64,000 bases of DNA, from contig JAXLTL010000001.1 of NCBI GenBank assembly GCA_046330075.1, positions 930,341-994,340 of the forward strand. Reading direction: 5' to 3'. The stretch comes from Bacteroidia bacterium (GTDB lineage Bacteria; Bacteroidota; Bacteroidia; AKYH767-A; OLB10). Shown in pieces: positions 1 through 64,000 of the stretch; within the stretch, counting starts at the first letter, position 1; each line of letters begins with the position of its first letter. Position numbers and translations under genes: made by a program. Under the pieces are notes generated by a model. That model did no database searches. It was not told where the DNA came from and saw nothing but the letters and a program-made list of their open reading frames with translations.

Positions 1-296
1 GCAAGGCGCTCATTAAATGCAGAGGAGATGGAAATGCAGTATTTGAAATCCGCGACCTGTTCGTACAGATGAAATGCACACTTGTTGAACTCGAAGTCAT
101 CTCAGGATATGCACAGATGAACTGCAGCAACTTCAGCTATTTCCCGCCAGGATCACCATTTGCAAATAAAGGAAACGGCGGAGCCTGGAGCTTTACAAAC
201 GTATTTGAGAAGAATGCAGAGGTGAAATGGAAAACCGGTGCAGGTTACTCTCAACCGGTACCTGAACGTATCCGAAACATCAGAAAACTGATGTAA
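1..296 (+). CDS. hypothetical protein, 3' partial; the gene begins upstream of the window
   Basis: Frame 3 is open from the window edge to the TAA at 294-296. The ORF track gives 69..296. No recognisable domain. Confidence 0.3.
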   Translation, partial: KALIKCRGDGNAVFEIRDLFVQMKCTLVELEVISGYAQMNCSNFSYFPPGSPFANKGNGGAWSFTNVFEKNAEVKWKTGAGYSQPVPERIRNIRKLM

Positions 297-355
297 AAAT
301 GATATCAGTTTGACAAAAGAGCAGGATTTCAGGAGAGAACTCCGTTCTTCTTCCC

Positions 356-363
356 TATTTTTG
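356..363 (+). promoter_or_regulatory. putative Bacteroidota sigma-A -7 element (TAnnTTTG) upstream of the BNR gene
   Basis: TATTTTTG lies 18 nt upstream of the ATG at 381. No well-spaced -33 TTG was found. Confidence 0.25.
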
Positions 364-380
364 AGAGACACCACAAAACA

Positions 381-3074
381 ATGAATATGCGCTATATCAT
401 CACGGTATTGCTTGTCCTTTTTTTATCCGGACCATCCGGTTTCGCACAACAATATTTAAAAAACCGCCCCGACTCCGTTCGCTCCTTCCGTCAATTACAA
501 AGAGATTTTTACGAATGGAAAAAAGAAAAAAATATCAGCAAAATCCGTGGATGGAAATCCTTCAAACGTTTCGAACAGGAAGCACAAATGCATACCAACG
601 GGCATGGCGAGCAGGATGGTGTAGAAGCCTATCTCAACGCTATGATTCAGGCAGCAGCGGAAAAATCTTCAGCACGCTCTACCCTCGCGAGTGCGCCCTG
701 GTTTCCGGTGGGTCCTTATACCCTGCCCAACAACCTCACCGGCTACATGACGAATGGAATGGGGCGCGTGAACTGCATCGCTTTCGACCCGGTTAATCCT
801 GCGGTATTTTATATCGGTGTTGGCCAGGGCGGATTATGGAAAACAACCAACAACGGAATAAGCTATACCGCCCTCACCGATAATCTCCCTATCACCCGCA
901 TTTCAGATATTGCCATCGACCCCACAAACACAAATACACTCTACATTTCGCTCTGTGATTTTGAATACGTAGGCACCAGTCTGTTTACCAATGGACGGAA
1001 AAGAAACACACATTACGGACTCGGTGTTTACAAATCTACCGACGGCGGACTCACCTGGGCACCTACCGGATTAAGCTTCCAGTTGTCGAACGGTGATGCA
1101 TCACTGATCCGGAAAATTATTGTTGATCCTGCCAACAGTAACAACGTTGTTGCCTGTGGAGTAAGTGGCATGTACAAATCCCTGAATGGCGGAACAACAT
1201 TTACACAAATCAATGATTCACTATACTGGGATATGCTGCAGGATCCGGCAAACCCCAATGTACTATATGCTGCAACCGGATGGATCATGGTTGCCGGCAT
1301 AGGCAGTGCCAATATCTTCAAGTCAACCGACTTCGGCTCTACATGGACGTTATTAAACACCGGCATTCCGCCAACCGGTTCCGTACAACGCGTTAAACTG
1401 GCCCAATCGCACAGCAACCCTTCAATTCTCTATGCATTAGGTGTTGACACACAAGGTGGCTCCTATGCGGTATACAAATCAACCGACAGTGGAGTAACAT
1501 GGACCACTACTTTTTCGGGCATGAATATTCTGGGTTATGATGATGTCACCTCCCCTGGTGGCCAGGGCAACTACGATCTCGGATTAGCAGTAGATCCACA
1601 GAACCCTGACCGGCTGATTGCCGGCGGTGTCAATCTCTGGGTGTCGGACGACGGTGGTATTAATTTTAATCCTGCCAGCCACTGGACCACCAGCTATGGC
1701 CCATCCATTCACGCCGACATCCATGATATTAAATTCCATCCATCTACCGGATACCTCTATGTATGCAACGACGGTGGAGTAAACAGAACTCAAAATCTGA
1801 TACCGGAGTCATGGGTTAACCTGAACCTGGGCACCCAGTTTCAAACCATGTGGTCCAATCTCAGCAATGGAATGAACACCACCTCCTTTTATCGGATATC
1901 CTCTTCAAAAAGCAATACAGACGAACTCATTGCCGGTGCGCAGGACAACGCGACGTTTTATTTCGATGGTGCCAACTGGATGACAGTATTCGGGGGAGAT
2001 GGGATGGACAACCTGATGGACACCACACAACAGGGATATTTCATTGCTTCATCGCAATACGGAAATTTCAGTCAGACAACCGATGGCGGAAACAGTTTCA
2101 ACGGGATTTTTGCCAATGTAAACAACGAAAATGCAGAGTGGACTTCACCGATTGCAGGAGACCCTTCAGATCCGTTGACCATGTACTGCGGTTTTCAGAA
2201 TGTAACCGTTTCCTACGATGGCGGATTATTCTGGAACGCTACCACCTCCTTACCCCTGCCACCAAATTTTTATGGCAATGAACTTTCAGCACTTGCCGTA
2301 TCACCTGTGACAAGCGGCGTACTTTGGGCGGGACGAAGGGTCAGGTATGAATTCGCCAATCCGGCCGCACTCTTTCTCAGCACCAACGACGGACAGAGCT
2401 GGACCGATGTTACCTCCAACCTCCCCGACTCACTCTATTACACCTCCCTCGAAGCAGACCGGTTCAATGCTGCTGCCGCGTATGTTAGTATGGCTGGATT
2501 TGTTTCCGGCCAAAAAGTTTATAAAACCACTACTAACGGCAATGCATGGACGAACATTAGTTACAACCTGCCCAACATTCCCGTAAACTGCATCAAACAG
2601 ATTCCCGGAAAACAGGATTTACTCGCCGCTACTGACATCGGCATCTATCTGCTTCCTGCAGGCAGCACCAGCTGGATTAATGTCAGCACCGGACTTCCCA
2701 ACGTCATTGTAACTGACATTGAATTCAACATCACCCGCAACAAAGTATTCATCTCCACCTTCGGGCGGGGCATCTGGTCAACGGACCTCAGCCTGCTCAC
2801 CGGACTCACCCATCCCGAACAGGTGTTGCTGGATTTCCGCTTAACACCCACACTCAACAACGGTCATTTCAGCATCACCATAAATGAAGCTGTTACCACA
2901 CCCGCTTCACTGGAAATACTTGACGTTAGCGGAAAATGTATCGACAACCGATCACTCAGCAAGGGAACAACTGAAATTGGATTAAGCCTGCCCGGAGGCA
3001 CCTACTTCGCCCGACTCCGGAGTGAAAAGAAGTTAGGTGTAGCACGATTTATTGTTACCGATCCGGGTTTCTGA
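381..3074 (+). CDS. secreted BNR/Asp-box repeat protein (sortilin/GH74-like beta-propeller) with a T9SS C-terminal sorting domain
   Basis: Signal peptide MNMRYIITVLLVLFLSGPSGFAQ. Multiple S-x-D-x-G-x-T-W motifs (STDGGLTW, STDFGSTW, STDSGVTW, TNDGQSW). C-terminal ~80 aa resemble a Por secretion tail. Confidence 0.8.
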   Translation: MNMRYIITVLLVLFLSGPSGFAQQYLKNRPDSVRSFRQLQRDFYEWKKEKNISKIRGWKSFKRFEQEAQMHTNGHGEQDGVEAYLNAMIQAAAEKSSARSTLASAPWFPVGPYTLPNNLTGYMTNGMGRVNCIAFDPVNPAVFYIGVGQGGLWKTTNNGISYTALTDNLPITRISDIAIDPTNTNTLYISLCDFEYVGTSLFTNGRKRNTHYGLGVYKSTDGGLTWAPTGLSFQLSNGDASLIRKIIVDPANSNNVVACGVSGMYKSLNGGTTFTQINDSLYWDMLQDPANPNVLYAATGWIMVAGIGSANIFKSTDFGSTWTLLNTGIPPTGSVQRVKLAQSHSNPSILYALGVDTQGGSYAVYKSTDSGVTWTTTFSGMNILGYDDVTSPGGQGNYDLGLAVDPQNPDRLIAGGVNLWVSDDGGINFNPASHWTTSYGPSIHADIHDIKFHPSTGYLYVCNDGGVNRTQNLIPESWVNLNLGTQFQTMWSNLSNGMNTTSFYRISSSKSNTDELIAGAQDNATFYFDGANWMTVFGGDGMDNLMDTTQQGYFIASSQYGNFSQTTDGGNSFNGIFANVNNENAEWTSPIAGDPSDPLTMYCGFQNVTVSYDGGLFWNATTSLPLPPNFYGNELSALAVSPVTSGVLWAGRRVRYEFANPAALFLSTNDGQSWTDVTSNLPDSLYYTSLEADRFNAAAAYVSMAGFVSGQKVYKTTTNGNAWTNISYNLPNIPVNCIKQIPGKQDLLAATDIGIYLLPAGSTSWINVSTGLPNVIVTDIEFNITRNKVFISTFGRGIWSTDLSLLTGLTHPEQVLLDFRLTPTLNNGHFSITINEAVTTPASLEILDVSGKCIDNRSLSKGTTEIGLSLPGGTYFARLRSEKKLGVARFIVTDPGF

Positions 3075-3190
3075 GGCCAAGCTCTAGTCCAACCCCCTCT
3101 TTTACAATACGCTATATAAAATAATAGAGAGCAAACCTCCTTATTTTAGAATATTTATCTGATTTGCTACCTTTGCAGCGCTCAAAAGCA

Positions 3191-3265
<75 letters not shown>

Positions 3266-3266
3266 A

Positions 3267-3300
3267 AAAGCCCTCCTATGCTTTAGCATCGGAGGGCTTT
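3267..3300 (+). terminator. hairpin immediately 3' of the tRNA (AAAGCCCTCC...GGAGGGCTTT)
   Basis: A 10-bp perfect stem followed by a T-containing tract. Its 3' arm is also the start of the downstream repeat unit. Confidence 0.4.
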
Positions 3301-3866
3301 GTCATTAAAAACATAGAGCGCTTGCATGCCCCGAAAGTTTTCGGGGAAGAGGTCACCGGGCGCTCTTCGCTCCGGATTGCTATCCACTAATTCTGCCCTC
3401 TGATCCTAAACTTATAGAGGGCTTTGTCATTAAAAACATAGAGCGCTTGCATGCCCCGAAAGTTTTCGGGGAAGAGGTCACCGGGCGCTCTTCGCTCCGA
3501 ATCACCATTCACTAATTCTGCCCTCCGATCCTAATCTTATTGAGGGCTTTGTCATTTATATAACATGTTTTACGTTTATTTCATTTACTCAGCACGTTTA
3601 GATCGATATTATGTCGGTTACACATCTGACCTTCAGAAGAGATTGAATGATCATAATTGTGGAATTTCTGCATTTACATCTAAGTCTAAGGACTGGGTAC
3701 TGGTGTATCAGGAAGCTTTTGAATCTCGAGAAGAGGCCGCTGAAAGAGAACGAATCATTAAAAAGAAAAAAAGCAGGAAGTATCTCGAATGGCTCATTGC
3801 AGGGAATAATTCATAGAGCGCTTGCATGCCCCGAAAGCTTTCGGGGAAGAGGTCACCCCTTCCGGC
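3294..3866 (+). repeat. tandem tRNA-Ala-derived repeats: two complete 125-bp units (3294-3418, 3419-3543) and a third unit split by the GIY-YIG ORF
   Basis: Each unit reads GGGCTTTGTCATT..CATAGAGCGCTTGCATG + hairpin CCCCGAAAG(T/C)TTTCGGGG + AAGAGGTCACCGG..ATTCTGCC. This mimics the D-stem, anticodon stem, T-arm and acceptor 3' of the adjacent tRNA-Ala, with the anticodon loop replaced by a new hairpin. Confidence 0.65.
3565..3816 (+). CDS. GIY-YIG nuclease family protein (URI domain, COG2827/UPF0213-like)
   Basis: N-terminal FYVYFIYSARLDRYYVGYTSDLQKRLNDHN matches the GIY-x10-YIG motif plus the conserved R and N. It is 83 aa. The ORF starts and stops exactly at repeat-unit junctions. Confidence 0.75.
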   Translation: MFYVYFIYSARLDRYYVGYTSDLQKRLNDHNCGISAFTSKSKDWVLVYQEAFESREEAAERERIIKKKKSRKYLEWLIAGNNS

Positions 3867-3987
3867 AGGCAGGCAGGATTTGTTACATTCTACATCGCCT
3901 CCTACAACCACTGATTTGCACGGTTGGTTATGATGGGTTATGTTCAAACATGACTGTTCATTTGAGGTGATTTTTTATCTTTGAAAG

Positions 3988-5511
3988 ATGGGTTACTTCC
4001 GCTACTTGTTTTTATTGATGATTTTGCTGCCGGGATCAGCAACAGCACAGTATAATGGTAATTACTGGTGTTTTGGGGATAGTGTTATGATAAATTGGAG
4101 TAACCCTAACAACCCTGTAATTGGGGCTTCTTCTTTTGATTTCCGAAACGGATCATCAAGTATTGCTGATTCTAACGGCATACTTTTATATACAGGTTAT
4201 AATTACAATGTTCAACCAGTCAGACCCTCGGTTTGGAACAAATATAATAATGATATAAATGATTCAATACGGATCAAAGGTGGCCTTTGGTATCATGCCA
4301 GTTTATTTGTACCTGATCCTGGAAATGATTCAATTATTTATTTATTTACAATTGGTGTTACTCAAGCTGAACAGTACGGTCTATACTACTCCAAAATCAA
4401 CTATAAAGCGAACAATGATTCAGGAATAGTCATTCAGAAAAATGTGCAGCTCAATAATTTTCCTGCCTTTGACGCACTCATGTCCGTGCGGCATGGTAAC
4501 GGTAGAGACTGGTGGGTGATATTTCAGAGATATACAACCAGCCTTACCCCATTTAATTCATTTTACCTTTTTCTTGTTTCGCCATCTGGTATTTCAGGTC
4601 CTGCAATTCAGAATATTGGTTCATTACGTAAAACCGGCGGCGGGCATCTGATTTTTAATAGTGATGGTACTCAATTTGTGCAATGCTCTTGGTTAGGTAT
4701 GATCGAACTCTACAATTTCGATCGCTGTACAGGTACCATCACTTCCACCATCCCTATTGAACAAGAACCATCTGTAGCTCCCTACCCACATTGGTATTCC
4801 AGCTGTGCTTTTTCACCAGATGATTCGAAATTATATGTAGCAGACTATTCGCAAACCACTTCACCATCTTATTTATGGCAATATGATTTATTAGCTACGA
4901 ATGTACCTGCGAGCAAAACCTTGATTGATTCATTTGTTGATCCTGATATGGGAATAGCGCAACTTCGCTTGGCCCCCGATAATAAAATATATTTATCAGC
5001 CTCAGATGAAGGTTTTCCATGGCCTTACCCAGATACCATCACCGCCTACACCACCATCAACAACAACCTCAGTGTTATCAACCACCCGGATAGCCTGGGT
5101 GCTGCCTGCGATTTTCAACCCTTCAGCTTTTCCCTCGGTGGTGCCCGCACCTACTACGGCCTTCCCAACAACCCCGATTACGAGTTGGGGGCTTGGGTAG
5201 GTAGTCCTTGTGATACGCTAACTGTGGGCCTCACCCCCGGCCCATCAGAGGAGAAGGGAGCATGGATGCAGGCATGGTATAACCACGAATGGAACATGAT
5301 TCACGTCAACGCGGCGCAGTTGAAAGGGAAGAAAGGTGTGTTGCGGTTGTTTGATATCGAAGGAAGAATCGTTTTCGAAAAACCGGCGGAGGTGGTGGCG
5401 GGTGGGTATTATACGACGGAGATTTATATGAATGAGTTGTCAAGTGGGGTTTATGTCGTCAACCTGGTCACGGATCGGGAGACGTTGTCGTTTAAGACTA
5501 GTAAATACTAG
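3988..5511 (+). CDS. secreted T9SS cargo protein, paralog A of a 3-member family (conserved N-terminal WCFGDS motif plus T9SS CTD)
   Basis: Signal peptide MGYFRYLFLLMILLPGSATAQ. The C-terminal ~115 aa are about 90% nucleotide-identical to 9287..10837 and 39123..40664, ending GVYVVNLVTDRETLSFKTSKY. Confidence 0.75.
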   Translation: MGYFRYLFLLMILLPGSATAQYNGNYWCFGDSVMINWSNPNNPVIGASSFDFRNGSSSIADSNGILLYTGYNYNVQPVRPSVWNKYNNDINDSIRIKGGLWYHASLFVPDPGNDSIIYLFTIGVTQAEQYGLYYSKINYKANNDSGIVIQKNVQLNNFPAFDALMSVRHGNGRDWWVIFQRYTTSLTPFNSFYLFLVSPSGISGPAIQNIGSLRKTGGGHLIFNSDGTQFVQCSWLGMIELYNFDRCTGTITSTIPIEQEPSVAPYPHWYSSCAFSPDDSKLYVADYSQTTSPSYLWQYDLLATNVPASKTLIDSFVDPDMGIAQLRLAPDNKIYLSASDEGFPWPYPDTITAYTTINNNLSVINHPDSLGAACDFQPFSFSLGGARTYYGLPNNPDYELGAWVGSPCDTLTVGLTPGPSEEKGAWMQAWYNHEWNMIHVNAAQLKGKKGVLRLFDIEGRIVFEKPAEVVAGGYYTTEIYMNELSSGVYVVNLVTDRETLSFKTSKY

Positions 5512-5536
5512 TTACAAGAGCATTTGTTGGTTTAAC

Positions 5537-5556
5537 CCTGCCTGCCGGCAGGCAGG
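5537..5556 (+). promoter_or_regulatory. perfect 20-bp palindrome CCTGCCTGCCGGCAGGCAGG in the 3' UTR shared by the CTD genes
   Basis: The identical palindrome and the following CGCAGCGAAAACGGCGACTCGCAACG recur at 11867-11912. A variant sits at 3871-3890. There is no T-tract, so it is not a canonical terminator. Confidence 0.35.
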
Positions 5557-5583
5557 CGCAGCGAAAACGGCGACTCGCAACGT

Positions 5584-7035
5584 CCCGATAGCTATCGCAT
5601 TGGCGTTAAGCTAAGCCGATTACTTTTCAACTCAAACTTCTTGATAATTAGCTTGGTATTAGAATAAAAAAGGCTTCCCCTTTGCATAATTATGTTGCGC
5701 TAACAAACTCTAACATGCGCACGGGAAGCCAAAACAAATATATGCAACATGACTTGAATTCAAAGTTAAAGTTGCTAGGTATCACAAAACTGGAGAGAGA
5801 ATTGGGTTTTAGAAAACGACGTACAGGCAAGATCAGATTGCAAGCACTTGTTGAAAGTTTTTATAAGTCATGTTTTCGGAGTAAATTTTCATTGTCAAGC
5901 TGGGCTTTTCAGTTGTCGGCTCAGGAAGGACTCTGCATTAGCAAGCAAGCTGTCTTTTACAGGGTCAATAGTTCATTAACTAAATTATTGGAAAGACTGC
6001 TCAACAATGCACTCGTTGCACAGATAAAGCCGAGCCAGACTTCACAGAATAGCAGATTTAAAAATGTATATATCCAGGATGGAATGGCAATTAAGTTGCC
6101 GGACAATTTAAGTACAAAATACAAAGGAAATTACTCGCGCGGCAAGATAAAAGCGGTAGCGAAATTGCAAGTAATTTATAATGCCAGTAAACGAAATTTT
6201 AAATCTATTCTGCTAACTCCTTTCACAAGAAATGACCAGACAGCCTCATCCGACATATTGCCGTTACTAAAGAAGGGAGATTTGGTCATACGCGATATGG
6301 GATATTTTGTAATGCCCACCTTTAGACAAATCGTACAACGTAAGGCAGACTTCATCAGTCGATATAAAAAAGATGTGGCCATAATTGATTTAAAGAGTAA
6401 GCAGGCGGTGTCAATAATACAATTATTGAGAGGAAAAACGGTTTTGAAACGAAAAGTTATTCTTGGTGCAAAAGAACAGCTTGAATGCACGTTGATAGCG
6501 GTTAAGGTAGCTCCATGTTTGGCGGAGGCAAGACGAAGAAAAGCCATGAAAGATCGTGATAAGCGACTAAGGTATACCCAGGATAAAAAAATATTGCTTG
6601 GATGGGATATTTATCTGAGTTCTTCACATGATCTGGACGTAAAAGACGTTCAAGATTATTATGCAGCTCGTTGGCAAATAGAGATCATTTTTAAGTCTTG
6701 GAAAAGTGGTTTGAGTTTAGAGAAGTCCATTCCGGGTCAACTGAATTATGATCACTTAGCGGTAACAGTTATCTATCTTCATTTGTTACTGATTGTACTT
6801 ATGATTACGCCCATATACAACACCTTGAAATCACTTATACGTAGGCCCGAAGATAGAGTAAGCCTCTTGAAATCAGTTAAAATCATCTTAATGATGATCA
6901 TTAACAATCGAATACAATTTGACTTAAATGTTGCCTCTAAATTGGCCAACTTTACTCTTTATGAAGTTAGGAACCGGGACACGATGGCAGATAAACTGAG
7001 GATTTTAGCTTAACGCTAATGCGATAGCTATCGGG
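5584..7035 (+). mobile_element. IS4/IS5-superfamily insertion sequence (~1.45 kb) with 28-bp terminal inverted repeats
   Basis: IRL 5584-5611 CCCGATAGCTATCGCATTGGCGTTAAGC and IRR 7008-7035 are reverse complements with 1 mismatch. They flank a single DDE transposase ORF. No clear target-site duplication. Confidence 0.8.
5682..7013 (+). CDS. IS4-like DDE transposase
   Basis: Motif DYYAARWQIEIIFKSWK fits the Y(2)R(3)E(6)K IS4 signature. Candidate catalytic D residues lie in YIQDGMAIKLPD and LVIRDMGYF. The stop codon lies inside IRR. Confidence 0.8.
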   Translation: MHNYVALTNSNMRTGSQNKYMQHDLNSKLKLLGITKLERELGFRKRRTGKIRLQALVESFYKSCFRSKFSLSSWAFQLSAQEGLCISKQAVFYRVNSSLTKLLERLLNNALVAQIKPSQTSQNSRFKNVYIQDGMAIKLPDNLSTKYKGNYSRGKIKAVAKLQVIYNASKRNFKSILLTPFTRNDQTASSDILPLLKKGDLVIRDMGYFVMPTFRQIVQRKADFISRYKKDVAIIDLKSKQAVSIIQLLRGKTVLKRKVILGAKEQLECTLIAVKVAPCLAEARRRKAMKDRDKRLRYTQDKKILLGWDIYLSSSHDLDVKDVQDYYAARWQIEIIFKSWKSGLSLEKSIPGQLNYDHLAVTVIYLHLLLIVLMITPIYNTLKSLIRRPEDRVSLLKSVKIILMMIINNRIQFDLNVASKLANFTLYEVRNRDTMADKLRILA

Positions 7036-7179
7036 AGCAGAGAAATCTTCATAACATTAAAAACATTTTAACCATTTAACACTTTAACTCCCGCCTTACG
7101 GGATTAACATTTATAATACTTATAACCTTCCCCCTACGGTAACCTCAGTTTAATTCAGGATTTTTCTTAAATTTGATTG

Positions 7180-9279
7180 ATGCTCCTCCGCTCCAACACC
7201 TTCACCTCCTCCGGCGGCTATTTGCTGGCACCCTACAATACCGTTCACAAATTTGCGGCTATCGTGCTGGATGATGTGGAAAGGGTGGTGATTGGGGATA
7301 GTTCGCTGGATGGGTCGGTGAGTGCGAATTTGTTTGAAAACTCAAATTTTGGAATCAGAGCAAATAAATCGAGTTTTGAACTTTACAATAATACCTTCAA
7401 TAACATCACTGAATTGGATGGTTCGGCACTGCCAGTTGATCGAAATGGGACTTGCGTATTTAATCGTTCTGCCAGTGATTATAATGACCGTAAACTCATT
7501 GTAGGAAATCTGGATTATACATTGACTTCTCCAGCTGTGTCCCGAAGAAATAGTTTCACAAACTCACGTACAGCAATTTTCAGTATTGGCGAGTCAAACA
7601 TAACCATCTATAACAATGAGTTTGGTTCTCCTGTCAGCAACCAGAATTTCATTGAACAGAATTGTGTTTCAATTTTCAACAATCCAAACAAATCCATTAA
7701 CATTAGCAGGGAAAATGATTTCTACGATTACAGGCTTGGTATTTTGATCAGAGGTCTTAACGATCAAACCCAAATAGACATAAGTAAGAATAGTTTTTAC
7801 AATTGTCGTCTGACCGCACCCGTAGCCAATTTCGACGGTACCGCCATTTTAGTAACATCCGTTCTTCCTGTCAACCGTATGCTGGATGCCCGGATCCACA
7901 ATAATCAAATCGGCATTTTGGATGGCTCGAACTATTACCAGCCCCGAATAGGTATCCATATTGCCAATACGGGTGGGGTGAAGATTGAAGAGAACGAAAT
8001 CCGATTTAATCTTACTTCAGTTCCCGGTGACCTATATAGGGGCATCAGATTAGAATCTGCTCCGGAATGTGTAGTATCAACTAATACAATTGAAAACACA
8101 GGGACTGTATCTTTGATCGGCAATCAATTGGTAGGAATACGGACGGATCAGTCATCTATGCCAATAATAAAATGCAACACGTTGGTCAGATTAGGACAAT
8201 CGTTGCAGTTTGTGAATAGTAACGATTATGTATCATTGATCTCAAATTTTTTAAATGGTTATGATTTAGGGGTTCAGTTAGGTGATGGTGGCGCAGGTAC
8301 TTTCATTGGAGACTTTCAAGGTGCGCCTGGCATTGGATTAGATAATCTCTGGATGGACAGTCAGAATGACCGGGTGGAAGGATTTTTATCGAATTTCTCA
8401 CCTATGCCATGGTACCATCACGGGTCTGAAATCTTCAGCAACAATGGAGCCCCGGTTAGATCCGACAATTCAAGTTCAGGTTCGATTGATCCAATTGGAA
8501 ACCAGCCAGCATATCTTGATCAACCTTGCGGCGATGATAACTCAACGGAAAGGAGTACGGGTTTTGGCTCTATTGCTGCCGATACTGCCCGCTATGAAGG
8601 CCCATATGCGGATCAATTTCTATATACTCGAAAAGCTACCGCATTCTCCTATCTGATGGCTGATACCGGGAGAATTACCATGGGACGCAGTGATGATCAG
8701 GTATTTGAAAAACTTATCAATGATCTTTCCATTTCGAATATTGGAAAGTTCGATGCAATTATTAAACTATCACAAATCGACAGATGGAATGAAGCCAATG
8801 AAATATTGAGTACAATCAACGATACCAATAATCATGAATACTATTTGAAGCAGGTGCTTTCAATTCTAATTGAAACAGCAATAGAAGAACGTGAACTTAA
8901 TAGCAGCGACACCAACTTACTTTTTGAAATTGCCCATTTGCATTCAATGGAAGGAGGTCTCGCAGTGAAAATCGCAAGGGTGGCATTGCAACTGGAGTTG
9001 GAAGACATTGGCAGCGGCAGCAGATTGTATTCACAACTAGAAGACAAATCTTTGCCGGAAATAACGCTCTGGCCGAATCCGGTACGCAGCACAATAAATA
9101 TTAACCGGCACGAAACTTTCAGGTATCAGATTTATGATGCAGCAATGCGATTGGTTTTAAGTGGTGAAAAGAAGGATGGGATGATTAATGTGGAGGTTCT
9201 TGCGAATGGGTATTATTCTCTAATTGTCACAGACAAAGAAAGAAGGTATAAGCCACTTGGGTTTTGCAAAATAGATTAA
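7180..9279 (+). pseudogene. right-handed parallel beta-helix repeat protein with a T9SS CTD that lacks a signal peptide; probably a 5'-truncated cargo gene
   Basis: N/G-rich imperfect repeats typical of a pectin-lyase-like beta-helix. C-terminal ...YYSLIVTDKERRYKPLGFCKID matches a Por secretion tail. An in-frame TGA sits at 7174-7176 and the N-terminus MLLRSNTFTSSGG is not a signal peptide. The gene lies 145 bp downstream of the IS4 element. Confidence 0.55.
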
Positions 9280-9286
9280 TGAAACC

Positions 9287-10837
9287 ATGTTTAGAATACA
9301 AAAAATAATTTATATAATCGGGGCCCTAATCTATATTAGCCTGAAAACTCATGCGCAGTTTACGAATAACAACTGGTGTTTCGGTGATAGTGCTGGTGTT
9401 CGTTTTGATTCGGCGATAAGTATATTTCGATGTGGAACTGGCTTCACCAGAGGGACAGCAACAATTTCTGATATCAATGGGGATTTGATTTTCTATGGGG
9501 CAACCAGTAACACGACAAATGAATTTACCGGTCAAATTAAACAAGGTAAATTGTTTAATAAATACCATACTGAACTAATAAATGGTGACACTTTAGTTGG
9601 TGGCAATTGGTATCATTGTATGCTTGTTTTACCAAAATCAATAATCGACAGTACATTTTATGTATTTGTGGCTGGGGTGGTAGTACCTGACACCGGTTTA
9701 TGGTATAGCATTGTGGATATGAAATTACAGGGGGGAGTGGGTGCAGTGGTACAAAAAAATGTCAGATTTGAAACGCACCCTGTTCAGGATATGCTCACTG
9801 CCGTGAAACATGGCAATGGCAAGGATTGGTGGTTGGTAACCAGACGATGGCGTTCAAGTGGTGCCGGAATCGGGAATGATGAATTCTGGGTTTATCTTGT
9901 AGATTCAATTGGAATTCATCCATTAGCTGTACAGCATATTGGAACCTCAAATTATAATGGAGCCGGTGATATGAGTTTCAATTCTACAGGTGACAAATTG
10001 GCCTTGTGTGGCTGGGGTAATTATTTGGGTGTTTTCGACTTCGATCGATGCACCGGCCAAATCTCAAATGAAACCCTGATAGAACCGAACACCCAACTGG
10101 GCAACCACCCATACCGTTGGTACACCAGTGTTGTTTTTTCACCAAGTGGGCAATTTTTATATGTGAATTCATCGCAGGAAGCATATCAGACAAGTGGTAA
10201 ACTATATCAGTTTGATTTAACTGCCACAAATATTGCTACTAGCAGGGTATTAATTGACTCTTTTCCTACAAATGCAGAGAATCATGGAATGGAATTAGGA
10301 CCAGATGGGAAAATTTATATTAGTGCACAGGAATTTGGAGGGTGCACTTACCCATGGCCTAGTGGTTGTTTTAGCACTATAAATTCAAACCTCAGTGTAA
10401 TTAACTCTCCAGATAGCTTGGGGTCTGCATCAAACTTCCAACTATTTGCTCTTAACTTAGGAGGCTATCGTGCTTATAGGGGTCTCCCCAACAACCCCGA
10501 TTACGAGCTGGGGGCATGGGTGGGCAGTCCTTGTGATACGTTAACTGTGGGCCTCACCCCCGGCCCCTCTCCAGAGGAGAGGGGAGCCTGGCTGCAGGCA
10601 TGGTATAATCACGAATGGAATATGATCCATGTGAATGCGGCGCAGTTGAAAGGAAAGAAAGGAATGTTGAGGTTAATGGATATAGAAGGCAGAATCGTTT
10701 TCGAAAAACCGGCGGCGGTGTTGGCAGGAGGGTATTATACGACGGAGATTTACATGAATGAGTTGTCAAGTGGGGTTTATGTTGTCAACCTGGTTACGGA
10801 TAGAGAGACGTTGTCGTTTAAAACCAGTAAATTCTAG
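9287..10837 (+). CDS. secreted T9SS cargo protein, paralog B
   Basis: Signal peptide followed by NNNWCFGDSAGVRFD. Homologous along its whole length to 39123..40664(-), with a conserved 3' end ...VNLVTDRETLSFKTSKF. Confidence 0.75.
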   Translation: MFRIQKIIYIIGALIYISLKTHAQFTNNNWCFGDSAGVRFDSAISIFRCGTGFTRGTATISDINGDLIFYGATSNTTNEFTGQIKQGKLFNKYHTELINGDTLVGGNWYHCMLVLPKSIIDSTFYVFVAGVVVPDTGLWYSIVDMKLQGGVGAVVQKNVRFETHPVQDMLTAVKHGNGKDWWLVTRRWRSSGAGIGNDEFWVYLVDSIGIHPLAVQHIGTSNYNGAGDMSFNSTGDKLALCGWGNYLGVFDFDRCTGQISNETLIEPNTQLGNHPYRWYTSVVFSPSGQFLYVNSSQEAYQTSGKLYQFDLTATNIATSRVLIDSFPTNAENHGMELGPDGKIYISAQEFGGCTYPWPSGCFSTINSNLSVINSPDSLGSASNFQLFALNLGGYRAYRGLPNNPDYELGAWVGSPCDTLTVGLTPGPSPEERGAWLQAWYNHEWNMIHVNAAQLKGKKGMLRLMDIEGRIVFEKPAAVLAGGYYTTEIYMNELSSGVYVVNLVTDRETLSFKTSKF

Positions 10838-11277
10838 TTGAATTCAGAATTCAGGATGCAGAATTCAGAATTGCCCAACCTCTCGGGACACTTTTTTGAT
10901 TTTGCGATCAAACACCCAATAGAATCAAAACCTACAGGGTTGTTTTAGTTAATGAAGTCAGAGAAAAAAACGGCCCTCAGCACCGCTGGTTTTTGAAGCG
11001 CAGTGAACGGTGGAATAGACGGAGGGAAGCGGCGAATGGAATGAGCCGATCACCCGACGGCCCGCCGTACACAAGCGAAAAAAATTCCGCGATAGCGGAA
11101 AGGCGGTGGCGGTTCCTGAGCCTGTCGAAGGATGCAGGCCTTGATCTTTTTGGGTTACCCTGAAGCAGAACGAAGTACGCTTCAGGGTGACTGGGGGTTT
11201 AAGGGGACAGCGTCCCCTTGGGATGTTTAAGTATGGAGAATGCTGAATGAAATGGACAGATTTGCCGGATTGGGAGA

Positions 11278-11345
11278 ATGGGGTTTATGTTGTCAACCTG
11301 GTCACGGACAGGGAGACGTTGTCGTTTAAGACTAGTAAATTCTAG
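11278..11345 (+). pseudogene. 3'-terminal fragment of a T9SS CTD coding sequence, unit 1 copy
   Basis: Encodes ...GVYVVNLVTDRETLSFKTSKF* with no upstream gene body. About 94% identical to the 3' end of 9287..10837. Confidence 0.5.
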
Positions 11346-11775
11346 TCGAATTCAGAATTCAAGATGCAGAATTCAGAATTGCCCCCGCCCCGGAATACAA
11401 TTTTTAATTTTGCTGATTAAATAACCAATAGCAAACAAAAACCGACAGGCATTTTAATAGCAATAGAAACAAGAGAAAAAAATCGGCCCTCAGCATATCC
11501 GGTTTTTTGAGTGAAGGAAGTGGCGGAAAAGTTCGAGGGTACCCCGATAGCTATCGGGGCCGAATGAAATGAGGAGATCCCCCCTGAGAACCCGCCACGG
11601 ACAAGCTCAAAAAATTCCGCGAAAGCGGAAAGGATATGGTGCAGGCCTTGATCTTTTTGGTTACTTTTTCTATCAAGAGAAAAAGTGACCAGGGGTTTAA
11701 GGGGACAGCGTCCCCTTGGGATGTTTAAGTATGGAGAATGCTGAATGAAATGGACAGATTTGCCGGATTGGGAGA

Positions 11776-11843
11776 ATGGGGTTTATGTTGTCAACCTGGT
11801 CACGGACAGGGAGACGTTGTCGTTTAAGACCGGGAAATTCTAG
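11776..11843 (+). pseudogene. 3'-terminal fragment of a T9SS CTD coding sequence, unit 2 copy
   Basis: Same fragment ending ...SFKTGKF*. It is followed by the palindrome and 3' UTR sequence that also follows gene 3988..5511. Confidence 0.5.
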
Positions 11844-12016
11844 TTACAGCAGCATTTGTTGGTTTAAACCTGCCTGCCGGCAGGCAGGCGCAGCGAAAAC
11901 GGCGACTCGCAACGAACGCAACGGCACGGGGGAAAACATTTATATCCCTGAGGCTTCGCTCCGGGCGCAAGCGCTTCGCAACTCTGTAACTCAGTAGCTC
12001 TGTAACTCTGTAACTC

Positions 12017-13291
12017 CTACAACCCCGTAGGAACCCATTCCCCCTGATTGTAAATACCAATGGGCTTGCCTTTAAACGTGGTGCCGGTGAAAGGTGTATT
12101 GGACGACTTCGACTGAATATGCTCTTTACCGAAGGTCCACGCTGTAGCCGGATGATAAACAGTGAGGTTGGCGATAGCGCCTTTCGTGATGGAGGGGACA
12201 TCTATACCCAATATACGGCGCGGATTTTTCACCAGTACTTCGTACATCCGTTCCCGTGAGAGGCTTCCCTTAAAGGCTGCATTGAGTACACCGTAAAAAC
12301 TCTCCAGTGATATCATGCCATAGGCTGCGTAGTCAAACTCCACATCCTTCGACTCCAGATCCTCCGGCGAATGGTCGCTGCAGATCACATCGATGGTTCC
12401 GTCGATGACGGCTTCTCTGAGAGCAAGTACATCATCAGCCGTACGCAGTGGTGGCTTCACTTTATACATACTGCTGAATCCTTCCAGGGAGGTATCATCC
12501 AGCAGCAGATGATATACATAAACTTCCGCCGTCACCGGTACTCCTTCTTTCTTCGCTTCACGGATTCTGTTCACTGCATCACGGGTGCTGATACCGGATA
12601 TGTGTATTGGCACTCCTGCATATTTCACCAGACTGAGATCACGTTGTACCGCAATCTCTTCGGCAATGGCAGGTGCTCCCTTGAACCCGAGTAATGTGGT
12701 GAACGGGCTTTCTGTCGCCTGCAGCTTTGCTGTTAAGCCAGGATCATCAGCATATGAAATAACAGGCGCTCCCAGATTGCCCGCATACTGCAGCGCTCTC
12801 AACATGACTCCGCTGTTTCCAATGGCCCGCTTTACGTCCGTGAATGCTACTGCTCCGGCAAGTTTCATATCGTACATTCCCGCAAGCTCTTTTCCCTCGA
12901 GCTGTTCTGTTAATGCTCCACCCGGAAATACATCCACCGGATATCCCGTGGCTCTGGCTTTGATAAAACTAACATCGGCATGCGTTTGTATAGCTGGATG
13001 GGTGGAAGGCATCACTACAACTCCGGTAAAACCTCCTTGTGCAGCGGCCTTTTGACCCGAACGTATCGTTTCTTTTTGCTCATCGCCGGGTTCTCTGAAA
13101 AATGCACGTAAATCAAGCCATCCGGGTGATACTTCCACCCCGGCTTCTTCAACAACCACCGTTTCTGCCGGTGCTGTGAGCCCGTTTCCTGTTTCCTGAA
13201 TGATCCCGTTGTTTACAAGAACATCCGTGTTTTTACCGTGGAGTGATGAGGACGGATCGTTGATCCGTACGTTTTTCAGGAGAAGGTTCAT
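12017..13291 (-). CDS. dihydroorotase-like cyclic amidohydrolase
   Basis: Amidohydrolase fold motifs: VSPGWLDLRAFFREPG, DVICSDHSPE, and a metal-binding HxH-type region. Likely start is MNLLLKNVRI. The start overlaps the upstream stop by ATGA. Confidence 0.7.
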   Translation of the reverse strand: MNLLLKNVRINDPSSSLHGKNTDVLVNNGIIQETGNGLTAPAETVVVEEAGVEVSPGWLDLRAFFREPGDEQKETIRSGQKAAAQGGFTGVVVMPSTHPAIQTHADVSFIKARATGYPVDVFPGGALTEQLEGKELAGMYDMKLAGAVAFTDVKRAIGNSGVMLRALQYAGNLGAPVISYADDPGLTAKLQATESPFTTLLGFKGAPAIAEEIAVQRDLSLVKYAGVPIHISGISTRDAVNRIREAKKEGVPVTAEVYVYHLLLDDTSLEGFSSMYKVKPPLRTADDVLALREAVIDGTIDVICSDHSPEDLESKDVEFDYAAYGMISLESFYGVLNAAFKGSLSRERMYEVLVKNPRRILGIDVPSITKGAIANLTVYHPATAWTFGKEHIQSKSSNTPFTGTTFKGKPIGIYNQGEWVPTGL

Positions 13292-15429
13292 GCGGTTTTC
13301 CAGTATCGGATGAGTAATATTTCTATGAGCAGAAAGAGTAAAGCCAGTGTGACAGCATACTTCCATAAGGGTGTTCCCTGATGCAGTGTTTGCAGCGCCT
13401 TCGTAAGATCAGGAATACCGGCCTGCATTAAATCCCAGTTCTTGTATCCGGCCTGACCGGCGGCAGCACTGATAACAGCTTCGTCCTGGAATTTCATGAC
13501 CGATTCCCGCCGGTTGTAGTTGTATGAGAGGATGGCCACCCGCTGATTACCCCGCTTAAGTTCATATTGTCCGGCTGCCGGTACCTGATCTCCTGCCGAA
13601 ATGAGCAACCCTCCGTTCACTTGCTTTACGGAAGGAATAATATCAGTCTTAAGCCGTTCATTGACCAGATGGAACGTCTCGTCACCGGTAAGAGCCGGCA
13701 GATTAAGTAATAACGGTTGCGCATGTCCGAGAATAGACGAAATCGCGATCGGCCGGGTGCTGAGCAATGCCATTCGGTATAACAGCGGTGCAAAGATCGC
13801 ATGGCGGGAAAGGTTGCTGAATCCGCCTTCCATCGGAACAGTGAAGAGATAAATGGCTCCTTTACCGGATGGATATTGTTCGAGCAGACTTCCACCACCC
13901 TGTAATTTCATGAGTGATTGTCCCGCACTGCCGTTGGTGTTGATAAGATCAAAATGACGTGCAACGGATGGGTAGTCAATGCGACCATCGCGCATCTGTT
14001 TTGTTTCAAACACTTCGTTAAAGACCGGATGCTGCACATCTACAGAAATGACCTTATCAGCAGATGCGTTGATTCCACCCATTTGATCAATACCTAATGC
14101 AGCAAAGGCGGCGTTTAAGCTGGGGTCAGCAATCGCGGAATCAGGGAATATGCACAGTGTTCCTCCGGCTTCGGTGAATTTCCTGAGCTCCTGCGCCAGC
14201 CCACTGGAAATCTCACGAATATCTTCCAGCAATACCATCTCCGTATTTTGCAGTGCGCTAAAGTCGACGGTGCCGGTTGTTGCTCTTTTCAATACAAAGG
14301 ATGGATCCTTGCCAAAGAGGGCTTCAAGGTATTTCAGCGGTGTGCCGTCCCCTATTATCAATAAGTCAGTTTTTTCACGCACTTCAAAGGAAGTGTAGTA
14401 GCTGTCATCAAAAGTGATGGGGTGATCGGTAAGTTGAACTTCCAGTCGCTGCCAGCCGGGAGCCGACACGGTAAAACTGAAGGTGACTGTGGATGATTGT
14501 CCGGCAGGAACCAGCACACTCGACACGGCCTTCTGTGCGTCATTGAGTAATAATCTGACCGGCACATTTTCCGCATCCTTTTCGCCAGTATTCAATACCT
14601 TCACTGTAATTTCGGAAGGTTGGTTCAGTTGTACTACCGGACCCGACAACCAGCAGGAGTCGATCAGCACATTTGGCGTTTCCTGCAAAGGCAAGGCTAC
14701 AAAGGATACGTGGATGGCAGAATCGGGTGTGGAGCCAGCTATTTTAAATGTACTCTCCTGAAAATCGCTGATGATAAACGACCGGAAGCCGTCAGATCCG
14801 TTAGCGTTCAAGGCTTCCTTCTGACGCAGCATTACTTCATCCAGCGTTCTGCTCACCGGTGAGAATTGTATCCTGCTAAGCTCCTCCATAAAATCATCCT
14901 TACTTAGCATACGCTGCTGCACTGCAGAAAATTCGTTCGTGAGCAACTGGAATCGGGTACTGGCCGGATAAGCGCCAGCAATCTCCTTTGCTTTGCGCCG
15001 GGCCACTTCCAGTAAAACACCTTCGTTGCCAACTGCATCCATACTAAAGGAGTTATCGACATAAATACCGACGGTACCTTGCTGTACCTGAGCGGCTGCA
15101 TGACCAGCCGGAATATAAGGCTGCGCAAAAGCCAGTACGATGAAGGCAACAGCGAGTAACCGGGAGCAGAGAATGAGCAGATGTTTCAGACGGGAAATTC
15201 GGGTCGTTTCCTCCTTCAGCTCGGTGAGAAATTTCACATTGGTGAAGAGTATTTTCTTGTACCGGCGGAAATTAAAGAGGTGAATGATGACCGGAATGGC
15301 CAGCAATGAAAGGGCGAAGAGATAATGGGGAGCGATAAACCTGATCACCGTGGGCGAATGTTTTGCAAAGGTAATAAATAGAAGGTCGTGTAGCAGCAGA
15401 AACGCAACAGTCGCTTTATTATTTCCCAT
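13288..15429 (-). CDS. BatA N-terminal-domain (aerotolerance-related) membrane protein, large extracytoplasmic form
   Basis: N-terminus HDLLFITFAKHSPTVIRFIAPHYLFALSLLAIPVIIHLF..RRYKK resembles the BatA_N double-TM segment. About 700 aa. Translationally coupled to the downstream amidohydrolase. Confidence 0.55.
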   Translation of the reverse strand: MGNNKATVAFLLLHDLLFITFAKHSPTVIRFIAPHYLFALSLLAIPVIIHLFNFRRYKKILFTNVKFLTELKEETTRISRLKHLLILCSRLLAVAFIVLAFAQPYIPAGHAAAQVQQGTVGIYVDNSFSMDAVGNEGVLLEVARRKAKEIAGAYPASTRFQLLTNEFSAVQQRMLSKDDFMEELSRIQFSPVSRTLDEVMLRQKEALNANGSDGFRSFIISDFQESTFKIAGSTPDSAIHVSFVALPLQETPNVLIDSCWLSGPVVQLNQPSEITVKVLNTGEKDAENVPVRLLLNDAQKAVSSVLVPAGQSSTVTFSFTVSAPGWQRLEVQLTDHPITFDDSYYTSFEVREKTDLLIIGDGTPLKYLEALFGKDPSFVLKRATTGTVDFSALQNTEMVLLEDIREISSGLAQELRKFTEAGGTLCIFPDSAIADPSLNAAFAALGIDQMGGINASADKVISVDVQHPVFNEVFETKQMRDGRIDYPSVARHFDLINTNGSAGQSLMKLQGGGSLLEQYPSGKGAIYLFTVPMEGGFSNLSRHAIFAPLLYRMALLSTRPIAISSILGHAQPLLLNLPALTGDETFHLVNERLKTDIIPSVKQVNGGLLISAGDQVPAAGQYELKRGNQRVAILSYNYNRRESVMKFQDEAVISAAAGQAGYKNWDLMQAGIPDLTKALQTLHQGTPLWKYAVTLALLFLLIEILLIRYWKTA

Positions 15430-15603
15430 CGAAGCGTCCCCCCTGCCCGCTCTATACCCTGATTCCACCAGCTGGTTTCGCTGACTTCCCGCTATTCAAT
15501 AGGTTAGAACGATCACTATTAACATTGGATTGTAGATTACGGCCGGAGATCCTGCGATTCACCGACCCTGATCTGCCGTTAAATTCGGAAAAACACATGG
15601 CCT

Positions 15604-16956
15604 ATGCCCAGGATCTCCACTAAAGACAAAGACAGAAAGATCTTTGTACTCGATACCTCTGCTATCCTTTTTGATCACAACGCCTTTTTTAATTTTAAGG
15701 AGCATGATGTAGCTATTCCCATTACCGTACTCGAGGAAATTGACCGGTTTAAGAAAGGAAATGACGTGATCAACTTTGAAGCACGTGAATTCATCCGGGC
15801 GATTGACAAGTTATCGGCCAGTTATTCCTTGCAGGACTGGATTCCGCTCAATGGTCCTACCAAGGGCAAATTCCGCGTGCTGATGCATGAAAAAAGCAGC
15901 ACCATCGACGCCGATCAGGTATTTGGCGAGCGTAAAGCGGATCACCGAATCATCAATGCGGCAATGAGCATACAGGAAGAATATCCGCACCGCAAGGTTG
16001 TGCTGGTGAGCAAGGATATCAACCTGCGTCTCAAAGCCCGTTCCCTCAACCTCGCTTCAGAAGATTATGAAACCGGAAAGGTTAAGGATATAAAGGATCT
16101 CTACACCGGTAAATCAGTCATTGAGAACGCACCGAAAAAAGCAATAGACAAGTTATATCAGGATGGCTGGTGCGCCTGGAAGGATATCGTAAAAGAACGC
16201 CCGATTAAAAATCATTATTTTATACTCCGCAGTAAAACAGAGTCGGGCTCCGCACTCGCCTGGTATAATCCGCTGAGCGATCGCATCGAGCGAATCCAGA
16301 AAGAACCGGCAGCAGGTATACGACCCAGAAATGCTGAACAGGCTTTTGCTATCCATTCGGTACTGAATCCAAATATTCTGCTCAGTTCTATTATGGGCAT
16401 CGCCGGGTCGGGAAAGACTTTACTGGCATTGGCTTCTGCTCTCGAGCAGAAGAGTAAATTCAGGCAGATCTATCTGGCAAGGCCCATCGTACCGCTCAGC
16501 AACAAAGACATCGGCTACTTGCCGGGAGATATTAAATCGAAGATTAACCCCTACATGGAGCCTTTATGGGATAACCTGAAGTTCATCCAGAGTCAATACA
16601 AGGAAACTGATAAGGAATTTCAGAAAATCAATGATATGGTGGAGAATGAAAAACTGCATATTACGCCGCTGGCCTATATCCGCGGACGCAGTTTGAGCAA
16701 TATCTGCTTTATCATTGATGAAGCACAGAATCTCACGCCTCATGAAGTAAAAACGATAATCACCAGAGCCGGAGAAGGCACTAAAATTATTTTCACAGGA
16801 GATATCTTTCAGATCGATACTCCGTATCTCGATTCACACAGCAACGGACTCAGCTCCCTCATTGACAAAATGAAAAATCAGGAGCTTTACTCCCACATCA
16901 CGCTTGAAAAAGGTGAACGCAGTGACCTGGCGAATCTGGCAGGGCATCTGCTTTAA
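15604..16956 (+). CDS. PhoH-like ATPase with an N-terminal PIN domain (YlaK-type)
   Basis: PIN-like N-terminus (FVLDTSAIL....ITVLEEID). Walker A GIAGSGKT and Walker B FIIDEAQN of the PhoH family. Confidence 0.8.
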   Translation: MPRISTKDKDRKIFVLDTSAILFDHNAFFNFKEHDVAIPITVLEEIDRFKKGNDVINFEAREFIRAIDKLSASYSLQDWIPLNGPTKGKFRVLMHEKSSTIDADQVFGERKADHRIINAAMSIQEEYPHRKVVLVSKDINLRLKARSLNLASEDYETGKVKDIKDLYTGKSVIENAPKKAIDKLYQDGWCAWKDIVKERPIKNHYFILRSKTESGSALAWYNPLSDRIERIQKEPAAGIRPRNAEQAFAIHSVLNPNILLSSIMGIAGSGKTLLALASALEQKSKFRQIYLARPIVPLSNKDIGYLPGDIKSKINPYMEPLWDNLKFIQSQYKETDKEFQKINDMVENEKLHITPLAYIRGRSLSNICFIIDEAQNLTPHEVKTIITRAGEGTKIIFTGDIFQIDTPYLDSHSNGLSSLIDKMKNQELYSHITLEKGERSDLANLAGHLL

Positions 16957-16973
16957 TTAGGATCATTTAAAAC

Positions 16974-17007
16974 GAAAAGGGCTTCAACCGGAAGCCCTTT
17001 TCGTTTT
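16974..17007. terminator. bidirectional rho-independent terminator (AAAAGGGCTTC..GAAGCCCTTTTCGTTTT)
   Basis: An 11-bp GC-rich stem flanked by an A-tract and a T-tract, between convergent genes. Confidence 0.7.
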
Positions 17008-17021
17008 ACTGAGAGTCTGAC

Positions 17022-17246
17022 TTATTTCGCAGCCGAACTATCTGCAACAGTGCTGTCAGCAGCAATGGTAGTGTCAGCCGCCATAGCAGCCATGGCAGCT
17101 TCTTCTGCTGCTTTCATTGCCGATTCTGCAGCAGCTACAGAATCATCAAACCGCTTTTTCTCAGCCGCCTTTTCTTCGGCACTCGGTCCGCAGGATGCCC
17201 ATACAGTCATCAGTCCGGCAATCAGTACATAGATGCTTTTTCTCAT
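17022..17246 (-). CDS. small Ala/Glu-rich lipoprotein
   Basis: Lipobox LMTVWASC, then low-complexity AEEKAAEKKR..AAMAAMAA. Paralogous to the next gene. Confidence 0.5.
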   Translation of the reverse strand: MRKSIYVLIAGLMTVWASCGPSAEEKAAEKKRFDDSVAAAESAMKAAEEAAMAAMAADTTIAADSTVADSSAAK

Positions 17247-17278
17247 GTCAATTACTTGTATTTCAGAGATATTAAAGA

Positions 17279-17641
17279 TTATCCACGACCACGGGTGGCG
17301 TCTTTCACTTCTTTAATTTCCTTTTCAATTTTCTTTTGTTCAGGAGTTTTCTTCGGAGCCGGCTTTACAGCTTTCTTCTTCGCAGCTGCAATAGAGTCAG
17401 CCGTTGCTTTGGCAGCAATTGAATCAGCCTGTTGCTTTTCAATAAGTGCCAGAGAATCCTTCGTGGCAGCTTCAACTTTCATGATGCTGTCCTGAACGCG
17501 AGCAGCAGCTTCAGCAGCAGCTACACCGGCAATAGAATCCTGTACTCGTTTTTCTTCAGCAGCCTTTTCCTCAGCGCTGGGTCCGCAGGCAGCTACCAGG
17601 GTAACGGCAACTCCGGCAATTAAATAAATTACCTTTTTCAT
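17279..17641 (-). CDS. small Ala/Glu/Lys-rich lipoprotein, tandem paralog
   Basis: MKKVIYLIAGVAVTLVAAC lipoprotein signal. Shares the GPSAEEKAAE(E/K)KR motif with 17022..17246. Confidence 0.5.
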   Translation of the reverse strand: MKKVIYLIAGVAVTLVAACGPSAEEKAAEEKRVQDSIAGVAAAEAAARVQDSIMKVEAATKDSLALIEKQQADSIAAKATADSIAAAKKKAVKPAPKKTPEQKKIEKEIKEVKDATRGRG

Positions 17642-17761
17642 GATGTGTTCTTGAATTTGAGCCACAAATGTATTCAATAAAAAAACACAGTGACAAGGAA
17701 AAAATTCAGTGAATTCTACATTTTTTCAATTACTTTTGCCACAAACACGACTAATACAACC

Positions 17762-18427
17762 ATGAAAAAAACAATGTTATTCGCCGGCATTCTTGCCGCA
17801 TCATCTTTGTTTGTGACCAGTTGCAGCAAGGATGATACTGAAGCACCTTTGATTACCCTTATCGGAGACAATCCTCATGAAATCGACATGTTCGATACAT
17901 ACACTGATCCGGGTGCTACTGCTGAAGACAATGAAGACGGAAATCTTTCCAGCTCTATCACAGTTGACGCTTCTGACGTGGACAACACTATGCCTGGCCA
18001 TTATGAAGTTTATTATTCTGTATCAGATGCAGCAGGCAATACCGGTACCGCAACCCGCGAAGTGCATGTACATGCTACTGCAGCTGCAATGGCTGATACA
18101 TATAACGTGTTCGATACGTGTGGAACAGGTGCCGCAGCACAGGCTTTTTCTTATACGCAAACCGTAACTGCTGTTAATGCTACCACTATGGGTTTCAATA
18201 AATTTGCTGATTACTCCGGCAATACCGGCATTACTACTACCATTGATGAAGAAGGTGTTATCACCCTTGCTTCTCAACCAGCACTCGATATCGGCAGCTC
18301 ACTGGATGACCATACATTCAGCGGAACAGGTTCAGTTACTGCAAATGGTTTTAAATTAAGTTATAATGATCAAAATATTACGACCTCTTCCATCGCACAA
18401 TGCCGCGCTTGGTTTGTTCGTCAATAA
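17762..18427 (+). CDS. lipoprotein with an Ig-like (DUF5011-type) domain
   Basis: MKKTMLFAGILAASSLFVTSC lipobox. ITLIGDNPHEIDMFDTYTDPGATAEDNEDGNLSSSITV..YEVYYSVSDAAGNTGTATREVHV resembles bacterial Ig-like HYR/DUF5011 domains. Confidence 0.5.
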   Translation: MKKTMLFAGILAASSLFVTSCSKDDTEAPLITLIGDNPHEIDMFDTYTDPGATAEDNEDGNLSSSITVDASDVDNTMPGHYEVYYSVSDAAGNTGTATREVHVHATAAAMADTYNVFDTCGTGAAAQAFSYTQTVTAVNATTMGFNKFADYSGNTGITTTIDEEGVITLASQPALDIGSSLDDHTFSGTGSVTANGFKLSYNDQNITTSSIAQCRAWFVRQ

Positions 18428-18445
18428 TTTGATGCTGAATACATT

Positions 18446-18480
18446 AAAAAGGCTGTCGTGACGACAGCCTTTTTTGTTTT
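18446..18480 (+). terminator. rho-independent terminator (AAAAAGGCTGTCGTGACGACAGCCTTTTTTGTTTT)
   Basis: Perfect 10-bp stem plus a T-tract. Confidence 0.8.
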
Positions 18481-18532
18481 CGTCCGTTTCAACCGTCCGC
18501 ATTGCACCTGAAATATCCCTATTTTTGAAGCC

Positions 18533-20455
18533 ATGTCATCTTTAACCGGCTTCCACTATCGGCTGTTGTTTCGACGGATCGTGGCTGCACTTTTAATTTT
18601 TATGCTGGGGCGATTGATTTTCGTGTGGATGAACCCTTCCACCTATACAGGAAGTTTCATTGAAATCTTAACAGCATCCTTGCGGTATGACCTTACCGCT
18701 GTTTCCATCCTACTGATTCCGGTAGTATTGTTACACCTCTTTCCTTTAAAAATAAACAACCATCCCGTTTGGCAAGGTGCCATTTCTACATATCTTATTT
18801 TAATACTGTCCCTGTCTTCACTGTTAAACTGTATCGACGCTGCCTGGTTTGAATACACACAGAAGCGTACCGGATTTGACTTCTTCGCACTGATCACCAC
18901 CGGCGATGATGTTGGAAACAATATCGGAACCTATATCATCGATTTCTGGTATGTTGCCCTGTTCTGGATAGGTCTTGTTGGGCTGCTTGTTCGTACCGAA
19001 ACGATGAATCGCCGCCGGGTGACTGAGTACGCAAAGTCGCCATTTACAACTGCTTCTCCTCTCGTGAAAATTTCAGGTTTACTGGTGCTGATTGCTTTGA
19101 ATGTTATTGGATTTCGCGGCGGACTCCAGCTCAAGCCTCTTTCGTTGCAGGCCGCAGCCCGAATGGTGCCCCCGGCTTCCATTCCACTCGTGCTGAACAC
19201 CCCGTATTCTATCATTAAAACAATGGGGCGTGAATCGCTGACAGATCCACATTATATGACGCCTGCTGAAGCTGAAATTATTTTCGCATCCCATCAGCAC
19301 CTGACTGCCGCTGACACAGTCACAAAGAAAAATATCGTGGTCATCGTGCTGGAAAGTTTTTCGCACGATTATATCAGCTACTATCATCCTGAAAAAAACA
19401 CCACTCCTTTTTTTGATTCACTGATGCGGCATGCGGAGTGCTGGCCGAATACGTTTGCCAATGCCAAACGATCCATTGAAGGAATACCGGCCATTGTTGC
19501 TTCCTTGCCGAATCTGATGGATATGGCCTTTATCAATTCAGCATACAACGTTACCCGCATAAACAGCCTGGCTTCCCTGCTGAAACCTAACGGCTATACC
19601 GCCGGATTTTTTCACGGAGGAAACAACGGCACCATGGGATTCGACAATTTCTCACGGCTATGCGGATACGAAAAATACTATGGCCGCAATGAATATACCG
19701 GTCCGGGAACCGATTATGATGGCCAATGGGGCATCAGTGATCACGCATTTTATCATTTCATGACCGGCGAACTGAATCAATGGAAGGAACCCTTTACAGC
19801 TACCTTCTTTTCGCTCTCTTCTCATCACCCTTATTTCATTCCTCCGGCGTTCCGTCAACTGATTCCTGCTGCGCTGAGTCCTGTAGAAAAAGGCATCTGC
19901 TACGCCGACCTTTCTCTTCGCCTGTTCTTCCGCGAAGCAGCACAACAACCGTGGTACAAAAACACTATATTCATTATTACAGCTGATCATGCGGGACCTT
20001 CAGCTACCGCTTACACCTCCGGAAAAACAGGAGCTTTTCATATCCCCCTGGTAATCGTTCAACCTTCAGATTCATCTCACCACATCCACGAAGAAACCGC
20101 ACAGCAAACAGATGTGCTTCCCACCGCCCTTGCTCTGGCCGGTTATTCAGGCGCCTATACTGCTTTTGGCCGGAATCTGCTGGCAGCAGGTGATGGTTGG
20201 TCGGTGAATTATTCGAATAATGCATGGAGCATCATCAATGATCGCTTTCTGGTAATGTTCGACGGGAACAGTATCTCACATGTTTATGAGCGCTCCGACC
20301 TGCTGCAGGAACACGATCTTACCGCTCAACATCTCAACGACCCTGAGGTCAGAAAACTCGAACGGTTACTCAAATCCGTTCTGCAGCAATATACCAACGG
20401 ACTCATCCATAATTCAATCGTACCGGCTGATGAAAAAACTGCGCATACTGATTAA
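18533..20455 (+). CDS. LTA synthase family / sulfatase-like membrane protein (phosphoglycerol or phosphoethanolamine transferase type)
   Basis: N-terminal multi-TM region, then an alkaline-phosphatase-superfamily core (VVIVLESFSHDY, ...ITADHAGP). Confidence 0.7.
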   Translation: MSSLTGFHYRLLFRRIVAALLIFMLGRLIFVWMNPSTYTGSFIEILTASLRYDLTAVSILLIPVVLLHLFPLKINNHPVWQGAISTYLILILSLSSLLNCIDAAWFEYTQKRTGFDFFALITTGDDVGNNIGTYIIDFWYVALFWIGLVGLLVRTETMNRRRVTEYAKSPFTTASPLVKISGLLVLIALNVIGFRGGLQLKPLSLQAAARMVPPASIPLVLNTPYSIIKTMGRESLTDPHYMTPAEAEIIFASHQHLTAADTVTKKNIVVIVLESFSHDYISYYHPEKNTTPFFDSLMRHAECWPNTFANAKRSIEGIPAIVASLPNLMDMAFINSAYNVTRINSLASLLKPNGYTAGFFHGGNNGTMGFDNFSRLCGYEKYYGRNEYTGPGTDYDGQWGISDHAFYHFMTGELNQWKEPFTATFFSLSSHHPYFIPPAFRQLIPAALSPVEKGICYADLSLRLFFREAAQQPWYKNTIFIITADHAGPSATAYTSGKTGAFHIPLVIVQPSDSSHHIHEETAQQTDVLPTALALAGYSGAYTAFGRNLLAAGDGWSVNYSNNAWSIINDRFLVMFDGNSISHVYERSDLLQEHDLTAQHLNDPEVRKLERLLKSVLQQYTNGLIHNSIVPADEKTAHTD

Positions 20456-21314
20456 TCCGATCGCAGGTCACGGATTTGCCCCTCGCATCGCCGCATTAGT
20501 GGATAAGTCTGTCCTGCGCCGGCACTATGAAGTAGAAGTTCAAACCACAGAATATGCAGGCCATGCGGCTGAACTGGCAGCAGATGCAGTACAATCCGGT
20601 TTTGCAGGCGTGATTGCTGCCGGTGGAGACGGAACGGTAAATGAAGTAGCCTCGCAATTGATACATACCAATACTGCGCTCGGTATCATTCCGGCAGGAT
20701 CAGGGAACGGACTTGCCCGTCATTTGGGTTATGCACTGAAATATCCGGAAACGCTCTCACAGATTGCACATGCTTCTCTTCAGAAAATCGATGCACTGAA
20801 CATAAACGGACGTTTTGCAGTCAATGTCAGCGGATTCGGTTTCGATGGTCTGGTAGCCTGGCGATTCAACCACGAAGGAAAAAGAGGCTTAAGCAATTAT
20901 ACCCGGATCGGGATGTCGGAATACTTTAAATATCCGGTTGTAAAGTTTCAGATTGAGGCAGATGGAAGAACGTTTGAAAAAGCAGCTCATATGCTTGTTA
21001 TTGCCAATGCCAGCCAGTTTGGAAATGCAGCCGTCATCGCACCCAATGCGCGTCTGGATGATGGACTCATCGATCTGGTGATGGTACACCGTCCTCCGTT
21101 CTGGCAACTGCCCGGATTGTTTTTCAGGCTCTTCAATGGAAATCTCCGGGACAACCAGTATATCCATACCTTACAATGCAGAAAATTCACAGCTCGCAGC
21201 AATCGTCCGATCCATCTGCATATTGATGGTGAAGCACATAAAGAAATCTCAGAAATTCAGGTAGAAATAATACCTTCCTCTTTAATGGTTTTTAATCCCA
21301 CATCAAAAACATGA
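20430..21314 (+). CDS. diacylglycerol kinase family lipid kinase (YegS/DgkA catalytic domain)
   Basis: MKKLRILINPIAGHG..., and AAGGDGTVNEV ATP-binding motif. Overlaps the upstream gene by 26 nt. Confidence 0.75.
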   Translation: MKKLRILINPIAGHGFAPRIAALVDKSVLRRHYEVEVQTTEYAGHAAELAADAVQSGFAGVIAAGGDGTVNEVASQLIHTNTALGIIPAGSGNGLARHLGYALKYPETLSQIAHASLQKIDALNINGRFAVNVSGFGFDGLVAWRFNHEGKRGLSNYTRIGMSEYFKYPVVKFQIEADGRTFEKAAHMLVIANASQFGNAAVIAPNARLDDGLIDLVMVHRPPFWQLPGLFFRLFNGNLRDNQYIHTLQCRKFTARSNRPIHLHIDGEAHKEISEIQVEIIPSSLMVFNPTSKT

Positions 21315-21895
21315 ACAAACTCGACGCCGCCTTCTGGCAAAGCAGATATACCGAAGGCTCCACCGGATGGGATATCGGATACCCTTCGCCCCCGTTAAAA
21401 AAACACATAGACGCATTGCCTGACCGTACCATCAAAGTGCTGATTCCGGGCTGCGGAAATGCATATGAAGCGGGATACATGTACGAACAAGGTTTTAGCA
21501 ATGTCTATATCATCGACATTGCCCCGGCTCCCATCGAACAGTTTAAAGCAAAGTTTCCCGGCTTCCCCTCCGACCATATACTGCTTGGCGATTTTTTTCA
21601 GCTGAACCAATCATTCGATCTCGTCCTCGAACAAACCTTCTTCTGCGCACTTGATCCTTCTATGCGGGAAGATTATGTGAAAAAAATGGCCGAAATCATC
21701 AAACCCAGCGGAAAACTGGCCGGACTACTCTTTTCAGTGGAATTCGAAAAACAAGGCCCGCCCTTCGGTGGCTCAAAGCAAGAGTACCTGGAATTATTCA
21801 ACAAACACTTCAATATCAACAAATTGGAAGACGAAACCAACTCAATTCCACCCCGGGCAGGAAACGAGGTGTTCATAGAATTCATCAGGCCTTAA
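21311..21895 (+). CDS. SAM-dependent methyltransferase, thiopurine S-methyltransferase (TPMT)-like
   Basis: WQSRYTEGSTGWDIG, LKKHIDAL, VLIPGCGNAYE match the TPMT family N-terminus and SAM-binding motif I. Confidence 0.65.
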   Translation: MNKLDAAFWQSRYTEGSTGWDIGYPSPPLKKHIDALPDRTIKVLIPGCGNAYEAGYMYEQGFSNVYIIDIAPAPIEQFKAKFPGFPSDHILLGDFFQLNQSFDLVLEQTFFCALDPSMREDYVKKMAEIIKPSGKLAGLLFSVEFEKQGPPFGGSKQEYLELFNKHFNINKLEDETNSIPPRAGNEVFIEFIRP

Positions 21896-21922
21896 GGCGG
21901 TATTCGCTATTTTTGCCGCCGC

Positions 21923-22468
21923 ATGCGGATCTTGTTATTCATATTGACCAGTTTGGTGGCCTTTGTGGCTCAGGCTCAAGACAGTCTGCAGAAGGAAAAC
22001 GACCTGCTCACGGGGTACAAAGTTTCCTGGCTCGAGCAGGAATTGGGGATTCCCCTTTCAGAAGATGGGAACCTGATGCTATATGATACCATCGCCAGCT
22101 GGCTTGGAACTCCGTATCGCTTTGCAGGAAGTTGCGAAAAAGGTATTGACTGTTCCGGTTTTGTGAATGTGCTGTTCGACCGTGTTTACGGAAAACGACT
22201 GGGTGCCAGAAATTCTGCAGAGATCTACAATTCCATCTATAAACTTGATCGTTCTGAACTTCAGGAAGGCGATCTTGTTTTCTTTCGTATTTACCGCCAT
22301 CGGATTTCACACGTAGGACTTTATCTCGGAAACAATAAATTTGTTCACGCCAGTACATCACGCGGAGTCATCATCAGCGACCTCGACGAACCTTATTACC
22401 GCAGGTACTTCGCCGGTGCGGGAAGATATAAGGCAGATGCATTGAGTGAGACCCCCACTAATCCCTGA
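21923..22468 (+). CDS. NlpC/P60 family (C40) cell-wall peptidase
   Basis: Catalytic Cys in IDCSGFVNVLF. His in HVGLYLGNNKFVHAS. Signal peptide present. Confidence 0.8.
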   Translation: MRILLFILTSLVAFVAQAQDSLQKENDLLTGYKVSWLEQELGIPLSEDGNLMLYDTIASWLGTPYRFAGSCEKGIDCSGFVNVLFDRVYGKRLGARNSAEIYNSIYKLDRSELQEGDLVFFRIYRHRISHVGLYLGNNKFVHASTSRGVIISDLDEPYYRRYFAGAGRYKADALSETPTNP

Positions 22469-22470
22469 GT

Positions 22471-22977
22471 ATGACAGCGTCGGCTACCTTATTGCTAAAC
22501 AGTTTGCAGATTCAGCAACGGATCGACCGGCTGGCCTGTCAGATTTACGAAGACAATTTTGACCAGTCAGCCTTACTGATTGCCGGTATTGCCAATAGCG
22601 GATATGTGTTCGCCGAACGGCTTTGTGCTGCACTCGAAAAAATCTGCCCGGTTCCGACTTCGCTCATCCGACTGGAGATGGACAAAGAAGAACCAACACG
22701 AATTACCATCTCCCCGAATATCACCAGAGAAGAATTAAAGGATAAAGTAGTGATTGTGGTAGATGATGTATTAAATTCCGGCAAAACCCTGATTTATAGT
22801 CTGCGTCCTTTTCTGGATGCCGATATGCGCAAAATCCGCACAGTATTATTGGTAGACCGCGACCATAAACGCTATCCCGTTGAGGCTGACTTTGTAGGGA
22901 TCACCCTGAGCACCACCTTACAGGAACATATCCGTGTTGACCTAACTCCCGGCCATGAAGCGGTGTATCTGGATTAA
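22471..22977 (+). CDS. phosphoribosyltransferase family protein (PyrR-like)
   Basis: PRPP-binding motif VVIVVDDVLNSGKT. 168 aa. Confidence 0.6.
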   Translation: MTASATLLLNSLQIQQRIDRLACQIYEDNFDQSALLIAGIANSGYVFAERLCAALEKICPVPTSLIRLEMDKEEPTRITISPNITREELKDKVVIVVDDVLNSGKTLIYSLRPFLDADMRKIRTVLLVDRDHKRYPVEADFVGITLSTTLQEHIRVDLTPGHEAVYLD

Positions 22978-23060
22978 CAATCCCGTTAAGGATTGGTTAA
23001 ATTCAAACGATTTTCATGGCAGATACGTTTAATTTGTGCTCGCGTAATTCACTTCGTGAT

Positions 23061-24923
23061 ATGATGAATAAAAAATGGTCTGTTCCCGGCTTTTTGGCGT
23101 TGTTGGGAATTCTATTGCTGCAAGCAGTTACCGGGTGGGCTCAGTCGCCCTTTTTAGCCGGTACCGCCAATAAAACGACAGTAGCGCTGGGTGAACAGTT
23201 TCAGATTTCCTTTACCCTGAATACCGGTGGCCGTTCTTTTCAAGGTCCCGACCTGAAAGACTTTGTTGTACTGTCGGGTCCGAATCAGAGTACCAACATG
23301 CAGTTTATCAATGGCAATATTTCGCAGTCCATCAGTTTTACATATTACCTCCAGCCCAGAAACACCGGCAACTATAAAATTGGTCCGGCCAGTATTGAAG
23401 TGGAAGGAAAACGGATAGCCTCTAACGTTATACAGATTAATGTGGTGAAGGGGAATCCGCAGGCGCAGGGAGGACAACAGGGACAAGGTCAGCAGGGGAA
23501 CCGCCAACAGCAAAACAATTCAGGTGGCCTCACTGACAAAAACATTTTTGCCAGAGCCATCGTCAATAAAAGTTCGGTATTAAAGGGAGAAAGCCTGCTG
23601 CTCACTTTTAAATTATATGCAAACGTCAACATCACCGACTTCGCCATTCCGAAAATGCCATCGATGGATGGTTTCTGGAACCAGGAAATTCAACTACCGC
23701 AAAATCTGGAGCGAACGGTAGAGATTGTTGACGGGCAGCGTTACACGGTGTGGGAAATCAAAAAACTCGTATTGTTTCCCCAGCAAACCGGCGTACTTAC
23801 CATTGATCCCATGGAGCTCGAATGTCTCGCCCGGATTAAAGTACAACGGCAGGCCAGCAACGATCCATTCGGTTTTTTCAGCGATCCGTTTTTTGGAATG
23901 GGCAGTGTACAGGATGTAAAATATGCATTCAAAAGTCAGCCCGTAAAAGTCACCGTACGTGATCTTCCGCCCAATGCGCCAACCGGTTTCAGCGGAGCTG
24001 TTGGAAACATTAATTTTGACGCTACCGTTGACCGCACCGAAACGAAAGCCAACGAACCGGTTACACTGAAAATAAAAATCAGTGGTAACGGAAACCTTAA
24101 ACTCGCTGATGTTGAGACGCCGGAGCTGCCGCCCGATCTCGAAACCTATGAACCCAAAATCGGAGAGAACTACAAAGCCTCGGAATCAGGAGTCAACGGT
24201 TCAAAATCTTTCGAATACCTGATCATTCCCCGCCATGAAGGCGACTATGAAATTCCTGCCATCAACTTTTGTTATTACAACCTCAGCAAAAAGCAATACG
24301 TTTCCAAACAAGCCGGTCCTTTTCACATCAAAGTAGGAAAAGGAACCTCCGGCAGCAGTGCAGGAATCTCCGCCGGTCCGGGAGAAAAAAGTGAATTCAA
24401 ACTCATCTGCAGCGATATCCGGTACATTAAAACGGGTACTCCCGACTTTGAATCAGTTGACGGACTCCGTTACGGAACACCGGCCTATTATGCCTTGGCA
24501 CTCTTGCCTTTTCTGATTTTCGGTGGAATGGCCTCCTGGGTTAGGTATAAAAACAAATCGATGGGCAATGCTGCTGCACTTCGGGTCAAGAATGCAACAG
24601 GTGTGGCAAAAAAACGCCTGGCGACAGCAAAAAAACTGATGGGCGGAGATGAACAAAAAGTGTTTGAAGAAATACACAGAGCTGTTTGGGGATACCTCGG
24701 AGATAAATTTGCGATCCCTACGGCACAACTTTCCAAAGAATATGCCGGCAGCATACTGGCAGAAAAAAACATACGGCCGGAACTTATTGACGATATTCTG
24801 AAGTCAATCGACCAATGTGATCTTGCCCGTTATGGCGGCGCCTTTGCAGGGATTAAAGCGGACGATCTGTACAGAAATACGGAACGCATCATCACAGCCA
24901 TCGAAGAGGAGGTAAAAGCATGA
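23061..24923 (+). CDS. BatD-like aerotolerance operon protein
   Basis: Signal peptide, ~600-aa extracytoplasmic region, a Gln/Gly-rich linker and a C-terminal TM helix (YYALALLPFLIFGGMASWV), as in BatD. Confidence 0.6.
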   Translation: MMNKKWSVPGFLALLGILLLQAVTGWAQSPFLAGTANKTTVALGEQFQISFTLNTGGRSFQGPDLKDFVVLSGPNQSTNMQFINGNISQSISFTYYLQPRNTGNYKIGPASIEVEGKRIASNVIQINVVKGNPQAQGGQQGQGQQGNRQQQNNSGGLTDKNIFARAIVNKSSVLKGESLLLTFKLYANVNITDFAIPKMPSMDGFWNQEIQLPQNLERTVEIVDGQRYTVWEIKKLVLFPQQTGVLTIDPMELECLARIKVQRQASNDPFGFFSDPFFGMGSVQDVKYAFKSQPVKVTVRDLPPNAPTGFSGAVGNINFDATVDRTETKANEPVTLKIKISGNGNLKLADVETPELPPDLETYEPKIGENYKASESGVNGSKSFEYLIIPRHEGDYEIPAINFCYYNLSKKQYVSKQAGPFHIKVGKGTSGSSAGISAGPGEKSEFKLICSDIRYIKTGTPDFESVDGLRYGTPAYYALALLPFLIFGGMASWVRYKNKSMGNAAALRVKNATGVAKKRLATAKKLMGGDEQKVFEEIHRAVWGYLGDKFAIPTAQLSKEYAGSILAEKNIRPELIDDILKSIDQCDLARYGGAFAGIKADDLYRNTERIITAIEEEVKA

Positions 24924-25678
24924 AAAAGCAACTGAACGTTTTGCTGCTCTTTATCATACTCTGCCACACAGCGGGAGCAGTAGGTGTATCTGAACGATAT
25001 GAAGCTGCGAATAAATTATATCGCGGGAAAAATTATCAGGAAGCAGCGCAGCAATATGAAACACTGATTAAAGAAGGTGCCGTATCGCCGGAAGTTTATT
25101 TTAATCTCGGCAATGCATACTATAAGTCGGGCATCGTTTCCAAAGCTATTCTGAATTATGAACGCGCGAAGATACTCGACCCATCTGACGAAGACATTCA
25201 GTTTAACCTCCGACTTGCTTACTCAGGAACGGTAGATAAAATTGAACCGATTCCATTGCTTTTTTATCAGCGGTGGTGGCTGTCCTTTTTGCATATTACG
25301 AGCCCTTCCGGCTGGAGCTGGGCTTCTATCCTCTGCATCTGGCTCACGCTCGTCATTGCCATTTACTATCTCTTCGCCCCCACTCCCAATGCCAAACGAA
25401 ATTCCTTTCTGGCTGCATTCACTTTTTTACTGATCAGTCTGACCGGATTTTTTATCAGCTATGCCGCAGAACATGCGCTGAATGCAAAGAACAGCGCTGT
25501 GGTGATGGAATCAACAGCGTACATCAAGAGTTCACCAGACGACAAAAGCACCAATCTTTTCCTGTTGCACGAAGGTACCAAGGTAGAAGTGCTGAAAGAA
25601 GCCGATGGCTGGAAGCAGATCCGTATCGCCAACGGCAACGTAGGCTGGGTGCAGGAAAGTCAGCTGGAGATGATTTGA
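24920..25678 (+). CDS. TPR-repeat plus C-terminal SH3b domain protein (BatE-like)
   Basis: TPR motifs (YFNLGNAYYKSG). Central TM helices. C-terminal GWKQIRIANGNVGWVQESQL resembles SH3_3. The start overlaps the batD-like stop. Confidence 0.6.
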   Translation: MKKQLNVLLLFIILCHTAGAVGVSERYEAANKLYRGKNYQEAAQQYETLIKEGAVSPEVYFNLGNAYYKSGIVSKAILNYERAKILDPSDEDIQFNLRLAYSGTVDKIEPIPLLFYQRWWLSFLHITSPSGWSWASILCIWLTLVIAIYYLFAPTPNAKRNSFLAAFTFLLISLTGFFISYAAEHALNAKNSAVVMESTAYIKSSPDDKSTNLFLLHEGTKVEVLKEADGWKQIRIANGNVGWVQESQLEMI

Positions 25679-25684
25679 CAAGGC

Positions 25685-26203
25685 ATGAAGAAAATTTTAC
25701 TGCTGAGCGATACGCATGGTCATCTGGATGAATCTGTTATAAAGCACTGCCGCGAGGCTGATGAAATTTGGCATGCGGGTGATATCGGCAGCATTGAACT
25801 GACTGACACGCTGCAAAAAATAACCACAGTTCGTGCTGTGTACGGTAACATCGACAACCACACGACCCGGAACGTATGGCCTGAAAATAATTTTTTTATT
25901 TGCGAAGGCCTTCCTGTATTAATAACTCATATTGCAGGTTATCCCGGAAAATACTCCACCCGTGCGAAGGAACTCATCACAGCACATCGTCCGGGATTAT
26001 TTATCTGCGGACACAGTCATATGCTCAAGGTTATGAAAGATCAGAAGTACGGGCATCTCCACATGAATCCGGGAGCAGCCGGTATTCATGGATTTCATAT
26101 TATACGCACCATGATCCGTTTCCGGATAGAAAACGGAGTGATCAAAGAGCCGGAAGTTATTGAACTGGGTAAACGTGGCGCCTTACCGCAAACGGTCGGC
26201 TGA
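25685..26203 (+). CDS. metallophosphoesterase (YfcE-type)
   Basis: LLLSDTHGHLD, GDIG, GNID, ICGHSH motifs. Confidence 0.8.
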   Translation: MKKILLLSDTHGHLDESVIKHCREADEIWHAGDIGSIELTDTLQKITTVRAVYGNIDNHTTRNVWPENNFFICEGLPVLITHIAGYPGKYSTRAKELITAHRPGLFICGHSHMLKVMKDQKYGHLHMNPGAAGIHGFHIIRTMIRFRIENGVIKEPEVIELGKRGALPQTVG

Positions 26204-26665
26204 GCGCACCAGTGCTTCGTCTTTCTTGATTCCGCCTACCGCCATACGTACCAGCACAACCTGTATCACCGGCAACGCCGAATACAGATTGTAGGCAATC
26301 ATATGGGTAGAAGCAGCGCCCGAGCGCAAACGATCAACGTCAAGGGCAAACAACACAAGTAAAACCAGAATCATCAGCATCAGACCGTTTGCACACTTTA
26401 TCTGCAAGGGACGTTTTTTGTACTGAAGGATGGTATAAAAAGAAAAGGCAATGATCAGCGCATTCAACACCAGGGTTGGCCAATACCGCACATACAGATC
26501 AGAAGTACCATTCACCAGTGACTCCACCTGCAAGGCAGAAATATGGTAAATGACCGGCAATGCTCCGGCCTGGGAAGGCACCAGACTCACGAGGGGAAAA
26601 CAATAGAGCAATACACCGATAACGGCCACCAGCAAGAGATAGACGGACTGAATACGCTGAATCAT
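26183..26665 (-). CDS. small polytopic membrane protein (DUF4293-like, commonly rho-adjacent in Bacteroidota)
   Basis: Four predicted TM helices. The chosen start MIQRIQSVYLLLV is uncertain; the ORF extends to 26779. Confidence 0.4.
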   Translation of the reverse strand: MIQRIQSVYLLLVAVIGVLLYCFPLVSLVPSQAGALPVIYHISALQVESLVNGTSDLYVRYWPTLVLNALIIAFSFYTILQYKKRPLQIKCANGLMLMILVLLVLFALDVDRLRSGAASTHMIAYNLYSALPVIQVVLVRMAVGGIKKDEALVRSADRLR

Positions 26666-26915
26666 AGGATATCTTTCTGCAAAGATGAGCATTAGGCTGT
26701 TGATAAAAAACATTCGCGATAAAGCACAACATTTTTGCCCGATATCCGTAAATATTGTACTATTGCATTGTAATTGCACATTGCTGCAGTTTTTAAACCA
26801 TTTGAGAGTTCATCTCCCCGGCTAAATCCGCCGGAAATCCCTCCCAAAGCCCTTACGAACAAGCCTCACAATCAGGCTATTACGTTCTAATAATCACCCT
26901 ATAATCTTATTTTAA

Positions 26916-28649
26916 ATGTTTGACATCATTCAACTGAATGAAAAACATCTGCCGGAATTGAAAGATATTGCGCGCAAGATGAGTATTGAGAATTTTGACC
27001 ATCTGAAAAAGCAGGACCTCGTTTACAAGATCCTCGACCATCAGGCTCTCAATCCCGAAATCAATTTTGAAGCACTGGGCATCGAAATGCCCGAAAAGGC
27101 CGAACCTGTAAAGAAAACCCGAGCTGCATCAAAAACCCGGGAAAAAACACCGAAAACAGAAGCTGTTGCTGAAGAAAAACCAATAGCTGCTCCTGCCCCT
27201 GCCCCTGCAATGAGTGTTGCAACAACTGACAACGGTGATGGCGGCCGCCCTAAACGTCAGCGTATCATCCCGCAACGTCCCGAAGGAGAACCGGAGAAAC
27301 CAGCCGCTGTGGTTTATCAGCCACATTCTTTTGGCAATGAAAAACCGGCAAAGACAATTCAACGCGAACCGCAGGAAGAGATCAGAGCAGAACAACCTGC
27401 CGGCGAACCGGCTCCACGTCCTGCCGTTCAGGAGCAACCACGAATACCAGCCTATCCACAGCAACGGGAAATGCCACAGCGTGAGATGCCCAATCGCGAA
27501 CGCCGCATTGGCAATGCTGAGCCCGCATTTGATTTTGGCAATGCCATCGTAGCAGAAGGAGTACTGGAATTAATGCCGGAAGGTGTTGGATTCCTTCGCT
27601 CATCCGACTACAACTATCTGCCTTCTCCCGATGATATCATGGTAACCCCCGTACAGATCAAACAATATGGTCTGAAACCGGGAGATACCGTTAAATGTTC
27701 GGTAAGGCCTCCCCGTGAGGGCGAAAAATATTTTCCGCTGGTGCGCATCGAGCTCATCAACGGACTTGCTCCGGAAGTAGTGCGCGACCGTGTGCCCTTC
27801 GACTTCCTGACACCGCTTTTTGCCCACGAAAAGTTCAACCTGATTTACGGGATGGGAAATTACTCCACCCGTGTGATGGACATGTTCACACCGATTGGCA
27901 AAGGCCAGCGCGGTCTCATCGTTGCGCAGCCAAAAACGGGTAAAACTGTATTGCTGAAGGAAGTGGCCAATGCCATCGCCGCCAACCATCCTGAAGTGTA
28001 TCTGATCATCCTCCTCATCGACGAACGTCCGGAAGAGGTAACGGATATGGCCCGCAGCGTACGTGCAGAAGTAGTATCATCAACGTTCGATGAACCGGCT
28101 GACCGTCACGTGAAGATTGCCAATATCGTTCTTGAAAAAGCAAAACGACTTGTAGAATGCGGACACGATGTCTGCATCCTCCTCGACTCCATCACCCGTC
28201 TGGCCCGTGCCTACAATACCGTTGCTCCTGCATCCGGTAAAGTACTCTCCGGTGGTGTGGAAGCCAATGCACTCCAGAAACCAAAGCGTTTCTTCGGAGC
28301 AGCCCGTAAAATTGAAAACGGAGGTTCACTCACCATCCTCGCAACAGCATTGATTGATACCGGATCTAAAATGGACGAGGTGATCTTCGAGGAATTCAAA
28401 GGAACCGGTAACATGGAATTGCAACTCGACCGTAAGCTGGCCAACAAACGTATTTTCCCGGCTATCGATCTGGTTGCATCCAGTACCCGTCGTGATGATC
28501 TTCTGCTGGATCGGGAGATGTTGCAGAAGATGTGGATTCTCCGCAATCACCTCGCCGATATGAATCCGATGGAAGCGATGGAATTCCTCCTCGACCGCAT
28601 GAGGGGAACAAAATCGAACGAAGAGTTTCTGGTATCGATGAACTCATAA
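26916..28649 (+). CDS. rho: transcription termination factor Rho with a Bacteroidota-type N-terminal low-complexity insertion
   Basis: RNA-binding domain ([14 protein letters not shown]...) with cold-shock-like fold motifs. ATPase Walker A AQPKTGKT and Walker [16 protein letters not shown]-loop/Q-loop regions. About 150 aa of P/E/A-rich insertion after residue ~50. Confidence 0.9.
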
Positions 28650-28658
28650 AAAAAAGGA

Positions 28659-28983
28659 GCCTGAGCGTAGCCGATACCCGCACCCTTCGGTTACGCTCAG
28701 GGTCCGGGTATTTTGGATTAAAAAAATACGCTCAGGGTCCGGGTATTTTGGATTGAAAAAAAATAATACGCTCAGGGTCCGGGTATATTAGATAAAAAAA
28801 ATAATACGCTCAGGGTCCGGGTATTTTGGATTAAAAAAAATACGCTCAGGGTCCGGGTATTTTGGATTAAAAAAAATACGCTCAGGGTCCGGGTATATTA
28901 GATAAAAAAAATAATACGCTCAGGGTCCGGGAATTTTGGATTGAAAAAAAAATAATACGCTCAGGGTCCGGGTATTTTGGATA
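28659..28983. repeat. tandem array of 8 copies of a ~28-bp unit TACGCTCAGGGTCCGGGTATTTTGGAT(T) separated by A-runs, preceded by a partly complementary segment
   Basis: Copies start at about 28692, 28727, 28767, 28805, 28841, 28877, 28915 and 28956. The leading segment CCTGAGCGTA..GATACCCG is complementary to parts of each unit. Lies between convergent rho and the Mur ligase gene. Confidence 0.8.
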
Positions 28984-29016
28984 GAAGAAAAAAATATTTC
29001 AATCCAATAACAACTA

Positions 29017-30381
29017 TTATTTTTCCGCCAGCATCTTTCCAAATGCATTGAGATCGATGCCATCGAAATTTCCGGAGCTCATCAGCAAGAGCACATCTTT
29101 TTTGTAGTGCTGATTTTCGAGAAAGGCGCGAACATCGGCAGAGGCATTCATGACAATCAGATCATCGCGGCCGAAGGCTTTCTTCACTTGTTCTGTTGAT
29201 ATAGCCTCGAGTTTTTTATGTGCAATGGTATGCGGATTAAAATATACCACTGCCACATCTGCCAGTTTCATCGCATCCCTGTACTCATCGAGGAAGGCTG
29301 CATTCAAACTGGAAAACGTATGTAACTCCATGCAGGCCACCAGGCGGCGCTCAGAAAATTGTGTCTTCACCGCGTCCGTCGTTGCTTTTAACTTAGAAGG
29401 TGAATGCGCGAAATCCTTGAACACGATGAGTTTTTCAGAACGGGCAATGAGTTCGAGTCGCCGTGCCGCACCCTTGAAAGAACCAATGGCTTCGTAAAAC
29501 TGCTGATCACTGATACCGGCTTCATTACACATCATCCTTGCACCTTCGAGATTCATCAGGTTATGGGTTCCAAAGATCTGCAATGACACATCCCCCAGCG
29601 ATGTCTCGAGGATAGTAGTACCATCAATGATCCGGTGCTGCGGAATGCCGTATGGCGATTTTGTCTTCACCGGCGCAGCCGCTTCGCAAACCTTCTTCAC
29701 TTCCGGATCTTCTATGCAATAGATCAAGCGTCCGTTTTCAGGTATGCCGTTCACGTAAATCCGGAATTGCTCCACGTAATTATCAAACGTCGGAAACACA
29801 TTGATATGATCCCAGGCAATGCCACTCAACAATGCAACATCAGCTTTGTAGAGATGGAATTTCGGGCGACGGTCAATTGGTGAAGAAAGATATTCGTCTC
29901 CTTCCAGAATAATCAGCGGTGCTGTTTCAGAAAGACGAACCATCCGTTCAAATCCTTCCAGCTGCGAACCTACCATGTAATCAAAATCCACATGATGAAA
30001 GTTCAACACATGCAGAATCATGGCGGTGATGCTGGTTTTTCCATGACTTCCGCCAACTACAAAACGACGTTTGTTTTTCGATTGCTCGTAGAGATACTCT
30101 GGGTATGAAAAAACAGGAATACCCAGCTCTTTCGCCCGCAGCAACTCAGGGTTCTCTGCTCTTGCATGCATGCCAAGAATGACGGCATTGAGCCCGCTGT
30201 GGATCCTCTCCGGAAACCAACCCATTTCCGAAGGCAGCAATCCGGCTTTCTCCAGTCTGCTCCGCGAAGGCTCGTTGATCTCATCATCTGATCCGGTAAC
30301 CACATATCCTTTATGCTGCAAAGCAAGAGCGAGATTATGCATCGCCGCTCCGCCAATCGCAATAAAATGAACGTTCATCAT
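29017..30381 (-). CDS. Mur ligase family protein (Mpl/MurC-like UDP-N-acetylmuramate-peptide ligase)
   Basis: HFIAIGGAAMHNLALAL...VTGSDD N-terminal Rossmann motif. GSHGKTSITAMI P-loop. Mur ligase central and C-terminal domains. Confidence 0.75.
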   Translation of the reverse strand: MMNVHFIAIGGAAMHNLALALQHKGYVVTGSDDEINEPSRSRLEKAGLLPSEMGWFPERIHSGLNAVILGMHARAENPELLRAKELGIPVFSYPEYLYEQSKNKRRFVVGGSHGKTSITAMILHVLNFHHVDFDYMVGSQLEGFERMVRLSETAPLIILEGDEYLSSPIDRRPKFHLYKADVALLSGIAWDHINVFPTFDNYVEQFRIYVNGIPENGRLIYCIEDPEVKKVCEAAAPVKTKSPYGIPQHRIIDGTTILETSLGDVSLQIFGTHNLMNLEGARMMCNEAGISDQQFYEAIGSFKGAARRLELIARSEKLIVFKDFAHSPSKLKATTDAVKTQFSERRLVACMELHTFSSLNAAFLDEYRDAMKLADVAVVYFNPHTIAHKKLEAISTEQVKKAFGRDDLIVMNASADVRAFLENQHYKKDVLLLMSSGNFDGIDLNAFGKMLAEK

Positions 30382-30489
30382 TCAACAAAAATATTCATTT
30401 GCAGAACACAAAATCAAGACTTTAGAACATCCGCTAACAAGCGGGAACGCAGATAAAACCGATCAGGCGGATTTACGCGGATTTTGACA

Positions 30490-30645
30490 ACAAAGGCATT
30501 CACCAATTTCCCCCGAGGCTCGCTCCTCACTTGAGCCTTGCGGCCTGAGGCCTGCAGCCATCGAGGCAAGCATGCGGCTTGAGGCCTGCAGCCATTGAGG
30601 CCTTCGGCATCCCGCATTGCGAAGCAATGACGGGACACCAATTTC
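30490..30645. repeat. ~140-bp intergenic element bounded by 12-bp direct repeats CACCAATTTCCC, with internal GAGGCCTGCAGCCAT(C/T)GAGGC duplications
   Basis: Direct repeats at 30492-30503 and 30634-30645. Internal 21-bp duplication and hairpin potential. Confidence 0.3.
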
Positions 30646-30679
30646 CCAATTCCCTACATTTGCGGATATTCCCTTGATC

Positions 30680-31519
30680 ATGAAACTACATTCCATCGAT
30701 ACCGGTTTCTTCAAACTCGACGGCGGCGCTATGTTTGGCGTGGTACCAAAAACCATGTGGAACAAACTCAACCCGGCCGATGAAAACAATATGTGCACCT
30801 GGGCCATGCGTTGTCTGCTGATTGAAGATGGCAACCGCCTGATTCTGGTCGATAACGGGATCGGCAACAAGCAGGACGAAAAATTCTTCGGACATTATTA
30901 TCTCCACGGCGATGCGACGCTGGAGAAATCACTCAAAGCACTTGGCTTCGGCTTCGATGATATTACGGATGTGTTTCTCACCCATCTGCATTTCGACCAT
31001 TGTGGCGGAAGCATCGTCCGTACGAACGATGGAAAGCTGCTACCCGCTTTTAAAAATGCAACGTTCTGGAGCAATGAAAACCACTGGAAATGGGCGACTC
31101 AACCCAATGCCCGTGAGAAAGCAAGTTTTCTGAAAGAAAATATCCTGCCGATCCAGGAAAGCGGACAATTGAAATTCACGACTGATGGCGCCGAACTTTT
31201 TCCGGGTGTAAAAATCAAATACATGAATGGTCACACCGATGGCATGATGTTACCACATATTCAGTACAAAGGCAAAACCATTGTATTTATGGCCGACCTC
31301 CTTCCCTCTGCAGCGCATATTCCCGTACCCTTTGTGATGGCGTACGACACCCGTCCATTGCTGACGCTTGAAGAAAAAGCAGCGTTTATTACAGAAGCAC
31401 AAACCAATGATTACATCCTGTTCTTCGAACATGATCCGGTGAACGAATGTTGCAACCTGCAGATGACAGAGAAAGGAATCCGTCCAAAGGAATATTTCAA
31501 ATTATCAGAAGTAGTCTGA
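30680..31519 (+). CDS. MBL-fold metallo-hydrolase
   Basis: THLHFDHCGG metal-binding motif with downstream His/Asp ligands. Confidence 0.75.
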   Translation: MKLHSIDTGFFKLDGGAMFGVVPKTMWNKLNPADENNMCTWAMRCLLIEDGNRLILVDNGIGNKQDEKFFGHYYLHGDATLEKSLKALGFGFDDITDVFLTHLHFDHCGGSIVRTNDGKLLPAFKNATFWSNENHWKWATQPNAREKASFLKENILPIQESGQLKFTTDGAELFPGVKIKYMNGHTDGMMLPHIQYKGKTIVFMADLLPSAAHIPVPFVMAYDTRPLLTLEEKAAFITEAQTNDYILFFEHDPVNECCNLQMTEKGIRPKEYFKLSEVV

Positions 31520-33167
31520 TTATCGTCATCAGGATGATCAATATTAGTATTCGTGCCAAGGGCATAAATTTCTTTGTGCGCAGCCAGGCTTCGCTATCCA
31601 GAATGACCGCATATAACAACACCGCTTCCCACGCATATATTTTCCAGTAACTCACAGCACCCGGCCATTCTTTCATTTCCATCACAATAAAATTGGAAAT
31701 TCTGAGCAGCCAGAGATTCAGCGAAGTAACATAATCGCAAAGTAATTCTACCGGTGAAAGCACTACCTGTGCAATCAGACTGTATATACAGGCTGTGGTA
31801 ATGGGGATCACCATCAAATTGGCAATGATAAAATAGTTGGGGAATTGTCCGAAATTAAAAAGAGATACTGGCAGCGTCAGTATCTGCGCGGCCAATGACA
31901 CGCTGGTCATTTCCCAGAGCTTATACGCAATAATATTTTTGGGTAGCCAGATTCTGAAAATCGGACGCTGCAGCCAGATAATTCCCAGCACAGCGAAAAA
32001 AGAAAGCTGCATGCCAGGCTCATAAAGGTTAAACGGATTTATTAAAAGGATAATAAACAACGATGCGCCCAATGCGCCGAAGCCTTGATTCCGCCGGTCG
32101 ATCCACTTGGCAATGAGAAAAAACATACACATCATCGCTGCTCTTACAATGGAGGGCGCTCCACCGGCCACAAACGCGTAACACCACACCAATAACATGA
32201 TCAGCGGGTAGTATATGTGCTGACCGTGTTTCCATTTCAGCAAAGGCTTACAGATAAAACTGAGCAGAAAAAAGATGAGGCCAACATGCATTCCTGAAAC
32301 ACTCAGTACATGCAGCGTTCCGGTGGCAGCATAAGCTGCATTGATTTCATCATCAATTGCCACCTCCTCGCCTACTAATAACGCTATCGCAATTGCAGCT
32401 TCCTTTGAATGATGCATCTGCTGCAAAAAAAGTCCGGTTACCCACAACCTGCAATCCGCAGCTGTCTTGAAAAAAGAAAAATCATCCGAACAACTTGCAT
32501 CCCTCCTGAACTGCTGAACGAAGGCTCTGTGGCAGATCTGCCTGTGCGCATATAATGCTGCCGCAGGACTGGTGGCAGGATCTATTCGTTCCGGCATCAT
32601 CTTCAAAACCAATTTTTCACCATAAGCCGGCAATGGTCCGCCATTCTTTTTGAAATAACACATCACTTTTCCCTCAGCAGCCTGCCACTTGCGTTCTGTA
32701 AAAACAGCATCAATTTTCACCAGCGCCTTGAACGAGTGAGGCTTCTCCCGTACCGTCGACTCCATAGTGCCATGATAAAACTTCACCATTTGCATAGCCG
32801 ACAAATGACACGGGTGAAAAATTTCCGTTCTGAGCTGTGCAAAAAGGCAACCCTGCATCAAAAACAACGCTCCCAGCAACATACCGAAATGATGCCGGCG
32901 CCGGAATCCGGTTCTGTAAAACAGAAGCAATCCTGCCCAACCGATGATCTGCAGCAACAACGACCCATAAACACCTGTTTCATCCGGCGCAACCTGAAAA
33001 ACCTCCGAAAGCAGGGTTCCGGCTGTAAATGGAATCAGGAAGCGCAGCACAGGTACTTTTCGCAGCAATGGCCATGAATGACCAAAAATGACAGAGGCAG
33101 GCTTTTTCATCTCAATCCCGCAAAAGAACAAACCGGAATCCGGATAGCCGTTTGTAAGCGGATACAA
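31497..33167 (-). CDS. ComEC/Rec2 family DNA internalization-related membrane protein
   Basis: Polytopic. Competence-domain motif GTLHVLSVSGMHVGLIFF. N-terminal DUF4131-like region. Confidence 0.75.
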   Translation of the reverse strand: MYPLTNGYPDSGLFFCGIEMKKPASVIFGHSWPLLRKVPVLRFLIPFTAGTLLSEVFQVAPDETGVYGSLLLQIIGWAGLLLFYRTGFRRRHHFGMLLGALFLMQGCLFAQLRTEIFHPCHLSAMQMVKFYHGTMESTVREKPHSFKALVKIDAVFTERKWQAAEGKVMCYFKKNGGPLPAYGEKLVLKMMPERIDPATSPAAALYAHRQICHRAFVQQFRRDASCSDDFSFFKTAADCRLWVTGLFLQQMHHSKEAAIAIALLVGEEVAIDDEINAAYAATGTLHVLSVSGMHVGLIFFLLSFICKPLLKWKHGQHIYYPLIMLLVWCYAFVAGGAPSIVRAAMMCMFFLIAKWIDRRNQGFGALGASLFIILLINPFNLYEPGMQLSFFAVLGIIWLQRPIFRIWLPKNIIAYKLWEMTSVSLAAQILTLPVSLFNFGQFPNYFIIANLMVIPITTACIYSLIAQVVLSPVELLCDYVTSLNLWLLRISNFIVMEMKEWPGAVSYWKIYAWEAVLLYAVILDSEAWLRTKKFMPLARILILIILMTIIRLLLII

Positions 33168-33207
33168 ATGTTTGACTTCAAACGAAGGGAATCTTTATCT
33201 TTACAGC

Positions 33208-33825
33208 ATGGATCTGAACACCACAATTATTCTCCTGCTGGCCACCATCGGTGCTTCACTGTTAGCTTTCAGCAATGAAGAACTGATGCGCAAATGGATT
33301 CTGAATCCCTATATGGTACAGCACAGGAAACAATGGTGGCGTATGCTGACTTCGGGATTCATACATGCCGACTTTGCACATCTTGCGTTCAATATGATTG
33401 CGTTCTATGGTTTTGGAATGGCTGTTGAATCTTATTACCTGGCCGTTTTTGGTGACCATGGATTGTTTTACTATCTTATTCTTTATCTTGGCGGCATACT
33501 GGTCGCCAACGCCCCCTCGCTGGCTAAGCACAAGAACAATCATTATTATAACTCTCTCGGTGCATCCGGCGCCGTATCCGCCATCATTTTTGCTGCTATT
33601 CTCTTTGACCCCTGGTCGAAAATCTATTTCTTCGGTATCATTGGAATACCAGGAGTTATCTTTGGCCCACTCTACCTCATTGGCGAAAAAATGATGAGTA
33701 AACGCGAAGGTACAGGTATCAATCACGATGCTCATTACTGGGGAGCGATTTTCGGACTGGTGTATACGATTGCGCTGAAGCCCGGCCTCATCTTGTTCTT
33801 CTTCGATCAAATTACAGGACGATGA
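33208..33825 (+). CDS. rhomboid family intramembrane serine protease
   Basis: GASGAVSAIIFA serine motif, a downstream catalytic His, 6 TM helices. The ORF track start at 33172 is a TTG; the ATG at 33208 is preferred. Confidence 0.8.
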   Translation: MDLNTTIILLLATIGASLLAFSNEELMRKWILNPYMVQHRKQWWRMLTSGFIHADFAHLAFNMIAFYGFGMAVESYYLAVFGDHGLFYYLILYLGGILVANAPSLAKHKNNHYYNSLGASGAVSAIIFAAILFDPWSKIYFFGIIGIPGVIFGPLYLIGEKMMSKREGTGINHDAHYWGAIFGLVYTIALKPGLILFFFDQITGR

Positions 33826-34667
33826 CGCAATCCTTCTCTCCGGTCGTGCTGCTGAATGGCGATTTCATCCAATCAGAAAACTCCGGCTGGATGAACAACC
33901 GTGCGTTCCTGTACGGTGACGGATTTTTCGAAAGCATGCGGGTCCATCAAGGAAGAATCATTCATGCTGATCTTCACGAATCACGTATCCGTCATGCCAT
34001 GGAACTGCTCGAATTTGAGGGACCTGACCTGGCCGACTTCAGCAAGCTGGAGGATAAAATCAATGCATTGATACGGAAAAATCAACTAAGTACGTATGTC
34101 CGTATCCGTTATACACTTTTCCGTCAGGCGGATGGATTCTATGCACCGGACAACAACAACACCGGCTATCTGATCAGTGCCTTCCCGCTGGAGGACACCT
34201 ATACCTTTCCCGGGCAAGGAAAGCCTGCTATTCTCTACACCCGGCAGGCCAAAGCCCGCGGACCATTCTCCTGCATTAAATCCATCAGCAGTCTTTTTTA
34301 CGTGATGGCCGGCATTGCAGTGAAGCATGCAGGAGTTGAAGATTGTTTATTGCTGAATACCTCCGGCAATGTGATCGAAGCTCTGAGCAGCAATGTATTT
34401 TTCTGGTACAACAATACCCTCATCACACCTCCCTTATCAGAAGGATGTGTAGACGGTGTATTGCGCAGGAAAATTCTCGATCTGGCTGATAAAAACGGGA
34501 TCCCCTGCCGTGAACAGATGATTGCAGAATCGGAAGTGATGCTGGCCGATGAAATCATTACTACCAACGCCATCCGGGGTATACAATACTTTTCAACGCT
34601 CAACGGAAAGACCTATGGATCGGCCAAAGCCCGTGAACTCCACGAACTTCTGCTTGCTTCCCTTTGA
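33822..34667 (+). CDS. aminotransferase class IV (aminodeoxychorismate lyase / branched-chain aminotransferase-like)
   Basis: Fold-type IV PLP enzyme length and motifs (FLYGDGFFE, catalytic-Lys region). Overlaps the upstream stop. Confidence 0.65.
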   Translation: MTQSFSPVVLLNGDFIQSENSGWMNNRAFLYGDGFFESMRVHQGRIIHADLHESRIRHAMELLEFEGPDLADFSKLEDKINALIRKNQLSTYVRIRYTLFRQADGFYAPDNNNTGYLISAFPLEDTYTFPGQGKPAILYTRQAKARGPFSCIKSISSLFYVMAGIAVKHAGVEDCLLLNTSGNVIEALSSNVFFWYNNTLITPPLSEGCVDGVLRRKILDLADKNGIPCREQMIAESEVMLADEIITTNAIRGIQYFSTLNGKTYGSAKARELHELLLASL

Positions 34668-34708
34668 TTTAGTGGGAAGAAAGCACGCTTCTACGTACTT
34701 TTGCACCT

Positions 34709-36580
34709 ATGAACATCTTCACCGCCGAGAGCATCTCCAAAGCTTATAACGAGAAACCGCTTTTTACGAAGATTGATATATCGCTGGGAGAAAACCAGAA
34801 GATGGCGCTGATAGCAGCCAATGGCAGCGGCAAAACCACACTGATGCGGATGCTGGCCGGCAAAGAAGTGCCGGACGAAGGCAAGATATCTTTCCGTAAC
34901 GACTTACGTGTGGGCTACCTCGAACAGGACCCGTATTTCCATCCGGAATCAACCGTGATGGATTGTATCTTCGAACCCGGCCATCCCATTCTGCATGCAA
35001 TTGGAGAATACGAACGTTTACTCGACGAAGGCGAAATCGACCAGTCGAAGCTGCAGATCGTGATGGACACCATCGACTCGCTCAATGGCTGGGACTATGA
35101 AGCGAGAGCGGCGGAGGTGCTTGGAAAACTGGGAATCCATCATCTTGAAAAACCAACTGCGCAACTCAGCGGCGGACAGAAAAAACGCATTGCCCTGGCC
35201 CGTTTACTGATCGAAGACTTCGACTTTCTTCTCCTCGACGAACCTACCAACCATCTCGATCTGGATATGATTGAATGGCTGGAGCAATATCTGAAGAGGC
35301 AAAACAAACCACTGGTGCTGATTTCGCACGACCGGTATTTTCTCGATAACGTATGTAACTACATCGTAGAGCTCGAGAACAACAAAGTGTACAACTACAA
35401 CGGCAACTACGCGTATTATCTCGAGAAAAAAGAAGAACGCGAAGCACAGGAACGGGCGAGCATTGATAAAGCCAGAAATTTATACCGTCGTGAACTCGAC
35501 TGGATGCGCCGACAGCCCAAAGCCCGCACTACGAAATCGAAGTCGAGGCAGGATGCTTTTTATGATGTAGAAGAAGAAGCAAAAGGAAAACGCACCGAAG
35601 CCCGGATGCAGATTACGATGCAGATGAATCGCCTCGGCAGTAAAATTCTTGAGCTGGAAAATATCTGCAAAGCTTACGATGGCCGCCAGTTACTGAAAGA
35701 CTTCTCCTACACCTTCAAACGTGGCGAAAAAATCGGACTGATCGGCAGAAACGGAGCCGGCAAATCGACACTGCTCAACATTATCATGGAACTGGTAAAG
35801 CCTGATCAGGGTCGTGTGAAATCAGGCGAGACCGTGGTGTATGGCTACTATTCGCAGCAGGGCATGCAGTTGCCGGAGGATAAACGTGTGATTGAAGTCG
35901 TGAAAGATATTGCAGAATACGTGGAAACCGGCAATGGAAACTGGATGGGTGTTTCGCAGTTCCTGAATCACTTTCAGTTCACCGGGCCCAAGCAACATGC
36001 CTTTGTCAGCAAACTCAGCGGAGGAGAAAAGAAACGATTGTATTTGCTTACCATTCTGCTGAAAAACCCGAACTTCCTCATTCTTGACGAGCCCACCAAT
36101 GATCTTGACATCGTTACCCTGAACATCCTTGAAGAGTTCCTCGAAGGCTATCAGGGATGTTTGTTAATGGTAACGCACGACCGTTATTTCATGGACCGGC
36201 TGGTGGATCATGTGTTCGTACTGGATGGAAATGGAGGTGTAAAAGACATTCACGGCAACTACACAGAATACCGTGAGAACTTTGGAAGTCTGACGCCAAC
36301 TAAGGAAGAAAAGAAAGAAACTGTCTCAAAAAAAGAAGAACCTGCAGCTCCTGTCCGGAAAAAAGGCAAACTCAGCTTCAAGGAACAAAAAGAACTCGAA
36401 CAAATCGAGAAGGAGATCTCCGATCTGGAGGAGAAAAAGAAGATCCTGGTGGATAAAATGAACTCGGGCTTATCGCACACCGAAATGCAGCAATGTTCGG
36501 ATGAATTCGAAAAATGCAATAATGCACTCGATGAAAAATCGATGCGATGGCTTGAATTGCAGGAACTGCTGGAGGGATGA
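34709..36580 (+). CDS. ABC-F family ATPase (two tandem ABC domains, no TMD; translation-factor type)
   Basis: Two Walker A motifs (GANGSGKTT, GRNGAGKST). Two LSGGQ/LSGGE signatures. Inter-domain linker. C-terminal coiled-coil. Confidence 0.85.
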   Translation: MNIFTAESISKAYNEKPLFTKIDISLGENQKMALIAANGSGKTTLMRMLAGKEVPDEGKISFRNDLRVGYLEQDPYFHPESTVMDCIFEPGHPILHAIGEYERLLDEGEIDQSKLQIVMDTIDSLNGWDYEARAAEVLGKLGIHHLEKPTAQLSGGQKKRIALARLLIEDFDFLLLDEPTNHLDLDMIEWLEQYLKRQNKPLVLISHDRYFLDNVCNYIVELENNKVYNYNGNYAYYLEKKEEREAQERASIDKARNLYRRELDWMRRQPKARTTKSKSRQDAFYDVEEEAKGKRTEARMQITMQMNRLGSKILELENICKAYDGRQLLKDFSYTFKRGEKIGLIGRNGAGKSTLLNIIMELVKPDQGRVKSGETVVYGYYSQQGMQLPEDKRVIEVVKDIAEYVETGNGNWMGVSQFLNHFQFTGPKQHAFVSKLSGGEKKRLYLLTILLKNPNFLILDEPTNDLDIVTLNILEEFLEGYQGCLLMVTHDRYFMDRLVDHVFVLDGNGGVKDIHGNYTEYRENFGSLTPTKEEKKETVSKKEEPAAPVRKKGKLSFKEQKELEQIEKEISDLEEKKKILVDKMNSGLSHTEMQQCSDEFEKCNNALDEKSMRWLELQELLEG

Positions 36581-36596
36581 ATCAGGCTGCAAGGCG

Positions 36597-36665
36597 CTTG
36601 CGTCCCGAGCGAAGCCTCAGGGCTAAAAGGCGCTTGCGTCCTGAGCGAAGCCTCAGGGCTTCAGG
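36597..36665 (+). repeat. two tandem copies of a 33-bp element AAGGCGCTTGCGTCC(C/T)GAGCGAAGCCTCAGGGCT, also present inverted at 11941-11973
   Basis: Direct sequence comparison shows 2 mismatches against the reverse complement of 11941-11973. Confidence 0.45.
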
Positions 36666-36715
36666 CTACAGTCCCGCAGCGAGCTGCGGGAGCAGGCTAC
36701 AAGTCTGCATAACTA

Positions 36716-36976
36716 TCGTCCCACCTATCAATCACATCCCCCATATCATCACCCCTATCAATCAAATCCTCCCATATCATCACCCCTATCAATCACATCC
36801 CCCATATCATCACCCCTATCAATCAAATCCCCCCATATCATCACCCCTACCAATCACATCCCCCATATCATCACCCCTATCAATCACATCCCCCATATCA
36901 TCACCCCTATCAATCACATCCCCCATATCATCACCCCCTATCAATCACATCCCCCATATCATCACCCACTTCAATC
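36716..36976 (+). repeat. 30-bp minisatellite (about 9 copies of CATCACCCCTATCAATCACATCCCCCATAT)
   Basis: Head-to-tail copies with point variants. The overlapping ORF 36577..36981 is a translation artefact. Confidence 0.8.
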
Positions 36977-37018
36977 TGTAGCAACCCCCTATTAACTGGA
37001 GAGATTCTATGATTTTCA

Positions 37019-38038
37019 TTAGTAGTGCTGTCCATGGCTTTGGTCAACTGTTATGCAAAGGTAGGCATCGGCTGCGGGCTTGTCAAGGCTCATGCCGAGC
37101 GGTTGATTTGTCGGTTTTGATACAGCGGTATCAACCGGCCTTGACAAGCCATCATCCGCTGCAAAGGTGCTCTGCATAAGAGTTGACAAAGCCATTCCTT
37201 GATCCCATTTTTGCTGAGGCGTAATGCGGCCCAGATTTTTATGCTTTCGTTTATTATTATACCAATGCATGTAATCTTCAATATGCTTCTTAGCTTCATA
37301 ATAACTTAGAAATTGATATCGGCAATATAATTCCCTCTGTTGGATGCTGTGGAAGGATTCAATATAGGCGTTTTCTTCGGGTGTAGCAACGTGGGTAAAC
37401 TCTTGACGCGCTTCCATTTCTTGTAATGTGCGTCTGACTTCATTAGCCAGGAACTGCGAACCATTGTCATTGCGGATAATTACGCCCTTTAAATCATATT
37501 TAAGATGCAGATACCGGAACATATCTATCACATCCTTTTTTCGTACACTGGACTGGAATATCCAGTGAATGATCTTTCGGCTGTATATATCCATAATCGA
37601 CAGCTGATAATACCATCTGCTTTCTCCGTGCACCCAGACATACTTGATATCAAGACATAAATACTCCATTGGGCGGGAGGCTTCGACCTTGCGATACTGA
37701 ACCCTCTCTCTCTTGCCCTTTGTCCGGATAACTTTCCCCAATAGCAACTTTTCTTCATCCATGATCCGGTACACTTTTTTATCGTCAATCCAATATCCCA
37801 TTTCCCGAAGCTCTGCCGTCACATTCTGATAGCCATATGCATTGTAAGGTCCCAGAATAATGCCTTTGATCTCCGCTACGACTTGTTGATTCTCTACCAA
37901 CTCATTCTTGAAGAGTGTATGCGTACTCGGCTTTCGGCCCGGTTTACCCTCTGTGGGCTTGTAGTAATAGGAGCTGGAGGGAATTCCTAGCCACTTCATC
38001 AGATCCGTTGTGCTCGCCTTACCTATATACGCCTGCAT
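37019..38038 (-). CDS. IS3 family transposase OrfB (rve integrase core; expressed as OrfAB by -1 frameshift)
   Basis: DDE integrase core. HWYNNKRKHKNLGRITPQQ C-terminal motif typical of IS3/IS150. The -1 frame is open back to the A_AAA_AAA site. Confidence 0.8.
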   Translation of the reverse strand: MQAYIGKASTTDLMKWLGIPSSSYYYKPTEGKPGRKPSTHTLFKNELVENQQVVAEIKGIILGPYNAYGYQNVTAELREMGYWIDDKKVYRIMDEEKLLLGKVIRTKGKRERVQYRKVEASRPMEYLCLDIKYVWVHGESRWYYQLSIMDIYSRKIIHWIFQSSVRKKDVIDMFRYLHLKYDLKGVIIRNDNGSQFLANEVRRTLQEMEARQEFTHVATPEENAYIESFHSIQQRELYCRYQFLSYYEAKKHIEDYMHWYNNKRKHKNLGRITPQQKWDQGMALSTLMQSTFAADDGLSRPVDTAVSKPTNQPLGMSLDKPAADAYLCITVDQSHGQHY

Positions 38039-38043
38039 AATGG

Positions 38044-38355
38044 CTACTTTCGTTTGATTTGGATAGGAGTTTTTTTTAAAAGCTCCTCCTTCACCTCAAG
38101 CTCTAATGCCTGACGTGCGATGATCTTCTTCAACCGCTCGTTCTCTTGTTCCAACTCCTTTACTTTGGGATCAACTGCCACACGACTAGGCTTTAAGCCC
38201 CCCAAACCCTGCTCAAGGTACTTTTTCTTCCACCTGTTTAACAATGACGGTGCCAGGTTATACTTCCGGCATGTCTGGGCAAATCCCTCTCTGGAGGCCT
38301 CCTGAATGAGGCTCAGGCGCTCCTCAGGACTGAATGTTCTTTTGACTCTTGTCAT
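38044..38355 (-). CDS. IS3 family transposase OrfA (HTH plus leucine zipper)
   Basis: HTH_21-like N-terminus. LELEVKEELLKK coiled coil ending at the slippery site. Confidence 0.8.
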   Translation of the reverse strand: MTRVKRTFSPEERLSLIQEASREGFAQTCRKYNLAPSLLNRWKKKYLEQGLGGLKPSRVAVDPKVKELEQENERLKKIIARQALELEVKEELLKKTPIQIKRK

Positions 38356-38443
38356 AATTCCCTAAATTTATGGTTCTAATTCGACTTGGCGAATTCCTCC
38401 AGTCATTTAGGGGGCTAGTACAAATCTCAATAAAGAAAAATAC

Positions 38444-38944
38444 TTGTCATCAAACCTCTCCATAACAAAAGCAACTTCTACTGACTGCAAAACAATTTCG
38501 CAGTTAGCGGAGATCATCTGGAAAAAACATTATCCGGACATTATCTCTATGGAACAAATCAAATACATGCTGCAACTCATGTATTCAGAAGAAGCATTGA
38601 AAAAGCAGATGTCGGAAGGTCAGCAATTCTTTCTGCTGCAAGCAAATGGAACTCCGGTTGGTTATATTTCATTCACGGATCGCGGTAACGGAGAGTACTT
38701 CCTGCATAAATTTTATCTCGATCATGAAAAACAGGGAAAAGGCCTGGGCACCTATTTCTTTCATGAAATGATCGGACTGTTAGGCAACCCGAAATCGATC
38801 CGACTCACCGTTAACCGTCAGAATTTTAAATCCATCAACTTCTATTTTAAAAACGGATTCATCATTGAAAAAGTAGCCGACTTCGACATCGGAAACGGAT
38901 ATGTGATGAACGATTTTGTGATGTTGAGATTACAAACAACTTGA
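38444..38944 (+). CDS. GNAT family N-acetyltransferase
   Basis: Acetyl-CoA-binding motif QGKGLGTYF. 166 aa. TTG start 22 nt from the IS3 end. Confidence 0.7.
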   Translation: MSSNLSITKATSTDCKTISQLAEIIWKKHYPDIISMEQIKYMLQLMYSEEALKKQMSEGQQFFLLQANGTPVGYISFTDRGNGEYFLHKFYLDHEKQGKGLGTYFFHEMIGLLGNPKSIRLTVNRQNFKSINFYFKNGFIIEKVADFDIGNGYVMNDFVMLRLQTT

Positions 38945-39122
38945 TATTTTTCTCTATCGTTGTCATTTTCTGGCTGTAGCAGGTTTTAAAAGTTGTAAGG
39001 GTTATAAATGTTATAAATGTTAAAATGTTATCCGCCGTCCGGCGGAGAGTTATGAGAATTTCCCCGCGCTCTCCGCGTAACCGCCGCGCTCTCCGCGTTT
39101 AAAACGAAAGATGATCCGGTAA

Positions 39123-40664
39123 CTAGAATTTACTGGTCTTAAACGACAACGTCTCCCGATCTGTGACCAGGTTGACCACATAAACCCCCTCCGAAATTTC
39201 ATTCATATAAATCTCCGACGTATAATAACCTCCCGCCAATACTTCCATCTGTTTTTCGAAAACGATTCTGCCTTCGATATCCAGCAACCGCAACACCCCT
39301 TTCTTCCCCTTCAACTGCGCAGCATTCACATGAATCATATTCCATTCATGGTTATACCACGCCTGCATCCACGATGCCTCCGGTGTTGGGCCGGGGATGA
39401 GGCCCACAGTTAACGTATCACAGGGACTACCCACCCAGGCGCCCAGCTCGTAATCGGGATTGTTGGGGAGGCCGTAGTAGGTGCGGGCACCGCCGAGGGA
39501 AAAACTGAAGGGTTGAAAATCACAGGCGAGACCAAGGGAATCGGGTTGGTTGATGACGGAGAGGTTTTCGTTGATATAATTCCAGCAGGTAGAAGGATAC
39601 GGAAAGCCGGAGCCTGGACCAGCATAAACACAACTGATGTAAATTTTACCATCCGGTGCCAGCTCCATTCCACCGGGAGTTGCTTCAATTGGAAATGAGT
39701 CTAGTAACACTCTTGAGTTGGGAATATTTGACGCGTTCAAATCAAACTGGTAAATTTTGCTGTTTAGATTATAGATGTCCTGTGCAGAAGTAACATATAG
39801 TTTATTGCCGTCTTCTGAAAATACCGCATCCATATATAGTTTGAACAGGCTTCCTGGAGGCGCATATTGTTCAATTACTGTTTCATTTGAAATCAATCCG
39901 GAACATCTGTCAAAATCAAATACTCCAAGATAACTGCCAAGTCCGGCTAATACTATTCTATCACCTGAATGATTGAAGCTTATATCACCACCATTATCAA
40001 AATGCGAAGTTCCTACAAATTGAGTGGGCAATGGATGTATACCTACTGAGTCTACCAGATACACCCAGAATTCATTGTTCTTTACATACCCCGGCGCATA
40101 GGTCCATCTGCGTGTTACCAGCCACCAGTCCTTTCCATTTCCATGACGTACTGCAGCCAGCATATCTTGCACGGGATGTGTTTCAAATCGGAAATTCTTT
40201 TGCACCACCTGACCTAAACCTCCCTGCAATTTCATGTCCACAATATTTACCCATAAGCCCGTATCGGGATAAACAACTCCGGCCACAAACACATAAAAGG
40301 TGCTGTCCGTAACCGACTTTGGGAGAACGAGCATATCATGATACCATTCACCTCCAACTAAGGTGTCACCATTAAATAACTTTTGATGTAGTTTATTAAA
40401 AAGTTTACCTATCCTTAATAGACTACTATTAGAGTTTGTTGAGTTGCCGGTTGCACCATAAAACAGCAGATTGCCTTGTACATCAGAAATAGAAGAAGTT
40501 CCTCGAAAAAAGCCACTCCCACTTTTGAAAAAGGCAATACCATTATCGAAATTAATTCCAGCACTATCACCAAACACCCAATTATTATTCCTGAATTGAG
40601 CATATGTTTTCAACTGACAGAACGATATCAGTATTAACAGCCAGATAATGTTTCGACTCATCAT
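39123..40664 (-). CDS. secreted T9SS cargo protein, paralog C
   Basis: MMSRNIIWLLILISFCQLKTYAQFRNNNWVFGDSAGINFD N-terminus. Full-length homology to 9287..10837. The same near-identical CTD. Confidence 0.75.
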   Translation of the reverse strand: MMSRNIIWLLILISFCQLKTYAQFRNNNWVFGDSAGINFDNGIAFFKSGSGFFRGTSSISDVQGNLLFYGATGNSTNSNSSLLRIGKLFNKLHQKLFNGDTLVGGEWYHDMLVLPKSVTDSTFYVFVAGVVYPDTGLWVNIVDMKLQGGLGQVVQKNFRFETHPVQDMLAAVRHGNGKDWWLVTRRWTYAPGYVKNNEFWVYLVDSVGIHPLPTQFVGTSHFDNGGDISFNHSGDRIVLAGLGSYLGVFDFDRCSGLISNETVIEQYAPPGSLFKLYMDAVFSEDGNKLYVTSAQDIYNLNSKIYQFDLNASNIPNSRVLLDSFPIEATPGGMELAPDGKIYISCVYAGPGSGFPYPSTCWNYINENLSVINQPDSLGLACDFQPFSFSLGGARTYYGLPNNPDYELGAWVGSPCDTLTVGLIPGPTPEASWMQAWYNHEWNMIHVNAAQLKGKKGVLRLLDIEGRIVFEKQMEVLAGGYYTSEIYMNEISEGVYVVNLVTDRETLSFKTSKF

Positions 40665-41134
40665 GTTTATTTCAACTTGATAAATTTCAAACTATGCTGT
40701 TTGTCGTTTTCAGGAAGGACAATAATTGTATAGACGCCCGGGGCCATCACCATCAACAAAAACAAATAGCGGAACAAGGTCATGAATCAAAGGTAAGGAA
40801 AATTGAGTTGAATGATACTGTTTCAATCGCTTGCGATGCAAGGGTTCAGAACCTGTCCCGAGCAAAGCCTCGGGATCCTGAACCATTGCACCTGATACAT
40901 CTCGCCTGCATTTTCAAGAATCAACATTGCCGAAAGGGGGAACGCGGATGAAGCCGATTTGGCGGATGGTCGCTGATTTTATTTGTCTTTAGACCGGTCA
41001 CCACCGGATAATATTTGTCTCATGGCCGGTCGCGACCGGCCACTACCATCTCTTGCCCCTTTACCCCTATTCTACTCCCGCACTCTGTGCGGGATGCCCC
41101 TCCTTTTCTCTCTTTTCTTCTCTATCTTTACCCC

Positions 41135-42229
41135 ATGGCTGGCAACTCTTTCGGACAACTCTTCCGCATGACTGGTTTCGGTGAATCGCATGGTCCTGCT
41201 ATCGGTGTGGTGATTGATGGTTGTCCTGCCGGACTGGATATTGACCTTTCTTTTATTGAATATCAGCTTCAACGTCGCCGGCCCGGACAAAGCAGCATTA
41301 CCACCTCCCGCAATGAGCAGGATATTCCGGAAATTCTCAGCGGTGTTTACGAAGGGAAATCAACCGGCGCTCCGATTACATTACTGATCCGAAATCAGGA
41401 TCAGCGTCCGCAGGATTATAAACACCTCGAAAACACCTGGCGTCCCGGCCATGCCGATTTCACGTACGATCAGAAATACGGTCACCGTGATCCCCGCGGT
41501 GGCGGAAGGTCTTCGGCCCGTGAAACTGCCGCCCGTGTGATGGCAGGGTCAGTCGCTCATCAACTCCTGCAAACGGCCAACATTGAGATTATCGCCTGGG
41601 TAAGTCGTGTGAAGGATATCGAACTGGACAAAGACTACCGCACACTCGATTTTTCTGCTATCGATCAGAATGCCATCCGTTGCCCCGATGCGGATACAGC
41701 TGCGAAAATGATTGCGCTGATTGAGGAAACGAAAAAGAAAGGAGATACCGTCGGTGGTGTTATCACCTGCATCGCCCGGAATGTACCTCCCGGACTCGGC
41801 GAACCCATCTATCATAAACTGCAGGCCGATCTGGCTGCAGCCATGATGGGTATTAACGCAGTAAAAGGTTTTGAACTGGGCAGCGGGTTTTCCGGCACCA
41901 CCCTCTACGGAAGTGAACACAACGACCGCTTTACCGCCGAAATTGATCCCCACGGACATCCCCGCTTCCGCACCCTCACGAACAATAGCGGAGGCATTCA
42001 GGGCGGCATCAGCAATGGCTCTGACCTGCTCTTCAGGGTCGCCTTCAAGCCGGTTTCTACCCTGATGCAAACGCAGGAAACCGTTGATAAAGAGGGTAAA
42101 AACATAACGCTCGAGGGAAAAGGTCGCCACGACCCCTGCGTGCTTCCACGGGCTGTTCCGATTGTTGAAGCCATGTGCGCTCTTGTTTTGGCCGACCACT
42201 GGCTGCTCAATAAAACAGCGAAACTCTGA
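41135..42229 (+). CDS. aroC: chorismate synthase
   Basis: [31 protein letters not shown]..., and [32 protein letters not shown] signatures. Confidence 0.9.
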
Positions 42230-42330
42230 GCTGTTAATTTTCTTTTCATAAACCATTCATCCTTCCGCGCCGGATTCGCACAATTTCTGCCGAATTTTGC
42301 GTTCTCACCGAATCATTCCACATTTCACTC

Positions 42331-44982
42331 ATGCTGAAAAAAATATTCATCGGACTGGGCATTCTGATTGTCCTGCTACTCGGCGCTGCCATTCTACTTC
42401 CTGTCATCTATAAAGACAAAATTGTAGCCATGGTCAAAGAGGAAGTCAACAAAAACATCAATGCAAAAGTTGACTTCGGCGATTTCGACCTCACCATCCT
42501 GAGTTCCTTTCCAGACTTCACCCTCTCCATCAGCAACCTCAGCGTGGTAGGCGTAGCGCCGTTTGAAGGGGACACCCTCACCTCCGCCAAAACCCTTTCG
42601 CTTACCGTAGATGTAATGAGTGTCATCAACGGCGGACAAATCGACATCAAAAAGATCAATCTCCAACAACCGCTCATCAATCTGATTGTATTGAAAGACG
42701 GTAAAGCCAACTGGGATATTTCCAAACCGGATTCATCAGCAACATCTACTACCGGCGAGCCTTCGAAATTCAAGGTGGCATTGAAGTCGTACAGTATTGA
42801 AAATGGCCGGGTATCTTACGATGATGCGTCGCTGGGCTTTAAAATGACCATGGAAGACCTCAACCACTCCGGCAAAGGTGATTTTACGCAAGATCTTTTT
42901 GTTTTAAGTACCAACACTACCGCCGCCGCTACCGACCTCTGGTACGGAGGTGTGAAATATCTCCACCGGGCCGAAACCAAACTCAAGGCCGATCTTGACA
43001 TGGATATGCCGAATTTCAAATTCACATTCAAAGAAAATGAACTCGTGCTGAACCGGCTGGTACTCGGTATGGATGGATGGCTCGCTATGCCGAAAGAAGA
43101 CATTGTAATGGACCTGAAATTTGAGGCGAAGCAGAATGAATTCAAAAATTTCATCTCCATGGTTCCCGGTGTATTCAGAGAAGGATTTGATGGCATGAAG
43201 ACCTCCGGTACACTGGCGCTGAAAGCATGGGTAAAAGGAACCTACAACGAAAAACAGATGCCGGGCTTCGGTGTTAACCTGAAAATCGGCAATGGAATGT
43301 TCCAATATCCTTCACTGCCGGTAGCTGTCAACAATGTACAGGTAGATCTGAACATTGCCAACGCGGATGGTGTTCCCGATCACACCCTGATCGACCTCAA
43401 CAAAATGCACGTCGAGCTCGGCCGCGAACCCTTCGATGCACGTTTACGGGTACGCACACCCGTTAGTGATGCAGACATCAATGGGAACATCAAAGGATTC
43501 GTGAACTTCGCCAATATCAGCAAGATTGTCCCGCTTGAACAGGGAACCACCATCGCCGGCTCCATGAATGCCGACCTGAACTTCAACGGACGATTATCGG
43601 CTATCGAACAAAAACGCTATGAAGATTTCCAGGCTGCGGGCTCTCTCCTGTTGAGCAAATTCAATTATACCAGCAAAGATTACAAACAAGGGTTCGACCT
43701 CAACGAATGTCACCTCACCTTTAATCCGCAGAACATCACACTCAACAACTTCGACGCGAAAATGGGCGCCAGCGATATCCGCGCAAACGGAACCCTCGAC
43801 AACCTGCTCGCCTATCTCTTCAAGAACGAAACACTCAAGGGAAGTCTCAATCTCCTCTCTAACAAACTTGATCTGGCGGCGATGAACTCCGGCGAACCTG
43901 CCGGAACAACCACCACCGACACCGCGGCGATGACTCTTATTGAGGTCCCGGCCAACATCGACTTCATCGCCAATGCCAATATTGGCACGTTATTATACGA
44001 TGATGTACGCCTTGACAATCTTTCAGGAAAAGTAATCATCCGGGATCAGGCCGTCAACATGGAAAACCTCAGTTTTACTACGCTGGGCGGATCTATGAAG
44101 CTGAGCGGACTTTATGCCACCCGCGAACGTAAAAAAGCTGACATCGCCTTAACGATGGACATCTCCGGTTTCGATATTCAGCAAACCGTAAAGACTTTTA
44201 ACACGGTAAAGAAGATGGCACCGATTGCTGAGAAAGCTACCGGCCGTTACAGCACGCTATTCACCATGAATGGCAAGCTCAACGACAAGATGGAACCCGA
44301 CCTGCAAACACTCACCGGAGGCGGGAAATTAAGCACCGCCAATGTGACCATTGCCAATTTCCCTCCGCTACAGAAAGCAGCCGATGTACTGAAGATGGAG
44401 CAATTCCGCCAGCTCAACGTAAGTAATGTCAACCTCAGTTTCACCTTTGAAAACGGACGCGTAAACGTAAAACCGTTTGATGTAACGTTAGCGGGTATCC
44501 CCACCAATGTAGCAGGTAGCACAGGATTCGATCAAACAATCGACTACAATCTGGCCATGAATATTCCTACTTCAAAGATGCCTTCGTCGGCGACGGGTGC
44601 CATCAACGGACTCATCTCACAAGCCAACGCCAAAGGAGCCAACTTCAGCATGTCGGAAAATATCAAAATGAACCTGAAGATGGGTGGTACAGTCTCCAAT
44701 CCAACGGTTGGCACTGACATTAAAGAAACCGGTGGAAAGATGGTTGATCAGCTGAAAGACAAAGCGAAAGCAGAAGCCGACCGTATAAAAGCAGAAGCAG
44801 AAGCCAAAGCACGGGCGGAAGCAGATCGCCTGAAATCAGAAGCGGAAGCCAAAGCCAAAGCGGAAGCCGATAAATTAAAGAAGGAAGCCGAAGCGAAAGC
44901 CAAAGCAGAAGCCGATAAGCTGAAAAAAGAAGCCGAAAAGAAAGCGAAAGATGCTTTAAAGAACGTTTTCGGTCCGAAATAA
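42331..44982 (+). CDS. AsmA family outer-membrane biogenesis protein with a C-terminal Lys/Ala/Glu coiled-coil repeat tail
   Basis: N-terminal TM anchor and AsmA-like beta-rich repeats (DFxxFDLTILSSFPDFTLSISNL...). The last ~70 aa are KAEAEADRLKxEAEAKAKAEADKLKKEAE repeats. Confidence 0.7.
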   Translation: MLKKIFIGLGILIVLLLGAAILLPVIYKDKIVAMVKEEVNKNINAKVDFGDFDLTILSSFPDFTLSISNLSVVGVAPFEGDTLTSAKTLSLTVDVMSVINGGQIDIKKINLQQPLINLIVLKDGKANWDISKPDSSATSTTGEPSKFKVALKSYSIENGRVSYDDASLGFKMTMEDLNHSGKGDFTQDLFVLSTNTTAAATDLWYGGVKYLHRAETKLKADLDMDMPNFKFTFKENELVLNRLVLGMDGWLAMPKEDIVMDLKFEAKQNEFKNFISMVPGVFREGFDGMKTSGTLALKAWVKGTYNEKQMPGFGVNLKIGNGMFQYPSLPVAVNNVQVDLNIANADGVPDHTLIDLNKMHVELGREPFDARLRVRTPVSDADINGNIKGFVNFANISKIVPLEQGTTIAGSMNADLNFNGRLSAIEQKRYEDFQAAGSLLLSKFNYTSKDYKQGFDLNECHLTFNPQNITLNNFDAKMGASDIRANGTLDNLLAYLFKNETLKGSLNLLSNKLDLAAMNSGEPAGTTTTDTAAMTLIEVPANIDFIANANIGTLLYDDVRLDNLSGKVIIRDQAVNMENLSFTTLGGSMKLSGLYATRERKKADIALTMDISGFDIQQTVKTFNTVKKMAPIAEKATGRYSTLFTMNGKLNDKMEPDLQTLTGGGKLSTANVTIANFPPLQKAADVLKMEQFRQLNVSNVNLSFTFENGRVNVKPFDVTLAGIPTNVAGSTGFDQTIDYNLAMNIPTSKMPSSATGAINGLISQANAKGANFSMSENIKMNLKMGGTVSNPTVGTDIKETGGKMVDQLKDKAKAEADRIKAEAEAKARAEADRLKSEAEAKAKAEADKLKKEAEAKAKAEADKLKKEAEKKAKDALKNVFGPK

Positions 44983-45000
44983 CACAAGTAACAGAACACA

Positions 45001-45033
45001 AAAGCCCGGAGAATCCTCCGGGCTTTTTAATTT
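45001..45033 (+). terminator. rho-independent terminator (AAAGCCCGGAGAATCCTCCGGGCTTTTTAATTTT)
   Basis: 9-bp GC stem and a T-tract immediately after the AsmA-like stop. Confidence 0.8.
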
Positions 45034-45091
45034 TCTTCCTGAATAGTTGAATTGCCTTGCTAAATATTATATCTTGCAACGCGCGTTGAAA

Positions 45092-45586
45092 ATGAAAACC
45101 AAGTACACCCTATTCCTGCTTCTTCCTCTGTTCATGGCCCTCACCTTCATCACTGCCTGCGGTGACGATGATGACGATCCGAATACGAATGCTGTCACCG
45201 ATGGATGTTCATTACCTAACGGACATTTAAAATGGACTACGCAGGGTACGCAGTATTGTGCCAATGCCACTCTTTTCGGAGATCAGGCTATTGAGATGAC
45301 CATCAATGGAATTACCCAATCGGGAATTTCTATGACGCTCGAACTTGACAGTGTGGACCCAGGCACTTACACCATGAATGACAATATCAACCATCTCCTT
45401 TTCACTGATCAGTTCGCCTTCGACTGGCAATCTTCAGATGATGCCCCCGGCACGCTGGTGATTACCAAAAACGATAAAACCGCCAATCTTATTGAAGGCA
45501 GCTTTTCTGTAAATGCTAAAAATGCGCTCACCGGAACCATGCGTCAGATCAGCAATGGAAGCTTCCGGATCAACTACACCGAATAA
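45092..45586 (+). CDS. hypothetical lipoprotein
   Basis: MKTKYTLFLLLPLFMALTFITAC lipobox, followed by a poly-Asp linker. Confidence 0.5.
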   Translation: MKTKYTLFLLLPLFMALTFITACGDDDDDPNTNAVTDGCSLPNGHLKWTTQGTQYCANATLFGDQAIEMTINGITQSGISMTLELDSVDPGTYTMNDNINHLLFTDQFAFDWQSSDDAPGTLVITKNDKTANLIEGSFSVNAKNALTGTMRQISNGSFRINYTE

Positions 45587-46050
45587 TGAAAATTACAACA
45601 TACCTCCTCCTCGCTCTACTCGCCGTTTCACTGACCACTTCCTGTAACCGCTCTACCGGGAATGCCACCATTACCGTCGACACATTGGTAACGGATGAAG
45701 CGGAAACAGAAGCATTGCTGAATTCCATGTCGATCGACTTTGAGGGTGTTCTGCCCTGCGCCGATTGCCCGGGTATCGCAACACTCCTGCACCTCAACAA
45801 AGACAGTATGACGTATTTCCTCACGGAGATATACAAAGGAAAAGCCGACTCCGTATTTATGCGGTCCGGCAGCTACCGGCTCATGACCGGGATCGATTCA
45901 ACGACGAGTATTTTAGAGATCTCGGGCGTAAAGGAGGCAGGACCCAGATACTATGAGCTTTCAGGCGACACGGTACTTTATGTGCTTGACAAAGATGCCC
46001 GAAGAACGCAGGGAGATCAGAATAATGCCCTGCGTAAAAAACAGGAGTAA
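45586..46050 (+). CDS. NlpE-like (copper-resistance/envelope-stress) lipoprotein, N-terminal domain type
   Basis: Lipobox LTTSC. FEGVLPCADCPGIATLLHL matches the NlpE N-domain CXXC motif. The start overlaps the upstream stop. Confidence 0.5.
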   Translation: MKITTYLLLALLAVSLTTSCNRSTGNATITVDTLVTDEAETEALLNSMSIDFEGVLPCADCPGIATLLHLNKDSMTYFLTEIYKGKADSVFMRSGSYRLMTGIDSTTSILEISGVKEAGPRYYELSGDTVLYVLDKDARRTQGDQNNALRKKQE

Positions 46051-46130
46051 AATCAGTTTTCAGCATCTTTTAATTCCTGTTACTTTTGCCGCATCTTCCG
46101 AAAGCATTACTGCCGGAAGTAATCACCTGC

Positions 46131-46985
46131 ATGAAAAATAAGTTGTATCTCCTTACGATGCTTGCCATCACCGTATTCAGCCAGACTGCATTCAGCGGTC
46201 CTGGCGACTCACTATCCGTTTATCCCAGCCGAAAACACCAGCTTTACTTTTACTGGGGATGGAACCGTGGTTTTTACAGCCATTCAGACATTCAGTTTAC
46301 CGGCGACAATTACAATTTCACACTCGAAAATGTCGTTGCAAAAGACCGTCAGACGCCTCTGGCTGCTGATCCATATCTCAGAGTTGATCAGGTTACGATT
46401 CCCCAAACCGATCTGCGCCTGGGCTTCTTTATCAACGACCATTGGGAAATTTCTTTGGGCGATGACCATATGAAATATGTGATGGTTCAAAATCAAAAAG
46501 TAAAGATCAACGGTCAGATTTCCGGAACCGGAACTATATATGATGGTACTTATGCGGATGACGAAATTTACCTGACCAATGACTTTTTAATGTATGAACA
46601 TACCGATGGATTGAACTACCTCAACGCTGAAATCAGAAGATCTGACAATATCTCCAGATTTCTGCGACTGAAGCCCAATGCATTTGTTCAGGTCTATTCA
46701 ATGGCCGGTTTCGGAGCCGGAATCATATATCCTCGTACCAATTGTACGCTCATGCAGAATCAGCGTCATGATGAGTTTCATGTTGCCGGCTATGGATTTG
46801 CACCGGTAGCAGGTGTTAACTTTATTTTTTTCAGACATATCCTGTTGCAGGGTGAACTCAAAGGCGGATTCATAAACCTTCCGGATGTACAGACAACGTA
46901 TAACGATGCCGATAAAGCTAAACAGCACTTTTGGTTTTTTGAAACGTTGTTCTCTCTGGGAGCCACGTTTAAAATCGGAAAATAA
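46131..46985 (+). CDS. hypothetical secreted, possibly outer-membrane beta-barrel protein
   Basis: Signal peptide. Alternating hydrophobic pattern. C-terminal aromatic residue (…ATFKIGK). Confidence 0.45.
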   Translation: MKNKLYLLTMLAITVFSQTAFSGPGDSLSVYPSRKHQLYFYWGWNRGFYSHSDIQFTGDNYNFTLENVVAKDRQTPLAADPYLRVDQVTIPQTDLRLGFFINDHWEISLGDDHMKYVMVQNQKVKINGQISGTGTIYDGTYADDEIYLTNDFLMYEHTDGLNYLNAEIRRSDNISRFLRLKPNAFVQVYSMAGFGAGIIYPRTNCTLMQNQRHDEFHVAGYGFAPVAGVNFIFFRHILLQGELKGGFINLPDVQTTYNDADKAKQHFWFFETLFSLGATFKIGK

Positions 46986-46991
46986 GAAGAC

Positions 46992-48233
46992 TTAGCTCTT
47001 CTCCGTCTGAACATTCAGTTCACCTTCCCATTTGCTGACGACGGCGGTAGCTACTGCATTCCCGACCACATTGGTTGCACTGCGACCCATGTCGAGCAAC
47101 TGATCGATTCCCAGCAACAATAAAAGTCCGGCTTCCGGAATATGAAACGCACTCAGCATTCCCGCAATCACCACTAACGAAGCTCTGGGAACGCCGGCCA
47201 TTCCCTTACTGGTCACCAACAACATTAGCATCATGGTAATTTCCTGTTGCAGGGTGAGTTCGATGCCATAGGCCTGCGCAATGAACACGGTGGCAAACGT
47301 CATATACATGATAGATCCGTCGAGATTAAACGAGTATCCCAGCGGCAATACAAAACTGATGATCCGGTTACTGCAGCCGTATTTTTCGAGCGCTTCAACG
47401 GTTTTCGGGAAAGCAGATTCGCTGGAGGCCGTTGAGAAAGCCAGCAGAATTGGCTCTTTAATTTGTCCGAGAAGTTTAAAGAAGGGAATTTTCAGCACAA
47501 AGCAGATTGTGCCAAGAATAACGAGACCGAAAAATATTAGGCCAAAATAAAAACAGGCGATCAGATACAGATATCCGCCGATAATGCCCAACCCTTGTTT
47601 TGCAACCACGGCAGCAATGGCGCCGAATACACCGAAAGGAGCAAACAGCATTACATAATTGGTCACTTTGAACATGATATGACCGATGGTATCAAAAGCA
47701 TGCACCACGGTTTTGGCTTTCTCGCCCATCGATGCAGCAGCAACCCCAAAAAACAAAGAGAATATCACAATCGGCAAGATTTCATTATTCGCCATCGCTT
47801 CCACTACACTTTTAGGAATAACGTGGGTAATGAATTCTTTCAAAGCGGGAGCCTTGGTTGCGACACCGCTACTGGCATCGGCTGCGGGCAACGGGAGATG
47901 CATCACATGGCCGGGTTCGAAGATGTTCACTAGCATGAGCCCAAGTGCCAATGCCAGAATGGTGGCAAACTGGAAATAAAGAATGGTTTTTAACCCGATA
48001 CGTCCAACGCTTTTAAAGTCGCCCACCTTGGCAACGCCATACACCAGGGTACTGAACACCAGGGGGGCAATAATCATCTTGATCAGCCTTAAAAAGATAT
48101 CGCTGAGGATCTGTATCTGCTCTGCAAAATCGTTATAATCAGCAGGATCGGGATGCGATTCACGGTATAAATGACCCACCAGAATGCCGAGCAGCATGCC
48201 GATGAATATGCGGGTGGTGAGGTTAATCTTCAT
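46992..48233 (-). CDS. dicarboxylate/amino acid:cation symporter (DAACS, GltP-like)
   Basis: Polytopic, with conserved DAACS re-entrant loop motifs (…SSSGAT…, NVDG-like region). Confidence 0.8.
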   Translation of the reverse strand: MKINLTTRIFIGMLLGILVGHLYRESHPDPADYNDFAEQIQILSDIFLRLIKMIIAPLVFSTLVYGVAKVGDFKSVGRIGLKTILYFQFATILALALGLMLVNIFEPGHVMHLPLPAADASSGVATKAPALKEFITHVIPKSVVEAMANNEILPIVIFSLFFGVAAASMGEKAKTVVHAFDTIGHIMFKVTNYVMLFAPFGVFGAIAAVVAKQGLGIIGGYLYLIACFYFGLIFFGLVILGTICFVLKIPFFKLLGQIKEPILLAFSTASSESAFPKTVEALEKYGCSNRIISFVLPLGYSFNLDGSIMYMTFATVFIAQAYGIELTLQQEITMMLMLLVTSKGMAGVPRASLVVIAGMLSAFHIPEAGLLLLLGIDQLLDMGRSATNVVGNAVATAVVSKWEGELNVQTEKS

Positions 48234-48346
48234 ATCTTCTGCTCAAAAATAACCGAAATCGTTGAATTCAAAGCTATTCGGGTGGACTCAAGGCGCGCCG
48301 TTTCTTATCTTTGCGCCTCCGGAAAAATCCGGTGTTATTGCAGATT

Positions 48347-51022
48347 ATGGAAATCCCAAAGACGTTTCAACCCGATACCGCTGAGAAAAAATGGTATGCT
48401 TACTGGATGGAAAAGAAGTACTTCCGTTCAGTTCCGGACCATCGTGAACCTTACACCATCGTCATTCCTCCTCCCAATGTAACCGGAGTGTTGCACATGG
48501 GCCATATGTTAAATAATACGATTCAGGACGTATTGATCCGCCGTGCCCGTATGCTCGGTAAAAATGCCTGCTGGGTACCCGGTACCGACCATGCATCCAT
48601 TGCCACCGAAGCAAAGGTTGTTCAAATGCTACGGGAGAAAGGCATCAGGAAAGCCGATCTCAGCAGGGAAGACTTTCTGAAATATGCCTGGGAATGGAAG
48701 GAAAAATACGGAGGTATTATTCTCGAACAGCTGAAGAAACTCGGAGCCTCCTGCGACTGGGACCGAACCCGTTTTACGATGGAAGACGATCTCAGCGAAG
48801 CAGTAATCGATGTATTCATCGACCTCTATAAAAAAGGATACATCTACCGTGGTATGCGCATGGTGAACTGGGATCCTGCAGGACTCACGGCTGTAAGTGA
48901 CGAAGAGGTAATTCACAAAGAAGTACAGTCGAAGCTGACCTATGTACGTTATGTGATCGTTGATAAAGATGAAGCCTTTGATCCTTCTGATGCAGCGGCT
49001 CTTCAGCGAAAGTTCGACAATAACGAAACCATCACTATTGCAACGGTACGTCCTGAAACAATTTTAGGAGATACTGCGGTTTGTGTGCATCCCAACGATC
49101 CACGATATGCAGGTTTAAAAGGCAAGTACGCCATCATTCCGATGGTCAACCGTCGCGTACCGGTGATTTTTGATGAATACATTCTGATGGAATTCGGAAC
49201 CGGTGCATTGAAAGTAACACCGGCTCACGATATCAACGACTATAACCTGGGCGTTAAACATAAACTGGAAGTAATCGACACGTTGAATGCCGACGGAACG
49301 CTGAGTGCTGCCGCCGGGCACTATGTCGGTGAAGATCGTTTTGTTGTCCGTAAGAAGATTGTGAAAGATCTTCAGGAGATGGGACACGTGGTGAAGATCG
49401 AAGACTACACCAATAAGGTGGGTTACAGCGAGCGTACCGATGCGGTAATTGAACCCCGTTTAAGTATGCAGTGGTTTGTGAAGATGAAAGAATTCTCCAA
49501 ACCGGCACTTGACGCTGTTATGGACGGAGAGGTAAAGCTCCATCCCGAGAAATTCGTAAATACCTACCGCCACTGGATGGAAAACGTACACGACTGGTGC
49601 ATCTCCCGGCAGCTCTGGTGGGGACAACGCATACCGGCCTGGTACGACAACAAAGGCAACTTCACGGTTTGCAAAACCGCAGAAGAAGCACTGGCACAAC
49701 TCAAGCAACAGAATGCCGGTGTAACGGCTGCGGATATCCGTCAGGACGAAGACGTACTCGACACATGGTTCAGTTCCTGGCTCTGGCCGATTTCGGTATT
49801 TGACGGATTCAAAGACCCTGACAATGCCGACATCAAATACTACTACCCCACCAACGACCTCGTTTCCGCTCCGGAGATTCTCTTTTTCTGGATTGCACGG
49901 ATGATCATGGCCGGTTATGAATACCGGGGAAATAAACCCTTCGAAAACGTGTACCTTACCGGGATTGTTCGCGATAAGCAAGGACGCAAGATGAGCAAGT
50001 CGCTCGGCAACTCTCCCGATCCGCTCGACCTGATCGCCAAACACGGCGCGGACGGTGTACGTGTGGGCATGCTGCTCTCTTCACCTGCCGGCAACGACTT
50101 GTTGTTTGATGAAGGACTCTGTGAACAAGGCAGGAATTTCAGCAATAAAATCTGGAATGCCTTCCGACTGGTAAAAGGCTGGGAAGTGAGTACAACCATT
50201 CCACAACCGGATGTAAACAAAGCCGCTATTGCCTGGTTTGATGCACGCCTCAGCGAAGCCATTGGTGAAATCAACGAACATTACGAAAAGCTGCGCATCT
50301 CCGATGCCCTGATGAGCAGTTATAAACTGGTATGGGATGATTTCTGCGCCTGGTATCTCGAGCTTATCAAGCCGGCCTATCAGCAACCCATCGATGCGGC
50401 TACCCTCGAAAGCACAACGGTGTTCTTCGAAAAAATTCTCAGCATCATGCATCCGTTCATGCCGTTTATCACCGAAGAAATCTGGCATTTACTGAGAGAT
50501 CGCGCTGCCGGTGATGACATCATCATCGCTCATTGGCCGAAAGCAGGTACCATGGACAAGGCCATCCTCTCTGAGTTCCCTGTAGCGGCAGAGTTGATTT
50601 CAGAAATCCGGAATTTCCGACAGAGCAAAGGACTGAGTCCGAAGGAATCACTGGAGCTGATGGTCCGCACCAACGGTGATGTGCCTGCGCTGCATCGATT
50701 CGGAGAGGCTATCATCAAACTTGGAAATCTGAGTGCTATCCGTGCCATTACAGAAAAACCTCAGGGCGCATTTCCTTTCGTCATCCGCGAACTGGAATGT
50801 TTCATTCCAATGAGTGAAAACGTTGACAAAGATGCTGAACGGAAACGTTTGCAGGAAGAGCTTACCTATACACAGGGATTTCTGAAATCAGTGATGGGTA
50901 AGCTTGGAAATGAACGGTTCGTTTCCAATGCCAAACCTGAAGTTGTTGCCGCCGAACAAAAGAAAAAAGCTGACGCGGAAGCAAAGATCCGTGCCATTGA
51001 AGAAGCCTTATCTGCACTCTGA
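48347..51022 (+). CDS. valS: valine--tRNA ligase
   Basis: HMGH ([16 protein letters not shown]) and KMSKS (RKMSKSLGN) class I motifs. Editing domain. C-terminal coiled-coil. 890 aa. Confidence 0.95.
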
Positions 51023-52221
51023 TGCAACTGACCATTCGTCAATTATTCCTTCAGCATGTTGCTCAAACGAGTCCGGCACCTATGGGACTCGAACCTGAAC
51101 GGGCTGAAGGAATTTTTATTTACGGACGAAACGGGGAACGCTGGATGGATCTCATCAGCGGAATATCGGTAAGCAATGTCGGACACCGTCACCCGAAAGT
51201 GCTCGATGCAATAGAGACACAGCTGTCGAAATACATGCACCTGATGGTATACGGAGAGTATATTCAGTCGCCACAGGTACTCCTTGCTCAGCGACTGAGC
51301 TCTGTACTGCCGTCGCTTGACAGTGTTTACTTTGTTAACTCGGGCACCGAAGCCACCGAAGGCGCCATCAAGCTGGCGCGCAGAGCAACAGGACGAAAAA
51401 AAATCATCTCCTTCCGGAATGCCTATCATGGATCCACGAATGGCGCATTGAGTCTGATGAGCGATCCTTACTTCACCACACCATTTCACCCTCTCCTGCC
51501 GGAAGTCTATCATCTGGACTCAGGTGACTTTGGTGCATTGGAACAGATCGACGAACACACAGCCGGTGTCTTTGTGGAAATTATCCGCGGAGAAGCCGGT
51601 GCGGAAGAAGTTTCCCCGGACTTCCTCATGGCTCTCCGAAAACGCTGCCAGGAAACAGGAGCGCTGTTTATCGCAGATGAAATCCAAACGGGATTTGGAC
51701 GAACGGGAAAATTCTTCGCCTGCATGCATTACGATCTTGTTCCCGACATACTGCTCACTGCAAAAGGCATGGGTGGTGGTATGCCGATCGGAGCCTTCAT
51801 GAGCAACCGACGAATCATGCAAACGCTCAGTGATCAGCCGGTGCTGGGACATATTACCACCTTTGGCGGACATCCGGTAAGCTGTGCTGCATCCATCGCC
51901 ACTTTCGACATCGTTCAATCTCTCAACATTGAACACCGTATCCCTCAACTCGAGGCAATTTTCCGAACTGAATTAACACATCCGGCCATTCGTAAAATAA
52001 GTGGTAAAGGACTCTTACTGGCACTTGAGTTTGATACTGAGGAAGCCGCACGGCACATCATCACAGCCTGTATCGAACGGGGACTGATTACCGATTGGTT
52101 TCTTTTTGCCGCCCATAAACTGAGAATTTGTCCTCCGCTGACCATTTCCGAAGAACAGATCAGAGAAGCCTGCAGCATTCTCAGGGCCGCCATCGATTCC
52201 ACCTATCCTATTGGAAAATAA
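51022..52221 (+). CDS. class III PLP-dependent aminotransferase (acetylornithine/ornithine aminotransferase-like)
   Basis: GSGTEATEGAIKLAR, DEIQTGFGRTG, and a catalytic-Lys region (TAKGMGGG). The start overlaps the valS stop (TGATG). Confidence 0.75.
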   Translation: MQLTIRQLFLQHVAQTSPAPMGLEPERAEGIFIYGRNGERWMDLISGISVSNVGHRHPKVLDAIETQLSKYMHLMVYGEYIQSPQVLLAQRLSSVLPSLDSVYFVNSGTEATEGAIKLARRATGRKKIISFRNAYHGSTNGALSLMSDPYFTTPFHPLLPEVYHLDSGDFGALEQIDEHTAGVFVEIIRGEAGAEEVSPDFLMALRKRCQETGALFIADEIQTGFGRTGKFFACMHYDLVPDILLTAKGMGGGMPIGAFMSNRRIMQTLSDQPVLGHITTFGGHPVSCAASIATFDIVQSLNIEHRIPQLEAIFRTELTHPAIRKISGKGLLLALEFDTEEAARHIITACIERGLITDWFLFAAHKLRICPPLTISEEQIREACSILRAAIDSTYPIGK

Positions 52222-52318
52222 CCGATAACGGGGAATCAACCTCAAATCTTCATGCTTTGGCAGTACTTTTGTTCGCTGCAGGACCGACCGTTAAATCAGG
52301 TCTCTAAAACGATAAAAC

Positions 52319-52993
52319 ATGAACGTATTGATTGTGGAAGATGAGCGCTCGCTCTCTCACGAAATGGAAATCTACCTCACCCGACAGAACTTCAACTGTG
52401 ATGTTGCTTTCAATGGTAAAAGCGGGTCGGATAAAATCCACGCCAACAGTTACGACTTCGTATTGCTTGACCTCGGCTTGCCCGACATTGACGGACTTGA
52501 ATTGCTGAAAGAATCTAAAAAATCAGGAATTGAAAGCGCCTTTATCATTCTCACCGCACGCGGAGAAGTAGAAGATAAAATTACCGGGCTGGATCTGGGT
52601 GCTGACGACTATATCCCAAAACCATTTTCACTTGCAGAACTCCACAGCCGGATGCAGGCCATCTTACGCAGAAAACACGGCTTAAAGTCGAATGTCATGC
52701 ATGTACATGACTTCGCCATCGATATTCAAAACAGAACGGTAGCCTGCAACGGACAAAATATCAACCTCACCAAGAAAGAATTCGACCTTTTGCATTATCT
52801 TGCCCTGCATAAAAACCGTGTCCTGACACGTATGCAGTTAACCGAACACATCTGGGGGGATGTACTTGAAGACGATTACGAATCAAATTACATCGACGTC
52901 CACGTGAAAAACCTGCGAAAGAAGCTCTCCACACATGCACCTATCGAATGGTTTGAAACCGTTCGAGGAGTGGGGTATCGCATAAACGCCTGA
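52319..52993 (+). CDS. OmpR-family response regulator
   Basis: Receiver domain (VLIVEDE, D54-equivalent in LLDLGLPD). Winged-helix trans_reg_C at the C-terminus. Confidence 0.85.
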   Translation: MNVLIVEDERSLSHEMEIYLTRQNFNCDVAFNGKSGSDKIHANSYDFVLLDLGLPDIDGLELLKESKKSGIESAFIILTARGEVEDKITGLDLGADDYIPKPFSLAELHSRMQAILRRKHGLKSNVMHVHDFAIDIQNRTVACNGQNINLTKKEFDLLHYLALHKNRVLTRMQLTEHIWGDVLEDDYESNYIDVHVKNLRKKLSTHAPIEWFETVRGVGYRINA

Positions 52994-52998
52994 GTGAA

Positions 52999-54342
52999 TT
53001 GATAAGGCTGCCCTGGAACAGCACCATGACCATTCAGGTCAAGTTCGCAGTATACAATGCTGTGTCGAAGGCGCTTATTATTCTTGCTTTTACGGCATTG
53101 CTGCCGGTGCTGGTAGAGCGTATCGTTTATGAGCACATTGACAAACGGCTCATCGCCCGCAGTGAACGCGTACTGCTGACTGTTCGCAAGGGAAGCATCG
53201 CAGATATCGTTCGCGAGCAGGACTGCAGTTTTGAAAGTTACAATATCCTGAAAGAGGAATTTGTCGCCATTTATCCGATTACAGATTTTAAACGACTGTC
53301 ACAGGGTACCATTATACGTGACGAAACCTGGTCGATTGAAGGTGAACTTCTGCAACACCGGATTATCAAGCGACCGTTTCTGTACGATAATCAGATGTAT
53401 GAACTTAACATTGGTGAAGGAACCGGTGCCATAGATGATCTCAAATCGATTATACAACGCTTCATGCTGCTGATGATGGTTGCTGTCATCACGATTTCAC
53501 TGTTTGTTGACTTAGGATTCGTACGGTTATTGTTACGACCGCTCAATAAAATTATCGATACCAAACTCAAACCGGTACCTGCTCCTACCAACTTTAATTT
53601 TGAACCCATCCCCAGTTCCACCACTGAATTCACCCAGCTCGACAACCGTATCAATGAAATGATGCATAAACTGAAAGATTCCTTTCTGATCGAAAAGGAA
53701 TTCATCAGCAATGTATCACATGAATTGCAAACGCCCATCAGCATCATTCAGAATCGTCTGGAAAACATCATGATTGAAGGCAATGTTTCGGACGAAGTAC
53801 TGATCAAGCTTTCGGAATCACAACGTACGCTGAACCGGATGAGCAGGATCATCAAAGCGCTGCTGCTGATTTCAAAAATCGAAAACGACCAATACCTGAA
53901 ACAGGAGAATGCAAGTATTACCGGCATCCTTGATGAAGTATTGGAAGAAGTTGAAGAACGGCTGCAGGAAAAAGAACTTAAATTACACAAGCACTTTTAC
54001 AACGATTTTGAATACGGGCCCTGCAACAAAGCCTTGTTATTTACGATGTTCATGAACCTTGTAAACAACGCGATCAAGTACAATAAAGAAGGAGGGCAGA
54101 TAATCATAACAACGCGCTACTCCGATCAGCGTTTCGAAGTTGAAATCAAGGATTCAGGTATTGGTATGGAACAGGCTGAACTTCCCGGAATATTTGACCG
54201 GTTCCGCCGTCTCAATAAAGCCAAGGCTGACGGTTACGGACTTGGATTACCGATTGTAAAAACGATTGCAGCCTTTCATCATATTGAAGTGCGTGTAAGT
54301 TCAAAGCCTGACGAAGGCACTGTATTTACACTTACATTCTGA
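52999..54342 (+). CDS. sensor histidine kinase
   Basis: Two TM helices. HisKA H-box SHELQTPIS. HATPase_c N, G1 and G2 boxes (NAIKYN, DSGIGM, GYGLGL). Confidence 0.8.
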   Translation: MIRLPWNSTMTIQVKFAVYNAVSKALIILAFTALLPVLVERIVYEHIDKRLIARSERVLLTVRKGSIADIVREQDCSFESYNILKEEFVAIYPITDFKRLSQGTIIRDETWSIEGELLQHRIIKRPFLYDNQMYELNIGEGTGAIDDLKSIIQRFMLLMMVAVITISLFVDLGFVRLLLRPLNKIIDTKLKPVPAPTNFNFEPIPSSTTEFTQLDNRINEMMHKLKDSFLIEKEFISNVSHELQTPISIIQNRLENIMIEGNVSDEVLIKLSESQRTLNRMSRIIKALLLISKIENDQYLKQENASITGILDEVLEEVEERLQEKELKLHKHFYNDFEYGPCNKALLFTMFMNLVNNAIKYNKEGGQIIITTRYSDQRFEVEIKDSGIGMEQAELPGIFDRFRRLNKAKADGYGLGLPIVKTIAAFHHIEVRVSSKPDEGTVFTLTF

Positions 54343-54343
54343 A

Positions 54344-54706
54344 TCAGTACTGACCAGTACCCAGCATAACAAGCGTGCAGGCTTCCAGCACTTCTACTCC
54401 GTCTTTCCGCAGATCTTCCTGAAACGATACCGACTCTGTTCCCGGATTAAAAATCACTCTGCGGGGATGCAGGCTTCGGACATACTCTTCCACTTCCGCC
54501 TGATGTTGTGGTCCTACATACAAGGTAACGGTATCCACATCCGAAAACAAGGGGTGACCGGTTTCAATTTCCACATCTTCTACCCTGCCCTTTTTAAGAC
54601 CAACAGCATGTACCGGTATACCTTTTGACCTCAGCCGGCGAATGGCCATATTGGAATAACGCTGAGGGTTTTCAGAAGCTCCTATGACGAGCGTATGTGT
54701 TTTCAT
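54344..54706 (-). CDS. CoA-binding domain protein (YccU-like)
   Basis: VIGASENPQRYSNMA Rossmann motif. 120 aa. Confidence 0.65.
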   Translation of the reverse strand: MKTHTLVIGASENPQRYSNMAIRRLRSKGIPVHAVGLKKGRVEDVEIETGHPLFSDVDTVTLYVGPQHQAEVEEYVRSLHPRRVIFNPGTESVSFQEDLRKDGVEVLEACTLVMLGTGQY

Positions 54707-55956
54707 GATACTTCCAGATAATCCAGGTCTTTGGAGAAGGTCTCCTTTATACTCATGGTCGCCAGCATGGCCAGTCCGATACAGATTATTCCGACTACCA
54801 CAGCGCCCATTACACTCCCATTGGATAGTTCAAGTGATTTAAACCCGAGTGTAATGGGTATCACGGCACCGCGCACAAAATTAGGGACAGTGGTTGTAAC
54901 CGTTGCGCGGATGTTCGTACCAAACTGTTCGGACGCTATCGTCACAAACAATGCCCAGTAGCCTGTAGCACACCCCAGCATAAAACACATAAAATAATAA
55001 GCATTTGCCGGCATTCCTTTGGCAAAGAGGAAAACAGCCACCAACAACACCGTGCCCCAGAGATATCCCATTACAATTTTCTTCCTGCTTCTGAATATCT
55101 GACTCAGAATTCCGGAAATCAGATCGCCTACTGACAATCCGATGTAGGCATACATAATGGCGAAGCCCACTTTTACCTCACCAACAACACCCGAAATGGC
55201 TGCGAATTTCTCCGAGAATTTTATCAGGATGCCAATGCAATACCACACCGGCAATCCGATCAGGATGCAGGCCAGATATTTTCTGAAACGCTTTCCATCA
55301 GCAAAGAGCATAAAGAAATTCCCTTTCTGTATATTTTTTTGCTTCCTGACCTGATCAAACATACCCGATTCATAAGTGCCAACCCGCAGCAGCAGCAAGA
55401 GCAATCCAAGTCCGCCACCGATGAGATACGCAATCTGCCAGGGCTGCAATCCAAATACATGAAATGGATTGTTGGAGATCAACGCTGCTGCAACGGCACC
55501 GAGTGCCCCCATGGTAACAATCAGCATGGTGCCATAACCGCGGTGTTCTTTATGCATTATTTCCGACACCAGCGTGATCGCCGCGCCAAGTTCTCCGGCC
55601 AATCCTACTCCCGCAACAAAACGAACCAGACTGTACTGGTCCAGATTCACCACAAAAGCATTGGCAATATTCGCGAGTGAATACAACAGGATGGAACCGA
55701 AGAGTACTGACTTTCGTCCTTTCTGATCACCCAAAACGCCCCACAACAATCCGCCGGTCAGCATGCCCGCCATCTGCCACAAAAACAAGATATAGTCAAA
55801 TCTGTCTACGATAGCAGGATCAGCAATGCCAATGCCGCGTATGCTCGTTTTACTCACCACATTGAACAATTGCAGATCATAGATATCTACAAAGTACCCA
55901 AGGGCAGCAACAAGCACGATCAGGTTAAATGGATTCTTGGTTCCTTGTTTCGACAT
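54703..55956 (-). CDS. MFS transporter
   Basis: 12 TM helices and MFS signature loops (GDQKGRK). Confidence 0.8.
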   Translation of the reverse strand: MSKQGTKNPFNLIVLVAALGYFVDIYDLQLFNVVSKTSIRGIGIADPAIVDRFDYILFLWQMAGMLTGGLLWGVLGDQKGRKSVLFGSILLYSLANIANAFVVNLDQYSLVRFVAGVGLAGELGAAITLVSEIMHKEHRGYGTMLIVTMGALGAVAAALISNNPFHVFGLQPWQIAYLIGGGLGLLLLLLRVGTYESGMFDQVRKQKNIQKGNFFMLFADGKRFRKYLACILIGLPVWYCIGILIKFSEKFAAISGVVGEVKVGFAIMYAYIGLSVGDLISGILSQIFRSRKKIVMGYLWGTVLLVAVFLFAKGMPANAYYFMCFMLGCATGYWALFVTIASEQFGTNIRATVTTTVPNFVRGAVIPITLGFKSLELSNGSVMGAVVVGIICIGLAMLATMSIKETFSKDLDYLEVS

Positions 55957-55965
55957 ATCACGAAA

Positions 55966-57756
55966 TTAATATAACTCCACGACTTTTGCGCTCATCGGTT
56001 CAAGCTGCAGGGGAATACCACTAAACCTGTTTTCCTGTACATGCAGCTTATCGGTTTTGATTTCTCCTGCAAGAGGTTCATTGTTCAGTATCTTATACCG
56101 AATGGATTTCTTTCCCGACAACCCGATATTCATGAGTGCATCGTCAGGAATTTTAACATGTACCGCGTACGGCGAAGATGGATTAAAATTGACCACAATC
56201 AGCAGTTTCTGCTCTTTGGCATGGCGAATAAACGCATAAATATATCGTTCATCAAACCCTTCACTCTGATGGTGCCTGTTTACATACTGTAAATCATAAA
56301 AACCTCCGTTTGCGATCGCCGGTGAATCAGCTGCCAGTTTCAGCAACTCTTTATACGCCCGGTATAACTGTTGCTGTTCCTCGGTGAACTGTCCTCCGTC
56401 ACATTTCCCTTTATTGTACCAGCGCAAATGCTCCGGCACACTGCAATAATCGAAAATGGAAGTGCGCTGTCGGGATCCTGCAAAACCAACATTTTCTTCG
56501 GCCCTGACTCCCGATTCCTGTCCGAAATAGATCATCACCGGGCCTTTTGAAATCAATGCACAAACATACATGGCGGGAATGACCGCCAGAGGATTTCCCA
56601 CACTTGCAAAATTTGCCAGTCGTTCTTCGTCGTGATTCTCCATAAACGACAACATTTTTTCCGAGTGATATTCCACACTTCGTGTACAATGGGTAATATC
56701 ATCTGCTGCAGTCTGACCTTTTAATACAGCCAGCAGTGTATCATATAAGGAAACCTTGTCGTAGAGGTAGTCGAAGTACCCTTTCTCCAGGTACCGCAGA
56801 TACAGTTCAGGTTTATAAATTTCGGCGATAAAAAGAACTTCCGGGTAATGGGTTTTCACACATGGTATCACCCACTCCCAAAACTCCGCAGGCACCATCT
56901 CGGCCATATCACATCGGAAGCCGTCTACACCTTTCGCCGACCAATACAATAAGATATCCAGTAGTTTTTGCCACACCGGAGGTATCGGATCAAAATGGCA
57001 TTCATGCGGAGGATGCGGGTTTACTCCAAAATTCAGCTTCACTGTTTCAAACCAGTCTTGTGAAGATGGCGCAGCACTGTACACATCGTTCCCTGTAACA
57101 CGAGCAGGGTTTTCAGAAAAGTGCTGCATGGCAGAAGATAATTTCAGTCCGCCCAATGGCTGATAATCAGCAGGCGGCCGGAAAGATTGATGCGGCAGAT
57201 ACAGGAAATCATTTTCAGGGCTAAACAACACCTCACGGTTGTCGTGCGTTCCGAAGTCGGGGAATTTTCCGGGGTTTAGATCTGAATGATAGTTTCGCCC
57301 CAGATGATTCGGAATGAAATCGATGATCGCCTTCATTCCTGCTGCGTGGGTACGGTCAATCATCGCAACAAATTCTTCGATTCTCTTGCCCGGGTCATTG
57401 GAGAGGTCAGCATCCACATCGTAATAATCCCTGACTGCATAGGGAGAACCGGCACGACCTTTTACGATACGCGGATCATCTGCTTCAATTCCATGTTCAG
57501 GATATGCAGTAACGCTGCTGTGTTCAAGCACACCGGTATACCAGATATGCGTAACTCCAAAATCGCGCAACGCCTTCAGAACAACCGGAGTGATATCATC
57601 AAACTTTCCACAACCATTCTCGCGGATGGTACCATAAGGCTTGTTCTTCGTACGGGTATTCGAGAATAACCGGACAAACAGCTGATAAACTATATGTTTA
57701 TGTGACGCAGAAGAGAAATGGCCCATTTTCATACCTGAAGCATGAAAATAGGCCAT
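55966..57756 (-). CDS. GH13 alpha-amylase family glycoside hydrolase
   Basis: GVDGFRCDMAEM catalytic nucleophile region. FIAEIY (Glu acid/base). NHDE region. Start could be M9 or M11 (57732/57726). Confidence 0.8.
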   Translation of the reverse strand: MAYFHASGMKMGHFSSASHKHIVYQLFVRLFSNTRTKNKPYGTIRENGCGKFDDITPVVLKALRDFGVTHIWYTGVLEHSSVTAYPEHGIEADDPRIVKGRAGSPYAVRDYYDVDADLSNDPGKRIEEFVAMIDRTHAAGMKAIIDFIPNHLGRNYHSDLNPGKFPDFGTHDNREVLFSPENDFLYLPHQSFRPPADYQPLGGLKLSSAMQHFSENPARVTGNDVYSAAPSSQDWFETVKLNFGVNPHPPHECHFDPIPPVWQKLLDILLYWSAKGVDGFRCDMAEMVPAEFWEWVIPCVKTHYPEVLFIAEIYKPELYLRYLEKGYFDYLYDKVSLYDTLLAVLKGQTAADDITHCTRSVEYHSEKMLSFMENHDEERLANFASVGNPLAVIPAMYVCALISKGPVMIYFGQESGVRAEENVGFAGSRQRTSIFDYCSVPEHLRWYNKGKCDGGQFTEEQQQLYRAYKELLKLAADSPAIANGGFYDLQYVNRHHQSEGFDERYIYAFIRHAKEQKLLIVVNFNPSSPYAVHVKIPDDALMNIGLSGKKSIRYKILNNEPLAGEIKTDKLHVQENRFSGIPLQLEPMSAKVVELY

Positions 57757-57805
57757 TGGTTATTTGGCTTTACTGTGTGTCGCTGTGATTTTAAACAACC
57801 CGTTG

Positions 57806-58393
57806 TTAACCCTTCACTCCGCGAAGAATTAAACGGGTAGTAAACCTGATATCTTCAATAGCGGCTGATTCAGCATGTTGCAGATCAGTACCATTCGGCT
57901 GCACTTTGAATGCCGAAGCTACTTTCAGCAACACCTCTGATAATTTACCGGAATCCGTACGATTGATTTCACCTCTGTGGATTCCTTCTTCCAATACTTC
58001 CTTCAGCAGGTTTTTCTCTTCACTCAGGATTCCCTGACGCAATGTATTGAAAATAGGTTCGATCTTCTTGACTACATCATTTGTAATATCCTGCAGATGC
58101 TTGATCCGTTTGTAAAACCGGGTTCTTTCCGAAAGGAAGTAGATCACTTTCTCTTCCGCTGTACGGAAAGTATGGAGTTTATTACGGACCTCTTCTCTGA
58201 AGCGCTGAGCTTCTGCATAAATCACATCACAGAACAGATCTTCCTTGCTGTTATAATAGTAGTACAAGGAAGCTTTATTCAATTTCACCTTTCCGCCGAT
58301 ATCATCCAGCGTTGTTTTGTCGTATCCGAGTTGGGAAAAACACTCGGTGGCTGCATTCAGAATCATTTGCTTTTTTTCTTCCCTTTTTACCAT
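57806..58393 (-). CDS. TetR/AcrR family transcriptional regulator
   Basis: N-terminal HTH (TTLDDIGGKVKLNKASLYYYY). Confidence 0.8.
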   Translation of the reverse strand: MVKREEKKQMILNAATECFSQLGYDKTTLDDIGGKVKLNKASLYYYYNSKEDLFCDVIYAEAQRFREEVRNKLHTFRTAEEKVIYFLSERTRFYKRIKHLQDITNDVVKKIEPIFNTLRQGILSEEKNLLKEVLEEGIHRGEINRTDSGKLSEVLLKVASAFKVQPNGTDLQHAESAAIEDIRFTTRLILRGVKG

Positions 58394-58658
58394 TTCGTTG
58401 GTTATTGTAAAAGCAAATTTAAGTTCCCCATACTCCTGAGGAATTAAAAATGCTCGAACAAAGCGTTAGAAATGCTGAACGAGAATATCAGGAAACTGAA
58501 CCGGAAAATGGCATTTCTAAACCGGAAAAAGGGGTGATTCGCCCAAGAATTGCCTGAATTCACCTACATTTTTCTATAATTTGCCAAAATACAGGGTTTG
58601 ACATAACTTAGATTAGGGATACAAAAAGGACTTTCAGGTCGTTTTGAATGAACAATCG

Positions 58659-60218
58659 TTAAAACCAGGACTTCTTCCGGCTTCTTGAACTTCCACCCAA
58701 TCCAAGCACACCGAGTAAGCCACGGGTGACTTCGCGGGCGATGGTGCGGGCTACCTGACGGCCAACGGTACTGTCAAGCGCATCTCCGATTACAGAGCCT
58801 TCCTCCTTTTCTGCCTTTTTGGAAGATGCTGTTGGCTCAGCTTCTCCGGCTTCCTGTTTACCCGCTGCATCCAGTTTCCCATTCAGAATTTCATACGCAC
58901 TCTCCCGGTCTACCTGCTGACTGTATTTCTTAAATAGCGGAGAATTACTGATGATTGCATCCTGCTCACTTTCTGTTAACACATCCATTCTGGAGCCGGG
59001 AGCACATAAACAGGTATGCACTAACGGCGAAGGAGTACCTTTTTCAGTGAGTGCGGTAACCAGTGCTTCTCCGATTCCCAATTCGGTAATTAACGTATCT
59101 ACTTTGTAAAAATCTGATTCCGGATAATTCTCAGACACCATTTTAATCGCTTTGCGGTCGTTGGCAGTAAAAGCACGCAGGGCATGCTGAATTTTTAATC
59201 CCAACTGTCCAAGTATTGCTGCAGGAATGTCGACAGGCGTTTGAGTACAGAAAATAATCCCTACACCTTTTGAACGAATGAGTTTAATGATGGACTCTAG
59301 CTGATCCAATAATGCCTTACTCGCTTCTTTAAAGATCAGATGTGCTTCGTCGATAAAGAGTACCAGTTTCGGTTGCTCCATATCGCCTTCTTCCGGAAAG
59401 TGCTGATAGATCTCTGCCAAGAGGCAAAGCATAAAAGTTGAAAAGAGTTTTGGTTTATCCTGGATATCGGTAAGCCGGACAATATGAATAAATCCTTTCC
59501 CGTCATCGCTGATGCGCAGCAGGTCTTCTGTGTCAAAGGATAACTCGCCAAAAAACAATTCAGCACCCTGCTCTTCAATCTCAATAATCTTCCGAAGTAT
59601 AGTCGAGGCAGAAGCTGTTGATATAGCTCCGTACTCTTTCTTAATCTCTTCCTTGCCTTCGTTGGTGCAATATTGCAGTACCTTTTTAAAATCCTTCAGA
59701 TCGAGCAAAGCAAGGCTCTTATCATCGGCATATTTAAACACCAGTGATACAACACCGGATTGCGTATCGTTGAGTCCGAGAATTTTTGAAAACAGCACCG
59801 GCCCGAATTCAGATACCGTAGCTCGCAGGCGCACACCTTTCTCACCCGACAGACTCATCAGTTCACAAGGAAACGATTGTGCCTTCCAGGGTATACCCAG
59901 TTTTTCGTGGCGGGAAGATATCTTATCATTTACAGTACCCGGAGCTGCAATTCCGCTCAGGTCACCTTTGATATCCATCATCATTACATTCACACCGTGT
60001 GCAGACAGTCCTTCCGCAAGTCCTTGCAGCGTTTTTGTTTTTCCGGTTCCTGTTGCGCCGGCAATTAAACCATGCCTGTTCAGGGTAGCAAGCGGAATCT
60101 GAATTTTTGCCTCCGGAACAATCTCCCCGTTCAGCATCCCGGCGCCAATGAGCAGGCTGCCGCCTTTAGGAGTGTAGCCTTTCAGGATTTCTTCTTTGAA
60201 AACTTCTGCGTTACTCAT
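58659..60218 (-). CDS. HerA-like / DUF853 family P-loop ATPase (YjgR-like)
   Basis: Walker A GATGTGKT. Walker B LVLFIDEAH. About 520 aa with a basic C-terminal tail. Confidence 0.7.
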   Translation of the reverse strand: MSNAEVFKEEILKGYTPKGGSLLIGAGMLNGEIVPEAKIQIPLATLNRHGLIAGATGTGKTKTLQGLAEGLSAHGVNVMMMDIKGDLSGIAAPGTVNDKISSRHEKLGIPWKAQSFPCELMSLSGEKGVRLRATVSEFGPVLFSKILGLNDTQSGVVSLVFKYADDKSLALLDLKDFKKVLQYCTNEGKEEIKKEYGAISTASASTILRKIIEIEEQGAELFFGELSFDTEDLLRISDDGKGFIHIVRLTDIQDKPKLFSTFMLCLLAEIYQHFPEEGDMEQPKLVLFIDEAHLIFKEASKALLDQLESIIKLIRSKGVGIIFCTQTPVDIPAAILGQLGLKIQHALRAFTANDRKAIKMVSENYPESDFYKVDTLITELGIGEALVTALTEKGTPSPLVHTCLCAPGSRMDVLTESEQDAIISNSPLFKKYSQQVDRESAYEILNGKLDAAGKQEAGEAEPTASSKKAEKEEGSVIGDALDSTVGRQVARTIAREVTRGLLGVLGLGGSSRSRKKSWF

Positions 60219-60227
60219 GTGTGAATA

Positions 60228-61820
60228 CTATTCTTCAATTATTATCATTTCACTGCTGAACGGCTCCATCAGCGTCAGCAAGGCCTGCACCAGTGCATCT
60301 CCGTGACGCGGATAAAACTGAAAAATGTTCACCAGCCGCTCCTGTGGTGTATCATTCGGACTCGCTTTTTCAAGGATATTCCGGATCTGATTGAGTGCTA
60401 CTTCATGCTTTCTTTTTAGTGCAGCATTTCCTTTGCGCATCAGATTTTCGAGACTGTTAACGGCCTTCTGCGCTTCCGCCTTAACAGAAGGTGCCAGTGT
60501 GGGATCAATTGATTCAAAGGAAGCAGCGAGCGCATCAAATACCTGTTGTAACGATTGCCGGGTCTCCTCCATCTTCGATGAAAGATCTTCCTGAGACGAC
60601 AGCCATTCACGACTCAGCACATCAAATGCACGAAAGACGTCTTTGTTATCAAATCCCATTTGAATAAACTTCCCGAGCATACGCGAAGGCAGAATAACTC
60701 CATTGTTCCTTGGCACAAGCATCGGATAGAATACCTGGTAATGTTCAAACGTGGACTTTAACTGCAGCCAATAAGCGATTTCGCCGGGACCACCAATATA
60801 GGCGATATTGGGCAGTATGATTTCCTGATAAACCGGCCGCAAGATCACATTCGGGCTGAATCGCTCCGGTTGACGGTCAGCAAGGTCAAGAATAAATTCC
60901 TTTGAAAAATCAAGATCGGTATTTACAATATCATAATGTCCGCGTTCATCGCGAACGATTCTTTCTCTCAATTGATCATCCAGATAAAACAGATTAATTT
61001 CCCTCGGATTCACCTGCAGTTTGTAATTGCGGCTCAACTTTTCGTTGGTAGCCACCAGCAGCTGAAAGGAGGGCTGAATAGCCAATTCCTGATGAATGAC
61101 ATTACGCAGGAACTTTTTCAATGAAGGGCGGTCCGCATCCAGCACCAGCAAGCCTTCCTGAGCAAAGAACTGTAAGGCAAAAGCCCGTGTGGCATCTGCC
61201 AGATTCGTTTCACCAAGATACGCTCTCTCCAATAAAGCAATAGCATTGTCTGCAAACTGATCATTGGCGAATAAAGATTTAAGTTCTGACAAAAATGTAT
61301 CCAGTCCTGCTGTCGACATTCGCCCTGTTGCACCGGTCTGATGTGATGACCATCGTATCGTTTTACCATGCAGAAAAACATGGTTTACCTCATCCAGATC
61401 ATGATCCTCTGCACCAAGCCAGAAAACAGGAACGAAATGATAGTCGCTGTATTTTTCATTGAGCCTGTGTGCAAGATTAATCGTCGTGATCAGTTTATAA
61501 AAAAAGAACATGGGTCCGCCGGCCAGACAAGGCTGATGACCTGTTGTAACAGTAAATGTATTGTTACTCCGGAGTGTATTGATCTGTTGTTCCAGCTGTG
61601 GATATTTCCCGAACCAGGCTCTGTGCTGATCAGTCAGTTCGCCGGCAAGTTCTTCGCGATGAAAAGGAAACTCCATCCGGTCACGGATAGCGTCAGGAAA
61701 TGATTCTATTGCCGGTATATATTTGTAAAATTCACGGAGCAGAGGATGGCCTTCCAGATAGTCCATCATCATCTTTCCGTAGATTCCGGTTTCTGACAGC
61801 GGAAGTTTATGCGCTTTCAT
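60228..61820 (-). CDS. bshC: bacillithiol biosynthesis cysteine-adding enzyme BshC
   Basis: 530 aa. N-terminal ...GIYGKMMMDYLEGHPLLREFYKY... matches the BshC family pattern. C-terminal coiled-coil. Confidence 0.6.
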   Translation of the reverse strand: MKAHKLPLSETGIYGKMMMDYLEGHPLLREFYKYIPAIESFPDAIRDRMEFPFHREELAGELTDQHRAWFGKYPQLEQQINTLRSNNTFTVTTGHQPCLAGGPMFFFYKLITTINLAHRLNEKYSDYHFVPVFWLGAEDHDLDEVNHVFLHGKTIRWSSHQTGATGRMSTAGLDTFLSELKSLFANDQFADNAIALLERAYLGETNLADATRAFALQFFAQEGLLVLDADRPSLKKFLRNVIHQELAIQPSFQLLVATNEKLSRNYKLQVNPREINLFYLDDQLRERIVRDERGHYDIVNTDLDFSKEFILDLADRQPERFSPNVILRPVYQEIILPNIAYIGGPGEIAYWLQLKSTFEHYQVFYPMLVPRNNGVILPSRMLGKFIQMGFDNKDVFRAFDVLSREWLSSQEDLSSKMEETRQSLQQVFDALAASFESIDPTLAPSVKAEAQKAVNSLENLMRKGNAALKRKHEVALNQIRNILEKASPNDTPQERLVNIFQFYPRHGDALVQALLTLMEPFSSEMIIIEE

Positions 61821-61829
61821 ACAAGATGA

Positions 61830-63143
61830 TTAGCCGGCGATTTCACCATAGAGGTCGAAGGCTGCTGTAGAAGTAATCTTCACATCAGCAAAATCTCCCA
61901 CACGAATATACGTTTCTTTCGCCGAAACCAGCACCTCGTTGTCAACTTCCGGAGAATCAAACTCTGTGCGGCCAACAAAATAATCTCCTTCTTTACGGTC
62001 AAACAGCACTTTGAATACCTGTCCAACCTTCTGCGCATTGATATCTTCAGAGATCTCCTGCTGCACAGCCATCACAGCTTCTGCACGTTCCTGTTTAACT
62101 TCATCCGGCACATCATCGTTCAGTGAATAGGCATGTGTATTTTCCTCATGAGAGTAAGTAAAAATACCCAGACGATCGAACCTTGCTTTCTCCACGAAAC
62201 GCAGCATGGCCTCATGATCGGCTTCAGTTTCGCCCGGATACCCGGCAATCATGGTTGTGCGCAACGCAATACCCGGCACTTTCTCCCTGAAACGGTCAAT
62301 CAGTTCATAGGTCTTTGCTTCTGTCGTACCACGGCGCATCGACTTCAGCATATGGTCAGAAATATGCTGGAGTGGTATATCGATGTATTTGCAAATGTTC
62401 TCCCTTTCACGCATCACATCCAGTACATCTTCCGGAAACCCACTGGGAAATGCGTAATGCAGGCGTATCCATCCGATGCCTTCTACATCGCTCAGCCGCG
62501 CCATCAGTTCAGCCAGCTTCCGGTCTTTGTAAATGTCCAGTCCATAATAGGTAGAATCCTGCGCAATGAGCAATAACTCTCTGGTGCCGGCAGCCGCAAG
62601 GCTTTTTGCCTCCTTCACCAGTTCATCCATTGGGCGTGATACATGCTTACCACGCATCAGCGGAATCGCACAAAAAGAACAGGGGCGATCACAGCCTTCA
62701 GAGATTTTCATGTAGGCAAAGTGGCGGGGAGTAGTAAGCAATCGTTCGCCGATCAGCTCGTGCTTGTAATCGGCGCCCAGCGTTTTCAACAACAAGGGAA
62801 GGTCACGTGTGCCGAAATAGGCGTCCACATTGGATATTTCTTTTTCCAGATCAGGTTTATATCGTTCCGAGAGGCAACCTGTTACAATCAGCCGGTCGAT
62901 TTTACCCTGTTCTTTCTTTTTTGCGTAGTGCAGAATCGTATCCACAGATTCCTGCTTTGCATTGTCGATGAAGCCACAGGTGTTGATGATTACGATGGAT
63001 GCATCATTTCTGGAACTTTCGTGCACTACTTCAAAATCGTTTGCACGTAACTGACCCATCATTACTTCTGAGTCAACGAGATTCTTCGAGCATCCCAGTG
63101 TGATGACGTTGACTTTATTTTGCCTGAGCGTTTTGGTTTTCAC
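61830..63143 (-). CDS. rimO: ribosomal protein S12 methylthiotransferase RimO (radical SAM MTTase)
   Basis: UPF0004 N-domain Cys triad (LGCSKN, NTCGF, TGCL). Radical SAM CDRPCSFC. TRAM C-terminus. Confidence 0.85.
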   Translation of the reverse strand: MKTKTLRQNKVNVITLGCSKNLVDSEVMMGQLRANDFEVVHESSRNDASIVIINTCGFIDNAKQESVDTILHYAKKKEQGKIDRLIVTGCLSERYKPDLEKEISNVDAYFGTRDLPLLLKTLGADYKHELIGERLLTTPRHFAYMKISEGCDRPCSFCAIPLMRGKHVSRPMDELVKEAKSLAAAGTRELLLIAQDSTYYGLDIYKDRKLAELMARLSDVEGIGWIRLHYAFPSGFPEDVLDVMRERENICKYIDIPLQHISDHMLKSMRRGTTEAKTYELIDRFREKVPGIALRTTMIAGYPGETEADHEAMLRFVEKARFDRLGIFTYSHEENTHAYSLNDDVPDEVKQERAEAVMAVQQEISEDINAQKVGQVFKVLFDRKEGDYFVGRTEFDSPEVDNEVLVSAKETYIRVGDFADVKITSTAAFDLYGEIAG

Positions 63144-63145
63144 TT

Positions 63146-63643
63146 TTAGTAAAAGACGTTAAATTTCGATTTGTCGAATGGAATAATTGTTTCCTGCGGC
63201 ACCATTGAATTGACAAGTTCAAAGACCCTGTTGTATAGTCCAACCCAGGCATTGGTTGCCTTTGAGACATACGTTGTTTCTTTTCTCGTTATCATCAGGT
63301 CGATGGAGCGGGGATAATGCTGCTCATCAATGATGGTGTAATTACTGTAATCATCGAAGTATACTTCACGCAAGGAGTCGACGGGAAACTTCGAAACAAA
63401 GTCGGCTACCGACTTTTTCTCTGCTGCTGTCAGCTTACGGTTCAGATAATTTACATGGGTGCGGCCGTTGTCTGAAACGGCAGTGATTACCAGGCTATCA
63501 TTCGTAAAACGATAGTTCTGTTCCATGTTCATCCTTCCCATGTTATCACGTATCACGACTTCGAAAGTCTGTGCTTCTGCCGACAACATCGCCATGCAAA
63601 GAATCAGGGCTGCAGTTATTGATTTCATCCTTTTATTTTTCAT
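63146..63643 (-). CDS. hypothetical secreted protein
   Basis: Signal peptide MKNKRMKSITAALILCMAMLSAEAQ. The start overlaps the ftsY stop by 11 nt. Confidence 0.45.
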   Translation of the reverse strand: MKNKRMKSITAALILCMAMLSAEAQTFEVVIRDNMGRMNMEQNYRFTNDSLVITAVSDNGRTHVNYLNRKLTAAEKKSVADFVSKFPVDSLREVYFDDYSNYTIIDEQHYPRSIDLMITRKETTYVSKATNAWVGLYNRVFELVNSMVPQETIIPFDKSKFNVFY

Positions 63644-64000
63644 CACTGAAGAGCGAATTAACGAATTCATTTCTGTCGAATAACTGAAGATCCTCCATTT
63701 TTTCACCAACACCGATATATTTAACCGGCACTTTGAACTGATCAGAAACGCCAATGACCACTCCACCCTTGGCAGTGCCATCCAGCTTGGTCAGCGCCAG
63801 TGCATTCACCTCTGTTGCTGCAATAAACTGTTTTGCCTGCTCAAACGCATTCTGTCCGGTGGAAGCATCCAGCACCAGCAAAATTTCATGTGGTGCATCC
63901 GGAATCACTTTCTGCATCACCCGTTTGATCTTCGACAATTCATTCATCAGATTGATTTTATTGTGAAGGCGTCCTGCGGTATCAATGATACACACATCGG
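63633..64000 (-). CDS. ftsY: signal recognition particle receptor FtsY, C-terminal part; the gene continues past the window end
   Basis: SRP-GTPase G4/G5 region DTAGRLH..LTKLDGTAKGG. Ends ~120 aa after DTAGR with no M-domain, so FtsY rather than Ffh. Confidence 0.8.
   Translation of the reverse strand, partial: DVCIIDTAGRLHNKINLMNELSKIKRVMQKVIPDAPHEILLVLDASTGQNAFEQAKQFIAATEVNALALTKLDGTAKGGVVIGVSDQFKVPVKYIGVGEKMEDLQLFDRNEFVNSLFSDEK

Follow-up and report, generated by a model that had tools for sequence, protein, structure and literature searches.

A strain-variable tandem repeat between the convergent rho and mpl genes of a Bacteroidia bacterium, probably grown from a terminator palindrome

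The gap between the convergent genes rho and mpl in the window (the whole stretch of DNA that was analyzed, 64 kb in length) holds a tandem array of eight nearly identical units. This array is probably a young, unstable minisatellite, that is, a variable-number tandem repeat, which grew from a palindromic terminator common to the two genes. The evidence comes from the make-up of the units, each of which repeats part of one arm of a hairpin at the rho stop codon, from the different copy numbers in genomes of the same species, and from relatives in which the gap contains only a simple hairpin. Any specific role of the array for rho is unsupported. The observation is of modest weight: it would be a clean case of the birth of a minisatellite from one arm of a terminator palindrome, and it is datable because the relatives keep the ancestral state and the copy number still changes within the species. 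No new mode of regulation of the termination factor gene emerges from it.

Organization of the rho-mpl gap

The Rho protein encoded in the window is 100% identical to NCBI MFN8153446.1 ("MAG: Bacteroidia bacterium"). For the Mur ligase encoded on the opposite strand, an exact look-up of the protein gave no match, and close homologues carry the JGI name UDP-N-acetylmuramate:L-alanyl-gamma-D-glutamyl-meso-diaminopimelate ligase (Mpl). The gene order around rho and mpl is kept in the relatives that were fetched, and the neighbors are conserved housekeeping genes. An initial annotation of this DNA had placed an eight-copy repeat right after rho and before the convergent Mur ligase gene. This description was correct, with eight cores at 28692–28975 and both genes identified by Pfam (Table 1). 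The repeat had also been described as filling the whole gap, which is true for the leader, the array and the 20-nt right flank together, which span 367 bp, but not for the array alone.

Table 1. Positions of the rho-mpl gap features, the flanking genes, and other repeats and terminators in the window
Feature	Position	Strand	Description
rho gene	26916–28649	+	577 aa; Rho_N, Rho_RNA_bind and ATPase domains (Pfam)
rho stop codon	28647–28649	+	TAA; read from the sequence
A8 run	28648–28655	.	Overlaps the rho stop codon; on the minus strand, U8 tract directly after the hairpin
Hairpin H1	28656–28705	.	5' arm GGAgCCTGAGCGTAGCCGA (28656–28674); loop TACCCGCACCCT (28675–28686); 3' arm TCGGTTACGCTCAGGgTCC (28687–28705)
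Alternative hairpin H2	28674–28711	+	ATACCCGcACCCT, loop TCGGTTACGCTC (12 nt), AGGGTcCGGGTAT, then TTTTGG; −16.9 kcal/mol
Tandem array	28692–28996	+	Eight head-to-tail units of 35–41 bp; eighth core ends at 28975 (Tandem Repeats Finder, sequence)
Right flank	28997–29016	.	Unique, 20 nt (TTTCAATCC...); common to the L004 gap
Mur ligase gene	29017–30381	−	mpl-type, convergent to rho (Pfam)
tRNA-fragment repeats	3292–3541		
~508-bp × 3 tandem repeat	10679–11844		
16-bp × 3.5 repeat	30546–30603		
36-bp doublet	36585–36656		Inverted copy at 11940–11980
30-bp × 8.3 array	36724–36976		Adjoins an IS3-family transposase
Bidirectional terminator	16968–17008		Other example in the window
Bidirectional terminator	44987–45040		Other example in the window

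Each unit is composed of an invariant 20-nt core, TACGCTCAGGGTCCGGGTAT, followed by 8–9 nt and an A-run (A7–A9, with or without TAA). A search of the 64-kb window for the core with at most one mismatch returned eight copies, all in the rho-mpl gap, and the chance expectation from shuffles of the window was 0. The core is exact in seven of the eight units, and unit 7, which has GGGAAT, accounts for the one change in 160 nt. The units start at positions 28692, 28727, 28767, 28805, 28841, 28877, 28915 and 28956, with successive periods of 35, 40, 38, 36, 36, 38 and 41 nt. The initially reported 28-bp unit and its A7–12 separators therefore have to be replaced by a period of 35–41 bp and by A-runs of A7–A9, some with TAA after them. 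Tandem Repeats Finder reported a period of 36 with 8.1 copies for the array and, in addition, a higher-order period of 110 bp. The tails of the units are of the types TTTGGATT plus A7–8, TTTGGATTG plus A8–9 plus TAA, and ATTAGATA plus A8 plus TAA, and the succession of spacer types along the array is a, b, c, a, a, c, b', end. The units thus vary mostly in the length of the A-run and in a three-unit higher-order repeat. Together, the 110-bp period and the order of the tails indicate a probable duplication of a three-unit block, plus homopolymer slippage.

Each unit also holds a short inverted repeat, AAAATAC...GTATTTT, and the plus strand of the array contains 74 G versus 40 C, so that RNA from the minus strand has a C:G ratio of about 1.9. 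A CRISPR array was considered and rejected, as the "spacers" are near-identical A-rich tails of 15–21 nt. The near-invariance of the core compared with the varying spacers may be a sign of constraint, but the counts are low, and the youth of the array explains the pattern equally well.

Leader, hairpins and predicted termination

The array is preceded by a GC-rich leader of 36–42 nt, GGAGCCTGAGCGTAGCCGATACCCGCACCCTTCGGT, which ends at 28691 and which, after the A8 run, is composed of GGAG, CCTGAGCGTA, GCCG, ATACCCG and CACCCTTCGGT (28656–28691). The initial annotation had noted that two halves of this leader are complementary to two separate parts of the unit. Indeed, CCTGAGCGTA (28660–28669) is the exact reverse complement of TACGCTCAGG in the core, and ATACCCG (28674–28680) is that of CGGGTAT, also in the core. 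The summed complementary run of 17 nt was reached by none of 2,000 shuffles of the leader (maximum 16), and the complementarity extends further than had been noted, forming the hairpin H1. H1 consists of two inverted 19-mers and the 12 nt between them, which form the loop; the stem has 18 pairs, including one G-U pair, and a single G/G mismatch, and the energy is −35.5 kcal/mol on the plus strand (RNA energy evaluation). Unit 1 has a double role, being also the outer 14 nt (28692–28705) of the 3' arm of H1, and each unit corresponds to a portion of this arm together with the downstream sequence as far as an A-run.

On the minus strand, the stem of H1 (about −30 kcal/mol in context) is directly followed by UUUUUUUU, that is, U8, which is complementary to the A8 run. 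The sequence after the stem on the plus strand, GGGUAUUUUGG, is a poor U-tract, with only UAUUUUGG 6 nt past the stem. The combination of stem and U-tract that characterizes an intrinsic terminator is thus found on the minus strand, for mpl, and not on the plus strand, for rho. Most likely, H1 is the bidirectional terminator of the gap, as predicted from its fold, and on the minus strand it has the canonical form (stem plus U8) that would terminate mpl transcripts. A terminator scanner detected none in the gap; its loop limit is 8 nt, compared with the 12 nt of the H1 loop.

The alternative hairpin H2 overlaps H1, and the two are mutually exclusive. When the gap is folded as a whole, the minimum-energy structure has the 5' arm of the leader paired with unit 2 and enclosing H2, an option that only the repetition of the 3' arm provides. 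Of the A-B...A'-B' arrangement that had been proposed for leader and units, two overlapping alternative hairpins (−35.5 and −16.9 kcal/mol) are retained, whereas a pseudoknot is sterically implausible. In H-type pseudoknots, the loops must be long enough to span the stems. Here only 3 nt (GTC) join A' to B' and would have to cross a stem of 10–15 bp, and an H-type pseudoknot was rejected on this geometry.

Compared with shuffled sequences, the fold of the gap has a z-score of −3.9 on the plus strand and of −1.9 on the minus strand, which is barely more stable than the shuffles. The folding energy of single units is −2.9 to −5.1 kcal/mol, whichever strand is folded, and the pairs are mostly A-U; on these values, the idea that each unit is a mini-terminator was discarded. 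A sigma-70 scan of the gap gave one weak sigma-70-like site only, and the Bacteroidetes −7 motif TAnnTTTG does not occur in 28600–29100; that each unit is a tiny sRNA gene was dropped on these two results. A search of the gap against Rfam 15 at a permissive E-value gave a best score of 19.9 bits versus a cutoff of 50, with all E-values at or above 0.4, and the sole hit in the whole window at the gathering score was a tRNA.

Variation within the species

Three other public assemblies (L001, L014 and L015) show the array or a break inside it, and the array is not an artefact of one assembly. L001 is 99.98% identical to the window over 4.8 kb, and its contig breaks in unit 1. L014, which is 99.25% identical over 4.5 kb and spans the region from the mpl stop to the rho stop, has four units (a, b, b', end) after the same leader. 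The third of them reads GGGTAT in place of the GGGAAT in the b' unit of the window, and the leader of L014 is preceded by A7, not A8. L015 is 99.4% identical and ends in the array, where an A8 spacer directly before the GGGAAT unit forms a junction that is absent from the window. Since L014 and L015 each hold array 31-mers that the window lacks, at least three alleles of the array appear to be present in genomes with an identity of 99.25% or more, the relatives being short-read assemblies in which repeats may be collapsed. L014 in particular is a short-read assembly (its contig is named k141_...) and possibly partly collapsed; yet its third unit differs, and L015 independently has a different junction.

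The initial annotation had recommended a comparison of copy numbers across related strains, and the result, eight units in the window versus four in L014 and a new junction in L015, argues for a hypervariable minisatellite. Of the three conspecific contigs, all from short reads, two stop within the array. The locus thus breaks short-read assemblies, and strain typing in this uncultured lineage of Bacteroidia could make use of it.

Relatives without an array

Arrays were found in none of the relatives that share the gene order and have gaps of 42–167 bp (L005–L007, L009–L011, L013 and L016). L006 and L007 (Rho 85% identical) have a gap of 66 bp with AAAAAAAAGGCCGCATGAAAATGCGGCTTTTTTTT at the rho stop, and in L005 (86%) the gap of 44 bp contains a perfect palindrome. 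The gaps of L013 (85%), L009 (82%), and L010 and L011 (both 80%) have lengths of 57 bp, 42 bp and 66 bp, respectively. In L016, in which Mpl is 93% identical, the gap is 167 bp long and has AAAAAAACAAAAGCCCCGAGgtttCTCGGGGCTTTTGTTTTTTT at the rho stop. The layout of TAAAAAAAA plus a hairpin, as it is present at the rho stop of the window, is found also in L006, L007 and L016. A further contig, in which the partial Rho (P0077) is 97% identical, has a gap of 44 nt, as read from gene calls alone, and in L012 (79%) the gap is enlarged by an inserted ParE toxin cassette.

The ancestral and usual state would thus be a plain, probably bidirectional terminator with an A-run overlapping the rho stop codon, and H1 lies in that very position. 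On the sequences compared, the array is confined to one species-level lineage and is variable within it.

A second array at the homologous locus

One further species has an array of its own. In L004, Rho is 90% identical at the protein level, the nucleotide identity to the window is about 77–80%, and the gap of 338 bp contains five copies of a unit of about 37 bp (CGGTCCCCGAGCGGAGTCGAGGGGATCAGAACATTAT). The rho stop is directly followed by a hairpin (TTCCGGCCCC/TCGACTCCGCTC/GGGGaCCGGAA, −17.8 kcal/mol). Perfect reverse complementarity to this hairpin extends over 21–27 nt in the four full-length units and over 15 nt in the first unit, which is truncated. An inverted repeat of 32 nt (31/32 positions matching), made of the leader and the last unit, brackets the whole gap. 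No clear target duplication was seen beside these terminal inverted repeats, and the window has only the short arms of H1. The leader hairpin of L004, CCCCTCGACTCCGCTCGGGGACCGG, is identical at 19 of 25 positions to the H2 region of the window and has the same relative position (shuffle p about 0.01), and the right flanks of both gaps share GAAGAAAA..TATTTCAATCC.

The units of L004 are in the orientation of the 5' arm of the window, and the units of the window are in the orientation of the 3' arm. From these comparisons, it looks as if one ancestral palindromic segment had been amplified twice independently, on opposite strands in the two species. Alignments of arm against unit between the window and L004 gave p-values of about 0.03–0.11, which are not significant alone, and only the hairpin segment aligns. 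Because these statistics are weak, an origin of both arrays from the same ancestral element is plausible, with common descent not proven.

The presence of an array at the homologous locus of L004 is not predicted by simple neutral slippage. It suggests a locus-specific or palindrome-specific bias of amplification, or some selected benefit. In its strongest form, the suggestion is that two species of about 78% identity independently amplified opposite orientations of TCGRYTMCGCTCRGGGWCCGG (eight versus five units, and 0 in the intermediate relatives), either by an amplification process directed at the arms of the palindrome, such as template switching at the hairpin, a hairpin-binding enzyme or a REPIN-like system in uncultured Bacteroidia, or because a long spacer or insulator between the convergent genes was selected. 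We regard this as a speculative and rather doubtful proposal. If the recurrence has a specific mechanism, REP/REPIN-like biology would extend to a phylum in which little of it has been described.

Searches for further copies and other repeats in the window

Neither the core nor H1 has a second copy in the 64-kb window, and none was found outside the rho-mpl gap in about 80 kb of related loci. Scans of GTDB representative genomes and JGI metagenomes with exact 19-mers detected no arrays; each collection gave one single-copy match (L002 and L003), both inside coding sequences and judged to be chance. BLAST searches of plasmids and phages with the leader and three units gave no match. The initial annotation had considered that the unit might be a dispersed genome-wide repeat, and such dispersal was seen neither in the 64-kb window nor in the public genome, metagenome, plasmid and phage collections.

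A 13-nt motif of the leader arm, CCYGAGCGNAGYC, has seven hits in the window versus 0.8 expected, a pattern that was derived from the leader itself. The hits include an unrelated repeat family at 36604, 36640 and 11952, with which the similarity stops at 13 nt. The enrichment hints at a loose family of palindrome cores.

The window contains several other repeats (Table 1). Among the neighbors of the rho-mpl locus and a small number of further ORFs that were scanned, the transposases detected were of the DDE and IS3 types and are far from this locus. Thus, tandem amplification in intergenic regions is a habit of this genome and not special to rho, and the many other intergenic repeats in the window weaken a specific link of the array to rho.

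Origin of the array and alternative explanations

Of the three options that had been offered initially, a hypervariable minisatellite is the only one that gained support, from the eight versus four units and the novel junction at a flank identity of at least 99.25% and from the relatives that lack an array. Ancestrally, a GC-rich hairpin would have stood between an A-run over the rho stop codon and a T-rich tail, as is still the case in relatives. A segment of 35–41 bp, from inside the 3' arm of H1 to the next A-run, would then have been duplicated and amplified, presumably by slipped-strand mispairing or unequal recombination, with one duplication of a three-unit block. Near-identical units, variation in the A-runs and a three-unit repeat are as expected for slippage and unequal exchange. 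The complementarity of the leader would be a leftover of the 5' arm (segment A) and the loop (segment B) of the old hairpin system; because the units derive from a hairpin arm, selection is not needed to explain it. H1 and U8 most likely still terminate mpl transcripts on the minus strand after the array has been crossed, and on the plus strand H1 may cap rho transcripts, acting either as a terminator whose U-tract is weak or as a hairpin at the 3' end. For the array, the most likely role is that of a near-neutral passenger, with each copy changing the length of the 3' untranslated region of mpl by about 37 nt.

A different origin would be a cluster of a mobile palindromic element of the REP/REPIN or MITE type, in which H1 is a doublet of inverted 19-nt elements, one of which has been reiterated in tandem with its flank to give the array, perhaps by a transposase that recognizes the hairpin. 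The two inverted 19-mers with 12 nt between them fit this idea, as do the MITE-like outline of the 338-bp gap of L004 with its bracketing inverted repeat, the amplification of opposite orientations of a homologous segment in two species, and the enrichment of CCYGAGCGNAGYC in the window, which, however, partly reflects a pattern derived from the leader. Yet the unit and H1 lack a second copy in the 64 kb and in the related loci, and a terminal unpaired GTAG or CGTC tag was not found, the GTAG at 28666–28669 being inside the H1 stem, where it pairs with TTAC (one G-T). Furthermore, no Y1-transposase gene is near the locus, where housekeeping genes are in the same order as in the relatives. We thus consider a mobile element unlikely. 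The proposal that the gap is a functional RNA device in the 3' untranslated region of rho, in which termination, readthrough or mRNA stability is adjusted by an H1/H2 switch and seven extra decoys of the 3' arm, assigns a function to the repeats. It draws on the overlap of H1 and H2, which resembles an antiterminator/terminator pair, with UUUUGG after H2, on the plus-strand z-score of −3.9 and the pairing of the leader 5' arm with unit 2 around H2, and on the 21–27 nt of perfect complementarity between leader and full-length units that L004 also keeps. However, a negative z-score is expected for a tandem repeat that holds its own complement, and the origin of the units from a hairpin arm fully explains the complementarity. 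As transcription proceeds, H1 is the first of the two hairpins to form, and its stability exceeds that of H2 by 18 kcal/mol. Rfam gave no match for the gap, and the device is unconserved, with simple terminators without an array in close relatives and a variable copy number among conspecifics. An RNA device is therefore quite improbable. The related suggestion of a multi-site terminator or attenuator for rho fared no better, given units of only −3 to −5 kcal/mol, H1 as the sole strong structure with its U-tract on the opposite strand, and no conservation beyond one species.

The array might also insulate convergent transcription, if its C-rich, G-poor and weakly structured minus strand were a Rho loading (rut-like) region that, together with H1 and U8, stops mpl antisense transcription into rho. 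The C:G ratio of about 1.9 and the minus-strand z-score of only −1.9 agree with this, and E. coli REP elements between convergent genes are described as partly Rho-dependent terminators and stabilizers (bioRxiv 10.64898/2026.03.23.713779). The basis is compositional only, however, H1 and U8 would suffice, as in the relatives without an array, and the copy number is unconstrained, which makes an insulator highly improbable. Finally, one inverted site in the leader and several direct 20-bp sites recall iterons paired with an inverted repeat, and each unit has a short inverted repeat, so that the gap might be an iteron- or centromere-like array of binding sites at the DNA level, as was also suggested initially. 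The irregular spacing of 35–41 bp lacks helical phasing, no partition or replication gene is nearby, and the array is absent from relatives and variable within the species; we give a protein-binding array almost no weight.

Comparison with known systems

The array resembles bacterial minisatellites or VNTRs in having near-identical units of tens of bp head to tail in an intergenic region, a strain-variable copy number and a block duplication. Indeed, it has the head-to-tail units of 10–100 bp and the polymorphic copy number and order by which such loci are recognized, the polymorphism being read from relatives with short-read assemblies. The MIRU-VNTR loci of Mycobacterium tuberculosis are a dispersed family of about 40 loci. 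Here, in contrast, a single locus with the unit was seen, and the local terminator hairpin is visibly its source.

With canonical bidirectional intrinsic terminators, the gap shares an A-run, a GC-rich stem-loop and a U-run at the stop codon, and the orthologous loci of relatives have the same arrangement. It differs from them by the 12-nt loop and the 18-bp stem, which is larger than usual, by the decayed U-tract on the plus strand, and by the eight-fold amplification of the 3' arm. The pneumococcal BOX elements, with the structure boxA-(boxB)n-boxC, occur in more than 100 dispersed copies per genome. They are also intergenic and also carry tandem modules of about 45 bp, in varying number, between complementary end modules that form a stable stem. 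However, the sequences are unrelated, BOX is dispersed, and in the rho-mpl gap the repeated module is one arm of the stem.

In the REP/BIME clusters of enterobacteria and the tandem REPIN clusters of Pseudomonas, an element is reiterated in tandem with flanking DNA (PMC3116915, PMC3733652), and the terminal GTAG or CGTC tag of REP/REPIN is not base-paired (PMC3733652). Roles of REP elements as terminators and mRNA stabilizers are described in the bioRxiv report cited above. Similarities to these clusters are the palindromes at the 3' ends of genes, often between convergent genes, the inverted doublets that form long hairpins, and the variation of number and position between strains. The differences are that no dispersal was detected here within 64 kb, that neither an unpaired GTAG or CGTC tag nor, close to the locus, an associated RAYT gene was seen, and that one inverted and eight direct copies are present rather than alternating ones. 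Taken together, the array is probably a variable tandem repeat derived from a terminator or a REP-like palindrome, and the mildly surprising point is the independent array of L004 from the homologous hairpin.

Repeats and mobile elements elsewhere in the window

In addition to the array between rho and mpl, the window contains another eight-copy array, which consists of C-rich 30-bp units (CCTATCAATCACATCCCCCATATCATCACC, 8.3 copies) and lies between an ABC-F-type ATPase gene and an IS3-family transposase. The 134-aa ORF that spans this array had no match in Pfam and may be spurious. Another element, about 34 nt long (GGCGCTTGCGTCCYGAGCGAAGCCTCAGGG), is dispersed in the window, with one tandem pair and a single inverted copy; it includes the GCGAAGC mini-hairpin motif and has a 13-nt motif (CCYGAGCGNAGCC) in common with the rho leader arm, that is, the 5' arm of hairpin H1.

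Longer repeats were found as well. The copies of a repeat of about 508 bp take in the 3' end of a gene whose Pfam match, to the type IX secretion C-terminal sorting domain, is weak and sub-threshold, and paralogous C-terminal regions are also present at 5246-5513 and 39099-39379. The 125-bp units that follow a tRNA gene, two in tandem and a partial third, contain pieces of this tRNA (TAGAGCGCTTGCATG...AGAGGTCACCGG), split by a CCCCGAAAGTTTTCGGGG hairpin, and between the copies lies a small gene for a GIY-YIG nuclease (Pfam E = 1e-18). This arrangement may be the scar of a homing or mobile element. The window also harbors an intact insertion sequence, with inverted repeats of 32 nt (97% complementary, TCCCGATAGCTATCGCATTGGCGTTAAGCTAA) on either side of its transposase.

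Repeats, mobile elements and associated genes in the window
Feature	Position	Strand	Location
tRNA gene	3191-3264
125-bp units, two in tandem	3292-3541		after tRNA gene
GIY-YIG gene	3565-3816
125-bp unit, partial third copy	3812-3857
Insertion sequence	5583-7036
DDE_Tnp_1 transposase	5682-7013		within insertion sequence
Gene with sorting-domain match	9287-10837
~508-bp repeat, three tandem copies	10679-11844
GAATTCA x 4.7, two places	10840-10872; 11348-11380		interleaved with ~508-bp copies
~34-nt element, single inverted copy	11940-11980	-	24.6 kb from tandem pair
Octamer AACTCTGT x 4.6	11980-12016		interleaved with ~508-bp copies
16-bp repeat x 3.5	30546-30603		divergent gap, mpl/metallo-beta-lactamase-fold gene
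ABC-F-type ATPase gene	34709-36580
134-aa ORF	36577-36981
~34-nt element, two tandem copies	36585-36656	+	after ABC-F gene
30-bp array	36724-36976
IS3-family transposase	37019-38038
orfA of IS3-family transposase	38044-38355

Matches and orthologous spacers in other genomes

The only public matches to the exact 19-mer of the rho-mpl array unit, in an Anaerolineae MAG (L002, 3108-3126) and a metagenome contig (L003, 2737-2755), lie within coding sequence in a nearly identical context (...CACGTGCACGCTCAGGGTCCGGGTATC...). They were rejected as relatives of the array, being chance or codon-level matches unrelated to it.

The gap between mpl and the divergent metallo-beta-lactamase-fold gene contains tandem repeats both in the window and in the relative L004, where the orthologous gap (6633-6686) carries a 16/24-bp repeat unrelated to the 16-bp repeat of the window. 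Therefore, repeat turnover in this lineage is not confined to a single spacer. In the relative L012 (79% Rho identity), the rho-mpl gap itself has gained a cassette of two genes that includes a ParE-family toxin (3998-4536), and the gap is thus a hot spot for insertions of more than one kind. In L004, no target-site duplication was recognised at this gap (4750-5087). With a 32-nt inverted repeat at both ends of the entire gap (31 of the 32 positions match) and an internal perfect palindrome (GGCCGATAGCTATCGGCC), the L004 gap is MITE-like in outline.
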